64,000 bases of DNA from Octopus bimaculoides (lineage: Eukaryota), in NCBI RefSeq assembly GCF_001194135.2, contig NC_068997.1, positions 30,346,528 through 30,410,527 on the forward strand. Reading direction: 5' to 3'. Each line of letters opens with the position of its first letter. Positions within the stretch are counted from its first letter, which is position 1. This document shows, piece by piece, positions 1 to 64,000 of the stretch. The position numbers were made by a program, and so were the translations under genes. The notes under the pieces are model-generated. The model worked only from the letters and a program-made list of their open reading frames with translations, was not told the origin of the DNA and searched no databases.

Positions 1-275
1 TTTTTGTCATTTTTCCTTTGATAAAGGTAGGTTTTGCACATTTATCAAGGCCAAATTGCATCCTGATGTCCTCACTGAATTGTTTAACAATCGCTAGTAG
101 TCCTTTGAGTTGTTGGTCATTCTTTGCAAAAAGCTTTAAATCATCCATGTAAATGAGATGATTTATATTTTTATCAAATATTTTATAACCATACTGTGCA
201 TCATTGAGCAATTTTGAGAGAGGTATTAAGGCTAGACAGAAGAGGAATGGTGATAGAGAGTCATCCTGGAAAATG
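1..275 (-). mobile_element. R4/Dong-like (RLE-type) non-LTR retrotransposon, RT fragment
   Basis: Minus-strand translation IFQDDSLSPFLFCLALIPLSKLL...NHLIYMDDLKLFAKN...FGLDKC contains RT motifs (QGDSLSP-like, YMDD) typical of R2/R4-type elements. Confidence 0.85.
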
Positions 276-437
276 TCAAATGAAATTCTTACATCTCCAG
301 CATTTAGAGATTCATTGTCATTGTTCAACGTCAGTGGGGTTTTCCATGATCTCATACTTACAGATAAAAAGTTTCGCAGAGTATGAGCTAGCACGGGCTA
401 CTAACTCCAAGATTCTGAGTTTGATTCCAGGTAGTGA

Positions 438-441
<4 letters not shown>

Positions 442-494
<53 letters not shown>
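442..494 (+). repeat. (AAT)n microsatellite
   Basis: Direct reading; it produces the poly-Asn/poly-Leu spurious ORFs. Confidence 0.97.
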
Positions 495-496
<2 letters not shown>

Positions 497-544
497 TCGA
501 AAAATACCTTAGGAATGAGAACCCAGGTTCAAAATTTCCCCCAA

Positions 545-592
545 GACACCCGATGAAGGCTGTGGAGGGTATATCAGCTGAAACGTTGTGTT
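545..592 (+). ncRNA. Minimal type I hammerhead ribozyme-like motif (core variant CCGAUGA)
   Basis: gacac-CCGATGA-a-ggctg...cagct-GAAA-cgt-t-gtgtt. Stem I gacac/gtgtt, stem II ggctg/cagct, palindromic ACGT stem III as in Penelope-type hammerheads; U4>C change in the core. Confidence 0.65.
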
Positions 593-669
593 CACAACAA
601 ACCAGATGAGGACAAATATCCGTCAAATGTAAATAATGTACATAATTCCTCATCTCTTAAATATAGAAA

Positions 670-890
670 TGTATGACCATGTGAAATCATGGACACCCTG
701 TGCTATCATTGTCTGAAGGCCTTCAGAATACTCTGTCTAAATATGATCCAGATGACCAGATGCGGTTTGTCCAAGTCCACATTTGCACATTTGGGTAATC
801 TAGTTGGTACTTGTCAGACAATTGGAAATGCTTGAGCAGGTTTTTGAGGCTTTTGCAACCCACTCTCCTATCAGTTAGCCCCACAACGCC
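670..890 (-). mobile_element. Tx1-like endonuclease (APE) C-terminal fragment, diverged duplicate of ~1030-1241
   Basis: About 215 bp aligns by eye with 1030-1241, with many substitutions. Confidence 0.75.
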
Positions 891-939
891 CACTTAACTA
901 ATTCACTAATCTGGTCTCTGTAAGTTTAATCTGCCAATA

Positions 940-3690
940 ACAACATGTTCAGCTTTCAATAACTGGGACCCTGTCTATGAAGTCTATTTACGTCGACTGT
1001 AAAAATCTCAAATTTGTGATCTGTGTAGCCGACCATGTGAAATTGTAGACACCCTCTGCTATCATTGTCCGCAGGCCTACAGAACACCCTATCTAAATAC
1101 GATCTAGATGAACCGATATGGTTTGTCCAAGTCCACATTGGCACATTTGGGCAATCTAGTTGATACCTGTCAAACAACTGGAAACATCTGAGCAGGTTTT
1201 CGAGGCTTTTGCAACCCCCTCTCACATCAGTTATCCCCACACAGTCTAAACGTCCATCTAGGACAGTGTTTCAGTCTCCTACTAACACTAAAGTATGAGA
1301 CGCTCTCAAGAAACCATCCAGACGCTTGAAATAATCAGGTCACCCTGCCCCTGTCGGAGCACAGGGAGCCATTAGTCTGAAGGCACCACCATCACTGCCA
1401 TTCACATACAGGACCACCAACTTACCTTCTGGATTCAGGAAGATTACCTTTATTTTCAAATTCAGGCCTTTCTGAAATAACACCACTGTTCCACCACTGC
1501 CTCCTCCCAACCGACACGATGATAAGAATATCTCGTATCCACTGAAGAGGGCTAAGAGGTTCCGTGGGTTGGAACGTCTGGTTTCACTAATGGCTTCTAC
1601 ATCTATGCTGACGGACCTCAAGTCATCATGGTTTCCAAGATGACCTGAGACCCCATACATTTAAACAACCTATCTTGAGCCCGACCATGTAGAAAAAAAA
1701 ATGAAAACAAACAATTAAAGAGAGCCTGATTTACCATTGGCCTCCTCGTTCTTTGGGGTGGCTGTTCTCACCAGTAGATTTTTGTATAGTTTTTTTTTTA
1801 CATAATACTTTTTGAAGTAACCTAACAGCTTCAGGAAATTTGATTTTTATTGTATGCATTGATAAGAATCTTTAAAATTTGTATGTGTGGTGGTGGTGTG
1901 TTGTGTGTGTGGGGGGGGGCAAACAAAATCCTCCATAGTAATGTTTGTGACGTCCCTGAGGTATGTTGTTAAATCTGTATTGTTTGTATATATGGCTGTG
2001 AGGTTTGTGGTGCTTCTGGAGTCTTTTGGTGTTACAATTTGTGTTAATATGTGTGTTTGAGGTGATAGTGTTGGTGAAAATGATGCTGGTGTAAGTTGTT
2101 GGTGGTTGTGTCTGTGTTTTGCTGCTATTGGGTTGTTCTGCCTGTGTGCGCTTCCCCTCTTTTGTTATGCATTTTCTGTTTCTTTAGGGGAACATGTGCC
2201 AGTCTTCCTTCCCAACCTCAGTGCTTGAGTAGTCCAAGTTGTTTGGGTTGGGAAGGAGAATGTCTTGCGGTTTTAGGATGGTTGCGTGCGGGGTTTCATC
2301 TGTTGTTGCTGGTACTCCCTCTGCTGCTAGTGGTGTGGGTGTTGGTGGAGCCTCGGCAACGGCTGGAGGGAGCATTGCTTTTGGTGTTGTCAATGGTGAT
2401 GCTGCAACCCCTGTTCATGCTTCTGTTGCATCCACCACTTCTGCTGCTACTGTGCTGGATATTCCCCCACTGCAGGCGTTGGTAGCAGTGCTGGTTGCCC
2501 CTCTTCATTCTCTTCAGTGCAAGAAACCTTTAAGTGGTTGGTATCGCCACGGTGGTAGCATCACGGCTTTCTACCCTCTGTTATAATATGGAGCCTGGTA
2601 CCGTCTGACAGTTTCATTGAGTTGGGGATAGAATTTATGCTTTTTTGTTCAACTTGAATGAGCAATTCCATCCCCTGATCCATCCAGCTCTGCTGTTGTA
2701 GTTTCTGCACCTCCAGGATGGTGGCAGTCTCCTCTATGTCTAGTAGGACTGCGCCGCCAACCAGCATATAAGTATTTCTGGGGAGATGTTTGAAATTTTT
2801 ATTTTCGTGATGTGCCTACCCATATATGTTGGAATGAGCATAAAATCTTCTGTCTTTAGGGGTACTGTAGAATGTTGTTTAACTTCTTTTTCTGTAGCAA
2901 AATGAACATTGATAGTGCCAAAATTTTTACCCTGTGTCACATACGTTTTTATGTTCCATATAGATTTCAATATCAGTTCCAACTGCTGTTGAGTAACATG
3001 TTCTACTTTCCACTTCTTTATGTTTATACATTTGTAAGTGACTAATTTTTTTTCTCTTTGTTGATGTCCCTAATTAAATCCTGTAGGTTGTTAAGGAAGA
3101 CATCATTTCCATACTTCCTTAACAATTCCTTTGCAATTTTTAATTCTTTCAATGTAAAAGTACATTTCTCTTTGGTTTGCTTCGCTGCTGAAGCGAAATC
3201 GTTAACATTATGTTTCTCATTTGAGTTTGCATTGATGGTCGTTGTGTGCGTGGTTTTCTTTTTGTTGTTGCTTGTTTTTTCTTTGTTGTCTGTGTTCATG
3301 GTGGTGGAGTTGGTAGTCATTTCTTGGTTTTCTTTCTGAATATTTTCTATGGGAGTGGTGGTGGTGTTGTTGGTACTGCTGTTTGTGCTAGCACTGTGAA
3401 GAGGGGAGAAATCAACAGTGTACTGGCTAACAGGCAGAAACACTCCCCTCCACGACTGACTTCATATTGCTTTTAGTGAAAACAAAAAACATTTTTTTTT
3501 TTTTTGGTAAAAAAGGACCAAATGTCCAAAATTCGTCTCTAATAGGGGGAACTTTTAACAAAAGAACCCCTTCAGCACTCCAAAAGGGGTTCAGAAAACA
3601 AAACAGTTCAACAAAACAGACAAAAAATATAAAGAAATACAACAATTAATATCCACTTACAGAGAGCTCAAAAAACATGCGCCACCAAGG
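940..3690 (-). mobile_element. Tx1/L1-like non-LTR element, 5' half (5'UTR, decayed ORF1, APE endonuclease)
   Basis: The ORF1-like frame 2740-2982 (GTINVHFATE...LIPTYMGR) matches other ORF1 copies in the window. APE motifs lie in 1340-1660 (AISETR, SGGTVVLF) and 956-1240 (WTWTN...SYLDRVF...TDH). Confidence 0.8.
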
Positions 3691-4155
3691 CACAACAACA
3701 ACAATAATAGTCAATTCTTTTATTAGCCACAAGGGCTAACATACAATAACATTAAATGAGATGACACAGACGTAAAAAGACAAAAGCAGGAAGATACAAT
3801 AAATAACAAGTAAATTAAACAAATTAAACCTCCCAATATGATAGGAGCTTTAAGGTCATCCTGGAAAACCCCACAAAACCCACAGGTACCTGATCACAAC
3901 AGGGCAAGAGCCCTTCTTGTTTAATTCCCTTTTTTTACAGGTGCACGCTCACAATTGGTCCTTTCACACTGGCCATTCTTCCAACATTCACCTACCTTTC
4001 AGCAAACTTGCTAGAAGACAACACTTCCCTCTTCACCCTTAACTTTTTTTTTCAAGTTAAACTTGTAAAAGTTGATGAGAGCTTGGCAAAAGAGGGAAGT
4101 GTCTATCTTTAGCCCTTTCAAACAGGTCCACCATACTGCTTGTTTTGCTACAATG
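3690..4155 (-). mobile_element. Tx1-like element 3' end (ORF2 C-terminus and 3'UTR)
   Basis: Its reverse complement aligns with 5170-5650 and ends CCCTTGTGGCTAATAAAAG followed by a (TTG/TTA)n tail. Confidence 0.8.
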
Positions 4156-4159
4156 GGTC

Positions 4160-5650
4160 CTCCTTAGCACCTGGAGAGGCAAGTCCATGCTGTCCAACAG
4201 TATCGTGGGGTGCTGGACAAGCAGTCCTCTTAAATTGCTCAGAGTCTAGTTTGGTCCAGACCTTCAGGTGGAGAAAAACTGGGACGAGGTGACAAGCAAG
4301 GTAGCCAGTCTCACCCAGAAATGGGCCTAGAGGAAGCTGTCCCTGAAAGGTCGAGTGATGATGGCAAATGCATACTTTGCATACGTCATCTATTACCGCT
4401 TGACCATCGTCCCTTGCGCTGTTTGCTGGTTGACCAAGCTAGTGTGCATACTCCTCCACTTTCTATGGAAGGAGCACGTTCCACTGGTCAGGCATTCCAC
4501 AAGTCAAGCATTCCATCTGCTGACAACAACCGCTGAATGGAGGGCTGGGCATGTTGTGGTTGCTGATGTACTCAGATTATGACATCTCCAGCATTTCCTT
4601 GATGGTGAACAGATATGGTCGCCATTTGTAAGACTCACTTTACCCCAGCTTGTCTCTTTGATTGAACTGCAAACCTGGATTAGGTGTAGACCGAGGAAGG
4701 GTGCTTGGCATCTTGATTGCCATCAAGCATTCACAGCTCTGAACCAGGTGGGCAATGTGGTTGGTGGTAGTTCCACTCTAGCATTCTATAGAGGGTTAGT
4801 GGAGTGAAAGTGTGACAACATTCTCGGAGAAACTCTAGGTGTTGAGAATCAACTAGCCAGTCTGTTTTGGAGAATTTTCGGGCCTGAGCCTATGAATAAC
4901 TTCCAGAAATCTTTGCCTGGCAGAATTACCGAGGGACACTGCCTGTCCAGAATAAATTTTACAGGCATGGAAATACCATCAGCCGGGCCTGCCCAAGGTG
5001 CACCCAGAGTGATAAAACTGTTCTGCATTCCATTGTCCAGTGTTCGAGTTTTGCTGACCTGTGGGTTTATGTCAAACACCTGTTGTCACATGCAGGACAG
5101 ATCCAGTTATCAGCTGAATCCATAGTGAAGATTACCCCACCACCCTTCTTTGTCTGCGAGGGGTAGCGAGTTTTTATTTGTCTGGTCGCTGTAGCAAAAG
5201 CGATATTATGGTTGACTCATCTGAAAGGGCTAAAGTCAGACACTTTCCTCTTTGGCCAAGCCCTCATAAACTTCTTCAAGTTTCACTTGGAGAGGAAAGT
5301 GAGAGTGGATAGGGAAGTGTTGTCTTCCAGCAAGTTTGTTGAAAGGTGGGCGAATGTTGGAAGAATGGCCAATGTGAAACGACCAATTCTGAGCATACAC
5401 TTGTAAAAAAGGAAATTATAGAAGGGCTCTACCCTGTTGATCAGGCACCTGTGGGCTTTGTGGGTTTTTCCATGATGATCTTAAAGCGCCTCCCCCCACT
5501 TCAATTTTTCATTGCTTTTTTTATAATGTTTATTCGATTTGAAAATCCATTATATCATCTTGTGTTGTCGATTATGTCTCCGTCATGTAATTTTATGTAT
5601 CTTTACATTAACCCTTGTGGCCAATAAAGCAATAAATTATTATTATTTAA
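4160..5650 (+). mobile_element. Tx1-like element, 5'-truncated (post-RT ORF2, zinc knuckle, 3'UTR)
   Basis: + strand reads FGPDLQVEKNWDEVTSKVASLTQKW*RKLSLKGR..., homologous to 20900-21700. It ends CCCTTGTGGCCAATAAAG...(TTA)n. Confidence 0.85.
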
Positions 5651-6892
5651 ATAGAAAGTCAGGGTAATCATATGGACAGTAGACGAACTAAACAGCTTAG
5701 ATAGAAAGACAAGGAAGTTGCTAACTAGATATGGGTCACTCCACCCAAAGAGAGACACAGACAGACTGTATGTACCAAGAAAAAGAGGGGAAGAGGACTT
5801 ATTAGATTCGAACACATCATTAGAGCAGAAGAAAACAACATAGCATGGTATGTAAAATATGCCACAGAACCACTATTACTAGAAGTAAGAAGGTCAGGCT
5901 TGTGTAGGATGAAATATTGCAAAGATAAAGCACTATGCAAGAAATTGAAAACGACTGAAACTGAAAATAGGTGGGTAAAGAAAAGAATGCATGGTCAATT
6001 TCATAGAGATGTTGAAGATAAGACAGAGGAAAAAAAGATGGCTGTGGATAACAAAAAGTGATTTAAAACTGGAAACGGAGGCTCTAATCTGTGCTGCCCA
6101 AGAGAACTAAGAACAAACTACACAAAATGCAGAATAGACAACACAGCAGAAAGTGATAAGTGCAGAATCTGAGGACAAAATGGTGAAACCATATGGCATA
6201 TTACCAGCCAATGTACGCCACTAGCCCAGAAGGAATATAAGAGATGCCACGACAATATAGCCAGGCTTGTTCATCAGACACTTTGCAACAAGAAAGGACT
6301 TGACAGAGCAAAAAATTGGTATGACCACAAACCTGAAGGCATTGTCAAAAATAGGAATGCAAAGATCCTATGGGATTTTATGATTCAGTGCAACCATGAG
6401 ATTGAGAATAGGAAGCTGGACATAGTCTTAATTGAGAAAAAAAAAAACTATGCTGGATCATAGACATAGCATGCCCAGCTGACAATAAGGTATGCAATAA
6501 GGAAGAAAGAAAAGTCAATAATAGATATGACAGGTTACCTTGGAGAAGTTAAGCAGTTGTGGTTGATGGAAAAGGTAGCAGTAGTACCAATAATTGTCGG
6601 AGCCCTGGGAATAGTGAGCAAAAATCTCGAGAAGTNNNNNNNNNNATAATTGTCGGAGCCCTGGGAATAGTGAGCAAAAATCTCGAGAAGTACGTGGAAC
6701 AAATAGGTGCTGCAATAAGGGTGGAGCACTTGCAGACAACAGCACTGCTTGGAACCATTTGAATACTCCAGAAGGTGCTCAAAAAATAAGAGGTGTTACC
6801 TTAGTTCACTGGTAGTGAACAGCTGACACTGTAGTACATCTCCAGCGTTAGAAGCTGTTCAAAGACAATAATAATAATAATAATAATAATAA
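5650..6892 (+). mobile_element. R4/Dong-like non-LTR retrotransposon, 5'-truncated, with restriction-like endonuclease
   Basis: LDRKTRKLL...DRLYVPRK.GGRGL, CCHC finger (CRI..GETIWHITSQC), RLE motif (KLDIVL...IIDIACP) and an (AAT)n tail at 6868-6892. Confidence 0.9.
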
Positions 6893-7713
6893 CAGGGATA
6901 TTTCTCTTACTCTCTCTGTCCCTTTCTCTCCCTCTTGCTCACACTGCCCATCCTTGATAAATCTCTCCTAACACATGGACCTACCAGAGAATTCAGCCCT
7001 CTTTTCAACAAGCACATTGACTTCAACTCTACCTGAAAATTTCATTCTCCTCTTTGATGATATATATTTGCTATTTCTAAATCTCCACACTGACTCAAAT
7101 CAGCCAGCTCAAGGACCTCTAATGACAGTCTATGTGGAAATAACCTTGGAAATAAGAATAAACCTCTTCCTTTATATTTCTTGTAAAAGGCTGGGCCGAA
7201 TGCCTTGTGGTGTTTTGACTTTTGAAATCCCACCAAGGACAATGTTACCTTTCACCATTACAATGACTTATCCAGTGCTTATCCAGGGTAGTGTAATTGT
7301 AGAGAATCAGGCAAAATGCCCTGCAGTATTTGTTCTAGATTTCTGTTCTCTCTGCAAAGCCTAAAGTAACACAGATATCAAACTCTATTGGCCCAAGTTG
7401 TCAGCCTTTTCGTCTGATAAACATCAACAGCATTGATGTATGGGTAAAATACATATGTATGGGTAACTGCCCATCTCCTACAAAAATGCTTGACTGAGTC
7501 TGGTCAAACATATAAAAATGCATGTTCAACCTTGTTTGATAAAGTCCCTGAAAATTTACAGGAATATTGATGTGATATAAATATAGAATTAAAATATGGA
7601 AATAAAGTTAATTAATTTGTAGTTGAGTGATAATAAAATTGGATCTGACGTTATTGAAATCACAATATGAAAATTAGTTGTACTCTGTAATATTTTCTGT
7701 TTTCCATTTTCAG

Positions 7714-7904
7714 TTCTACTTATGAAAAAGTTCAGAAAAAAAGTCATCTCCACTGGTCCTTCCAAAGATATGACATTATCAATGAGTTTTCTATCCGCCC
7801 TCCTTTGCCTCCTCCATTTGTACTGCTCAGTAACATCTACCAGTTCTGTCGTTATCTGTATAAAAAGGCAAAAGATCAGGAGCTGAAAATAAAATATGTA
7901 TTTT
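7714..7904 (+). CDS. TRPM: TRPM-family channel, gene 1: exon encoding the TRP helix
   Basis: ttttcAG acceptor and GTAAGT donor. It reads STYEKVQKKSHLHWSFQRYDIINEFSIRPPLPPPFVLLSNIY..., matching the TRPM signature W.FQRY...RP.LPPPF. Confidence 0.92.
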
Positions 7905-8399
7905 GTAAGTATCTTTTTCCTTGTTTTATTTCTATTATTTGTGATTTTCCAAATTTGTACTTCTGCATATTATAGGATACAGTTTTTACTGTTAGAAATA
8001 TTTTGCATCAATATGCTACACAACTGAGATGTATGCAAGGAACCTGTTTGTTAGTCATTAACAACATAAGTATGTGCCATAACAAAGGATCCTCTAAAAC
8101 TTTATCCAGGTATTACTGCTATAATCCATAGCCACAACAGCCTAATCTTCTTCATAACCACTACACTTTATTACCATTCACTGCATTGCCTCTATAACTC
8201 TCTGTGTTACCATTATGTTTCATAAACTCTTATATATGCATCTGCATTTCACAGCTACTACATTCTTACCTGTTTATTAGAACTAAACTATCTTGCAACT
8301 ACATCATGATATATGTACTACCACTCTATTAATTGCCTGGGACCTCAACTTCTGATGGTGACTTAGAGGTACTTAAGAGCTTACTGTCCACCAAACTCC

Positions 8400-9450
8400 T
8401 CTATCTGATGTAGTTTTGTACCAGAGCTGGGGCCCGCTTCTTCATGTTGTGTGTACATCATTCATTCCTTCTATATCTCCTTTTTTCCCTCCATTGTTCC
8501 TTGAAGAACAAGATTCAATGATCTTTACAAAGCAGCTGGGTCTCAGTGCATGACCATAATATTCCAGCTTTCTTTTCTTTTTTCTTTAAGTCAACCACTT
8601 CACCTTCCTTCTTATGAGATCTTCAATGTTGTCAGCAAATATGAGGTTTTTCATGTTCATCCCTCAAATGTTGACTGTGTTCATATGGTCTTGTTCATAC
8701 AGGTATTGGTCATAACATGCTCCAACATGTTAAAAAGATGGGAAGAGAGAAGACAAAGTTAATGGATTCCTATGGTGTTGTACACCCACCATCTTGATTG
8801 TGCCTTGCAAGAAACACTGAACTGGTTGTCTCGGCACAGAATGAGCCAACTTTTGCCTCATGTGGAATTCAAAGATCATCATGCCAAACTCTATAATTAT
8901 TTGTCTTAATGTTTTAGAAAATTTAGTCTAAGATTATTTAATACCACAAAGTGTTTCTTGCAGAGGATGAACATGTCAAACATCTGCTCAGTAGTTTTTC
9001 TAGCTTTATGGAAGTTTACTTATTCTACAGCTACGATGTTTCCTGTCTCAAGCATCAGTCTGTTCAAGGTTGTTCTGAACATAAACTTGTTTGTTTGACT
9101 GAGCTTTACACATACTGTGATTATTCTGACATGGTTGGAGATTGCTTGTCTTAGGAAGCAGTATAATCAGAAATTGAGACTAGGGTGTCAGTCAATCCCT
9201 TGTCTACCAGATTGTGAGTATTTTGACCTCTCCTTCATATTTCAACAGTTCAGCAGGGATATTGCCAACAACTACTGACCTTTCATTTTCCACTTATCTT
9301 CTTGCAATAACTTTTTCTCACATGATTAGGGAATCATTCTCACTGGAAGTATCCTTTACTTTCAGCATATTTGGACTTGTCAGATCTGATAATTGTACAT
9401 TACAATGATACACCAATTCCATTAAAATATCCAAAAATGTTATTGCTATA
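8400..9450 (-). mobile_element. Heavily decayed LINE (RTE-like) RT remnant
   Basis: Weak minus-strand similarity to the RT N-terminal D..NYRGISLL region; many stops. Confidence 0.35.
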
Positions 9451-10323
9451 CTTCATAAACACACTACAACATTATTCTGGTTTAATGTCTTCAAGGACAA
9501 TCCAAACTTTTCTTGTATTTAATGGATTATTACTACACTTCATAACAAATGCAAATCTATCTTAGCACTGCACTTAATAACCAGTACAACATAATCTCTT
9601 TTTAAAACTATGTCCTAGTTACCTTATCTATGTTTTAACCTTATCTATGTTTTAACTCCACAGCAATTATATATATATATATATTTGCATTACCTCTACA
9701 TTATATAGCCACTGCATTGTCTATATATTATGATTACATTCCATTGCTGCTACAACTTTCTGTTACTATTAAACTCTACAGCCACAACATTATGCACATA
9801 GTAGCACTTACATAATGTAATCCATTGCAACGTTTTCTCTAGATGTAAACTGCAGTCTATAACCACTAACTTTTTATAAGTGTACTCCATTGTACTTCAT
9901 TACTACAATGATTGATTTGTTACACCAGCATTATCTAACCAATACAGCATTGATGTATGTTTTACTATTCAACTCTGTAGCATCTCCAACATTATCCCAT
10001 AGAATCTATAACTACGACAGCAGTATTTCCATGTTGCTTCTACCTTTCAAAGCTACTACAATTTCGTCTCAATGTTATCACTATACTTTATCATCACTAG
10101 AGCTTTATATAACCATTACTAGTGTACTCTACAGCCACTGCAATTTTATCTTTCCTTAACTGCTACACTCCTTAATCTCTTGTAGAGCATTATGAGTTGC
10201 ACCTACATTCCTTAAACATTACAACTTTGTGTGTTTATCTTGACACTTTCTGTAACCACTACAGCTTATCTAGAATAACTTGTTACTTCAATAATTAATT
10301 GCTGCTATAACTTCCTTCCACAG

Positions 10324-10429
10324 CATGTAAATATGACAATAAAGAAAAAGAATTACTTGAGTGGGAGCACAAGATGGTTCAGTCTTACATCTTAAGGCAG
10401 CATAAATCTGACAGTAATGACAAGGATGT
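10324..10429 (+). CDS. TRPM: TRPM gene 1: post-TRP exon
   Basis: cttccttccacAG acceptor and GTAAGT donor. Its phase 1 to phase 2 ends link the flanking exons in frame: (S)CKYDNKEKELLEWEHKMVQSYILRQHKSDSNDKD(V); it contains the TRPM-like L..WE motif. Confidence 0.88.
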
Positions 10430-11249
10430 GTAAGTGATTTCATTTTCAAATTTATATGCATTAAGCTGATGTTCTGACACTAGCAAAACAATTTTCTCAA
10501 GGGAAAAATAGCAATTCTTGTAAGATTAAGGGTAGGATGTAGTTGACCAGATACACTTGTGAGCATAGTATACATTTTATTTGCCCTGATTGGTTAATGA
10601 CAAAGTTGATTCTAATGGATAAGTATTAAATGGATAAGTATTTAAACTTATCTGTTTATTTTCAAGGCTTCATTTATTCTTATTGGGTCTACTTTACTTT
10701 GTTACCCATAAAACTGTATGAAAAGATGTTATGTCTGAATTCCAAAGAAAGATATCAAGCCAACACTACAAATTCAAATTTCCTTTATTGCATTCTCCTA
10801 TTTATTGTTAAGAGGATTGATCAGTTAAATGTTTCAACCTTGAACTCATGCAACACCAATGACAAACTACAAACACTTGACCATTAGTTCTATTCGTACT
10901 ATATCCTATTAACTCCTACACTTGCAACTTTGACCTTTTCCTCAGATAACTCTTTCACTGGTTAGAAATTGACAATAATTTTCTTCGATTGTGAATATTT
11001 TGTCTGATCTCAAAGTATAATTATTTATACTGACAAATAAAAGGAAAATGTCAATTAATTTTATAGGAAGGATTTGGGTTTTGCTTATAACTTCAGATTG
11101 GTTGTTAATTTCATGACATAGAAAATTTCTTGAGGGAAATCATCAGTTGAAAACAGTAACTGATATATTATGAGTCATCATCATCATCATTGTTTAATGC
11201 CCACCTTCCATACTGGCATGGGTGGTACTAATGATAGGAATGTTCCATC

Positions 11250-11505
11250 ATTAAATATGTTTATTTCTTTATTGCCCACAGGGGGCTGAACATAGAGGGG
11301 GCAAACAACAATGACAGACAAAAAGATTAAATCGATTACATCAACCTTAGTGCATAACTGGTACTTATTTAATTGACCCTGAAAGGATGAAAGGCAAAGT
11401 TGACTTTGGTGGAATTTGAACTCAGAGCTTAATGGCAGACAAAATACCGTTAAGCATTTTGCCTGGTGTGCTAACGATTCTGCCAGCTCACCACCCTCCA
11501 TCATT
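11250..11505 (-). mobile_element. tRNA-derived SINE with Tx1-like 3' tail
   Basis: Head GGTGAGCTGGCAGAATCGTTAG and B-box GAGTTCAAATTCC on the minus strand. The tail TTTGTCTGTC...CCCCTCTATGTT...AATAAAGAAATAA resembles the Tx1 3' ends at 45260-45325 and 21900-21960. Confidence 0.8.
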
Positions 11506-11967
11506 AAATATATTGAGCACAAAACTGATCTATTGTGAACCACTCTACAAGTAAAAATGGACAGACACTTTTGGACAATGTTGAACATCATCATCAGCAG
11601 CAGCATGTAACATGTTTTCTTTACTGACTTAGGTTGAACTGTTTGCTCCAATGTCACCTTCGATATGGTTGTTTCCTAATGCCAACCACTTTACACTTGT
11701 GTACCAGATGCTTCTTTCATGCCCCCAGCACTCATAAAGTCACCAAGTAACTGCAACTAGGTACATGGAAGATGGAATATTCAGGAATGGAACATTTGTG
11801 ATCGTTTGAATCCTCAATCAGGGCTGACCTGAGGTTAAATAACATAAAAAGAAATTATCAATGTTCCAAACTATTTTAAGTTTCTGATTCATTTAAAGAT
11901 TTTCATTAAAAATTGCATCCACAGCTTTTCATAAAAACCTTTTAATGTAATATTTTTTTCCTTCCAG

Positions 11968-12130
11968 AATTGACCGATTAACATTGAAAGTAGAAAAATT
12001 ACAACAGCAACTAAACAATTCTCAGTATGAAAATTCACAGAATATTGTAGAAAAGTTTAATAAATTATGTTCAATAATTGACCAGTTAACGTCAAAGGAA
12101 GAAGAATTACAACACAACGTTGATGAAAAG
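11968..12130 (+). CDS. TRPM: TRPM gene 1: C-terminal coiled-coil exon
   Basis: tttttccttccAG acceptor and GTTTGT donor; the phase 2 start fits the previous exon. It reads IDRLTLKVEKLQQQLNNSQYENSQNIVEKFNKLCSIIDQLTSKEEELQHNVDEK, with heptad character. Confidence 0.85.
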
Positions 12131-12254
12131 GTTTGTAATTTATTACTTTTAATTTATTTTCCAGTTTTAGCATAAAAACTTCTATAAAATTTTATTGCTA
12201 TTCTTTAGTAAATATTTCCTTTTTAAAGTTATATATTTATCTTTTGTCTTTTAT

Positions 12255-12970
12255 CTATTACTTGTTTCAGTCATTAGACTGAGAACATTTTGAGACACTA
12301 CCTTGAAGAAGTTCATTTGAGCTAATTGACCCCAGAACTTCCTCTTTTTAAGCTTGGTACTTATTCTGTTGGTCTATTTTGCAAACCACTAAGTTATGGG
12401 GACATGAACACACCAACACTGGTTCTCGAGTGGTGGTGGAGGACATACACAGGCACAAAGAAGTATACACACAAACACACACATATATGTATGTATATTC
12501 ATATATATATCACCATTTAACATCCGTTGTCCATGGGTCGGATGGTTTGACTGGGCTGGCATGCTAGAAGGCTGATGGTTTCTAAAGCAGGATGTCCTTC
12601 CTAACACCAACTACACCAAGAGTGTAATGGGTGCTTTATGTGCCACCTACATGGGTGCCACTTACATGACGACAGGGTGAATTTACATGCCACTGGAATG
12701 GGTGCCAATTTGTGTGACACCAGTATCTGCCACGACTGCAGTTTTGCTCAGCTTGATGGGTTTTCTTCTCAAGCACAACATAATGCCAAAGGTCTTGGTC
12801 ATTTTCAATGGTTTTCTTTTAGTTTCCATCTACCAGATCCTCTCACAAGGCTTTGGTCAGCTGAAGGCTATAGTAGAAGTCAATTGTCCAAAGTGCCATG
12901 CAGTGGGACTGAATCCAAGGACCATGTGCTTGAGAAGCAAACATTTTGCCACATAGCCACTCCTGCACCT
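12255..12970 (-). mobile_element. Nested SINE / RTE-tail repeat cluster
   Basis: SINE tail (TACTTGTTTCAGTCATT), RTE-type tail (CATCCGTTGTCCATG) and SINE head (GTGCCATGCAGTGGGACTGAA), all repeated elsewhere in the window. Confidence 0.75.
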
Positions 12971-13355
12971 ATTTCATCAAATATAAAAACAAAATAAATA
13001 ACTGAATGAATAATATTTAGAGAATGTTAGAATTTCTCACAGACATAGATACAGAAGATTGGTCTGTTAAGTGATGAATTAGAAATACAATGGTTATAGG
13101 TACTAAGGTCAGCTTTATTGTGACGGGGTTGTACCATTGTTTCTTAGGCACAAGCAACACATCTTCACTAGTTTTAAGAGGAAAAGAAACAAACAGATTC
13201 AAATTTTTAGCACAGAGATTGGAAGATGAACTTCTCATTATACTGGTCTACTTGAGTTACTTTTCTTAGTTCATGCTTCGTAATTCTGTAGGTTGTACTG
13301 GCCAAAATTCCTCCTGGTTCTTTTCTTTCACCATAAAATGTCTCTTTCCACCAAC

Positions 13356-13603
13356 TATTGGGTTGATGCATAATTATTGTAACTTTTTTCATTTTTGCAA
13401 CAATTATTATTCAACAAAAGCAATAACAACATGTAACAAAAACATCTTTAAATGATTATTTTGGGACATATTCCCCTTCTACTTCAATTACTGCTTCCCA
13501 TTTGCTTGGCAGACGGTCAGACCATCATTTAAAGATGTTTTAGTTAAATATTGTTATTGTTTTTGTTGAAAAAAAGCTGCAATAATTATGCACCAACCCA
13601 ATA
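13356..13603. mobile_element. Mariner/Tc1-derived MITE
   Basis: Terminal inverted repeats TATTGGGTTGATGCATAATTATTG (13356-13379) and CAATAATTATGCACCAACCCAATA (13580-13603), with TA ends. An internal minus-strand remnant, RLPSKWEAVIEVEGEY, matches the mariner transposase C-terminus. Confidence 0.85.
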
Positions 13604-13869
13604 GAATAATCTAAATTCAGACCATGGTCCCATTTGAGTTATTTCCCTTTATAATGCTGATTAGTTGTCAAGACATATTTGTCTCAGATGAACTTTAATT
13701 ATTGGTGTGACACTGTTTGAAAACAGAAGATACGTCTCACTAATTAGCAAATTATGTTAATGGTAAGTGAATGAGGTTTGCCTATTAAGTGAATATGAAT
13801 TTCCTGTATGCAACTGGAATGTTGATATGTATGTTTGCTGCACTATCGTGTATATATATATATATATAT

Positions 13870-14250
13870 ATGGGAGAATATACAAAAAATAACAACAGAC
13901 GAGGACAGGTGGTGTAAATAACAAAAGTATATATTAGTATGACGCTCGGGAATACGGAAAGTCTTTGACGTTTCGAGCTACGCTCTTCAACAGAAAGAAT
14001 ACGGAGACAAGGAGAATCCAGAGTACGAAGAGACGGTAGGTGAAGGAAAGTAAGGTAAAAAAGGATGATAAAGGAGGTTTACAAAAGTGGAAAAGTTCAA
14101 AAGTTTTTTAGACGTCGTGGTATATTGAAGCGATTTCCAATCAGAAGATGGGTCCAGTGTAAATCCGTGGGTAGGAGAGGTGCAGCCGGAGGGTATAAAG
14201 TTCAGAATCAAACAGTCCAGATCCAGAAGGAAAGAAGATATATATATATA
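13870..14250 (-). mobile_element. Penelope-like element remnant / pLTR
   Basis: Degenerate FLDL-type RT fragment followed by a hammerhead-like motif. Confidence 0.55.
13963..13997 (-). ncRNA. Minimal type I hammerhead-like motif (core variant CUGUUGA)
   Basis: Reverse complement cttt-CTGTTGA-a-gagc-gta-gctc-GAAA-cgt-c-aaag. Stem I cttt/aaag, stem II gagc/gctc, ACGT stem III, GUC triplet. Confidence 0.7.
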
Positions 14251-14909
14251 CAAATAATATACTAATGAAGGACATATTAGTCTGTAAAGAAATAGCAATT
14301 GTTGAAGCCTTTTGTTCCTTCTGTTTGTTTTTTGTTAATTTAGACATCTTTAGAAGATGTAATTTGAACAAGATATGTTTAAAACAACCAATAGTCTATT
14401 TTCTTAATAACTGCTTAATACGATAATCCATTTACTAGAACAGCATGTCTTGTACAGTTCCAATACAAGAGACTGCAACAGGATATTGTTGAATGGAGAT
14501 AGAATATGTTTATAAAGAGACTTAACTAAATAAGGAAATATTTTCATTATAAGCTTTAATCATAGCACAGGACTGTTATTCATTAATTAATCTCAAAGAG
14601 ATGAAAGCCAAAAATTAACTGTGGCATGATTAGAATGAGGAGTATATAGAGAAAAGTTTGTGTAGTTTTAGTTTAGTTCTAGTTTAGCTCTGATAAATCA
14701 GTACTTCATCACCTATGATTTATGATCTACAATCAGAAGAATCCAGCCATGACTATCCTGATGTTTTATCTAACTGAATATTTCGAGAACTACATTATCT
14801 AATGTGTCTTTAATTTCTTAAGAAAGATCTGATTTATTTTTTGAAAATTGAGAGACTACAGAGAGATGCTCTTGCTGGCCAATATATTATTCTTTTATTT
14901 GTTTACATA

Positions 14910-15720
14910 TTTCAGTGATTTGACTGCAGCCATGCTGGAGCACCACCTTTAGTTGAACAAACTGACCCCATCATCATCATCATCATCATCATCGTTGTCA
15001 TCAGTTAACGTCCATTGCCCATGCCAGCATGGGTTGGACTGTTTGAGCAGGACTGGCAAGCTGATTTGGCATGGTTTCTACAGCTGGATACTCTCCCTAA
15101 TGCCAACCACTCCGAGAGAGTAATGGGAAGCTTTATGTGCCACTGGCATGGGTGCCACTGGCATGGGTGCCACTGGCATGGGTGCCATTTGCATGACAAT
15201 GGTATATACCATGACTGTGATTTTGCTTGGCTTGATTGGACTTCTGAAGCACAACATAATGCCAAAAGTCTCAGTCATTGTCTCTTTGAGGCCCAAAACT
15301 CGAAAGTAACACAGCCACTTTGCCTCCATGAGGCTCAACACTTGAAAGGTGCTCTTTACGCGCCACCAGCATAGGTGCCAGTTACATGACTCTAACATCA
15401 GTCATGACTATGAACTCACTTGGCTTGATGGGTCTTGTCAAGCGCAGCGCAATCACCAAAGGTCTCAGCTACTGGTCATTGCCTCTGTGAGGCTAAGAGT
15501 TTGAAGATCATGCTTTACCACCTCGTCCTATGTCTTCCTGGGTCTACCTCTACCTCTACCACAGGTTCCCTCCGCAATTAGAGATCAGCACCTCTAGTCC
15601 TTAATGACTAGTCTACGTTGGTGTGGAGAGGGGTACATTCTTCACCAGGGAGGGTCTTTGTATTCAAGAGCAACCATGCATTGCACTGTCAGGTGAGAAT
15701 GAGTCAATAGTACAGTCATC
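14910..15720 (-). mobile_element. SINE fragment plus RTE-type 3' end with (CAT)n tail and internal 15-bp tandem repeat
   Basis: (CAT)n at ~14970-14992, the tail GTTAACGTCCATTGCCCATGC, and (TGCCACTGGCATGGG)x3-4 at ~15138-15190. Confidence 0.75.
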
Positions 15721-16075
15721 TGATGATAGGTGATCAGGTCCTAAAGTTGGTGTTGCAGATCAATGAGTCATTTGCATCACAGAACAGTGGCCTTGTTCGC
15801 TCTTCATTTTGGAAATCAGTTCCATGGCTCCCATATACAGGATGGAAGATAATAGGGTGCCGTTTGACATGCCCATTGAAATCGCCAGCCACGAAGACAA
15901 GATCATTGTCCCTTGTCTTTAAGGTAGCCTGCAGAAGAATATCATAAAAGTGGTCCTTCTGTTCATTTGGTAGGCCTGCTTGTGGGGCATAGGCAGAGAT
16001 AATTGTAGCTATGGTATTTTGTAAGACTAGCCTGAGCTTAAACATTCTATCACACACTATGACTACCTCTATGAC
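15720..16075 (-). mobile_element. RTE-clade LINE endonuclease fragment
   Basis: IISAYAPQAGL...KDHFYD...VAGDFNGHV APE motifs. Confidence 0.85.
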
Positions 16076-16620
16076 CTTATCCACCCATTTCTTTGCAAGA
16101 AATATACCCACATCACCTACTCCATCATTGTTACCTTCCCGAGCCCATAACCTACGAGACCTCTTGGTCCACAGCTTCTTCCCCAACCCAACTTCCCAAC
16201 CTGGCTTGTTCCCTTGCTCCCGCCCACGCTGCCACACTTGCCTTTACCTCTCCTACACCACCCTCCTCACCAGCACCCATCACCGACCCTATCGCATCAC
16301 CGACTCCTTCACCTGCACTTCTACCAGTATCATCTATTGTATCTCCTGCTCTCTCTCTGCCATTCTCTGTACATCGGACAAACGGGGCACCGATTCGCGG
16401 AACACCTCCAAGACATCAACTTATGTAATGACACCCTGGTGTCACGCCATTTCCGCTCTGCCAGTCACTCCTTGCAGCAACATCTGTCCGTGTTTGGATT
16501 GTCCATGCACAGGGGCCATCTGGACTCCCGTTTGCGCCGTGAACAGGGATTAATCTTCTCTCTTCACTCCTTTGTACCACATGGGCTCAACTCCCCTACC
16601 CTCTTCATCTACCCCCTCTC
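16075..16620 (+). mobile_element. Penelope-like element GIY-YIG endonuclease fragment
   Basis: CSRPRCHTC, FTCTSTSIIYCISC, LYIGQTG.RF.EHL and REQ.LIF.L...PHGLN motifs, with a frameshift. Confidence 0.88.
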
Positions 16621-17041
16621 CTGCCTCTCTCTCTCCCCCTTCGCCCTCCCTCCTNNNNNNNNNNNNNNNNNNNNNNNNNNNCTCCTCCTGCTCCGACTCC
16701 TACTTCTCTGTACTTCTCTTCACTCCTACTTCTCTTCACTCCTACTTCTCTTCACCCCTACTCTTTCTTTCTTCTCTCTTTCTTCTCTCTTTCTCTCTCT
16801 CTCTCTCACTCTCTTACTCTCTTTCTTCTCGCTTTCTCCCTCCTCCCATACCCACCTTCCCCCTCTCTTATATCCACCTTCCCCTTCATCGTCACCCCCT
16901 CCCCTTCATCGTCAACCCTCCCTCATAAGCTCATCCCACCCCNNNNNNNNNNNNNNNNNNNNNNNNNNNNNNNNNNNNNNNNNNNNNNNNNNNNNNNNNN
17001 NNNNNNNNNNNNNNNNNNNNNNNNNNNNNNNNNNNNNNNNN

Positions 17042-17042
17042 N

Positions 17043-17073
<31 letters not shown>

Positions 17074-17223
17074 GATGGGCTGCTTTCAGTTTTTGTCTAC
17101 CAAATCCACTCTCAAGTCTTTGGTCGGCTCGAGTCTATAGTAGAAGACAATTGACCAATGTGGCATGCAACAGGACCTGGAACCATATGGTTGGAAAGCA
17201 AGCACTCACCCATGCCTATGCCC
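17042..17223 (-). mobile_element. tRNA-derived SINE 5' part
   Basis: Reverse complement of the same SINE head and body as 21961-22110. Confidence 0.75.
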
Positions 17224-17228
17224 ACAGA

Positions 17229-17257
17229 ATGGCTGTGTGGTAAGTAGCTTGCTTACC
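17229..17257 (+). mobile_element. 5' fragment (A-box side) of a SINE split by Tx1 insertion; includes TSD copy 1 (17242-17257)
   Basis: ATGGCTGTGTGGT+AAGTAGCTTGCTTACC matches the head of the intact SINE at 32434-32380 (minus strand). Confidence 0.85.
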
Positions 17258-18896
17258 TGGCTTCTGGTTACCCAGAGTGCATTTGGTTTGTCATTTGTGT
17301 TGGATGTTGGATGTTGGTTTTTGTTGCTGCTTTCAGGATAGAGACAATGTACTCAGACTTTAGCGGGTCTGAGTTGTCTTCAGCAGAGGAGGAGCTAGTA
17401 AAGGCAGTGGAAAAAGTGGACAAAATATTGGAGAAAACGGAGTTTTGCTGAGGCTGCAGAGGTGAAGAGAAGGCTAGTCGGCCTAGCTAGATTGAAGGAG
17501 TATGGCAAGATGAGAGAAGGTGGGTGGCGACGTGAAGTTATCACCACCTAAAAGAATTATGGAGAACATGGGGGGGGGGGAAACATTACTTACAAGGTAC
17601 ACTCGTTGGAAAACAAGAAATTTGAACAGGTAGAAGGAGAAAAAATAGAAAAGGCACTGAGAAAACAATCGAGCCAAATTACGTATAATACAAGAGGAAG
17701 TAAATACGGGATGGTAGTTATCCAGTTTAGGACAGTGGAAGAGGCAAAGAGGGTGGTGAGTATGGCGATGAGGACAGAAGAAGTACTGCTGCTGCCCACA
17801 TATCTTGGAAGAAAGACTTCCANNNNNNNNNNNNNNNNNNNNNNNNNNNNNNNNNNNNNNNNNNNNNNNNNNNNNNNNNNNNNNNNNNNNNNNNNNNNNN
17901 NNNNNNNNNNNNNNNNNNNNNNNNNNNNNNNNNNNNNNNNNNNNNNNNNNNNNNNNNNNNNNNNNNNNNNNNNNNNNNNNNNNNNNNNNNNNNNNNNNNN
18001 NNNNNNNNNNNNNNNNNNNNNNNNNNNNNNNNNNNNNNNNNNNNNNNNNNNNNNNNNNNNNNNNNNNNNNNNNNNNNNNNNNNNNNNNNNNNNNNNNNNN
18101 NNNNNNNNNNNNNNNNNNNNNNNNNNNNNNNNNNNNNNNNNNNNNNNNNNNNNNNNNNNNNNNNNNNNNNNNNNNNNNNNNNNNNNNNNNNNNNNNNNNN
18201 NNNNNNNNNNNNNNNNNNNNNNNNNNNNNNNNNNNNNNNNNNNNNNNNNNNNNNNNNNNNNNGGGCCACATTAAAGCAAACTGCCCCCTGCAGAGGCAAA
18301 TAACAGAAGAAGCGGTTGTGGAGACGGAGGTGAAAAGAGAAGAACAGACGGACGGAAGGAGCAAGGAGGAAGAGTGGATAGTGACAGAGAGTAAAAGAAA
18401 GAAGAGGAAGAAAAGGAAGAACAGCAAGTATGATGTGGTACCCCAGTCCAACTCCATCCCACCCAAGACCACTCAGACCCACCCTCCCCATACAGACACC
18501 AAACCCACCCACTCCATTTCCCCACAAGAAAAAAGAAAAAGAAAGAACAGACGCCACAAAATTTAGAAGACCCCCTCCCAGTGAAAAAGGTTACGAATGC
18601 ATGGAGAGAACGATGTCATTAAGTGATGGAGAAAGGTTAGAACTGAAAGGAAAAAAGGACTTTGGACTCAGAGGCAGTGAGTGGTGTTACTCAGTGTGGG
18701 GTGAGTAGCACACTCTTCATTATATCATTTTCAGATGTCATTCATGTTATATTTTAATTTGTTCTTCATGTTCATTTTCATGTATCATTCATTATATCAT
18801 ATTTCATTATTTTTATAGTTTTACTTGTTATATGTCCCCACATGTGTTGTAGTGTCCCCCTCTGTGTAATGCCTTTATGGCAATTTACAAGAAATA
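17258..18896 (+). mobile_element. ORF1-only Tx1-derived element (unit 1 of tandem in SINE)
   Basis: Bounded by TSD copies. ORF1-like frame (MVVIQFRTVEEA...LLPTYLGRK; GHIKANC knuckle), Lys-rich tail, and 3'UTR ending CCCTCTGTGTAATGCC...AATAA. No ORF2 in the sequenced part; about 440 N inside. Confidence 0.75.
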
Positions 18897-18912
18897 AAGT
18901 AGCTTGCTTACC

Positions 18913-21900
18913 TCTGTTTTGGAGAGAGCTTCAGGTTACTGTTGCTGCCATTTTGCTCTTACTTTCGAGCAAGTAAGACGTACCTTGCTATTGTGAATTA
19001 ACCGTTTGTGTTCGTTGGAGTACTGTTTTTGTGGATTTACGTGTTTTTTAAAATTATTTTTATGCTTCCCTATCAGGAAGGTAAGGTGTAAAAACCTTTT
19101 AAACTTCAATTGGGCATTGAAACTTTTTTCAAGCCATTGTAAGCTTTTCTTGTGTCACACACCCCCAAGGGGGGAGCAAGATTTGTTGTTATTGCGAATT
19201 AACTATTTGTGTTCNNNNNNNNNNNNNNNNNNNNNNNNNNNNNNNNNNNNCTTGTTATATGTCCCCACATGTGTTGTAGTGTCCCCCTCTGTGTAATGCC
19301 TTTATGGCAATTTACAAGAAATAAAGTAGCTTGCTTACCTCTGTTTTGGAGAGAGCTTCAGGTTACTGTTGCTGCCATTTTGCTCTTACTTTCGAGCAAG
19401 TAAGACGTACCTTGCTATTGTGAATTAACCGTTTGTGTTCGTTGGAGTACTGTTTTTGTGGATTTACGTGTTTTTTAAAATTATTTTTATGCTTCCCTAT
19501 CAGGAAGGTAAGGTGTAAAACTTCTTTGTGCAATTGAAACTCTTTTCAAGCCGTCATAGGCAATTTTTCTTGTGCCACGCCCCGTAAAGGGGGGTGGTGA
19601 GGCAAGATCTGAACTAATTTGGTGAACATTTTACAAACCTGTTTTTTGCGCATCTATAATTTTGACCGAGCATGTCGGTCGAAATTTTAAAAGAAATAAT
19701 TTCCAAAGAACGCACTCTCAATGAAAGTAGTGTTAATAGCAAAAAATTTTCTGACGTTGCCGCCATGGAAACGAAGACCATTGTGTTGAACAATGAAGAT
19801 TTGGAAGAATATTTTTCCAGGATGAAGGAGGAAAACGGGGATATCAAGATAACGCCCATGTTCGATGTTGAAGAAATAGAGAAGAAAACTGTGGTCTTCA
19901 GATCCTTCTGTATGGAAGGAAGATGTTTTAAATATCTCAATGAAAATGTTATTGAGAAATGCCTCGCCCCTGTGTGGAATTATATTACTCATATCGCAAA
20001 GGGTGAGGCTTTTTCAACCACTGGAGTCTGTTTCAAGATGGAGAAGTTGGCGCACGAGTACTCGGTTAGCCCCTTGAAGACGAAGGAGGTAGCACTTCTG
20101 CCCTCTTACAGGGGAAGTCGTACTTCTCGTGTGAGGGTGATGGAGGTGCCGCTGGAATTAGAGAAAATACAATTCCTTCATATTCCATGCTCTGTCTCCC
20201 AATACTGGACAGGGCAGAGCATTTCAGCCATCATCCAAGGGGCACCGGCAGACATGGAAAACCTTCTGGACTGGATACGCGTGGGTGAAAAAGTTACCCT
20301 CCGAATTGAAGTGGAGGGTAAAAAGGTTACTTGCTTCGAATGTGAAAAAAAAGGCCACATTCGAAGCGATTGTGAAGAAAAAAAGAAGAGGAGGAAAAGA
20401 AGAATAAAGAGAAAAAACTGTTACAGACACCAGTCCCCACAACTATTCAAAGCATCCCCAAACCCACACATAGACCAGTCCCCACAAAAACAAATGCTCC
20501 CACTCCTTCTGTTGTGATGCTACCCCCAAAGAAAGCAATGAAAAGACCCAACCCCAGCATACATAAGCCCCCACATTAATAAAACCCCCCGCCCACCTGA
20601 TTTCTGAGGCACCTTGTGTTTCAAACATAACGTCCCCAGACGACACCATGGAGGTATCCGAAGGGGAATTCATGACAATTTGCAAGCGTTTACATGCACC
20701 TTCTCCACCCACATCCCCCACACACCACAGATAACGAAAAAAAGACCCTGCTCCACCACACTGGAAAAAAAAACACAAAAGAACAATGAAGAAATAATTT
20801 TAACTGGATATGACTCTAAAGACGATTATTTGGAAGACAAATTCCAGAACACCATACAGTGAAACTTTTGCATCCAAATAACGACACACATATGAGACGT
20901 GCCTGGATGGGGGAAAAACCTATACAGGTAGAGAAAAATTGGAGTGAGGTAACCAGTAAGGTGACTGCTCTAACCCAGACTTGGTCTGGGCAAGCACCTC
21001 TAGCTTTACCTGGATGTGGTCACTGCATGTCCAATTCTACCTTCCAAGGTTAGCGTCCTTAACAGACATAGGTACATGGATCAAGCAGAGACCTAGGCTG
21101 GGGGATTGACAATTGAAATGCTGACAGGTACTTCTGCTACTCTCTCAGGCAGGCAATGCTGGCAACAGAAGTTCCACCGCTGATTTTATAGTGGGTTAGT
21201 GGGATTCACGTCTGAAGACGCCTTGGGGGAGACCCTGGGCTACGATGAAAATCAGTTAATCAACCTGTTCAGGAGAACGTTTGGGCCGGGGTATCTGGAT
21301 AATTACCAGAAATCCCTGGCTTGACAGGGCTTCCATGTGGCGTTACCTGTTCATGATAAGCTGTCAAGGCACGGAAGTGCTATCTCGCCGTCATGTTTGA
21401 GGTGTGGGCAGGACAGAGAAACCATCTTGCATGCATTCGTGGGATGTCCAGAATTGTCGGGATTGATAGTTTTCACAGAACAACTGCTGTCATCGATGGA
21501 AAGAGTACAGCTATTAGCTGAGTCAAACATCAAGATTGTGCCGCATTCTTCCCTTAGCAGGGAAAGGAAGGCCTGTTTTTACTGCATAGTAGCTATTTTA
21601 ATAGAAATGGTATGGAAGACACGTGTGAAAGACACTTCAGCAGCAAGATCAGGCTGGAGAAGCAGTACCTGTCATATGAGAAATTCGAGAAGAGATGGAA
21701 GCCTGTGGTAAGAAAACTGGGAGTGATTCGCACCAAGTAAGTGGAGCCCTGGAAGAAAAGCATAGGCCCTACCCTGATGCCGGACGCCTTTCCTTCGGTG
21801 TCAGATTGCATTACGCAATGTATTTTATTTTATTTTATTTTAAATTTTTCATATTTTTAATCGATTTATAATAACGCTTTAAGCTACTTCACCATTCTAT

Positions 21901-21960
21901 GTTTGTCTGTCCTTGTTTGTCCTCTCTGTATTATGCCTACATGGTTAATTTATTGAAATA
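18913..21960 (+). mobile_element. Internally deleted Tx1-like element (unit 2 of tandem in SINE)
   Basis: 5'UTR, ORF1 at 19672-20517, ORF2 C-terminal remnants only (QVEKNWSEVTSKV; CLRCGQDRETILHAFVGC), and 3'UTR ending AATA followed by the TSD. Confidence 0.85.
19672..20517 (+). CDS. Tx1-like ORF1 protein (RRM-like region plus CCHC zinc knuckle)
   Basis: 281-aa open frame with CFECEKKGHIRSDC (CX2CX4HX4C); homologous to four other ORF1 copies in the window. It may be a pseudogene. Confidence 0.7.
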   Translation: MSVEILKEIISKERTLNESSVNSKKFSDVAAMETKTIVLNNEDLEEYFSRMKEENGDIKITPMFDVEEIEKKTVVFRSFCMEGRCFKYLNENVIEKCLAPVWNYITHIAKGEAFSTTGVCFKMEKLAHEYSVSPLKTKEVALLPSYRGSRTSRVRVMEVPLELEKIQFLHIPCSVSQYWTGQSISAIIQGAPADMENLLDWIRVGEKVTLRIEVEGKKVTCFECEKKGHIRSDCEEKKKRRKRRIKRKNCYRHQSPQLFKASPNPHIDQSPQKQMLPLLLL

Positions 21961-22101
21961 AAGTAGCTTGCTTACCAACCACATGGTTCCGGGTTCATTC
22001 CCACTGCGTGGCACTATGGGCAAATGTTTTCTACTATAGCCTCAGGCCAACCAAAGCCTTGTGAGTGGATTTGGTAGACGGAAACTGAAAGAAGCCTGTT
22101 G

Positions 22102-22165
<64 letters not shown>

Positions 22166-22338
22166 TTCCCCCAACATTGCTTGACAACCAATAGTGGTGT
22201 TTATGTCCCCTGTAACTTAGCGGTTTGGCAAAAAAGACCGATAGAATAAGTCCTGGGGTCGATTTGCTCGACTAAAAGCGGTGCTCCAGCATGGTCACAG
22301 TCAAATGATTGAAACAAGTAAACGAGTAAAAGAGAGTA
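21961..22338 (+). mobile_element. 3' remainder of the split tRNA-derived SINE (starts with TSD 21961-21976)
   Basis: AAGTAGCTTGCTTACC+AACCACATGGTTCCGGGTTCATTCCC (B-box), internal (GT)n, and the tail GAAACAAGTAAACGAGTAAAAGAG. Confidence 0.9.
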
Positions 22339-22601
22339 TTCTTAGTGGTCAAGTAAAGTAGTAAAACCTCTTTGATGAAGTGTAAGCAAATGTTGAAGCT
22401 GGTTAGGTCAAATAACTTTTCTGGTAACAAAGGTAAAAGCATGAAGCTTAAACATATGAACTCTGTTTCACATTATAGCTTAAAGTATGTGTCAACTAAG
22501 AACACATACTTGTAAGTTTACCTTATACCTCTTTATATATTATGTAAATATACTTACGACCATTTATGATGGGACCAGATTTTAAAAGGATTAATACTTA
22601 C

Positions 22602-22619
22602 CAAGTCTTTAACTAAAAT
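22602..22619 (-). CDS. Candidate 18-nt microexon of TRPM gene 2 (S4-S5 linker, ILVKDL)
   Basis: Minus strand cttcttttgatttttgcAG|ATTTTAGTTAAAGACTTG|GTAAGTAT; phase 0/0. The peptide resembles the TRPM M.KD[LV] linker. Confidence 0.4.
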
Positions 22620-23549
22620 CTGCAAAAATCAAAAGAAGTAATTACTGTTAGTTAATACATTAAATCCATGCAATCATTTTCAGAGAGTAAGAAGCAGAAG
22701 GTGCCAAAATGTAGGCTAATCCTTTAATCGAGGGAGTATCCTGTCTGATATGTACTTGGATAATATGGAGAGGTAGGCCTAAAACAAGTATTGGTGCTGA
22801 AGTTTCATCCAGCAATGGATCAAAAATTGCTGAGTAAGATATAAAACTAAATTATGAAAGCCTTTTGATAAGGCTACCTGATTGCAAAACATTCTGAGAA
22901 GTGTTACATATGGTTGTTTTACAAACGGACTTCTCAAACAACTTTCTGAAAATATATAATTAGGTTAACATGTATTGCATTATGACTATCAGACCACTTT
23001 AAAATCTATAAATTTTTGTTCATGTTAAAATTAATTTTATTTACATAAAGATTGAATCACAATTTGTACAAGATATACATAGATTAGCAGGCGCACATTA
23101 CTCCTAATAAACTTCCTCTACCATCATTCATTCCTACCATTTATCCACGTCTACCACTATCCATTACTTTCTCACACTTTCTAGCAAACTCTATTTCTGC
23201 CATCACACATTGCTCTCTCTTTCTCTCTCACTCATCTTGGTTCTTCTTCTACCATTGCTGTCACTTCCATTCATCTTTTCAGCCATGTAGTGTTCAGTAA
23301 ATGAATATTTTCTAGAGTGGTTGATGAATGGACAGAGATATGGAGTTGAGAGGACTCTCTACCCTTCTTGAGGTCATAACTATCTCTGGAGTTGTGGTGC
23401 AAGGATAAAATGCTTCCTGTACTCACTGAAAAGTAGTTGCTGTTAGGAAGGGCATTTAACTGTGGAAACCAAACCCAAAATGGGACATATAAGTGATATG
23501 TGGTCCTTCACCTCTCTCAATAAGTAGTATCTTGAAATACTGCCACCAC

Positions 23550-24290
23550 CACCACCACAGTGGACAGCCTCAGTGATGTCAACAACAGCAACACCAACAT
23601 TGACCACAGTGACATCACCTTCAACACCAGCCTTACCAACAGCTTCTTCGATATACACTATGGCAGACCTGGTAACATACTCACTGGCAGGCTTAGCAAC
23701 CCTGATTATGGCAGCAGTAACAGACCCAGTGCCAATGCCAACTATATTGATAAAAACACCAGCAGCAGCAGTCCTAGCTGAAGCATCAACAAAGGCATGA
23801 CTAATGGCACCTCTGACAACAGTAATCCCCCCCACCACCACCATCGGTGAACGCAATAATAATAATAATAATAATAATCATAATAATAATAATATTAATA
23901 ATAATAATAGTAACAACCGTGGCTTACAGTATTAGCAACTACAGCGCCTCCAAAACCAGCAATGGAAACAGCATTACCAATGCTACCCCCCCCCCCACCA
24001 ACATCAAGAGGCCGAGCTCCAGCAGCAACAAGAGCAACAACAACAACATCACCGACAGCGTCAGTAGCATTAGTATCTATATCAAAAGGTGCATCACCAG
24101 CAACACGTGCCGGGGCATTAACACTACCGATGCAACCACTACCTCCAGCGGCATCAGCCCCAGCACCACTAACAGCCCCAACTCCAGTAGTAACAACAAC
24201 AATGTTGGCAACAGAAACGACATTAGCAGCTACAATTACAACAACAGCAGCAGCAGTAGCAACAGTAACAGTAATTGGTACAATACCGGC
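23550..24290 (+). repeat. Low-complexity (AAC/AGC/AAT/CAC)n region
   Basis: Trinucleotide-rich tract that generates the overlapping Thr/Asn/Ser/Ala ORFs. Confidence 0.85.
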
Positions 24291-24830
24291 ATCGTGCATT
24301 CAAAGAAATACATTGGTTGTATGGGAAATACATTTAAGAAACGATTTTCCAATCAAGGATCTTTCTTCAGGGTCTCAGAAAGGAGATACATAACATTGCT
24401 GGCCAGCCATGTATGGCAACTAAAAGACAATGGAGTTCTAGAATTGATCTCATGGAAAATCCTCAGAAACCCGGGCCCCTACATCAACAGGACAAAATGC
24501 TGCAATCTATGCATAGCTGAATGCACAAGAATTCTAAAAGATTCACTCATGCCAGGGACCATACTTAACTCCAGAATGGAGATTTTCGGGTCAAGCTTGC
24601 ATTTTAGGAAATTTCTGCTAGCTTTTTAGAAACCACAAAGTAGTGAAAATAGTGGCACAGCTGGAAGTAGATAGCCAAAGGGAGAGGGAGATAATCTCCT
24701 ATTGTTTACCCCCATAGCTGAATGATGGTGACACAGCCGGAGGTCAAAGGCCAACAGGTCTTGGGGATCTGATGATACGCCATAAAGTTAAGCCCTTTAT
24801 GGATGGGAAACCCAGGGTAACCCCATAAAC
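24290..24830 (+). mobile_element. Penelope-like element C-terminus (GIY-YIG) and 3' region
   Basis: YIG...TFKKRF, LASHVWQLKD, WKIL, CNLC..E and LNSRME motifs. Confidence 0.85.
24763..24824 (+). ncRNA. Type I hammerhead-like motif downstream of the Penelope ORF
   Basis: gggg-at-CTGATGA (24769-75), stem II ccataaag/ctttatgg, GAAA (24807-10), stem III ACCC-A-GGGT, GUA triplet, then cccc. The base of stem II is imperfect. Confidence 0.55.
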
Positions 24831-24919
24831 TGGCCTTCACCAGTAATAAATATAGACTGCCCAACTTCTTGGAGTGTGCTTCTCTGGACTTATGTTTTTC
24901 TAAAAAATATACATTTATA

Positions 24920-26124
24920 TCTGTATATACGAAAGGCAGGATGTGTGTGTGTGTACGTGAGTGTAATTTATGCACATCCACAAATTAGCATGCATGTCGC
25001 TCCAATTTTAGGAGAACATTCGTCATGACCCTATCTGCATTTTCGTCAACTTTTTCTCTCAGAGGCACCCGCGTATAGCTGTAAAAATCGATTTTCAACC
25101 ATAACTATTACCAATTTTGAAGTTTGCTAACATGGCAAAGTCAAAGTGTGCGTAAGCACGTGAAGGAGAGAGAGAGAGAGAGAGAAATTGTGTGTGTGTG
25201 AGAGGGGAGTGAGGAAGAGCTACAGATTGTTTGCCAGCGTCTAACAAAAAAAAGTGAAGAAAAAGTGGGAGAGGGAGACAGAAAACGTCTAACGAAAGAA
25301 AAGGTAGGTAAGGAAGACAGTAAGTGTAAAATGTAAAATGCTTTTTTTTTCTTAAACATGAGATATAGTTTCAAATAGAGGATGTTTTTGAAAGACACTA
25401 TATTTTATAATGAGATTATATATACTTTCTTACACAACAATTAAAATATAATTATTTCAAATCATTTATTTATTTTAAATCATTCATCTTTTTCCCCCTC
25501 TCACTCTCACACACATGCACATATACTACTTTGGGAGCGAAAGAGTTTTGTTTATATTTCACGCCAAAGAAAAAGGTTTATTGACAATCCATTTATTTAA
25601 CAACAATGAAACAAAGAGGTATGTAACAATTTGTCAGTGAATTGCACAATATAAATGGATAAAATTTCCGAGGCTTCCACCACACCCCAACCCGTTTTTG
25701 GACCACAAAAAGGGTTTGGTAATTTTTCAGATTAACACTAGCATGATTTCCACTAGGGTGTTAGGGTTAGGGTTAGAGTTAACCTAGAAGGGACAGGCCC
25801 TTTATTTTTTGGTTAAGGCTGTTGGTAAATTTTCCTAAGTTACTCCAATCCAGATCCCCAATGCAAACCTTCAGATCAACCTTCTCCTATGCAGATCTCT
25901 AATGCAACTTAAAAAAAAAACAGTCAATGAGTGGAAATAACCAATAAACTGATTCCTTATGGAATTTCCCAATCAAATTGCCAGCAAACCATTTTCAGCC
26001 AAACCAATTTCAATGGATTTCGCTCAAATCTGATGTTGATGTTACTTATTTTGGTTTGAAATAAAGCACTTGATCACTTAATAATCCTAGCTTGATACCG
26101 GGCAGCGCCGGTCAATACTACTAG
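24920..26124 (+). mobile_element. Non-autonomous Helitron
   Basis: A|TC start (TCTGTATATACGAAAGGCA + (GT)n), subterminal hairpin ACCGG...CCGGT, CTAG|T end, and no TSD. Confidence 0.75.
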
Positions 26125-26149
26125 TGTATATATATATGGGATCAGGTTC

Positions 26150-27130
26150 AAACTCTGAAGTCATATCTTGATTTCAGCAACATGTTCAACCACAATATCC
26201 TACTGCCAAAATTGTCAAATATTGGAATCCATGGAAAGCTACTACACTGGATTGAATATTTCCAGGATAACAGAACAGAGCATAGTGTGATCAGTAGAAT
26301 CCACTCATGCCCAGCAAAAGTCACTAGTGGTGTCCCTCAGGGAACTGTCTTGGCCTTTACTTTATAGTCTGTATTGACAACATTTCAAGCATCAGCAAAC
26401 ACAGCAAAGTGAAAATATTTACCGAAGACTCCAAGCTCCCAAAAATTGTCAATGGAGAAGAAGACCGAATTGAACTCCACTCTGATCTACATGCTGTAAG
26501 TCAATGAGCAGACAAAAACAGAGTGCTACTAAACGAAGGGATCTCAGGTGGAGTGCTCACACAAACAATAAAGTTGATATAGCTTGTAAAATGAGCTCCT
26601 GGATCCTAAGATTTCTCTTTTCTCCTTTGTACAGCCACACTTAGTATACTGCTGCCCCCTTTGATTTCATCACACAAAACAAAACATTTTGAGAATTGGA
26701 TCACTCCAGAGAGTATTCATTAAAAGAATTAAGGGCACAAGGGATCTCAATTATTGGGACTGCCTTAAAGCATTGAATCTTTTTTTGCTCCAGTGGTGCT
26801 GTGAGCAACACTTTATTTGCACAATGTAGATACTACACCACTAAAAAATGACCTTAACATTAATATCAGAATTCATCCAAGGTTAGGACCACATGCCATA
26901 TGCCCTTACTTAAATCAGGATTACAACACAAATACTCTGCATCACAATTTCTTTCCCTCAACAGGTCCTGCCCTGTTTAACATTGTCCCAAAACAAATCA
27001 AAGAGGGAAAAGATACCATCATGTTTAAATGGAATCTAGACAAATTTCTTCAAGCAATACCAGATAAGCCACCTACACATGGATACAACTCACTCAACTA
27101 GAACTCCTTACTGGAATGGGTCTTGATACC
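26150..27130 (+). mobile_element. CR1/Jockey-group LINE, 5'-truncated decayed RT
   Basis: DFS..F..NHNILL.KL...GI.GKLL.WI and VTSGVPQGTVL motifs, plus a C-terminal FKWNLDKFLQAIPDKP. Confidence 0.85.
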
Positions 27131-27369
27131 ACAAAACTTAAATTAAAAATATCCTGTCATGTGGTGCTTTTAAGTTAGACATGGCCTGAGCCGATATTTG
27201 GTCAAAACATATATAAATTATGTGAGTTATGCATGTATATACATATACATATATCCATACACACACCCATACAGATACACACACACATACACAGATACAC
27301 ATACACATACATATACAAAGACACACGCACACATATGGGTGTGTGTCTGTGCATAGTTGTATGTAGGTC

Positions 27370-27668
27370 GTTGTTGTTTGTTCCTTCTTGAGCTATGCCT
27401 GGCTCCTAAGGGCCAGTTTCCCAGTTCATAGGTGTATAGGTTCCCCACCTGGATGGGACGCTGGTCCATTACAGGTGAGCTGCTAGATGCAGGAGGAAAG
27501 AGTGAGAAAAAGTTGTGATGACAGAATCAGCGGATGTTTGCCATTATCTTTTGCCGGAGTCATGTGGAGCTTAGGTGTTTCACTCATAAACACACACACC
27601 GTCTGGTCTGAGACTCAAACTTATGATCCCTCGACTGCGAGTTCACTGCTCTAACCATTAGGCTATGT
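27370..27668 (-). mobile_element. tRNA-derived SINE with V-domain-like core
   Basis: Minus-strand head TAGCCTAATGGTTAGAGCAGTGAACTCGC, core CCTGTAATGGACCAGCGTCCCATCCAGG, and an (AAC)n tail. Confidence 0.6.
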
Positions 27669-28379
27669 AATGGCAACTTCAGCCAATAAGAGCTGGCCGT
27701 GTATTAGTACAAACAATATCACCCACCCAGTGGTATTCGTGCCTTTTTCAAGAGTCAGCTGCCAGTCAATGAAAGGACACAAGACAACTGACATCCCTTC
27801 TTCATTATGAGGAGTTCTTTGTTTCTCACACCAATTTAGCACTGCAAGTTACTGGATTATTTTAAGCCCACCACATCATAGACATTCTATTGTGTTTATG
27901 TAAAATTCGCAGTGCAAACACCTTTACTGTCTGTCCATTTCAACACAACGCTACCTATATCACAAGGAATTCCTTCTTGTCCCACCTAGCTCATAATTAC
28001 TTTTAACTGCTCACTCATCACAGTTCACTACTAAATCATTCGTTCAAACATAAGTTATACAGCTTCCTTTACTCACACATACACTTACAAGCCACATAAC
28101 TTGTTTCTTATCAGCAATTATTCCTCATCAAATAAATCACAAACTTTGTTCTTAAATTGCCTTCTGATGTTATTTCTCATGCTTCACAAAAGCGCATGTA
28201 TTGGGCCTCTTATTTTGCATCCTTTCCTCACATTGGTGACTTTACACATTGTTTACATACTACCTTCTTCACTACACTAAAAATTGATGACTCTCTCCAT
28301 GCGTTACTTTGGTGACTACCACCATTCATAAGAAATCTTTTTGTTGCCTACAAAGGTAGTAGTTCTCTAAACTATTCTT

Positions 28380-28960
28380 ATTCTTATCCCTATTCTTATT
28401 CTAGAAACAATACTTTTAAAGCATCCTCCACCATTACTGATTTGGTCACCTAAGTAGCAGAAACTATCTACTACCCCAAGAGAGCCTCCTGGGCATTTCA
28501 GAGAGACCAAGTTCCATGTGCTCTTAGTGTTTATTGTTCCTACATGTCAGCCACACACAAAACGGACTTTATCTGTTAACCTACCAGTGATTCTCCTGCA
28601 TCACTTATGTGTCCATAGCTTACGTTAGGTGCAGCGAATGGAATTACTTCCCACTTCTTGCCTACACATTGAGCAGGGCCATACACCTGATGGAAAGAGA
28701 GTCTTAACTGCTTTCTTGCTAACAACAACTTTAGTCTTTGTTAGGTTAACTTTCAGGCTCGTCGATTCCAGGTTTTGCTTTCATATCTGGAATTTCTTCT
28801 CCAATTCTGCTACAGATTCTGCAATAAGAGCGAGGTTGGCAGTGTATAGTAGTTCCCATAGACAGTTTTGAATTCCTCTGTTATAGCCTGGAGAACTGCT
28901 GTGAAAAACAGTGGACTAAGAACTGAGCCCTGGTGAATCCGTATCTGTATGTTAAATTCT
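28380..28960 (-). mobile_element. RTE LINE fragment (decayed)
   Basis: Homologous to 30490-30900 (CTAAACATTATTCTT..., TTAGGTTAACTTTCAGGCTCGTCGATTC). Confidence 0.7.
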
Positions 28961-29014
28961 ATGGTCTTAATGTTATCTGTATGCTAAAAGCCACTACACT
29001 ATAAGCCAATGGGC

Positions 29015-29295
29015 ATATAGCATAGTGCTTAAGAGAGCAGGCTACTAACTCCAAGATTTCGGGTTCAATTCCAGGCAGTGACTTGAATTTATAATAATAA
29101 CATCAACAAAAAATACCTTAGGAATGAGAACAATGTACCCCATTAGTCAAATAAAGGCTTGCGTTCAAAATTTCACCAGGACACCTGATAAAGGCTGGAG
29201 AGTACATCAGCTGAAACATTGTGGTAACAACAAACAAGGTGAGGACACCAACCCGTCCAATGTAAATAATGTACATAATTCCTCATCTATAAAAT
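29015..29295 (+). mobile_element. tRNA-headed SINE-like element with hammerhead-like motif (copy 2; motif at 29180-29225)
   Basis: A-box-like TAGTGCTTAAGA, B-box GGGTTCAATTCC, short (AAT)n, then gacac-CTGATAA-a-ggctg...cagct-GAAA-cat-t-gtgg. Confidence 0.75.
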
Positions 29296-29323
29296 ATAAA
29301 ACTATATATATATATATATATAT

Positions 29324-32010
29324 ATCATCATCATCATCATCGTTTAACGTCTGCTTTCCATGCTAGCATGGGTTGGACAATTTGACTGAGGACTAGTGAA
29401 CCAGATGGCTACACCAAGCTCCAATCTGATTTGGCAGGGTTTCTACAGCTGGATGCCCTTCCTAACGCCAACCACTCCGACAATGTAGTGGGTGCTTTAC
29501 GTGCCACAGGCACGAAGGCCAGTCAGGAGGTACTGGCCACGGCCACACTCCAAATGGTGTATTTTATGTACCACCTGCACAGGAGCCAGTCCAGCGGTAC
29601 TGGCAACGAACTCGTTCGAATGTCTTTGCACGTGCCACTGGCACAAGTGCCAGGAAGGCGATGTTGGTAATGGTCACGCTCAAATGGTGCTATTTATGTG
29701 CCACCGGCACGAAAGCCAGACAGCTAGTTCTCATGGCGACGATCACGCTCGAACGGTGCTCTTAGAGATTTACTGGTACTGGTGCCATTATGATTTCGCT
29801 TTCGCTTGCCCCAATAGCTCTTTGCAAGCCGAGTTTAGTGTTCAATAAAAGAGACTTTGGCATGGGTGCCAGTCTATAAATTTAGTTCGATTTCGATTTC
29901 ACTTGCCTCAACAGGTCTTCGCAAGCGGAGTTTAGTGTCCAATGAAGGAATGTTACACGTAAGTGGGCTGGCTACATACCTGGCAGAGACCTTGGATTTT
30001 GGTCTCACTTGGCTTGCCGGGTCTTCTCACACACAGCATATTTCCAAAGGTCTTGGTCACTACTCATTGCCTCGGTGACGCCTAATGTTCGCAGATTGTG
30101 CTTCACCACCTCATCCCGGGCCTTCCTGGGTCTACCTCTTTCACAGGTTCCCTCAACCACTAGGATGTGACACTTTTTCACACAGCTATCCTCATCCATT
30201 CTGGCCACATGACCATATCATTGCAATCGTCTCTCTTGCACTCCACAACTCATGCTTCTTAGGGCCAACTTTTCTCTCAAGATACTTATACTCTGTCGGG
30301 TATTCACACTGACATTACTCATCCATCGGAGCATACTGGCTTCATTCCTTGCAAGCTTACGCATGTCCTCAGCAGTCACAGCCCATGTTTCACTGCCATG
30401 TAGCATGGCTGTTCGTACAGATGCGTCATACAGTCTGCCTTTTACTCTGAGTGAGAGACCCTTTGTCGCTGCAGAGGTAAGAGCTCTCTGAACTTTTCCC
30501 AGGCTATTCTTATTCTAGCAGCTACACTTTCAGTGCACCCTCCCCCTCTACTAACTTGGTTACCCAGATATCGGAAGCTATCAACTACGTCCAGTTTGTC
30601 TCCCTGGAATGTGACAGAAGTTGTTTTCTACACATTTTCAGTGTTTATTGGACCTGAACATATGCCACATACAATAACTAACTTCCTAGTTAACCTGCCT
30701 TTGATATTGCTGCACCTCTTATGTGTCCATAGCTTGCACTGGATACATCTTATAGAATTTCTACCTACACCTTTCCTACAGATCGAGCAAGGTCATCTAC
30801 CTGAAGCGGTTTGTGTTTTGTCTACCTTCCTACTTATTAGGACTTTGGTTTTAGCTAGGTTGACTCTAATGCCCTTCGATTCTAGTCCCTGCTTCTACAC
30901 CTAAAACTTCTCCTCTAGTTCTGATAGTGACTCAGCAATTAGTGCAAGGTCATCGGCTTGGAGGAGTTCCCAGGGGCATCCTGTCTTGAATGCCTCTGTT
31001 ATCGCCTGGAGGACTATGATAAATAGGAGGGGACTGAGGACAGAACCTTGGTGGACCCCTACCTCTACCCAGAATTCTTCACTGTACTCATTGCCAACCC
31101 TCACCTTACTGACAGCGTCTCTGTACATGGCTCGCATAGCTCTCACTAACCATCTTTCTATCCCTAGTTTCTTCATTGACCACCAGATAAGAGATCGGGG
31201 GACCCTGTCAAAGGCTTTCTCCATGTCAACGAAAGCCAGGTACAGAGGTTTATCCTTGGCTAGGTATTTCTCCTGCAGCTGTTTTACCAGAAATATAGTA
31301 TCAGTGGTGCTTTTCCCTGGCTCGAACCCAAACTGCATCTCATCTAAACTGAATCGCTCCCTAATTAGTTGGTCTATGACCCTCTCCGTGACTTTCATTA
31401 CCTAATTTAACAACTTGATACCTCTGTAATTATTTGTATCTAAAGCGTCACCTTTACCTTTGTAACAGTTGACTATGGTGCTGCTACACCAGTCATTGGG
31501 TATGACTCCTTCATGTATCACCTGGTTAACAATACGGGTGACTAGGCTATAGCTGACACTGCCAGATATTTTGAGCATCTCTGCAGTGATTCCTGATGGG
31601 CCGGGGGCCTTCCCTGTCTTCATACACTTAATTGCTTTATCTACCATGGTACTGTCAATTCGGATAGCTGGTCCCTCTGTTGGGTCGACATTTGGCAGAC
31701 TCTCTTTCTCCCATTCATTCTCTTTATTGAGCAGTCTTTCATAGTGGCGTCGCCAAACCTCTTTAATTGCAGCCTCGTTCAGTGCAAGTGTACCATCATC
31801 CATGCAGACACATTTCTCTCCTACAACATCATGATTCTCTCTCACACACTGTCTTGCAACACGAAATACTTCAAGTCTTTGGTCCTCACAGTGCAGAACA
31901 TTGGCAACCTTTTTCTTATCTGCTTCCCCTCTGGCTAAGTAAACCTGTCTCCTAGCTTCCCTTCTAGAAGTCTCATACAATTCCTGCTACCTCTGTTCTT
32001 CCAGTCCTTC
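29324..32010 (-). mobile_element. RTE-clade LINE, 5'-truncated (RT and 3'UTR with (CAT)n tail)
   Basis: NYRGIKLL, FVDMEKAFDRVPR, GVHQGSVLSPLLF and ADDLALIA motifs; the tail begins at 29324. Confidence 0.93.
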
Positions 32011-32042
32011 CAAGCGTGTTTCTTTTGTCTATATATATATAT

Positions 32043-32434
32043 ACTCTTTTACTTGTTTCAGTCATTTGACTGCGGCCATGCTAGAGCACTGCCTTTAGTC
32101 AAGCAAATCAACCCCAGGACTTATTCCTTGGAAGCCTAGTACTTATTCTATCGATCTCTTTTGCTGAACCGCTAAGTTACGGGGACGTGAAGACGCCAGC
32201 ATTGGTTGTCATGTGATGTTGGGGAGACAAACACAGACACACAAACATACACATAGATATATACATATATACGATGGGCTTCTTTCAGTTTCCATCTACC
32301 AAATCCACTCACAAGGCTTTGGTCGGCCCGAGGCTATAGCAGAAGACACTTGCCCAAGGTGCCACGCAGTGGGACTGAACCCGGCACCATGTGGTTGGTA
32401 AGCAAGCTACTTACCACACAGTCACTCCCACGCC
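32043..32434 (-). mobile_element. Intact tRNA-derived SINE (empty-site control; single AAGTAGCTTGCTTACC at 32412-32397)
   Basis: Reverse complement GGCGTGGGAGTGACTGTGTGGT-AAGTAGCTTGCTTACC-AACCACATGGTGCCGGGTTCAGTCCC..., with the full body and tail. Confidence 0.92.
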
Positions 32435-33229
32435 ATATATNNNNNNNNNNNNNNNNNNNNNNNNNNNNNNNNNNNNNNNNNNNNNNNNNNNNNNNNNNNN
32501 NNNNNNNNNNNNNNNNNNNNNNNNNNNNNNNNNNNNNNNNNNNNNNNNNNNNNNNNNNNNNNNNNNNNNNNNNNNNNNNNNNNNNNNNNNNNNNNNNNNN
32601 NNNNNNNNNNNNNNNNNNNNNNNNNNNNNNNNNNNNNNNNNNNNNNNNNNNNNNNNNNNNNNNNNNNNNNNNNNNNNNNNNNNNNNNNNNNNNNNNNNNN
32701 NNNNNNNNNNNNNNNNNNNNNNNNNNNNNNNNNNNNNNNNNNNNNNNNNNNNNNNNNNNNNNNNNNNNNNNNNNNNNNNNNNNNNNNNNNNNNNNNNNNN
32801 NNNNNNNNNNNNNNNNNNNNNNNNNNNNNNNNNNNNNNNNNNNNNNNNNNNNNNNNNNNNNNNNNNNNNNNNNNNNNNNNNNNNNNNNNNNNNNNNNNNN
32901 NNNNNNNNNNNNNNNNNNNNNNNNNNNNNNNNNNNNNNNNNNNNNNNNNNNNNNNNNNNNNNNNNNNNNNNNNNNNNNNNNNNNNNNNNNNNNNNNNNNN
33001 NNNNNNNNNNNNNNNNNNNNNNNNNNNNNNNNNNNNNNNNNNNNNNNNNNNNNNNNNNNNNNNNNNNNNNNNNNNNNNNNNNNNNNNNNNNNNNNNNNNN
33101 NNNNATGCCTATTTATTTATTATATTACATGTGTATGTTAATGCAGCAGAAACAATTGTTGGATTTTAAGGTGTAATTTAAAACAAAGATATGATTTCTT
33201 CAAACATATTATTTGTTGTTATATATATA

Positions 33230-33980
33230 TATATATATATATATAACAGAAACTCTGTGTGTATGTATGTGTGTGTGTGTGCAAGTTCGAAGATTTATAA
33301 CTTGAGTTCCACCAGACCGATTTGATTGAAATTTCAGACATGCATTTGGTATGTTCCGAGGCATATTTTAGTCATAACAACTGCTTTGATCAATGTTTGG
33401 TTTTCACAAAAACTTGATCGATATTTATTGATTTTTTTAAAAAGCTGTCCGATTTTAATTGAACTTGACATACCAATGTATTCTTACCCAAGGTTTTTTG
33501 TTTCATTATTATGTTTTTCAAATTCCATTTCGTTTGAGCCCAGCATGGGAAAATCCGACACAAAAATGCCTTTAAGACAGGCCATAGCGCCAGAATCATT
33601 GAGCCGATTTAAACCAAACTTGGTAAACGAATGCATTTTCACCCAACGAGTGTTATACCATGGTTCATTTCATTAAATTGCACTTTGTTTGAGCACAATT
33701 TGACAAAGTCATATTTGAACAAAATGCTTTAGTTGAGGTAGCTCCTAATTTATTTTTCTTAGAACACTGAGCCCATTCCTTTTCCATTACATAAACAATT
33801 AATCTCCACCACGGTGTGCACACACATTGTAACCCCACGTGACCTCAAAATAGCCACTGCCAATAACAGTAATCATCCGGCATTGAGGCTTTCCATTGCA
33901 ATAAATGAAAGCGATTTCTATGTGTAGCATGAGATAGTTAAAGCAATAACAGCCTCTGCACTGCACAAGCTACTGGTAAG
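33230..33980 (+). mobile_element. Probable non-autonomous Helitron-like element
   Basis: (TA)n/(GT)n start followed by three CCGATTT..AA.TT motifs typical of Helitron-derived elements; the 3' end is uncertain. Confidence 0.4.
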
Positions 33981-34899
33981 TACTTACTACTTCCGTCATC
34001 GATTTCTCTAGCAATAGTAACCAGCGTTGCACAGGTCTTAATAAATTACCATGAAACAGCGAAAACATGAGGCCTTACACTTGAGAAAAGACGGTTTGAG
34101 GCACAACATTGTCAAAGCAATAACCTTGGACACCTCTTTCACAACTCTAGCATCACCCCTTCATAGTCAGCGAATGAACTTTTCAGCCTAGCCTCGTCTT
34201 AGACATCTTCTACTTGATATACCACCTCATCCTTTTATCATCTTCCTGTGCCACGAAATTTAATGGCAGAAAATATATCTGTCCACCTCAATTACCCCAA
34301 GTACCACCTTTATCTTGCTACCTCTGATACTAATCATGGTGTCTAAGTAACAAGGGGTAGAATAAGGCTTGTTGGTATCTTGTGTACCCTCCATTTACCC
34401 TCTTGTACTGATACTCATCGCTCCCTCTTCCTCAGGTTATTCTTTTATTGAGCTCCATCAACCTCTTATCATCTTAACCACTCATCATTCACACACTCAT
34501 TTGCTCATTCATTACTGGCATCCATCACACTCTTTTACCATTGATTATTCCTTTGAATATTCATCATTTGACTAGTGAACATGTACTTGTCCACAGAAAA
34601 AGGACTAAATTCAGCTGTTAGTGGGACATCTGTTACGTATATCCCATCGATCACATCTAGCTACCTCCATTTTCCTTCTTGCCTAAGTTTGCACTGTTGC
34701 TATTGTTTCATCCATGTGCATTTTTTTTTGTTGAAGCATTTATTGTATTAACATCTGATATAAATGTTTTCTAGCAGTATGATGTCCATTAGCACTGTTC
34801 ACTCTGTTGGTGTGGTGACACATTCTACTCCTTATAATAATATCCATTTGCTTTTTTCTCATTGGATTAAGTCTGAATAGGTTTTCTCTTTTGTCTTTA

Positions 34900-36450
34900 T
34901 CATTAGCAACTACAGAATCTCCTACTTCTTCTCTTTGATCATACACCCCTTAATCAAAATGTCCCTGGATGTGTGTGACAGCCTAGACAACCTCCTCAGC
35001 AGTGACCTGACAGGACCTGACAGGATGCATAATATCAGTATGGATGTAGTGTCCCTATACCCATCTATTGATGCTGATTTTGTAATGGAGAAATGCGTGG
35101 AGATGATCAGTGAGAGCGGTTTGGAGTTTTGTGGTGTTGGCACAGAGGAACTGGGCTTCCTCCTTAGACAAACACGTCCTTAGCTGTTTCTAACCCAGTA
35201 GACAAATAAGATGGAAAACCCCTACTATAAGCTTAATAGCCAAGAAGAACCCTTCAGAAAGATGGAACACATATTTGATAGGTGCAATTACCGATGTTAC
35301 ACGAAAGGGTCACATGTTCAAGCCTAAGAACAAGATATATGCCTAAGAAGAGGGTGCAGCCATTGGTGTCACTATCGCTGGTAATGTAGTTAACCTCTTT
35401 ATGGTATGGTGGGACAGGATATTTAAAGAACGTTTAGTAGAGAGCTCCATAACCCTAACCATGTACTCCTGCTTTGTGGATGATATCAACATAGTGGCAG
35501 AAGCACCTCTACAAGACAGTGTTTATGAACTGGAGGCTAGCACCATGGAGAACATCCAAGAAATAGCTAACTCCATCCATCAGAGTGTTAAAGTAACAGT
35601 AGATTACCCTAGCAAGCACCCCAACTACAGCCTACTGATTTTAGATATAAAATTCTTGCTGGAAACTAGGAATAACAAGGACTAGATTCTTCATTCCCAC
35701 TATGACAAACCCATGACCTCCAAACACCTTGTCCACCAGAAAGCAGCAATTGTGGATAGCAAGTTCAATATCCCAATAGCAGACTTGATAAGTGTGATGA
35801 GAAACATGTCTCATTTGTGCAACCCAACAGAACTATAGTGGTACATACAACACTTCATTCACTGCATGCATTTCTCTGGGTATGGCCAAAAGGAGACAGG
35901 ATCAGGATGTATGAAGGAGTCAGGGCAAAATACAAGTCCATCATGGAGAAGAACCCAAATGGGATCTGCCTGCAATACAGCAGTAGATTCTGGAATAGCA
36001 TAGAAAGAACCAAGAAGATAGATAAGACCAACTCATGGTACGACAATCCCGAACACCAAAGTGTCATGTTTGTTGATGCTACCCCTGGAGGTGAAATAGC
36101 ATATCTTTTGAGGAAAAACATGCATAAGATGAATATATGAATTAAAGTAGTAGAAAGGCCAGGGACTCCATAAAATTCTTGATCAGTCAAATATAGCCAT
36201 TTGAAAGAACCCCTTGTACGGATAATAGCTGTATAGTGTGTCGGATAAGACCACAGGTAAATGCTAAAACCAGTAATGGAGTTTATAGTATCAGGTTTAT
36301 TGAAGGACATGCAGAAACAGGACAATAACAAACATTGGGGAGACTGCACGGTACATAGATGAGTGAATAAGTGAATACTGGCAGGAGCTCAAGGAGGGCG
36401 TATATACAAACAGTATAATACTTAAACTCATATACAGGCACAACACACTC
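34900..36450 (+). mobile_element. Penelope-like element, decayed RT
   Basis: SMDVVSLYPSI, GAAIG.TIAG...NLFM, FVDDINI and LDI motifs of PLE reverse transcriptase; multiple stops. Confidence 0.85.
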
Positions 36451-36530
36451 ATACACATATTAAAGGCAAAATGAGAGAGAGCAGAAAATAAATAAATGAA
36501 TAAGTAAGTAAATAGATAAGACATGCGTGC

Positions 36531-36561
<31 letters not shown>

Positions 36562-36779
36562 GGTACAGACATAAATGCATGTGTGGTTGAGGGACACAAC
36601 AGAAAGACAAAATGGAATAAAGAGAAAGAGATGAAATATGTGGGATATAGTCACAGATGGGGTCACAAGATGTATGACGAAAACCCTTGAACGAAGGCAC
36701 TAAAATAATAACGGTGAAGTGAAGACCAAGTATACAGTGCATGTGTTTATGACAATCCCCAAATATAACAATATATATC

Positions 36780-37110
36780 ATCATCATGATTATCATCATC
36801 TAACATCCATGCTCCATGCATGCATGGGTAGGACACTTGATAGGAGCTGGCCAGGTAGAAGAGTACCCCAGATTACTGTGTCTGTTTTGGCAGGGTTTTT
36901 ATGGATGGATGCCCTTCCTAACACCAACCACTCTGCAGAATGAGCTGAGTGCTTTTTACATGGCAGCAGTACAGGCGAGGTCAGATTTGGCATTATTTTT
37001 ACAGCCCTTCCAAATGCCAACCACTTTACAGTGTAGACTGGATGCATTTTATATGGCCCCAGCACCGGCAGGGGCAGCAAGACAAGGAATTTTGAGAGGG
37101 GTAGGATCAT
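36780..37110 (-). mobile_element. RTE-tail SINE/LINE 3' end
   Basis: (CAT)n and TAACATCCATGCTCCATGC tail shared with 29324 and 55320. Confidence 0.7.
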
Positions 37111-37889
37111 TGAAGGAGGAGATCTTGTGTCAGATGATGAAAGGTTAGAGTGTGACTGAGATACAGAGAGACAAAAACATGTGTTGTGCTATAAAGGAGG
37201 TATTTGGTAACACAGCTAGGGGAAGTGAGGAAAGAAGAGAAAGAGAGGGAAAAGAAGGGATGGGGAAGACACGGGGAGAAGGAGAGAAAGATGTACAAGA
37301 AAAAAGACAGAAACTGGTGCGCTGTAGTAAAGAAGATACTTGATTATCTAGCCTGAGGGAAAAACAGGGGAGAGAGAGAGAGATCAAGAATGAGGGCAGA
37401 AATAGGTGTGCTGTTGTAGAGGAGATACATGGCTACCCAATTAGAGGGAAGAGTAAAGGAAAGAAAGAAAGAGACAGAAATTGGGAAACAGCAAAAGTGC
37501 AAGAGAGAGCAGGATTGAGATGCTGGTGAAGTGCCAGGGTATACTCACAAGTAACAAGGATCAGAACATAGATTTGAAGAGAGAGTAAGAGAGAGGTACA
37601 GGGGTCAAATTAGATGTGGTCAGGTATTGCTAGAAAGTGCAAATAGGGAGTGGGGATTGCAGAGACTTGCAAAAACCTGGATATTAAGATGGGGTGGGAG
37701 AAAGCAACGATACAGTGAGCAGGGTAGTGAGGGCAGGATTGGGGAGTTGGAGACAATCATAGTGTATGAAGAGGAAATGTGAGGAAGAGAAAGATGCAGT
37801 TTAGAAGAGGAGATGTAGTTCAGTTTCTTGGGGTAGGGTGTGTGAAAAGTTCATTGTTACATGTGGGTGGGACACAATGCTTCTAGCAC

Positions 37890-38460
37890 TCAGTTTTGTT
37901 GACGTGGATGGTCTTCTCTGGAACCTCATGTCACCAAACTTCTTGGTCCATTGTTATTTCCTCTCTGAGTACTAACATCCTTAGATCAGTCCTCACCACT
38001 TCATCCCATGCCTTCCTGGGTCTCTCTCTTCCACAAGTACCATCCACTTTCAATGACAGGCATTTCTGTATACAGCTGTCTTCACACATATGCATCACAT
38101 ATCCTGACCAGTGCATTTTTCTTTCCTGTATGCCACATTTAATGCTTCTTATACCTAACTTTTCTCTCAACACAGTTGTGCTTTGTTAGTCATGCACACT
38201 GATGTTGCAAATTCGATGGAGTATACTACCTTCATTCCTCTCCAGTCTATGCATGTCCTCTGCATTCAGAGCCCATGTCTCCCTACGATGGAGTATAGCC
38301 ACTCATGCACAAGCATCATACAATATACCTTTCAGTCCCTGAGAGACAGAGTCCTTTTGTTGCCAAAAGAGATAGCAGTTCTCTGAACTTCTTCCATCCT
38401 ATTCTTATTCTAGAAACAATACTTCCAGAGCATTCACCACCTTTACTAATTTGGTCACTA
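37890..38460 (-). mobile_element. RTE LINE C-terminal fragment
   Basis: LREKLGIRSIKCGIQERKMHWSGYVMHM...GRERPRKAWDEVVR. Confidence 0.8.
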
Positions 38461-38599
38461 TTTTAATGTAGTTACTTGTCACCAATTATTATAGTATCGC
38501 TACTATCATTGACGATATTTGGGTGAATTTTGGGAAGTACACCCACACAATTTTCACCAAGAAAAAAAGAAGAAAAAACCCCTCAGATTTGTTTGACTT

Positions 38600-41230
38600 A
38601 TGAGACCTCCCCTTAAGTCTGTTCTGTAAAAATATAGGTGGCTGTCCCAATAGTAAATATAACTCAGCAGCTGAATTGAAAGAAAAATTGAAAATCTTGT
38701 TTCCTGAAATGCTGTCGGATAAATTAGGTCTCTGTTCTAAGATTGAGGCTTGTTTTCAAATAAAGGAAAACATTGTACCTGTATACAAACCTGATAGAAA
38801 GGTACCATTTGCTGCGATAAAGGAGGTATAGGAAGAATTAGACAGACTGGAAAAATTAGGAATTATTCAAAAAGTAGGTTATCCTAAGTGGGCAGCACCA
38901 ACGGTTGTATTAAAAGAAAATAACAAAATCAAGGTGTGTGCTGATTTTTCTACTGGTTTGAATGACTGTCTAAAAATGTGCCACTATTCACTGCCTATTC
39001 CGGAGGATACTTTTGCAAAATTAAATGGTGGAGGAGTGCTCAAAGCTTCTAACAGTGAATACGCAAAGAGGACTATACAAATATAAAAACTTGCCCTTTG
39101 CTCTGGAGGTCACACCAGTAATATTTCAACAGGTTATGAATGCGATGCTGGCAGACTGTTCCATACCTCGATGATGTATTAATTAAAACAGAATCTCGTG
39201 ATCAGCATATCGAACATATGAAGTGTGTTTTAAAAACATATTAATGTTTCACACTCAGTGAGGAGAAATGGGAATTCTTTTTGCCTAAAATTAAATATTT
39301 AAAACAAATTATAGATAAAAATGGAAGACCACCTGACCCATCGAGGGCAGATGCAATAAGAAATATGCTTCCACAAACATAGCGACACTATAAGCTTTTC
39401 GGTGGTTCATGTGTCACATGCTCTGATTGCAGAAGAAGAAACTACCATCAGATAGAGAAAGAAGCTCTGGTAATTATTTTTGCTGTGAAGAAATTTCACA
39501 GATTTCTCCACAGCAGAACATTTTGTCTTCAGATGGACCACCAACCGTTACTATCATTTTTGGATTGACAGCAAACATATTACAACATTAGGGTACAATA
39601 TTGTTAAATTACAACTTTTAGATGGAATGCATTCCTTCTAAAAAAATTAGTCATGCGGATTGTTTATCTAGGCTAATTTCAAAGAATGCAGAACTGCTGG
39701 AAGATAGGGTGATAGCTTTATTACAATCAGAAAAAGAAATTAAAAACGTTGTGTAATGTCATTCAGGAGTTGCCAGTAACTGTGCAAGATATCAAAAGTA
39801 AATCAGCTGAGAATAAATACATCATAAAAATGAAAGAAACCTTGAAAAATAACCAAAGGAGAAACATATGAATCATTTTTCACTCTGCACTGATATATGA
39901 ATGTATGCACAAAGATTGGTAGCACCAATTGCACAACAGACATGGATATTAGATAAATTTCATAATGGACACCCAAGGATACCAAGAATGAAAGCTTTGA
40001 TGAGGAGTTACATGTACTGGCCGACAATAAACTGCGACAAAAAATTTGGTAAAATCATGTAGAGGATGGATAGTCCGTGGTCCAGGGTACATATAGACTA
40101 TGCTGGACCAGTGAATGGCACGTACTACTTGATTGTTGCTGACATATTTACCAAGTGGCCTGAAGTATGTAGGTGCAATCAACCTACCTCAAAGGCAATA
40201 ATAAAGCTCCTGCACAAATTTTTGCTCCATACGGTGTTCCAGACATCATAGTATCAGACAATGGGACACAATTTACAGGATGCAAGTTTAAGAAGTTCTG
40301 CAAAATGCATGCAGTCAAGCAAATGTTTACCCAACTCTACCATGTCGAATGGACAAGCAGAATGATTTGTAGATACTTTCAAGAGTGCGTTAAGAAAAAG
40401 CAAGGAACAAGCTAGGAAATGACGAAGTGCTAACTAAATTCATAAGGGTATATAGAATAGCACCCAATCCAAATACCACTTCAGGCAAGTCGCCTGCAGA
40501 GCTAATGTTCACTTGTAAGATTAAGTTGAGCTTTGACAAATTGTTGCCAATGGAAAAAACATATAGGGAAAAAACAAAAATTTCAACCAAACATTTTGAT
40601 GTCGGAGACAAAGTTTATTTTAAAGTATACAAGAATGATAAAGAGAGTTGGCAGGATAGTGTAGTGACTAAAAGAATTGGGGAAAATGATGTATTTAATA
40701 AAAAGCCAATGATGGGAGCATAAAAGACACCTAAATCAATTAAAAACCAGACATACAGAAGAAAGAAAAGAAATTCCAATGGAGGCGTTTTATGACATGT
40801 TTGATGTGCCAGCACTGAAAGAGTTTGAGCCTAGAAGGAGATGTAACAGAAAGCAAAAATAGACTGAAAATTTACAAATAATTTCTAAACGGAAAAGGCG
40901 CTGAACTCTCTAGGGAATCAAAATCTCGAAAAGGGAGGGGTGTTGGAGAGAAAAATATACACGAAATTTTGTTTCCTACAAAAGTCGAAATCTCAAAGGG
41001 GAGATGTGGCGAGACACCCCCAGTGTAAATAAACTTGATTCAATAACTTTAAATAGTAGTGGTCTGAATGAGAGAGAGATAATAGGTGTTAATCACAGTG
41101 AAATCATAATGTATTGTTTGGATAATTTGTCGGAATATTATTGGTCGGTTCGTGTATAGTTCCTGAAGAGTTTGTTGGATTGTTATATTGTGTTATCCTG
41201 CTTTGTTATATGTTTATTCTTACTGCACAG
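38600..41230 (+). mobile_element. Gypsy LTR retrotransposon, decayed pol, PPT and 3' LTR
   Basis: RT N-terminus (VPFA...ELDRLEKLGII...WAAP, ADFSTGLN), RNase H ([15 protein letters not shown]), integrase (WSRVHIDYAGP, VSDNGTQF), PPT AAAAGGGAGGGG, then TG at 40941. Confidence 0.92.
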
Positions 41231-41887
41231 TTATAGTGTAAAACAACCATTTAGAAAAACAAAACCTCAGATTTTTTGTGTGGAATCAAGTACCCTGATC
41301 TCCAAATGTGCCGCAAACCCCTTATTTTTGTTTGGAAAAAAGGGCAAGTGCGAAACTGGACCCCTGCCTCCTGGGATCATTAAAACATTTTTTTTTCTTG
41401 AATGAATTATGGTAACCTCCTAATATGCCACAAAACCATTTTTTTGTCAGGAAAACAGAGTAGAGTGGGGGGTGGATCCCTCGGAAATTTCACACATCCC
41501 CACTCCTCCCCCACTGGGAAGTACACTCACATGATTTTCACTAATAAAAAAGATAAACTCAGATTTTTTGCATGGAATCAAGTACCTTGACCTCTTACTG
41601 TGCTGCAAACCTCTTATTTTTGCTTGGAAATGCATGTCTTCTGCATCTAGAGCTCATGCCACACTACCATGGAGTATAGCCACTTGTGCACAAGCATTTC
41701 TCTCTACATGTCCCAATACAACCTTACCTTATCTGTAAATCTCATTATTTTCAGATCCTTATTTCAAGTTCTTCTTTGGTCTGCTTCCAGCAGACTACCC
41801 CTAAGCTGTAAACTTCTCATTTTTTAAACATTGAATCCAAAGAGAACAAAAATGGTTCTGATTAAATGATTTTGAGGCAATATTTAC

Positions 41888-42016
41888 CTGGTGTATTTCT
41901 TCTGTAAGTATTCCAATCACCCACACAATAAGAAGCCATTCTAGATAAAAAATCTGAGGTTTCAGTTCAACAAGTAACACATAGCTATAGATTCCAAGGA
42001 AAATTATATGAAATAT
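41888..42016 (-). CDS. TRPM: TRPM-family channel, gene 2: S1-S2 exon
   Basis: Minus strand ttttctcttccAG...CAG|GTAAAT; 129 nt, phase 0/0. It reads IFHIIFLGIYSYVLLVELKPQIFYLEWLLIVWVIGILTEEIHQ, matching the TRPM SYVLL...EW....WV....EEI.Q pattern. Confidence 0.92.
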
Positions 42017-42781
42017 CTGGAAGAGAAAAAGAATTTGAGGAAAATTAAATTTATTGTCACAAGGATTTGATGACAAATACTTGATTATATTTAAACAAAG
42101 GGAACACATGGGAGAAGATTAAAAATTGAAAACCCATTTTTATTTTCTCTCATGTGTTCTTTTTATATCTGTTGTGTTTAAATGTAAAGAATGAACTAGA
42201 AGTGTGTAAGTAAATTTGTCAAAATCTATGCTTTGAGCATATGTAAATGTGAATACGTGCGTGTATAGTTGCGCAATAAATCATATGCATGCATGTGTAT
42301 GAATGGGTAGGCATTCTTTTATATGTATGTGTATAAGTGTATGGGTGTCTGCCTGTCATCACAATACTGTGCATGTGTGTATGTGTGTATATGTGTTTGT
42401 GGTTATGTGCTTCATTATATTTATGCATATGTATATGTGTGTACACTTGTGACTGTAAGCATGTGGGATGAGTATCTGTGCATATGTATATGCATGAGTG
42501 ACTGTGTATGTAATATGTGTATATATATATCAGTACATATGTGCGTGCCTATATCAATAGTTTCAAAAATATTTCCAAGAATGTACTTCCTATCCACTTA
42601 GACATAATTGTGTTCTTAAGAAGGTTGTTTAAAAATCTTGATGTAAGTTCAAATCTCCAGCATGGCATCTTGGGCAAGTATCTGCTACTGTAGCCTCAGA
42701 GTGGCCAAAGCAGGGTGAATAAATTTCATGCCTTGAGGAAGAAAAAAGTTTTAACATTTCAAACCTTTCTCCCTTTTTACA

Positions 42782-42887
<106 letters not shown>

Positions 42888-43179
42888 TTATATCTTGTTG
42901 TTTAGGTTCATATTTGCTAATGAGGATACAAATAAAAGAGATGACAAACAACTGGAACATTCTTTGTTGAAGCCTAAAGAGAAGCTGTTAACTTCTTATG
43001 AGGAGAAGTGAAGGATGGAGTTTAGTATATGAGAACCCAGGAAGGAACAGAAATTGTGTTTCTACACTTCCAAGCATTAAAATGCTGCAAAAACAGAATT
43101 ATCAAAATAGCAATTCAAAATTTTAAAACTTTAACAAAGACAGTGAAATAATAATAATTTCAAATTTTGGCAAAAGGCC

Positions 43180-43590
43180 AGCAATTTCAGGGATGGGTAA
43201 ATCAATTGCATCAAATGACCTCGGTGCTCAACTGGTACTTATTTTATCACCCTCAAAAGGATTAAATATAAAGTCAATCTTTGGCTGAATCTGAACTTGG
43301 AAAATAAAGCTGGAAGAAATACTGCTAAGAATTTTACCTGGTGCAGTTATTATTTTGTAGGCTCACTACTTTAGACAGTTAATTAGTATTAATTTCTTAG
43401 TGAGAAACCAAGGATCAAATTTTAGAGGATAGTGTATTCATTAAAATCAACACTGGCATTTAACTGATACCTTATTGTTCTGACCCAGATGGATGAAGAG
43501 CAAAGTTAATCTCAGGAAAATCTGAATTTAGAACCAAGAAAGGCTGGAACTAAATACCTTAGAGTATTGTGTCTGATTCTCAACTAATTT
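43180..43590 (-). mobile_element. Two decayed SINE copies (same family as 11250-11505)
   Basis: AACTGGTACTTATTTTATCACCC...AAAGTCAATCT...CTGAACTT body repeated twice. Confidence 0.65.
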
Positions 43591-43859
43591 TATCAAATAT
43601 TAAATACAAATTAACTTATTTGAATATGCTAATATTTCACTGAAGTTTAATATCTGAAATAACTGCTCAAAATATTAAGTCCTCAAATGCAAACCTAGTT
43701 CATCTAGTTTTAAAAGTGTTATACACAAGAAGTGAGAAACTGGAAGAAGAAATCAAGTACTTTAGTGTTTTAAAAGAGGAAATGTTTCTTAAAATTTATT
43801 TGAAAGGAACATTTACTCTCACAAAGAAACATTTTAAATATTAACATGTAGGTACATAC

Positions 43860-43938
43860 CAAACTGATCCAAAACTTTATGACAGGAGTACTATAGAACA
43901 GCATACATTTTCTGAACATTAGCCATAGCTTGGAACAT
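43860..43938 (-). CDS. TRPM: TRPM gene 2: pre-S1 exon
   Basis: Minus strand attttaatctAG...TTG|GTATGT. It reads CSKLWLMFRKCMLFYSTPVIKFWISL (TRPM FY.APVVKFW motif) and joins 42016 in phase 0. Confidence 0.9.
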
Positions 43939-44049
43939 CTAGATTAAAATTAGAATCATTTGTATTACTAATTAATAATAAATTTTAATTATTTTAAAAA
44001 TTTCTATCTTCTAATCATAAAATATACAATTGCAACATGAAAACCATCT

Positions 44050-44560
44050 CCAACAGAAAATCAGGTAACTAAAACCATCCTATTGGGTAAGTCTCTTCAC
44101 ATCATTGATGCAACCAAAGCCCATAGCCTGAAGGTATCCAAGTACTGCAGCACATTCAAGCAATATAGACTATAACACCTGGAAAATCTCATTCAATTTC
44201 ACTAATTAGAGCAGATTATGCCCATCACAGTAACAATCTCTTGCAGCACATATCAGATCATAACCTAGATAAGTCTAGCAGTACCATATCTACTCTTGTG
44301 TGGATATACACTCTGGCAGTTAGTTTGTTTGCCATTCTTTCAAGTGCAGCCCCAAAAATAATGAATAACAACGTTGGAGTGAGTACACAGCCTTGCTTTA
44401 CACTGTGGGTGACTGGAAAGTGGGATGAGTTGTCACTCCAAACAGAGAATGTGGTAAACATACTATATGAACCCACTTGAATATCTCCACAAATACATTT
44501 GGACACCCATATCTTTTGAGAATGGTTTATAAGCTTTGCTTTCTACATGGTTGAAAACCT
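44050..44560 (-). mobile_element. RTE (BovB-like) RT fragment
   Basis: FPVTHSVKQGCVLTPTLLF...VYIHTRVD..LLDLSRL. Confidence 0.75.
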
Positions 44561-44609
44561 TCAAAAATTTAAAAAAGATATTGTATATGTGTATATATAT
44601 TATGCATGT

Positions 44610-44644
<35 letters not shown>

Positions 44645-45252
44645 TCTGTGTTCAGGCATCTTGCGTGTGTGTGCATTGCATGTGCTTTTCGAAGTGAATA
44701 CTCTGTGTTGTATGAAAATGCAGAGAAATACGAAGTGGGAGAGGGGTGATAAGAGTTAAAGGCTAAGAGTATTAGTGTGTGAATACATGTATATGTGAAT
44801 GTGTGTGGGAGTGTGCATGATGGTGTATGATGTGGGGAATGAGTGGAACAGTGTGCAGGGATGGTCATTTAATGGTGACCGTGTTGAGGATGTTGGAGAG
44901 ATTGTGTGGGAGTGTGCAAGGTGTCATGCAGTGTGGGTAATGTTCAAATGTTTACTCTTCATAAAAGTATTGGGGAAATATGAGCTTGAATACAAACAAA
45001 ATTAGAGTAATATACTAAATCAAATTTTCAAACAGTGTGTGGGGAATGCCAAAGGATAATTAATTTATAAGACACAATAAAAGTTGAAAGGGACGATTTA
45101 AATATACAGACGTTGACTTTGTTATGATGTTCTATTGAGATTGCCCACTTCTGGTATACTCATTTAATAACTCTCTAATCACCAACAGGTAATTCAGATA
45201 TTTCTCCTCAAACAACTTCTATGACTCTCTTTACAAAGCGCTTCACATACCA

Positions 45253-48200
45253 CACCATATATTTCTTTTATTTCGCCACTCACGGTTCAACATAGAGGGG
45301 ATATCACAAGGTCAGACAAATTAACATATAGTGCGATGACAGTGTGATGATAAATATAATGAAATCGAATAAAAATTCTAACAAAATTGAGTAAATAATT
45401 AAAGATATACTTTCTATCATTGGGTTGGTTTACCCACTGCCGTTATTCGGTGTATCCCCTTTTGTCACAGGATGGCTGCAGTTACACATTTCCATTCACT
45501 CACAACTTTCTTAACATGTTCGTCCACCTTTTACCAAACATACTATGTGATAAGTATCACTTCTCCAGCCAGATTTTACTTTTGAGATGATAGTTAAAAT
45601 AACTGACCAACCCCCAGCCGGAGATGAAGGTACCTGAAGCGATCTCTTTTACACATATTTTCCACACTGTCGCTTTCAGCATGGCCACTATGCAGAGAAA
45701 ACAGGCCCTCCTCTTCCCCTTCAGGGAGGTGGGCAGCACGATCTTAATGATAGATTCAGCTGGTAACTACTCTTTCTGTTATTGGTAACAGCTGCTTGAT
45801 ATAGGGTATCACTTCCCTAATCACGTACACTGCACAGTTTCACTGCCCTGCCCGCAACTTTGACAGGTCAGTGAGATGGCACAACCATGCCTTGATAACC
45901 TCTCTTGAACAACTAAGGCCGATCGGTAACACAACCAGACGGGGGATTTCTGGTAATCATCCTGATACTCTGGCCTGAAGGTTCTTTTGAACAGGCTGGT
46001 TAACTGATTTCCATCCAAGTCTAAAGTCGTCTGATTTGAACTCAACTAACCCGCTATAGAAGTCCGTGGTGAAACTCCAGCTGCCAGTATTGCCTGCCCG
46101 GGAGAGTAGCATGAGTGCATGTTGGCACTCTAGCTGCAAGTCACCTAGTCTGGGTCACCGCCTGATCTAAGGACCTAACTTCCAAGGGGAGGTTAGTTAA
46201 GGAAAGAAGATGTTTGTGAGCGGTGACCACACCGGCTCACCATCTAGGTTGAACCAGAGGTGACCAAGCCTTAGCGCAAACTTGCACATCTTCAGCCACA
46301 GTCTCCCTAGCCCGCCCTTTAATAGCTCTTGATGGCAGACAGTGCGCCTTACAAGTGGTGCCTTCTTCCATAAAAAGCGGAAGAGGAGTTGCTCCATCTT
46401 GCTCAGCTACGAATCGGGGCAAGGCTCGATGGTCAGATGGTAGATGCTGACAGATGCTATGTACATCTGCATTACCTCCACCCTCACTAGCAGTGATAAC
46501 GTCCTTCCAGACCAAATCTTGTCCAGATCAAACCAGACCCCTAACATCTTAACTGGACCTTCCGTCCAACGTCCCACGATGCTATTAGATGGCTTCGACT
46601 TGCCCCTCCAGGTGCCGAGTTATAAGCCGACTGACTTAACCTGGTTAATTTTTGTTCCTGCCACCACTTCGTATCTTCTGAAGGCGTTTACTACACAAGG
46701 TAGCTGCCCTTCATCCGACACGATGACGGTGATATTATCTGCATATACTGACGCAGTTCTTCCACAGTTCAGATCATGCAAGATTCCCCCCTAAAGTCTC
46801 CAACCTTCGCAGCAATGGCTCAAGAGCCAACACATGCAAAAGCAGAGACGGGAACATCGAACAAAGCACTCAATGTCAAATAGTTTTGAATAGAAACCGT
46901 TCACCCAGATGATGGACTTGATGTTGCTGTACAAACAGTGATCCAGCTTCGGAAAGTCAGGCCCAGCCTGTCTACCCCGCGGACCGCTGCCAGGTACCGA
47001 TGGTCAACCTTATTGAATACTTTAGACTGGTCTAAATATACCAGTGGCCTACCTTTGCCCGAAATTTTACTCACCCGCTCTAAAGTGTAGCGTATGAAGT
47101 GGAGGTTGTCGTGTATCATCCTGCTGGGGATGGTGCATATTTGCACATCCCCAACAAGACTATCCATGACCCGTGCCAACCTCTTTGCTAGCACCTTGGC
47201 CAAAATCTTTAACTCTGTGTTTAACAGAGTTATGGGCCTAAAGTTACAAATAATGTTCCCCTTGCTTGAGTCCTTTCTGATCAGTGTCACCACCCCCGGC
47301 TCACAACTTTGGGGATTTTTCCAGTATCCTGCAAGTTGGAATAGACTCTGGCCTGTAGGTGATTGAACAAGTCTGGCATAGTTTTGAAAAACTCGTAAGG
47401 TAGACCATCAAGTCCCGACAACCTGTCTTGTGGAGAGACATTCTGCCATGACTTCCTCAGCTGTGATCGCTCCTTCACAGTACCCATCCTTTTGTGCTGA
47501 GAGACATGGGCTCAACGTGATCCAGCGCTTCACTCCCCCCGAACAACTCGGCAAAATACTTGCAAAAGACCACTTGTATCTCATCTTATCCTTCGGTCAA
47601 ACGCTTCTGTTCATTGATGAAAAATCCAATTGTGGTATCATTGCTATGTTGGGTCTCTACTATGCGGGCCCACCTAGCAATGTTAATTCCCTCTCAGCTC
47701 AATGCACGTATTCTAATTTGAACTCTGCATTCCTCATGTTTGGCTTTTTTAATCAGCAAATGAGGGATTGTTCTCAATGTTATTAAATTACCCTCCTTCT
47801 TGTTCTTCTCCCTCTCCTCGTTGGTCTCTGGCGATGGGTCAATCAATTTTGGCATGTCACTTAGCTTGTGAATGCCCTCCAGCCTCCTGTCCTTCAGTTG
47901 TTTGTACAGTTTTTCGTCTATGTGGGCACAGCCTGTTCCTCTAAATGACTTTGTCATATGGTGCTTACTTACTATTTCATGTATACAGATGTCTTTTATG
48001 TCATAGTTTATTAGTACCATTCTGTCCGTGGGGTCAAGAGGCAGAGATTAAAATAATCTTTGTTTGAAATGCTCCGCTTTTTTATGGGTCCATTTTTTGT
48101 TGGGGCTTGGGGTTGGGAGGGAGTTGGGGACACAGTGTTTCTCCTTGCCCGTTTCCGGGAGATAATCTGAAATTCCCCCTCCTGTTCGACGACCTCCATG

Positions 48201-49434
48201 CCATCACTAGGAGTGGGAATTTTATCCATATTCTCTTGTACAGCAATCTTCTCCACTGGTTTTCCCACTGACTTCTGCTTTGGTTTCTTCTCTTTCTTCT
48301 TTTTTTTGCCTTCTTCCTTGTTTGTTGTCAAGAGGTGCCTCTGTGTTGGGAGGGTGACATTCTACTCGCAAGTTGCCCTTCTACCCACACTTAAAACAGC
48401 ATGCCTTCCTCCCTTTGAATTGTACTTTTAAAACAATGTCCTCTCCAGCCAACATCCTGTCTGGTATCTTTTCCAGATATTCAGGTATTGCCTGTATCAC
48501 AATCTCAATAGTGTGCCCGAACCATTTGGGAGTTGGGGCAGAATGGGTGATTTGTAGTATGGAGACTTTTTCTTCTCTCAAATAACATAGGCCCACCACC
48601 ATACAGGTGGCGTCCAACTCCAACTTCAATTTTTATCCAGGACGTTCTACGTCCTAGCTATGATGGTAGAAGTACCACCTCGTTAGTTTTCAAAGTCAGC
48701 ACCAAGTGCTGTCTTGCTCTTTCTGCGGTTTCAAATCTCACCTCAATTGAGGCGAACTTCCTGCCTTGGGCCACATAAGTCACATGTTTCCACACCGGCC
48801 CAAGGCATTTCTCAATTTTTTCCTTTGCTATGTTGGAAATTTTCTTCTTTACCACATCATATGTCTTGTATATGATGATCTTGTTCCGCGTTTATGTGGT
48901 TATGTCGCTTATGGAGATGGACATCACCTCCGTCTCCATCCATTGACAACATACCATAGAATGTTTGGTATTCGGAACGCATAATATCCAATTTTTCTTT
49001 TTGCACACTGGCCACTGCAGAAAAATTTTTAATACCATGATCGCTTGTGGCATTTTCCTCGCGAGCCATACGCTCCTTTACGATTTCCACATTTGGAATC
49101 AACATTTTCAAATAAACACAGAATTTCTCACAAAGTGACAAACGAGAAATTGTTTAAACAAATTCTCCCAAAGAAGAACTTAAAAGTTCAAGGATTCAAT
49201 CCCTTCCCTCATAGGGTGAAGGATACAATTCAAAAAGTTTAAACAAGTTTCAATAACAATGTTCTTTCCCCCCGTAATGCAACAAATTTCAACAACGGCC
49301 TGCCAAGCAGGTGACAATTTTTAACAAACTACAATCACAAACAACAATACACAAGAGGTTCAACAACAATTTTAACAATACATACGCAAATAAAAACACA
49401 GCGCACTGTACCTTACAATTCTTACGTCAAACTT
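45253..49434 (-). mobile_element. Tx1-like element, decayed (5'UTR, ORF1, RT, zinc knuckle, 3'UTR; no APE recognised)
   Basis: ORF1 pieces at 48000-49141 (IEVRFETAE; CCFKCG). RT motifs NFRPITLLNTELKILAKVLA, LDQSKVF and AYADNITV. It ends CCCCTCTATGTTG...AATAAAAGAAATA. Confidence 0.88.
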
Positions 49435-49453
49435 GCACATATCATACTGCACC

Positions 49454-51292
49454 AATTCTTTAAGCATTCAGGCTTTTACACAGAGGGGACAGAAAAGGAC
49501 AGACAGAATATCACAGTGGGGGCAAAAAACACAAAATGAATGAAAATGAGAAAAGTGTTATATAATAATGAAGATGAAATGGCTGCATGAGCCCCACTCT
49601 TTTGCAGTACCATTTGAACGTTCTTACAAACAGTTTATAATCTTTTCTTCTTTCCTTTTGTTTTTTCTATTAACATGGTTTTTTTTTTTTCAAGAAATTT
49701 TACTTACTCTTTTTTTTTAAAGTTCATGTATGGTTCTAAATCTCTATATTCCATCACCGGCGGCAGTTTGTCAAACTCTACCTCAACTCCCAGTGGATCA
49801 ATATCCCTTTCAAACATTTCCTTTAACCTGTTATACCTCTCTTTATCTATAACAACAATTGCTTTCACATTTTCCATGTAAATTTCCATAGGCAACATAA
49901 TCCGTATTATGGATTTAAACTTCATTATCTTTTTTCCTATTGCAGTGCTCTTGGCGAATGTCACAAAATTCCATTTATGCTTCTTCAGCTTTCTTGCTTG
50001 TTTGTTTTTCCTTGCTCCAGTCTTGGCGCCTTCACTCTGTCTTTATCCTCCTCCGTTTTAGTTAGTGTCACTGCTTCACTTTTGTGCTGTTATCTCTCTA
50101 CACCAACCGAATCTTCCTCCTCTGCTGGTGTAGCTAGTACCCTTGCTACTGTTACCTCTTTCTCAAGATCCTCCTCAAGCTCCCTCTCAACCTTCCTCTC
50201 AACCTCTCCATCCTCATCCCTCTTCTTTTTGTGCCTCTCCAGTGGAGAGCTTACTCCTTCCTTTCCCTTTCACTTTTCAACCACGTCGAATGCTTTCTTC
50301 ACCACTACCGTCTCCCTCACACCATCCTGCACCACTTCATCCACCCTCTCCTGCTCCTCAGATTGCTCCATCCATCCCTCTTCCCCTCTCCAGGGGCACC
50401 TCACCCTCATATGGCCCTCCTCCTCGCATTGATAACAAACATGAGGCTCACATTCCACTACCACTCCCAGCGCCTTTTCTCCTGGCAAAACCTCCTCCGC
50501 CGCAACTTTGTTCAAGTCTCTCAAACCCGCTTGTATGGCCGCCTCCACGCCACAACCCCAACAATTTGACCATTTGGCTCTCATCACCTTAAGCATCTTT
50601 GTGTCCTCCTCCATGTCAAACATTACCGCTTCCACCAACCACGCTTCATCCATTTCCGGGGGCACCCTTCCCACTCTCACCCCGGCAATACGCTTGCTAC
50701 AGCATGTCGGCAAAAGTACCCATTCTTCCGTCGTCACAGCTACAGTGGAGTGCTCTATTGCATCATCTTCAGTCGTGAATTGCACCTCCACTGTGCCACA
50801 CCCCACTCCTGCGACAAAAGTGATGAACCTCCCAACCTCCGCCAAGCACTCCTCAACAGCTTTGACAGTTGCAACTCTGACTCCTCTCGATGACACCCTC
50901 AATACTCCAGACATCACAGTTCCCCTCATCACACTACCCGCCAAATCCTCCAGTGGCGTCAACTTCAAAGTACTCCACAATCCTTCAGCCTCCTCGGCCC
51001 CACACCCCCTCAGGAACCTCCAAAGCACCAGAGTCCACTCCTATTTCAGCTGCTGCTGCACAACGGTACACCCAGCTGGCATTTGTTCCATCCTTCCTCC
51101 CCCTCAAGCTTTCAGACACAAATCAACAAACTCATACATAAAAACAGCAATTTCAACAACCAACAATCGTAGGCATAACCATGAGGGAAGACTCCCAACA
51201 AATACACTATAAGAATTATAACACCACCTACCTCCACGGAATCACAAGGATCTCAAAACAGAATCCCAAGTATTAACACACCATATTGTACA
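49454..51292 (-). mobile_element. ORF1-only Tx1-derived element, gap-free
   Basis: ORF1 at 51028-50270 (TVEVQFTTE...LLPT; CYQCEEEGHMRVRC), Glu/Lys-rich extension, then 3'UTR ending CTGTCCCCTCTGTGTAAAAGCC; no APE or RT motifs. Confidence 0.8.
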
Positions 51293-51339
51293 TCACATAC
51301 CATACTGTACCTTGCACTGTCAGTATGAAGTGCCTTTAT

Positions 51340-54200
51340 AAGGTTTAGGACAGTTCACTTGCTATCTCACAGGGTTGTCAGAACTTCACCACAACAGTTT
51401 ATAATATTGTGGCTTCCCTTCTTGCCATATAGAGCAGTTCCTACAAATTTGTTTCACATTTTCCAATGAATATGGAAGATTTCTACTATGGGTGAAATGA
51501 TGAAGGCACACTACACCAGAATGGCACAGTGCTGCATGTAACTCATAATGTGAATGTGAACTGATTGCTGAACAGCGGACCCTAGTGAATGCATCTGGAT
51601 CCTGGGCGATAGTGAATATCATAGGAGTATGGAGATAATGCAATGTGCCATCTCGTAGTTTTATCATTTTAAATTTTGCTCGTCAGTTTATAATTATACA
51701 CGAATGCAACAGAACGTTGATCAGTAATTAATGTGAAATGTCTACCGAGAAGAAAGTAAGTGTCTCCAATGATGAATTGCTTGGGCTTCCTTTTCAACAG
51801 AAGAGTGGTACTGTTTGCTACCTTGTAGTGTGCGAGAATGGAATGCAACTGGTCCACCTCAACATCCACCTAAACAGTGAATGGGATATTCTCCTCTACT
51901 ATTTGAATGGTAGCATTAGCTAGTTCTATCTTCACGGACTCGAATACCTTTACTTGCTGACTGTTTAGAGGAAATTTTGATACGTTATTGATAGGATATA
52001 TTTCGTCAGAAAATTTGGTGATCAACTTAGCATAATAAGAAAACATACCGATTATTCATTTTAATGATTTCTGGTCAGTTGGTGTAGGAAGATTGAGGAG
52101 TAGAGCAAGTCTTTCTGAGGGTATTGTGTGAGATATAATATCCAAGAAAATCTAGAGTTGTTGTTCAGTAAACACATTTCTCTTCATTCATTGTGAACCC
52201 CTCAATTTTATTTGTCATTTCAAACTTTTCTAGATTATTATCATGGTCATTTTGATCTTTCCCACATATGGTTAAATTGTCTATGAATGAGAACATATCT
52301 CACAACTTATATTTTCTCCCAAAGTCATCCATTATACGTTGGAAATATGCACTGCCATTAGTTACTGCAAATGGCATCCTGTTATACTGCCATAATTTAC
52401 TGTCAGCTTCAAAGGCAGTGACTTGTTGATCTTTCTCTGATAGAGGAATCTGGTGTCATGCTGAACGTAAGTCTATAGAACTGTAGACCATATATTGAGC
52501 AATAGTCTTTACTAACTCATTGATTTTAGAAAGAGGGTTAGCATCAAGTTGTGTATATTTGTTAACTGTCTCTGAATAGTCAATCGCCATTCTTCACATT
52601 GTTCTTTCTTGAACAACTAGCACTTGTGACCTCCAAGGAGAATTATTGGTTTCAATAATGTTCACATCTGCTAGGCGGCGTATTTCCATCTTGATAAACT
52701 CATGATCATGTTTCGAGTATTTTTACAATTTGGCTGTATTAGGTTTACAGTCAGTCCTCCCTGAGATGTGCGAAGAGATTTGGGAGATCAGTTTCCATAG
52801 CTGTTAGTGCAATAAACATTAATGGTGGTTTTTGTCCTCCATATTGTATGGTAATACTTTCATGCTGTTCTTCAAAGTCAGTACCCAGAATTAGGTCAGT
52901 GCACAAGATTCTGAGGATGTACAGTTTCACATCTGATTATCTAGGGTAAATGAAGCAGTGAAATATTTTTTGGATTCCACTGAAAGAAATGCAGAAGTCA
53001 TATCAATGATGTTCTTCGATTTGACTGTTTTGATGTTGAGTATGTTCATTAGCTTCTCACTGATGAAACTCTTGTCTGTGCTACCACTTTCAATTAATGC
53101 TTCGATTCTGCAAGTATTGCTCAGTAAACCTACTGATGCTGATACTGTCGAACGTAGATCATATTTGTCATCTTTATGTGTCACAGTTGCTGTGTTGCTC
53201 TTACAAAGTTTTCCAAAATGGCCTATATTTTTTGTATTTGTGACAGACTGCTTCACCCACAGGACAACAACTCCATGGGTGTGTGAAATAGCCACAAAAC
53301 CAGTATCGAGATGGTTTTCCTCTTTGGATTGCAGAAGAGTGTTCTTTCAGCTTTGGGAATCAATTGGCTTGGCTATGGTGGGTACCGTTGGACTGAAATT
53401 GGTACACTCAGAGTTTGGAAAGACATTGGAACTCTGTTGCACCACATCTAGCAAACATGCTTGATCATAAGTTGTACTGAGGTTGACACTTTTGTTTTTT
53501 AATAGTTTTGTCTTATCTGACTCGAAATGAATTGATTTATAAAGGCATCTCGAATCATTTCAGACCAATACTGCTCAGCACTCACTGCAACAAAGCCACA
53601 GTCTTTTGCTAGTATTTTGAGTTCTGGTCTAGAGAATCTCCAGATTTCTGTTTCCTTGTGGCCAAAAGATGGCATCCCATTATGATGTTCTTTGGTTTAC
53701 TGTACACACTCTTTAGTGTATTTACAGCTTGTTTATAATTCTTAACTTCACTAATGAATTCGTATACATTTGGTTCCAAATAATTAAACAAAGGATAGAG
53801 TTTATCGATAATCCTACCTTCTTGCCCAAGTAGTGAGTCTATAAAGTTGGTGAAAGTTCTAAAACCAATGATCCAAGGTCTTGTCAGCATTTGTGGGGAT
53901 TGGGTCAACATTCAATCTGTCTGGTTTCAAGTATTTTTCCATATCTGGTATCCTTCCCCAATTCGTACTTGTCTTTCCATTAATTTCTTTCTCTATAGAA
54001 TATTCAACAACTTCTTCAAGATTTCAAAATTAGTTTCTTTGATTGTTATGCATGACCAGTAATTCCAGGTTCAAAGAAACTATTTTCCAGTCATAATCCA
54101 AAACAATAAAGCATCACATAATGTTATTCGTGATATTCTCGAATCAGGAATAACATTATTATAATCGATTCATGATTATGTTATTCTAAATGGCAACTCA

Positions 54201-54232
<32 letters not shown>

Positions 54233-54299
54233 ATCATCAAATGCGCATTCCCTTTATATGAACGAAAATCACTCAAGTCAGAGCACAATTTGCATAACA
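51340..54299 (-). mobile_element. Gypsy LTR retrotransposon, decayed, 3' part lost or interrupted
   Basis: In minus-strand order: LTR, gag, protease (ALIESGSTDKSFIS), RT (RMAIDYS.TVNKYTQLDA.PL), RNase H (GRHFTLITDQRSV) and integrase HHCC (H..LCHSG...C..C). Confidence 0.9.
54044..54299 (-). repeat. 5' LTR of the Gypsy element (256 bp)
   Basis: 9-bp terminal inverted repeat TGTTATGCA...TGCATAACA, with an internal (CT)n. Confidence 0.75.
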
Positions 54300-55316
54300 T
54301 TAATTTACATAACATTTCGATACATTTGTTTTTTGTGACACAAGTCTATAGAAACTAAATTCCTTCAATGATTATATTTTAAATATGTGGTTTATAAAAA
54401 GAAGGTACATGGTAATATAGAAAACTAATGTCAACAAAATAGACATGTATGCATCTATCTATATATATTCACACTTTTATATATATATACATACACACAC
54501 ACATGTATGAATACATACAACCTCATGTATACATATAAATTCATACAAAACATGTGTGTGTGTATGCATGTGCGTGTGCATATAACAAAACAGCAAGTTG
54601 CAAAATATTACCATTACACATGTTTCATTTGCTAATAGGAATCAGAAAGCTGTACATGTTGGATAAACATGTAGGAAATTTAGTATCAGAAATTCTTCAA
54701 AGAACCAAATAATACAAAATTTACATTTAGATGAAGTAGTTTTATATATAGTTAGTAATCAGGAGCAGTAAATATAGTTGGGGGAAGGATAAACAGGAAA
54801 TCAAGTAGTAAGAAAAGAGAAGAGAAGGTTAGATATAAACATACATCCACACACATACACATATATGTAACCAGCATCCCTGTTGGTAGCATGTAAAAAG
54901 CACTTTTCAAGCATGGAGGTTCATGGTGGCAAGGTAGCTGATGCTGGTGGCATGTGAAAGCACCTTTCAAGAGTTGCACCTCATGGAAGCGTGTACACGT
55001 GTACTGTACGTATGTATGTGTGGTGTGTACACATGTACTGTACGTATATATGTACATAAGTATGTATGTACATACATATAAAATTTACTGAAAGTAATTA
55101 AATAGTAATTTTTCATTGCTTCATAAATGCACCTTCTCTTAACAAAATTTCACTTCATCTTATAGTCCTAGTTTTCCATGAATGATGTTTGAGCTTCATT
55201 CATGTTGCATGTCTTGCTAGCATTCTTACCACATGCATGCCATATGTATACTTACGCATATACACTGAAGAATATATGATGCAATGATAATTGTAAAGAT
55301 AACATGTTTGCACTAG

Positions 55317-55720
55317 TATCATCGTCATCATCATCATTTAACGCCCATTGTCCATGCTGGCATGGGTTGAATGGTTTGACCAAGGCTGGTTAGCTGGAAG
55401 GCTGCACCAGGATTCAGTCTGATTTGGCATGGTTTTATATGGCTAGATGCCTTTCCTAATGCGAACTACTCTGAGAGTGTAATGACTACTCTTATGTGCC
55501 TCTGGCACGGGCACCATTTGCATGACACCAATATCTGCCACAACAGGTACTCAGCCACTTTGCCTCTAGGAGGCTCAATGCTCGAAAGGATATATCATTA
55601 TCATCATTATCGTCATTGTAGTCATTTAATGTCCGACTTCCAAGCTAGCATGGGTTGGACAGTTTCACAAGGCTGGCCAGGCAGAAGCCTGCACCAAACT
55701 TCTGCGACTGTTTTGGTAGG
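55317..55720 (-). mobile_element. Two RTE-tail SINE/LINE 3' ends
   Basis: (CAT)n with TTTAACGCCCATTGTCCATGC, and TTTAATGTCCGACTTCCAAGC tails. Confidence 0.7.
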
Positions 55721-55786
55721 ATTTATACAGCTGAATGTCTTTTCTAACATTTATATTATATGTGCGTATGTATGTACACATGTGTA

Positions 55787-55820
<34 letters not shown>

Positions 55821-56121
55821 CATACATACATACACTGTTGTAGAGGTCAGTTGCCGAGTAGACATGAATGTACAATCAAAAGACTAGGAGAAAGAGAACA
55901 ATTATGGTGAATTAATGTGGAAATTACAGCTCTTGTACTTATCATCATATAATGTACCAACAAATTTTCACAAAAATCTAGAAACATTTGGTTTCGCAGA
56001 AAAAAAGCAAAAGAAACTGACGTAGATTCTCCAAATCTAATCTATTAGTGGCACAGTGAAATATTGTAAGACATTCCAGAAATTCTCCATGTGAAATTCT
56101 CACGTGAATAGATGTACATAC

Positions 56122-56249
56122 CTGGATGTATGCATTGACAGTTCAACCAACACAGCAACTCAAACACATTCACAAACACCGAGAACTCTCTTAACTCAAA
56201 AAGTCTTGTTGCTTTATTAGCAACAGGCTTGAACTCTCTCAAGAGGAAC
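56122..56249 (-). CDS. Candidate upstream exon of gene 2 (identity unconfirmed)
   Basis: Minus strand tttaatttAG...CAG|GTATGT; 128 nt, open in only one frame (FLLREFKPVANKATRLFELREFSVFVNVFELLCWLNCQCIHP). No diagnostic motif. Confidence 0.4.
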
Positions 56250-56835
56250 CTAAATTAAACTCAAAGAAAAATCATGCATAAAAATATATATGAGAACAGC
56301 TACATATGGGATTGAAATACAAGAATACACAAATGTGCATCAAGAGGACAGAGCTTGGATTTTACCGGACCTACATAATATGCATATATATATTTATATA
56401 TAACATTTAAAATGAAGCTGTTTCTGGGATATTATGGATATCCCTTCATCAAGGAAGATTTCCTTTCATCATATATATATATATATATATATATGTATAA
56501 CAGTAATCCTTCAATGGAATTTATAAAGATTTAATGCATTGCTACATGTGTTTCCACAAATCACATGATTTTTAAGATCACAGTCCATATTCCTGGGATG
56601 ATTACAGTATAATCCGTAGTGTCTGTGGGCATCTGGTTGATCATCGTCATTGATTCATTTCTTCAGGCAATAGAACATTAGTGGATGACCCACAAAGGGT
56701 TATTTTTCTCTTTTTACCTGTCTGAAGTTCAAGTGAGATATGTAAGCATTTCTGTGTGTATTTGGCTGGAAGGGGAATAGAGCAAGAAAGGGTGGTTAGA
56801 TATGGGGATAGAAGTGTGTGTGGTGGTGTTATACT

Positions 56836-59211
56836 TGTAGTGACGTCATTTGGCGCCAAAATACAGTCGCCATTACTGCGCTTTCATCCACGCATGCGCA
56901 GGGAATAGTTCCGGAAGGAACACGGGAAGAGTCTCATGCGCATGCGTGGAATTCAACATCTTAACGTTCCCGCTCAATTCATTCTCTTTCTCGGTCGGCC
57001 GGCCATGAGCATGGACGGGTCAAGCTGTCTCTCCAGCATTCCAACTCTGGGGACAGCTCATTCCAACATTCCAACGTCTCAGCAACCAAGATTAAGGCTG
57101 CCTATTTCCTCCATAAATAAATATTGTTGTGTTGATAGTTCAGAGTTCTGCGTTCCGTTATTATTTAGAATTTAATATAGGAAAGCGGGTGCACACCTAA
57201 TGGTGTATAACCACTTTCCTATAATTGGTGACCCCGAAGAAAGAACAATCGCAGCCGAGGATTCTGATCTAACGACCGACAATACTACACTAGCCGCCGC
57301 TGACATAAGTAAATACGGCACTTTCCTATAACTGGTGACCCGACTAAAGAACAACCACAGCCACGAAAATCTGAACTGCGACCAATAATACTACAATTGG
57401 TACCCCGAGCTAAAAAGATCTACGGACCTCATTTCAACAGCCATTGAATTCGTATGTTTCGCGACGTTCAACATCAGGATTGCCTCTACATTCTCAACAA
57501 ACACAAGTGAAAAGCTAAGAAAATTTTTTTTTCTACGTTAAAGTTTTTCCTTTTATCAATGACTTCCAAAGCCTATAACCGAAAACTTCTTTGCGGCTGA
57601 GACCTTTGTGGTTTTTCACACAAAAAAACTTCACGGTTATTTCATTCTAACAACTTTCTGAGCAATTTCCTACATGTTTTCACGCGACGTCAATTCATTC
57701 TTACACAGCGTCCTCTACTTGCTGAAAATAGCAGTAAAAATGCACAGTTACATTTCAGTGAGTACATAACATTTATTGATGCTTACTTGTTCCCAGTTCA
57801 GCATATTTCACACCTCTCCGTTTCTCTCGGCCGGAGAATGGAAGAGTTACTGGCTTATCTTTATTTGCATCGAGATTTTTTGGTCATTTTCGCTCGCAGC
57901 TCCGAATTCTTCAAGGTCGACGCTAATGGTCGTACAGAGATTATGTCTGTCGACCGTCTGAAAAAGCGTACCTTTTCAAACACCACACACCACTGTCAAC
58001 ATCATTACCACCACACATACAGAACTCAGCCNNNNNNNNNNNNNNNNNNNNNNNNNNNNNNNNNNNNNNNNNNNNNNNNNNNNNNNNNNNNNNNNNNNNN
58101 NNNNNNNNNNNNNNNNNNNNNNNNNNNNNNNNNNNNNNNNNNNNNNNNNNNNNNNNNNNNNNNNNNNNNNNNNNNNNNNNNNNNNNNNNNNNNNNNNNNN
58201 NNNNNNNNNNNNNNNNNNNNNNNNNNNNNNNNNNNNNNNNNNNNNNNNNNNNNNNNNNNNNNNNNNNNNNNNNNNNNNNNNNNNNNNNNNNNNNNNNNNN
58301 NNNNNNNNNNNNNNNNNNNNNNNNNNNNNNNNNNNNNNNNNNNNNNNNNNNNNNNNNNNNNNNNNNNNNNNNNNNNNNNNNNNNNNNNNNNNNNNNNNNN
58401 NNNNNNNNNNNNNNNNNNNNNNNNNNNNNNNNNNNNNNNNNNNNNNNNNNNNNNNNNNNNNNNNNNNNNNNNNNNNNNNNNNNNNNNNNNNNNNNNNNNN
58501 NNNNNNNNNNNNNNNNNNNNNNNNNNNNNNNNNNNNNNNNNNNNNNNNNNNNNNNNNNNNNNNNNNNNNNNNNNNNNNNNNNNNNNNNNNNNNNNNNNNN
58601 NNNNNNNNNNNNNNNNNNNNNNNNNNNNNNNNNNNNNNNNNNNNNNNNNNNNNNNNNNNNNNNNNNNNNNNNNNNNNNNNNNNNNNNNNNNNNNNNNNNN
58701 NNNNNNNNNNNNNNNNNNNNNNNNNNNNNNNNNNNNNNNNGTGTTTGTGCCACATCTTGTGGTTGGTTTCAGTGGCCATCTTGCCTCAGACGTCCCTCCA
58801 AAATTTTTATTTTCGTGCTTCCACACTCAAGGGGGAGCCATTGTAGTGACGTCATTTGGCGCCAAAATACAGTCGCCATTACTGCGCTTTCATCCACGCA
58901 TGCGCAGGGAATAGTTCCGGAAGGAACACGGGAAGAGTCTCATGCGCATGCGTAGAATTCAACATCTAAACGTTCCCGCTCAATTCATTCTCTTTCTCGG
59001 TTGGCCGGCCATGAGCATGGACAGGTCAAGCTGTCTCTCCAGCATTCCAACTCTGGGGACAGCTCATTCCAACGTCTCAGCAACCAAGCCTATTTCCTCC
59101 ATAAATAAATATTGTTGTGTTGATAGTTCAGAGTTCTGCGTTCCGTTATTATTTAGAATTTAATATAGGAAAGCGGGTGCACACCTAATGGTGTATAATC
59201 TCTTTCCTATA
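56836..59211 (+). mobile_element. Internally deleted Gypsy-type LTR element with both LTRs
   Basis: Near-identical direct repeats 56836-57223 and 58842-59211, PBS TGGTGACCCCGA at 57226, PPT AAGGGGGAG before the 3' LTR, and only an integrase C-terminal remnant (FFKVDANGRTEIMSVDRLK); 710 N inside. Confidence 0.9.
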
Positions 59212-59291
59212 GACTTATTTTGCTATTCATTCAGCAGATGCTAAGGATGGATAGTGCATTCTCTTGTTTGATTTCATTTAAGGCATAACTA

Positions 59292-62200
59292 TCTATACTA
59301 TAAAAGGCAAATCTACTCTGTGTGTGTGTGTGTGTTTAAAATTAATACATTTACACAATTCAAAATTTCTTCGATTAAACAATCGCAATTAATATTCTAA
59401 ATACAATAAGTTAGGTCACTGCATCATTTTTTCACTCCAAAAATTTCCTAATAATGAATAAAATCCGTAAAACTACGGAGGTAAACATTTTCTCCCTAAT
59501 AAAATCTAATTTCCTCTTTCTAATACAAATCCTTTCAACTCCTACTTTCTCTTATGAAGCTTTACGAAAACTCCAACAACAAATACAAAAAGAAAGGAAG
59601 GAGAAAAAGAAAACTATCAAAACTGAAACAATCACATTTCGATACTGTGATGACAGATACTAAAACTACATACAGAATTACTTTGCCCCTCTNNNNNNNN
59701 NNNNNNNNNNNNNNNNNNNNNNNNNNNNNNNNNNNNNNNNNNNNNNNNNNNNNNNNNNNNNNNNNNNNNNNNNNNNNNNNNNNNNNNNNNNNNNNNNNNN
59801 NNNNNNNNNNNNNNNNNNNNNNNNNNNNNNNNNNNNNNNNNNNNNNNNNNNNNNNNNNNNNNNNNNNNNNNNNNNNNNNNNNNNNNNNNNNNNNNNNNNN
59901 NNNNNNNNNNNNNNNNNNNNNNNNNNNNNNNNNNNNNNNNNNNNNNNNNNNNNNNNNNNNNNNNNNNNNNNNNNNNNNNNNNNNNNNNNNNNNNNNNNNN
60001 NNNNNNNNNNNNNNNNNNNNNNNNNNNNNNNNNNNNNNNNNNNNNNNNNNNNNNNNNNNNNNNNNNNNNNNNNNNNNNNNNNNNNNNNNNNNNNNNNNNN
60101 NNNNNNNNNNNNNNNNNNNNNNNNNNNNNNNNNNNNNNNNNNNNNNNNNNNNNNNNNNNNNNNNNNNNNNNNNNNNNNNNNNNNNNNNNNNNNNNNNNNN
60201 NAAATACCTGTCAGTTAGAAGAAGCTGCGATCAGATTTCTACATCCATTTGCGTGATGGCATCAATAATGACGCTGACCCAAGAAACATCGGCAAAATGT
60301 GCATTCTCCCCTCAACATATACAGGGAGGCCACAATACATGCACGAGCGAACACAAGACGCTATGACTTTCGTTCGGCACTATGGACGCCCTGATTTATT
60401 CATCACGTTTACATGTAACCCCAAGTGGGTTGAGGTAACACGGGAACTTCTCCCACACCAGCAGTACTGCCATCGGCATGATCTTATTGCCAGGATTTTC
60501 AAGCAGAAGCTGACTAGGCTAATTGATTTCATCAAAAAAGGGCAGGTGTTTGGCCCTGTTAAGTGTCACGTGTATACTGTTGAGTGGTAGAAGAGAGGGT
60601 TGCCACACGCACACATTTTGGTTTGGTTGGTCACCAAAATAGACCCTACACTTATAGATGAAATCATCAAAGCAGAAATCCCAAACCCCACTGTTGACCG
60701 ACAGCTGTACGACATTGTCAAGGCACACATGGTGCATGGTCCGTTCGGTCCCGGTTTTCAAAAATTCTCCTCATCCCACAAATACCATGTGTGTACTAAA
60801 CGATACCCAAAGAGTTTCGTGGACGAGACCCAGACCGCTGGTGATGGATATCCACTGTACAGACGAAGGCGGCCTGAGAATGAGGGATTCACTATAACCT
60901 TATGGGGTCATCAAGTTGATAATAGATGGGTGGTCCCATACTGTCCATTACTGATGACAATTTTCAACGCTCATATAAATGTGGAGTTCTGTCATTCAGT
61001 ACTTATGTTAACAAGGGTTCGTACGCTGCCATGTTCGGCCTTCAAAAGTACAATAGCATGGACAAGGTGTCGCAGTACTTGGCAGGTCGATATATCAGCA
61101 GTGGTGAAGCTTTTTGGCGGATATTCGGGTTTCCGCTTCACCAAAGGAACCCCGCCATCATACAACTCGCGGTTCATTTGGAAAACGGCCAGCGGACTTA
61201 TTTTGCTGAATAGACTGCTGCTCAATTGGCGGCCAATCGAAAAGAAACGAGTTTGACTGGTTTTTTTAGGCTTTGCCAAATTGACACATTTGCCAAAACG
61301 CTTCTATACCCTCAGGTTCCGTCCTACTATGTGTGGTCAAAGAACACTTGGGTGCGTAGGAAGTCAGGTCAGGATGTTCAAGGACATCTCGGTGTCAAGT
61401 TTAACAGTTGTCTAGGAAGAGTGTACACTGTGCCTCCCCACCAGCATGAGTGTTTTCNNNNNNNNNNNNNNNNNNNNNNNNNNNNNNNNNNNNNNNNNNN
61501 NNNNNNNNNNNNNNNNNNNNNNNNNNNNNNNNNNNNNNNNNNNNNNNNNNNNNNNNNNNNNNNNNNNNNNNNNNNNNNNNNNNNNNNNNNNNNNNNNNNN
61601 NNNNNNNNNNNNNNNNNNNNNNNNNNNNNNNNNNNNNNNNNNNNNNNNNNNNNNNNNNNNNNNNNNNNNNNNNNNNNNNNNNNNNNNNNNNNNNNNNNNN
61701 NNNNNNNNNNNNNNNNNNNNNNNNNNNNNNNNNNNNNNNNNNNNNNNNNNNNNNNNNNNNNNNNNNNNNNNNNNNNNNNNNNNNNNNNNNNNNNNNNNNN
61801 NNNNNNNNNNNNNNNNNNNNNNNNNNNNNNNNNNNNNNNNNNNNNNNNNNNNNNNNNNNNNNNNNNNNNNNNNNNNNNNNNNNNNNNNNNNNNNNNNNNN
61901 NNNNNNNNNNNNNNNNNNNNNNNNNNNNNNNNNNNNNNNNNNNNNNNNNNNNNNNNNNNNNNNNNNNNNNNNNNNNNNNNNNNNNNNNNNNNNNNNNNNN
62001 NNNNNNNNNNNNNNNNNNNNNNNNNNNNNNNNNNNNNNNNNNNNNNNNNNNNNNNNNNNNNNNNNNNNNNNNNNNNNNNNNNNNNNNNNNNNNNNNNNNN
62101 NNNNNNNNNNNNNNNNNNNNNNNNNNNNNNNNNNNNNNNNNNNNNNNNNNNNNNNNNNNNNNNNNNNNNNNNNNNNNNNNNNNNNNNNNNNNNNNNNNNN

Positions 62201-62963
62201 NNNNNNNNNNNNNNNNNNNNNNNNNNNNNNNNNNNNNNNNNNNNNNNNNNNNNNNNNNNNNNNNNNNNNNNNNNNNNNNNNNNNNNNNNNNNNNNNNNNN
62301 NNNNNNNNNNNNNNNNNNNNNNNNNNNNNNNNNNNNNNNNNNNNNNNNNNNNNNNNNNNNNNNNNNNNNNNNNTTTCAACCTTCCGCTTGACTTAGCGAA
62401 GACGGACACACCAATTTGCAACATCAGTAACAGCTCAGATCAGGCAGAAGTGTTCAGACGATGCAAGCTTATCGTTTGGGATGAATGTACAATGGCCCAC
62501 AGAGGTGCTCCTGAGGCGCTACATAAATCTTTGAGAGACATCAAAGACTCTACAGTTCCCATGGGAGGCATAACACTTCTTCTTTCAGGGGACTTCAGGC
62601 AAACACTGCCAGTTATTCCCAAGGGGAATAGAGCTGATACAGTACGTGCGTGTCTTAAGTCANNNNNNNNNNAGGGGAATAGAGCTGATACAGTACGTGC
62701 GTGTCTTAAGTCATCTGCATTGCTAAGACATTGTTACAATTGTGAGAACAATAAAACAGCTTTTTCAGGGCCACCTCACATTCTATTGTTACCCACTTCT
62801 CAGACTGCTGCAATGCTCTAGGCAAGGATTTCTGTCCAGTTGCAAATTGATTGGTTGGTTTTCAACTTATAGCAATCTTTCCCTCAATAATCATAATTGA
62901 GTAGAATCATCAACAGTACTTTAAAACAATTAAGCCCCGAGCAACGCTGTGCACTTCTGCTAG
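59292..62963 (+). mobile_element. Helitron with Rep/Helicase remnants
   Basis: A|TCTATACTATAAAAG start. Rep motifs GRPDLFITFTCNPKW and VEW*KRGLPHAHIL; helicase motifs IVWDECTM and GDFRQTLPV; 3' CCCCGAGCAACGCTG...CTAG|T. Confidence 0.93.
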
Positions 62964-63129
62964 TCTTCGATAAATTCTAAACTCAACAGGTGGTCAAGTA
63001 CTGCTCTTATACAGTGGGGGGTTCATTGAATTAATTGATAAATGCTACTTTTCTTATGGTAACCTCTTCCTTATTTCTGTTGGTATAATGTTAAGCATCA
63101 CAAATATCGATTGGTTTGTCTATTTGTTT

Positions 63130-64000
63130 TGGTTTCTTTTGCTGTTCAGCAATGTGTTATTTCATTTCAAAATATTTCTTTCAAATGCCATGAATGGTGT
63201 TTTGTTCCTGTGATTACATGATGTGATCATTTTAGAGTCCCTATTTACCACGTTTTCCTTGGATGTGATGATTTCCAGGGTTTCTTCTAGGATTAGTTTG
63301 CATACCCATGATGTTCCATTGTATGGTGAAGCATTATTTTTAATGGATCAGTGGGTCATATGTTCCATTCCATTCTGTTTTAGTTTCCAGATGAGGTTTG
63401 ATAGAAATGTGGAGTGTTTTTTTATTATATAAGAAAATGAAGAGAGATGGTTTATCAGACGATTCTTCATAATGTCTCCAGTGCCACCAATGTACACATA
63501 TTTCCGCATATCTGTCTTCACCTCACATTTATACACTATGTTCCTTATCATGCAGTTGTTGTTAAATCTGCATTCCTCTTTATGTCTGATGTTACACATG
63601 ATACTATTTTCATAATTTCTTTCCATGAAGTTACTATTAGTGGTCTTCTTTCTTTTCCCTCCTGTAACTGTGCACTCATTTTTCTTATGTATGGGTTGTA
63701 CCTTTAATTGTGTGATGTTGTTTGGGTTCATTTTTGCTATTGATGAATTTTTATTACTCCTATTTTCCACCAATATATCATCGTATACAATATTAGCTGT
63801 GGTTGGTTTATATTTCCCCTCTAGTTTTATTCTATTTGGTTTTGTGTTATTTAGTTATTTATGTATGTGGTATTCTACATTATGGGAGGTCATATATACT
63901 AATTTGAATATGCTGTATGATGTTGACGATTTTGTGATATTTGGAAGACACATGTCGTTTTTCTTATATATATATAGAAAATTTCCGACATGACACAACC
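63130..64000 (-). mobile_element. Penelope-like element GIY-YIG region
   Basis: CNIR...CRFNNNCMIRNIVYKC...YIGGT...RLINH...STFLSNLIWKLKQ. Confidence 0.85.

What the first reader, a model, noticed from the sequence alone, without database searches (positions are those of the whole stretch)
17229..22338. Tx1-like retroelements stacked inside a tRNA-derived SINE with a perfect 16-bp target-site duplication: a possible SINE-targeting retrotransposon
Seen: AAGTAGCTTGCTTACC occurs at 17242-17257, 18897-18912 and 21961-21976, and again at 19324-19339 next to a gap. The first copy is preceded by the SINE head (ATGGCTGTGTGGT) and the last is followed by the rest of the SINE (AACCACATGG...B-box...tail). 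An intact SINE at 32434-32043 (minus) has the 16-mer only once, giving an in-window empty site. Each internal copy sits exactly between one element's AATAAA-like 3' end and the next element's 5' end. Established: Tx1-clade elements are often sequence-specific (U2 snRNA, tRNA arrays, 5S, microsatellites, DNA transposons) and re-insert in tandem because the TSD regenerates the target. Inference: this family targets the region between the A and B boxes of an abundant octopus SINE, using another retroposon as a safe haven and disabling its Pol III promoter. I do not know of this target being described.
Basis: partly seen in the sequence, partly recalled or inferred. Interest (0 to 1): 0.88.

Follow-up and report, generated by a model that had tools for sequence, protein, structure and literature searches.

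The report
Site-specific LINE copies stacked in SINE
Two, possibly three, defective L1/Tx1-type retrotransposons sit head-to-tail at the same nucleotide inside one SINE copy, each bounded by the same 16-base duplication, which suggests a retrotransposon that homes to this SINE sequence: a new target for a known behaviour, seen here at one locus only.

Summary
AAGTAGCTTGCTTACC ("T") occurs at 17242, 18897, 19324 and 21961 (+) and once in an intact SINE at 32397-32412 (-). Chance expects 0.02 copies. The outer copies continue into the two SINE halves, and the intact copy is a true empty site.

The layout is SINE head - T - A - T - [B fragment, gap, repeat] - T - C - T - SINE body.
- A keeps ORF1 only.
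- C keeps ORF1 plus the ORF2 C-terminus, without endonuclease or RT.
- Their ORF1s are only 31% identical, so these are separate insertions at one nucleotide.

The 19324 copy is weak evidence. It lies in a 270-bp exact repeat of the sequence left of the 36-N gap, so it may be assembly redundancy.

Relatives (elements D and E in this window, Argonauta hians loci, one metagenome contig) share the 3' end ...GAAAT. What follows it differs by family ((CTAT)n, (ATT)n, other repeats). T is therefore target sequence, not an element terminus.

A 16-bp TSD with tandem copies sandwiching it is already published for Tx1-Mar/SINEU-3.

Verdict: most likely a sequence-specific Tx1-like LINE lineage with a new target, a SINE. 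Family-wide targeting could not be tested because no octopus genome was reachable. Tx1 clade membership is inferred, not shown by phylogeny.

The parts
17043..17210 (-). Older, diverged SINE copy, head-to-head with the interrupted SINE. It is context, not part of the nested structure.
   Evidence: 79% identity to SINE positions 26-203; alignment.
17227..17241 (+). Head of the interrupted SINE, including the A-box-like TGGCTGTGTGG (17230-17240).
   Evidence: 17227-17257 matches SINE positions 14-44 at 93.5%; sequence read.
17242..17257 (+). T copy 1 (AAGTAGCTTGCTTACC), continuous with the SINE head.
17258..18896 (+). Element A. It has a 5' UTR, a degenerate ORF1 (RRM-like region plus CCHC, with the gap at 17823-18262 inside it), no ORF2, and an AT-rich 3' UTR ending ...GAAATA. 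It is an ORF1-only, HAL1-like non-autonomous derivative.
   Evidence: ORFs; collinearity with C ORF1; 3' end alignment.
18897..18912 (+). T copy 2, between the A 3' end and a C-type 5' end.
18913..19214 (+). 'B': a C-type 5' UTR fragment that runs into the gap. Its first 181 bp are identical to C, then identity falls to about 75%. It ends in what looks like the start of a second 5' UTR monomer.
19251..19339 (+). Exact copy of the A 3' end (19251-19323) plus T copy 3 (19324-19339). It is part of the 270-bp exact repeat across the 36-N gap and may be assembly redundancy.
19340..21960 (+). Element C. It has a 5' UTR (19340-19671) and an intact ORF1 (19672-20517, 281 aa, CCHC at 20329-20373). The ORF2 remnant (about 20898-21738) covers only the post-RT region and zf-RVT, with frameshifts. 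Endonuclease and RT are deleted. The 3' UTR (21739-21960) ends ...GAAATA.
   Evidence: zf-RVT 36.9 bits; zf-CCHC weak. 67% nucleotide identity to element E over 569 bp.
21961..21976 (+). T copy 4, continuous with the rest of the SINE.
21977..22327 (+). Remainder of the interrupted SINE: B-box-like GGTTCATTCCC (21992-22002), core, internal (TA)n/(TG)n repeat and tail.
   Evidence: 21961-22327 matches SINE positions 29-398 at 77%.
32043..32440 (-). Intact SINE copy that serves as the empty site. T occurs once, at 32397-32412.
45261..51300 (-). A second head-to-tail pair of related elements at a different site. D (about 51300-49455) is ORF1-only with a 252-aa ORF1. E (about 49454-45261) has ORF1 plus a degenerate ORF2 with RVT_1. 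Both have the same type of 3' end. The 5' limit of D is approximate.

Best explanation
A lineage of L1-superfamily, Tx1-like non-LTR retrotransposons integrates sequence-specifically into a 16-bp site of an abundant SINE. The site lies between the A-box-like and B-box-like motifs.

Proposed mechanism:
1. The endonuclease of an autonomous partner, which is not in this window, nicks the bottom strand at GGT^AAG (bottom strand ...CTACTT^ACCAC).
2. The freed 3' end primes reverse transcription of an element RNA that ends ...GAAAUA.
3. The top strand is cut 16 bp downstream, at ...CTTACC^AACCAC.
4. Repair duplicates the 16 bp.
5. Each insertion regenerates the target, so later copies land beside earlier ones in the same orientation. 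This builds head-to-tail arrays with one T between neighbours.

The copies here are defective. A has ORF1 only, and C lacks endonuclease and RT. They were probably mobilised in trans through the conserved 3' UTR end.

Shown: the positions, the TSD, the empty site, the element anatomy, the shared 3' end and the L1-superfamily affinity. Inferred: the nick positions and strand order, the endonuclease specificity, trans-mobilisation, and that the whole family uses this SINE site genome-wide.
For: (1) There are five exact T copies against 0.02 expected. The outer copies are continuous with the SINE halves, and an intact SINE has T once.

(2) A and C are different elements. Their ORF1s are 31% identical, their 5' ends are unrelated, and BLAST finds no nucleotide similarity between them. 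Both are bounded at the same nucleotides, in the same orientation as the SINE. This requires at least two integration events at one site.

(3) Every junction lies inside a contig, not across a gap.

(4) T is not an element terminus. D, E, four Argonauta hians copies and a metagenome contig share the end ...TGGC.AA.AAAGAAAT. What follows is different in each: (CTAT)n plus an identical 179-bp flank in two copies, (ATT)n, or other sequence.

(5) The elements are LINEs of the L1 superfamily. C has zf-RVT, E has RVT_1, and the CX2CX4HX4C knuckle is present in ORF1. The closest relative, P0003, matches human L1 ORF2p at 7e-43 against R2 at 1e-22.

(6) There is published precedent. The Tx1 clade is target-specific, and its targets include DNA transposons and LTR elements. 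[quoted passage not shown]

(7) L1-Tx1 is an annotated, recently active LINE group in octopus (PMC13282606).
Against: Only one SINE copy is occupied, so all insertions share one locus. No other copy of A or C exists in the window, and no octopus genome sequence could be reached. Family-wide specificity is therefore an extrapolation.

The window comes from a gapped assembly. One T copy lies in a 270-bp exact repeat across a gap.

A and C carry no endonuclease or RT, so neither the enzyme nor the clade can be examined directly. No autonomous partner was found.

The A-T-C unit could have arrived in a single event, as a read-through or template-switched RNA. That would move the second insertion to another locus.
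Confidence: 0.7

Rival explanations
1. Single composite insertion. A read-through transcript of a pre-existing A-T-C array, or a template switch from C RNA to an A RNA carrying T at its 3' end, was inserted once into this SINE. The stack then records one event here, not repeated homing at this locus.
For: All T copies are identical and the array is compact. An AATAAA hexamer spans each element/T junction (18893-18898, 21957-21962), so transcripts would be expected to run into T. Template switching and 5' extensions are documented for LINE machinery (PMC4494074).
Against: The internal T must still come from a donor in which A was next to the same 16-mer. The outer T pair is a TSD in a SINE. This rival therefore still implies that the family associates with the site. 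It changes the number of events at this locus, not the specificity.
Confidence: 0.12
2. Chance nesting plus assembly artefact. A non-specific LINE landed once in a SINE, and the rest of the stack was produced by a short-read assembler or scaffolder joining repeats.
For: There are ten N-gaps in the window and two inside the feature. A 270-bp exact duplication flanks the 36-N gap.
Against: The four junction types lie inside gap-free contig sequence: head-T-A5', A3'-T-C5' (seen twice with different continuations), and C3'-T-body. A 16-bp overlap is too short to cause a chimeric join. Even a mis-scaffolded locus would show two unrelated elements each abutting the same 16-mer at the same nucleotides.
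Confidence: 0.06
3. The true target is not the SINE as such. It is a sequence motif or hairpin whose primary carrier is something else, such as the parental tRNA gene or another repeat. SINE copies are then hit only because they retain it.
For: Tx1-group families that target tRNA and other small-RNA genes are known (Dewa, Keno, Mutsu; PMC4494074). T lies in an anticodon-arm-like imperfect hairpin. Only 2 of the 4 SINE heads in the window keep T exactly.
Against: ARAGORN and Rfam find no tRNA gene or tRNA-like match in the window or in the SINE. The SINE is by far the most abundant carrier one would expect: SINEs make up 11.6% of the O. vulgaris genome (PMC13282606).
Confidence: 0.1

Closest known systems
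Tx1-Mar LINEs and SINEU-3 in crocodilians (Kojima 2015, PMC4494074)
   Same: The Tx1-type machinery targets one position of another transposon family. The TSD is 16 bp (AGGTTCCCATCAGCAT), and tandem copies sandwich one TSD as a result of sequential insertion. Non-autonomous passengers use the same target.
   Different: The target there is a Mariner DNA transposon, here it is a SINE. The TSD sequences are unrelated. The passengers there are snRNA-headed SINEs, here they are ORF1-bearing deleted LINEs. Specificity there rests on hundreds of copies, here on one locus.
Tx1L in Tx1D (Xenopus laevis), the founding Tx1 element
   Same: A LINE with an APE-type endonuclease that inserts at one defined site inside another mobile element (PMC4494074).
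   Different: The host element there is a piggyBac-type DNA transposon. I did not compare sequences, because no Tx1L reference was available and Christensen et al. 2000 is not held.
Dewa, Keno and Mutsu (Tx1-group families in tRNA, U2 snRNA and 5S rRNA genes)
   Same: They home to Pol III or small-RNA gene sequences. The site here lies between the A and B boxes of a Pol III-type SINE head.
   Different: Their targets are functional multicopy genes. Here the target is a retroposon derived from, or resembling, such a gene. tRNA homology of the SINE head was not detectable.
Kibi and Koshi, and the (TTCC)n/(TTTC)n-specific crocodilian Tx1 families
   Same: The nearest relatives I could fetch end in ...AAAGAAAT directly followed by (CTAT)n or (ATT)n. 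This is microsatellite targeting of the kind seen in Kibi and Koshi.
   Different: A and C are followed by a unique 16-mer of a SINE, not by a microsatellite.
HAL1 ('half-L1') elements of mammals (from my own knowledge: Bao and Jurka 2010)
   Same: Elements A and D keep the 5' UTR, ORF1 and 3' end but have no ORF2.
   Different: HAL1 derives from mammalian L1 and is not site-specific. Whether A and D form amplified families could not be tested.
R1 and R2 in rDNA, and other co-transcribed site-specific LINEs
   Same: Precise integration, and a possible role for target-derived sequence at the RNA 3' end in priming. Co-transcription is said to strengthen specificity (PMC4494074). Here AATAAA spans the element/T junction.
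   Different: R2 uses a restriction-like endonuclease. The RT of relatives here is closer to L1 than to R2. No HDV-like ribozyme or other Rfam family was found.

Membership tests
Tx1 group (L1 clade) non-LTR retrotransposons | The RT domain clusters with Tx1 references (Tx1L, Keno, Kibi and others) in a phylogeny. | not testable with these tools
   A and C have no RT. No named Tx1 reference sequence was available, and the source names are uninformative. The only positive result is that relative P0003 is closer to human L1 ORF2p (7e-43) than to R2 (1e-22).
Tx1 group (L1 clade) non-LTR retrotransposons | An APE-type endonuclease at the N-terminus of ORF2. | tested here: inconclusive
   It is deleted in A and C and collapsed in E. 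More distant homologues of E's RT carry PF03372 (P0058, P0087 and others).
Tx1 group (L1 clade) non-LTR retrotransposons | An L1-type ORF2 C-terminus with a zinc-binding zf-RVT domain. | tested here: met
   The C ORF2 remnant scores 36.9 bits for PF13966 against a cutoff of 27.5. P0001 and P0003 also carry PF13966.
Tx1 group (L1 clade) non-LTR retrotransposons | ORF1 with an RNA-binding region followed by a CCHC zinc knuckle (type I ORF1). | tested here: met
   CX2CX4HX4C is read directly in C (CFECEKKGHIRSDC), D (CYQCEEEGHMRVRC) and partly in A and E. The Pfam zf-CCHC match is below cutoff (17 bits). The RRM fold was not tested.
Tx1 group (L1 clade) non-LTR retrotransposons | Sequence-specific integration, shown by many independent copies in the same target. 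| tested here: inconclusive
   Two, perhaps three, different elements sit at the same nucleotide of one SINE copy. A genome-wide census was impossible.
Tx1 group (L1 clade) non-LTR retrotransposons | Head-to-tail arrays that sandwich one TSD. | tested here: met
   head-T-A-T-C-T-body. Precedent.
tRNA-derived SINE (SINE2) | Internal Pol III A and B boxes at tRNA-like spacing. | tested here: met
   By reading, TGGCTGTGTGG matches TRGCNNAGTGG at 10 of 11 positions and GGTTCAGTCCC matches GGTTCGANNCC at 9 of 11. They are about 33 nt apart in the intact copy.
tRNA-derived SINE (SINE2) | Recognisable tRNA homology or a cloverleaf in the head. | tested here: not met
   ARAGORN found 0 genes. Rfam gave no tRNA match at E<=1. 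The MFE fold is not a cloverleaf (z = -0.65).
tRNA-derived SINE (SINE2) | A dispersed multicopy element of a few hundred bp. | tested here: met
   There are four copies with heads in the 64-kb window. The core is 75-82% identical to sequences in Argonauta hians loci.
HAL1-like ORF1-only LINE derivative (elements A and D) | Keeps the 5' UTR, ORF1 and LINE 3' end, lacks ORF2, and is amplified as a family. | tested here: inconclusive
   The anatomy is met for A and D. The 440-N gap in A lies within ORF1 by collinearity. Amplification could not be tested.

The most novel reading that the evidence does not exclude
A lineage of Tx1-like LINEs, together with its ORF1-only and RT-less passengers, homes specifically to an anticodon-arm-like hairpin between the A and B boxes of the most abundant SINE of octopods. 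One retroposon would then be using hundreds of thousands of copies of another as a safe harbour and inactivating each copy it enters. The element/target junction itself completes the AATAAA signal, so transcripts would carry target sequence for priming.
Probability: 0.55. Interest if true: 0.55.

Novelty: new member of a known kind. Interest (0 to 1): 0.42.

Why it matters
If a genome-wide census confirms it, this adds SINEs to the list of targets used by sequence-specific Tx1-group LINEs. That list so far covers small-RNA genes, microsatellites, satellites, DNA transposons and LTR elements.

It would give a clean case of a LINE using a very abundant SINE as a neutral landing pad in a genome where SINEs and LINEs each make up more than 10% (PMC13282606).

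It would also supply a natural endonuclease with a defined 16-bp-spaced double nick site, and a set of ORF1-only passengers for studying trans-mobilisation.

For annotation, such arrays split SINE copies and create false 'composite' repeat families.

Tried and rejected
(1) Protein search with C ORF1 gave no hit at E<=1e-3. ORF1 is too divergent, or octopus is absent from the collection.

(2) Search with the C ORF2 C-terminus gave only two hits, at 66% and 56% identity, on ~1.15-kb contigs that end before any 3' junction.

(3) An exact look-up of the 44-aa ORF spanning the A3'-T-C5' junction is not on record.

(4) A metagenome scan for the junction 21-mer AAATAAAGTAGCTTGCTTACC gave 0 hits. The control scan for T alone gave more than 120 hits. 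All of those listed were chance matches in unrelated contexts, with no octopus SINE. The zero is therefore uninformative.

(5) T-like sites with up to 8 mismatches over 32 nt are absent from the two Argonauta loci.

(6) ARAGORN and Rfam gave no tRNA, no ribozyme and nothing relevant.

(7) A full-text search for the sequence string and for SINE-targeting Tx1 found nothing. Christensen et al. 2000 is not held.

(8) I rejected the idea that T is part of the element terminus. Relatives share the ...GAAAT end but not T, and the empty site has T once.

(9) I rejected recombination between two occupied SINEs. It would leave SINE body and head between A and C, not a bare 16-mer.

(10) I rejected Pol III read-through from the SINE as the transcription route. 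C starts TCTGTTTTGG, which contains a Pol III terminator-like T run (inference).

Full report
**Observation**

The 16-mer AAGTAGCTTGCTTACC (T) occurs exactly at 17242, 18897, 19324 and 21961 on the + strand and once at 32397-32412 on the - strand. No further site matches with up to two mismatches, and 0.02 matches are expected by chance.

The copy at 17242 is preceded by the SINE head. 17227-17257 matches positions 14-44 of the intact SINE at 93.5%. The copy at 21961 runs on into the SINE body (21961-22327 matches positions 29-398). The intact SINE at 32043-32440 (-) reads ...TGTGTGGT-T-AACCACATGG... with T once. It is a genuine empty site, and T is target sequence that has been duplicated.

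**Anatomy**

Read 5' to 3' on the + strand, the region contains:
- An older inverted SINE (17043-17210).
- The SINE head, with the A-box-like TGGCTGTGTGG (17230-17240).
- T.
- Element A (17258-18896).
- T.
- A 302-bp C-type 5' UTR fragment, 'B' (18913-19214).
- 36 N.
- A 73-bp A-type 3' end (19251-19323).
- T.
- Element C (19340-21960).
- T.
- The SINE body, with the B-box-like motif at 21992-22002, ending at 22327.

Element A has a 5' UTR, a degenerate ORF1 and an AT-rich 3' UTR, but no ORF2.

Element C has an intact 281-aa ORF1 with a CX2CX4HX4C knuckle. Its ORF2 remnant covers only the post-RT region and the zinc-binding C-terminus (PF13966, 36.9 bits), with frameshifts. The endonuclease and RT are deleted.

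A and C share no nucleotide similarity detectable by BLAST, and their ORF1s are 31% identical. They are different elements, not copies of one insertion. Both end in ...GAAAT-A immediately before T, and neither has a poly(A) tail.

**The gaps**

The 440-N gap (17823-18262) lies inside A's ORF1. The sequence before it aligns to C ORF1 residues 81-152 (E 1e-9), and the sequence after it starts at residue 228, the knuckle. The two sides are therefore collinear parts of one ORF1, with about 75 codons (about 225 bp) missing. The frame cannot be assessed, because the gap length is nominal.

The 36-N gap is different. 19251-19520 is a 100% copy of 18824-19093 (270 bp). After that the two sequences abruptly drop to about 75% identity with indels, and B ends in what looks like the start of a second 5' UTR monomer. 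Perfect identity next to abrupt divergence is what unmerged contig ends give, whether from haplotypes or from a multi-monomer 5' UTR. I therefore treat B and the T copy at 19324 as unproven.

The robust structure is head-T-A-T-C-T-body. All four junction types lie inside gap-free sequence.

**What the elements are**

A second pair of related elements lies on the - strand:
- D (about 51300-49455) is ORF1-only, with a 252-aa ORF1 that includes CCHC.
- E (about 49454-45261) has ORF1 plus a degenerate ORF2 with RVT_1.

C's ORF2 remnant is 67% identical in nucleotides to E's over 569 bp.

A search with E's stitched RT found 179 proteins. The best is from the octopod Argonauta hians (P0003, 47% identity, RVT_1 plus zf-RVT). 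P0003 matches human LINE-1 ORF2p in the PDB at 7e-43, against R2 proteins at 1e-22. The group therefore belongs to the L1 superfamily.

Several features fit the Tx1 group, which is the L1-type group annotated as recently active in octopus (PMC13282606). These are the CCHC-type ORF1, the lack of a poly(A) tail and the target behaviour described below. I could not run an RT phylogeny, because A and C have no RT and no named Tx1 reference was available. Clade membership is therefore inferred.

**T is not an element terminus**

I aligned the 3' ends of A, C, D and E with four Argonauta copies and read a JGI metagenome contig separately. They show a conserved terminus: an AT-rich UTR, then ...CTCTGTGT..GCC...TGGC.AA.AAAGAAAT.

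What follows differs by family:
- Two Argonauta copies are followed by (CTAT)n and then the same 179-bp sequence at 99% identity.
- Another is followed by TTAATTACTTATTTA.
- The metagenome contig is followed by C(ATT)n.
- D and E are followed by a diverged GGTRCAGTATGRTATGTG-like motif.
- A and C are followed by A+T.

This fixes the element boundary at ...GAAAT(A). It shows that T is not a shared terminus. It also shows that the group as a whole is target-specific, including microsatellite targeting of the Kibi/Koshi kind.

**Why this implies specificity**

Two unrelated elements are bounded at the same two nucleotides, in the same orientation relative to the SINE. This needs at least two integration events at one site, either here or in a donor locus if A-T-C arrived as one read-through or template-switched RNA. 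Either way, A and C have each been joined to the same 16-mer. Random insertion cannot give that. A 16-bp overlap cannot cause a chimeric assembly join. Recombination between two occupied SINEs would leave SINE sequence between A and C, not a bare T.

The pattern is also published. [quoted passage not shown]

**Mechanism (inferred)**

The proposed steps are:
1. A bottom-strand nick at GGT^AAG.
2. Target-primed reverse transcription from an RNA ending ...GAAAUA.
3. A top-strand nick 16 bp downstream, at CTTACC^AAC.
4. Fill-in that duplicates T and regenerates the target.

Three details read from the sequence bear on this:
- T lies in an imperfect hairpin, TGTGTGGTAAGT/GCTTACCA..CACA (z = -1.7). 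Both predicted nicks are followed on their own strand by (A)ACCACA. One endonuclease specificity could therefore make both cuts.
- The hexamer AATAAA is completed only by joining the element end to the first AA of T (18893-18898, 21957-21962). Transcripts should therefore extend into T and could pair with the nicked target, as proposed for co-transcribed site-specific LINEs (PMC4494074).
- The extra A between GAAAT and T is the same in A and C, which fits templated rather than random addition.

A and C lack the enzymes, so they must have been mobilised in trans, presumably through the conserved 3' end.

**What could not be done**

The decisive test is a genome-wide census of flanks, and it was out of reach.
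- ORF1 and junction-ORF look-ups found nothing.
- The ORF2 C-terminus found only two short foreign contigs.
- The metagenome scans contain no octopus SINE among the hits listed, so the zero junction hits mean nothing.

The SINE head is not recognised as a tRNA by ARAGORN or Rfam. Only the box motifs and their spacing support a Pol III-type head.

**Comparison and novelty**

In how it works, this matches Tx1-group site-specific LINEs, most closely Tx1-Mar/SINEU-3. It differs in its target. Known Tx1 targets are U2, U5, 5S and tRNA genes, microsatellites, satellites, DNA transposons and LTR retrotransposons (PMC4494074). I found no report of a SINE as a Tx1 target. That search covers only open-access text, and Repbase Reports are not included.

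I rate this a new member of a known kind. It is of moderate interest and rests on one locus in a gapped assembly.

Noticed in passing
window 45261-51300 (-), with 51386-53400 (-): A second head-to-tail pair of related LINE derivatives, D (ORF1-only) then E (ORF1 plus degenerate RT). It lies directly downstream of a Gypsy-like pol remnant (RT, RNase H, integrase HHCC finger). A diverged GGTRCAGTATGRTATGTG-like motif recurs upstream of D, at the D/E junction and after E's 3' end. This could be an old TSD-sandwiched array at another target, or shared 5' ends.
   Followed up: partly
window 17258-18896 (+) and about 49455-51300 (-): Elements A and D keep the 5' UTR, ORF1 and LINE 3' end but have no ORF2. 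This is a 'half-LINE' (HAL1-like) architecture that appears twice in 64 kb, each time immediately upstream of an ORF1+ORF2-type element.
   Followed up: partly
window 18893-18898 and 21957-21962: The AATAAA hexamer is formed only across the junction of the element end (..GAAATA) and the first AA of the 16-mer. Polyadenylated transcripts would therefore be expected to include target-derived sequence.
   Followed up: no
window 17233-17257 plus 21977-21986; intact copy 32387-32418 (-): The insertion site lies in an imperfect palindrome (12-bp stem with a 2-nt bulge). Both inferred nick sites are followed on their own strand by (A)ACCACA.
   Followed up: partly
window 18975-19214 and 19402-19600: The C-type 5' UTR looks monomeric. 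B ends with a second unit (GCAAGATTTGTTGTTATTGCGAATTAACTATTTGTGTTC) that resembles the start of the first (GTAAGACGTACCTTGCTATTGTGAATTAACCGTTTGTGTTC). Copy-number variation of such monomers may be why the assembly broke here.
   Followed up: partly
L125 12787-12965 and 18896-19074; L124 12260-12300 and 12630-12660; L126 2000-2105: Argonauta hians and metagenome relatives end in ..GGC.AATAAAGAAAT followed by (CTAT)n or (ATT)n. Two Argonauta copies about 6.1 kb apart have the same 179-bp sequence after the microsatellite, which suggests a repeat-specific target there too.
   Followed up: partly
window 12254-12963 (-): Another SINE copy carries about 320 bp of extra sequence (12489-12807) between the core and the internal microsatellite. 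It could be a longer subfamily or a nested insertion. Its T region has 8 mismatches over 32 nt and is unoccupied.
   Followed up: no
window 17043-17241: Two SINE copies lie head-to-head only about 16 bp apart, and the older one is cut by the 100-N gap at 16943-17042.
   Followed up: no
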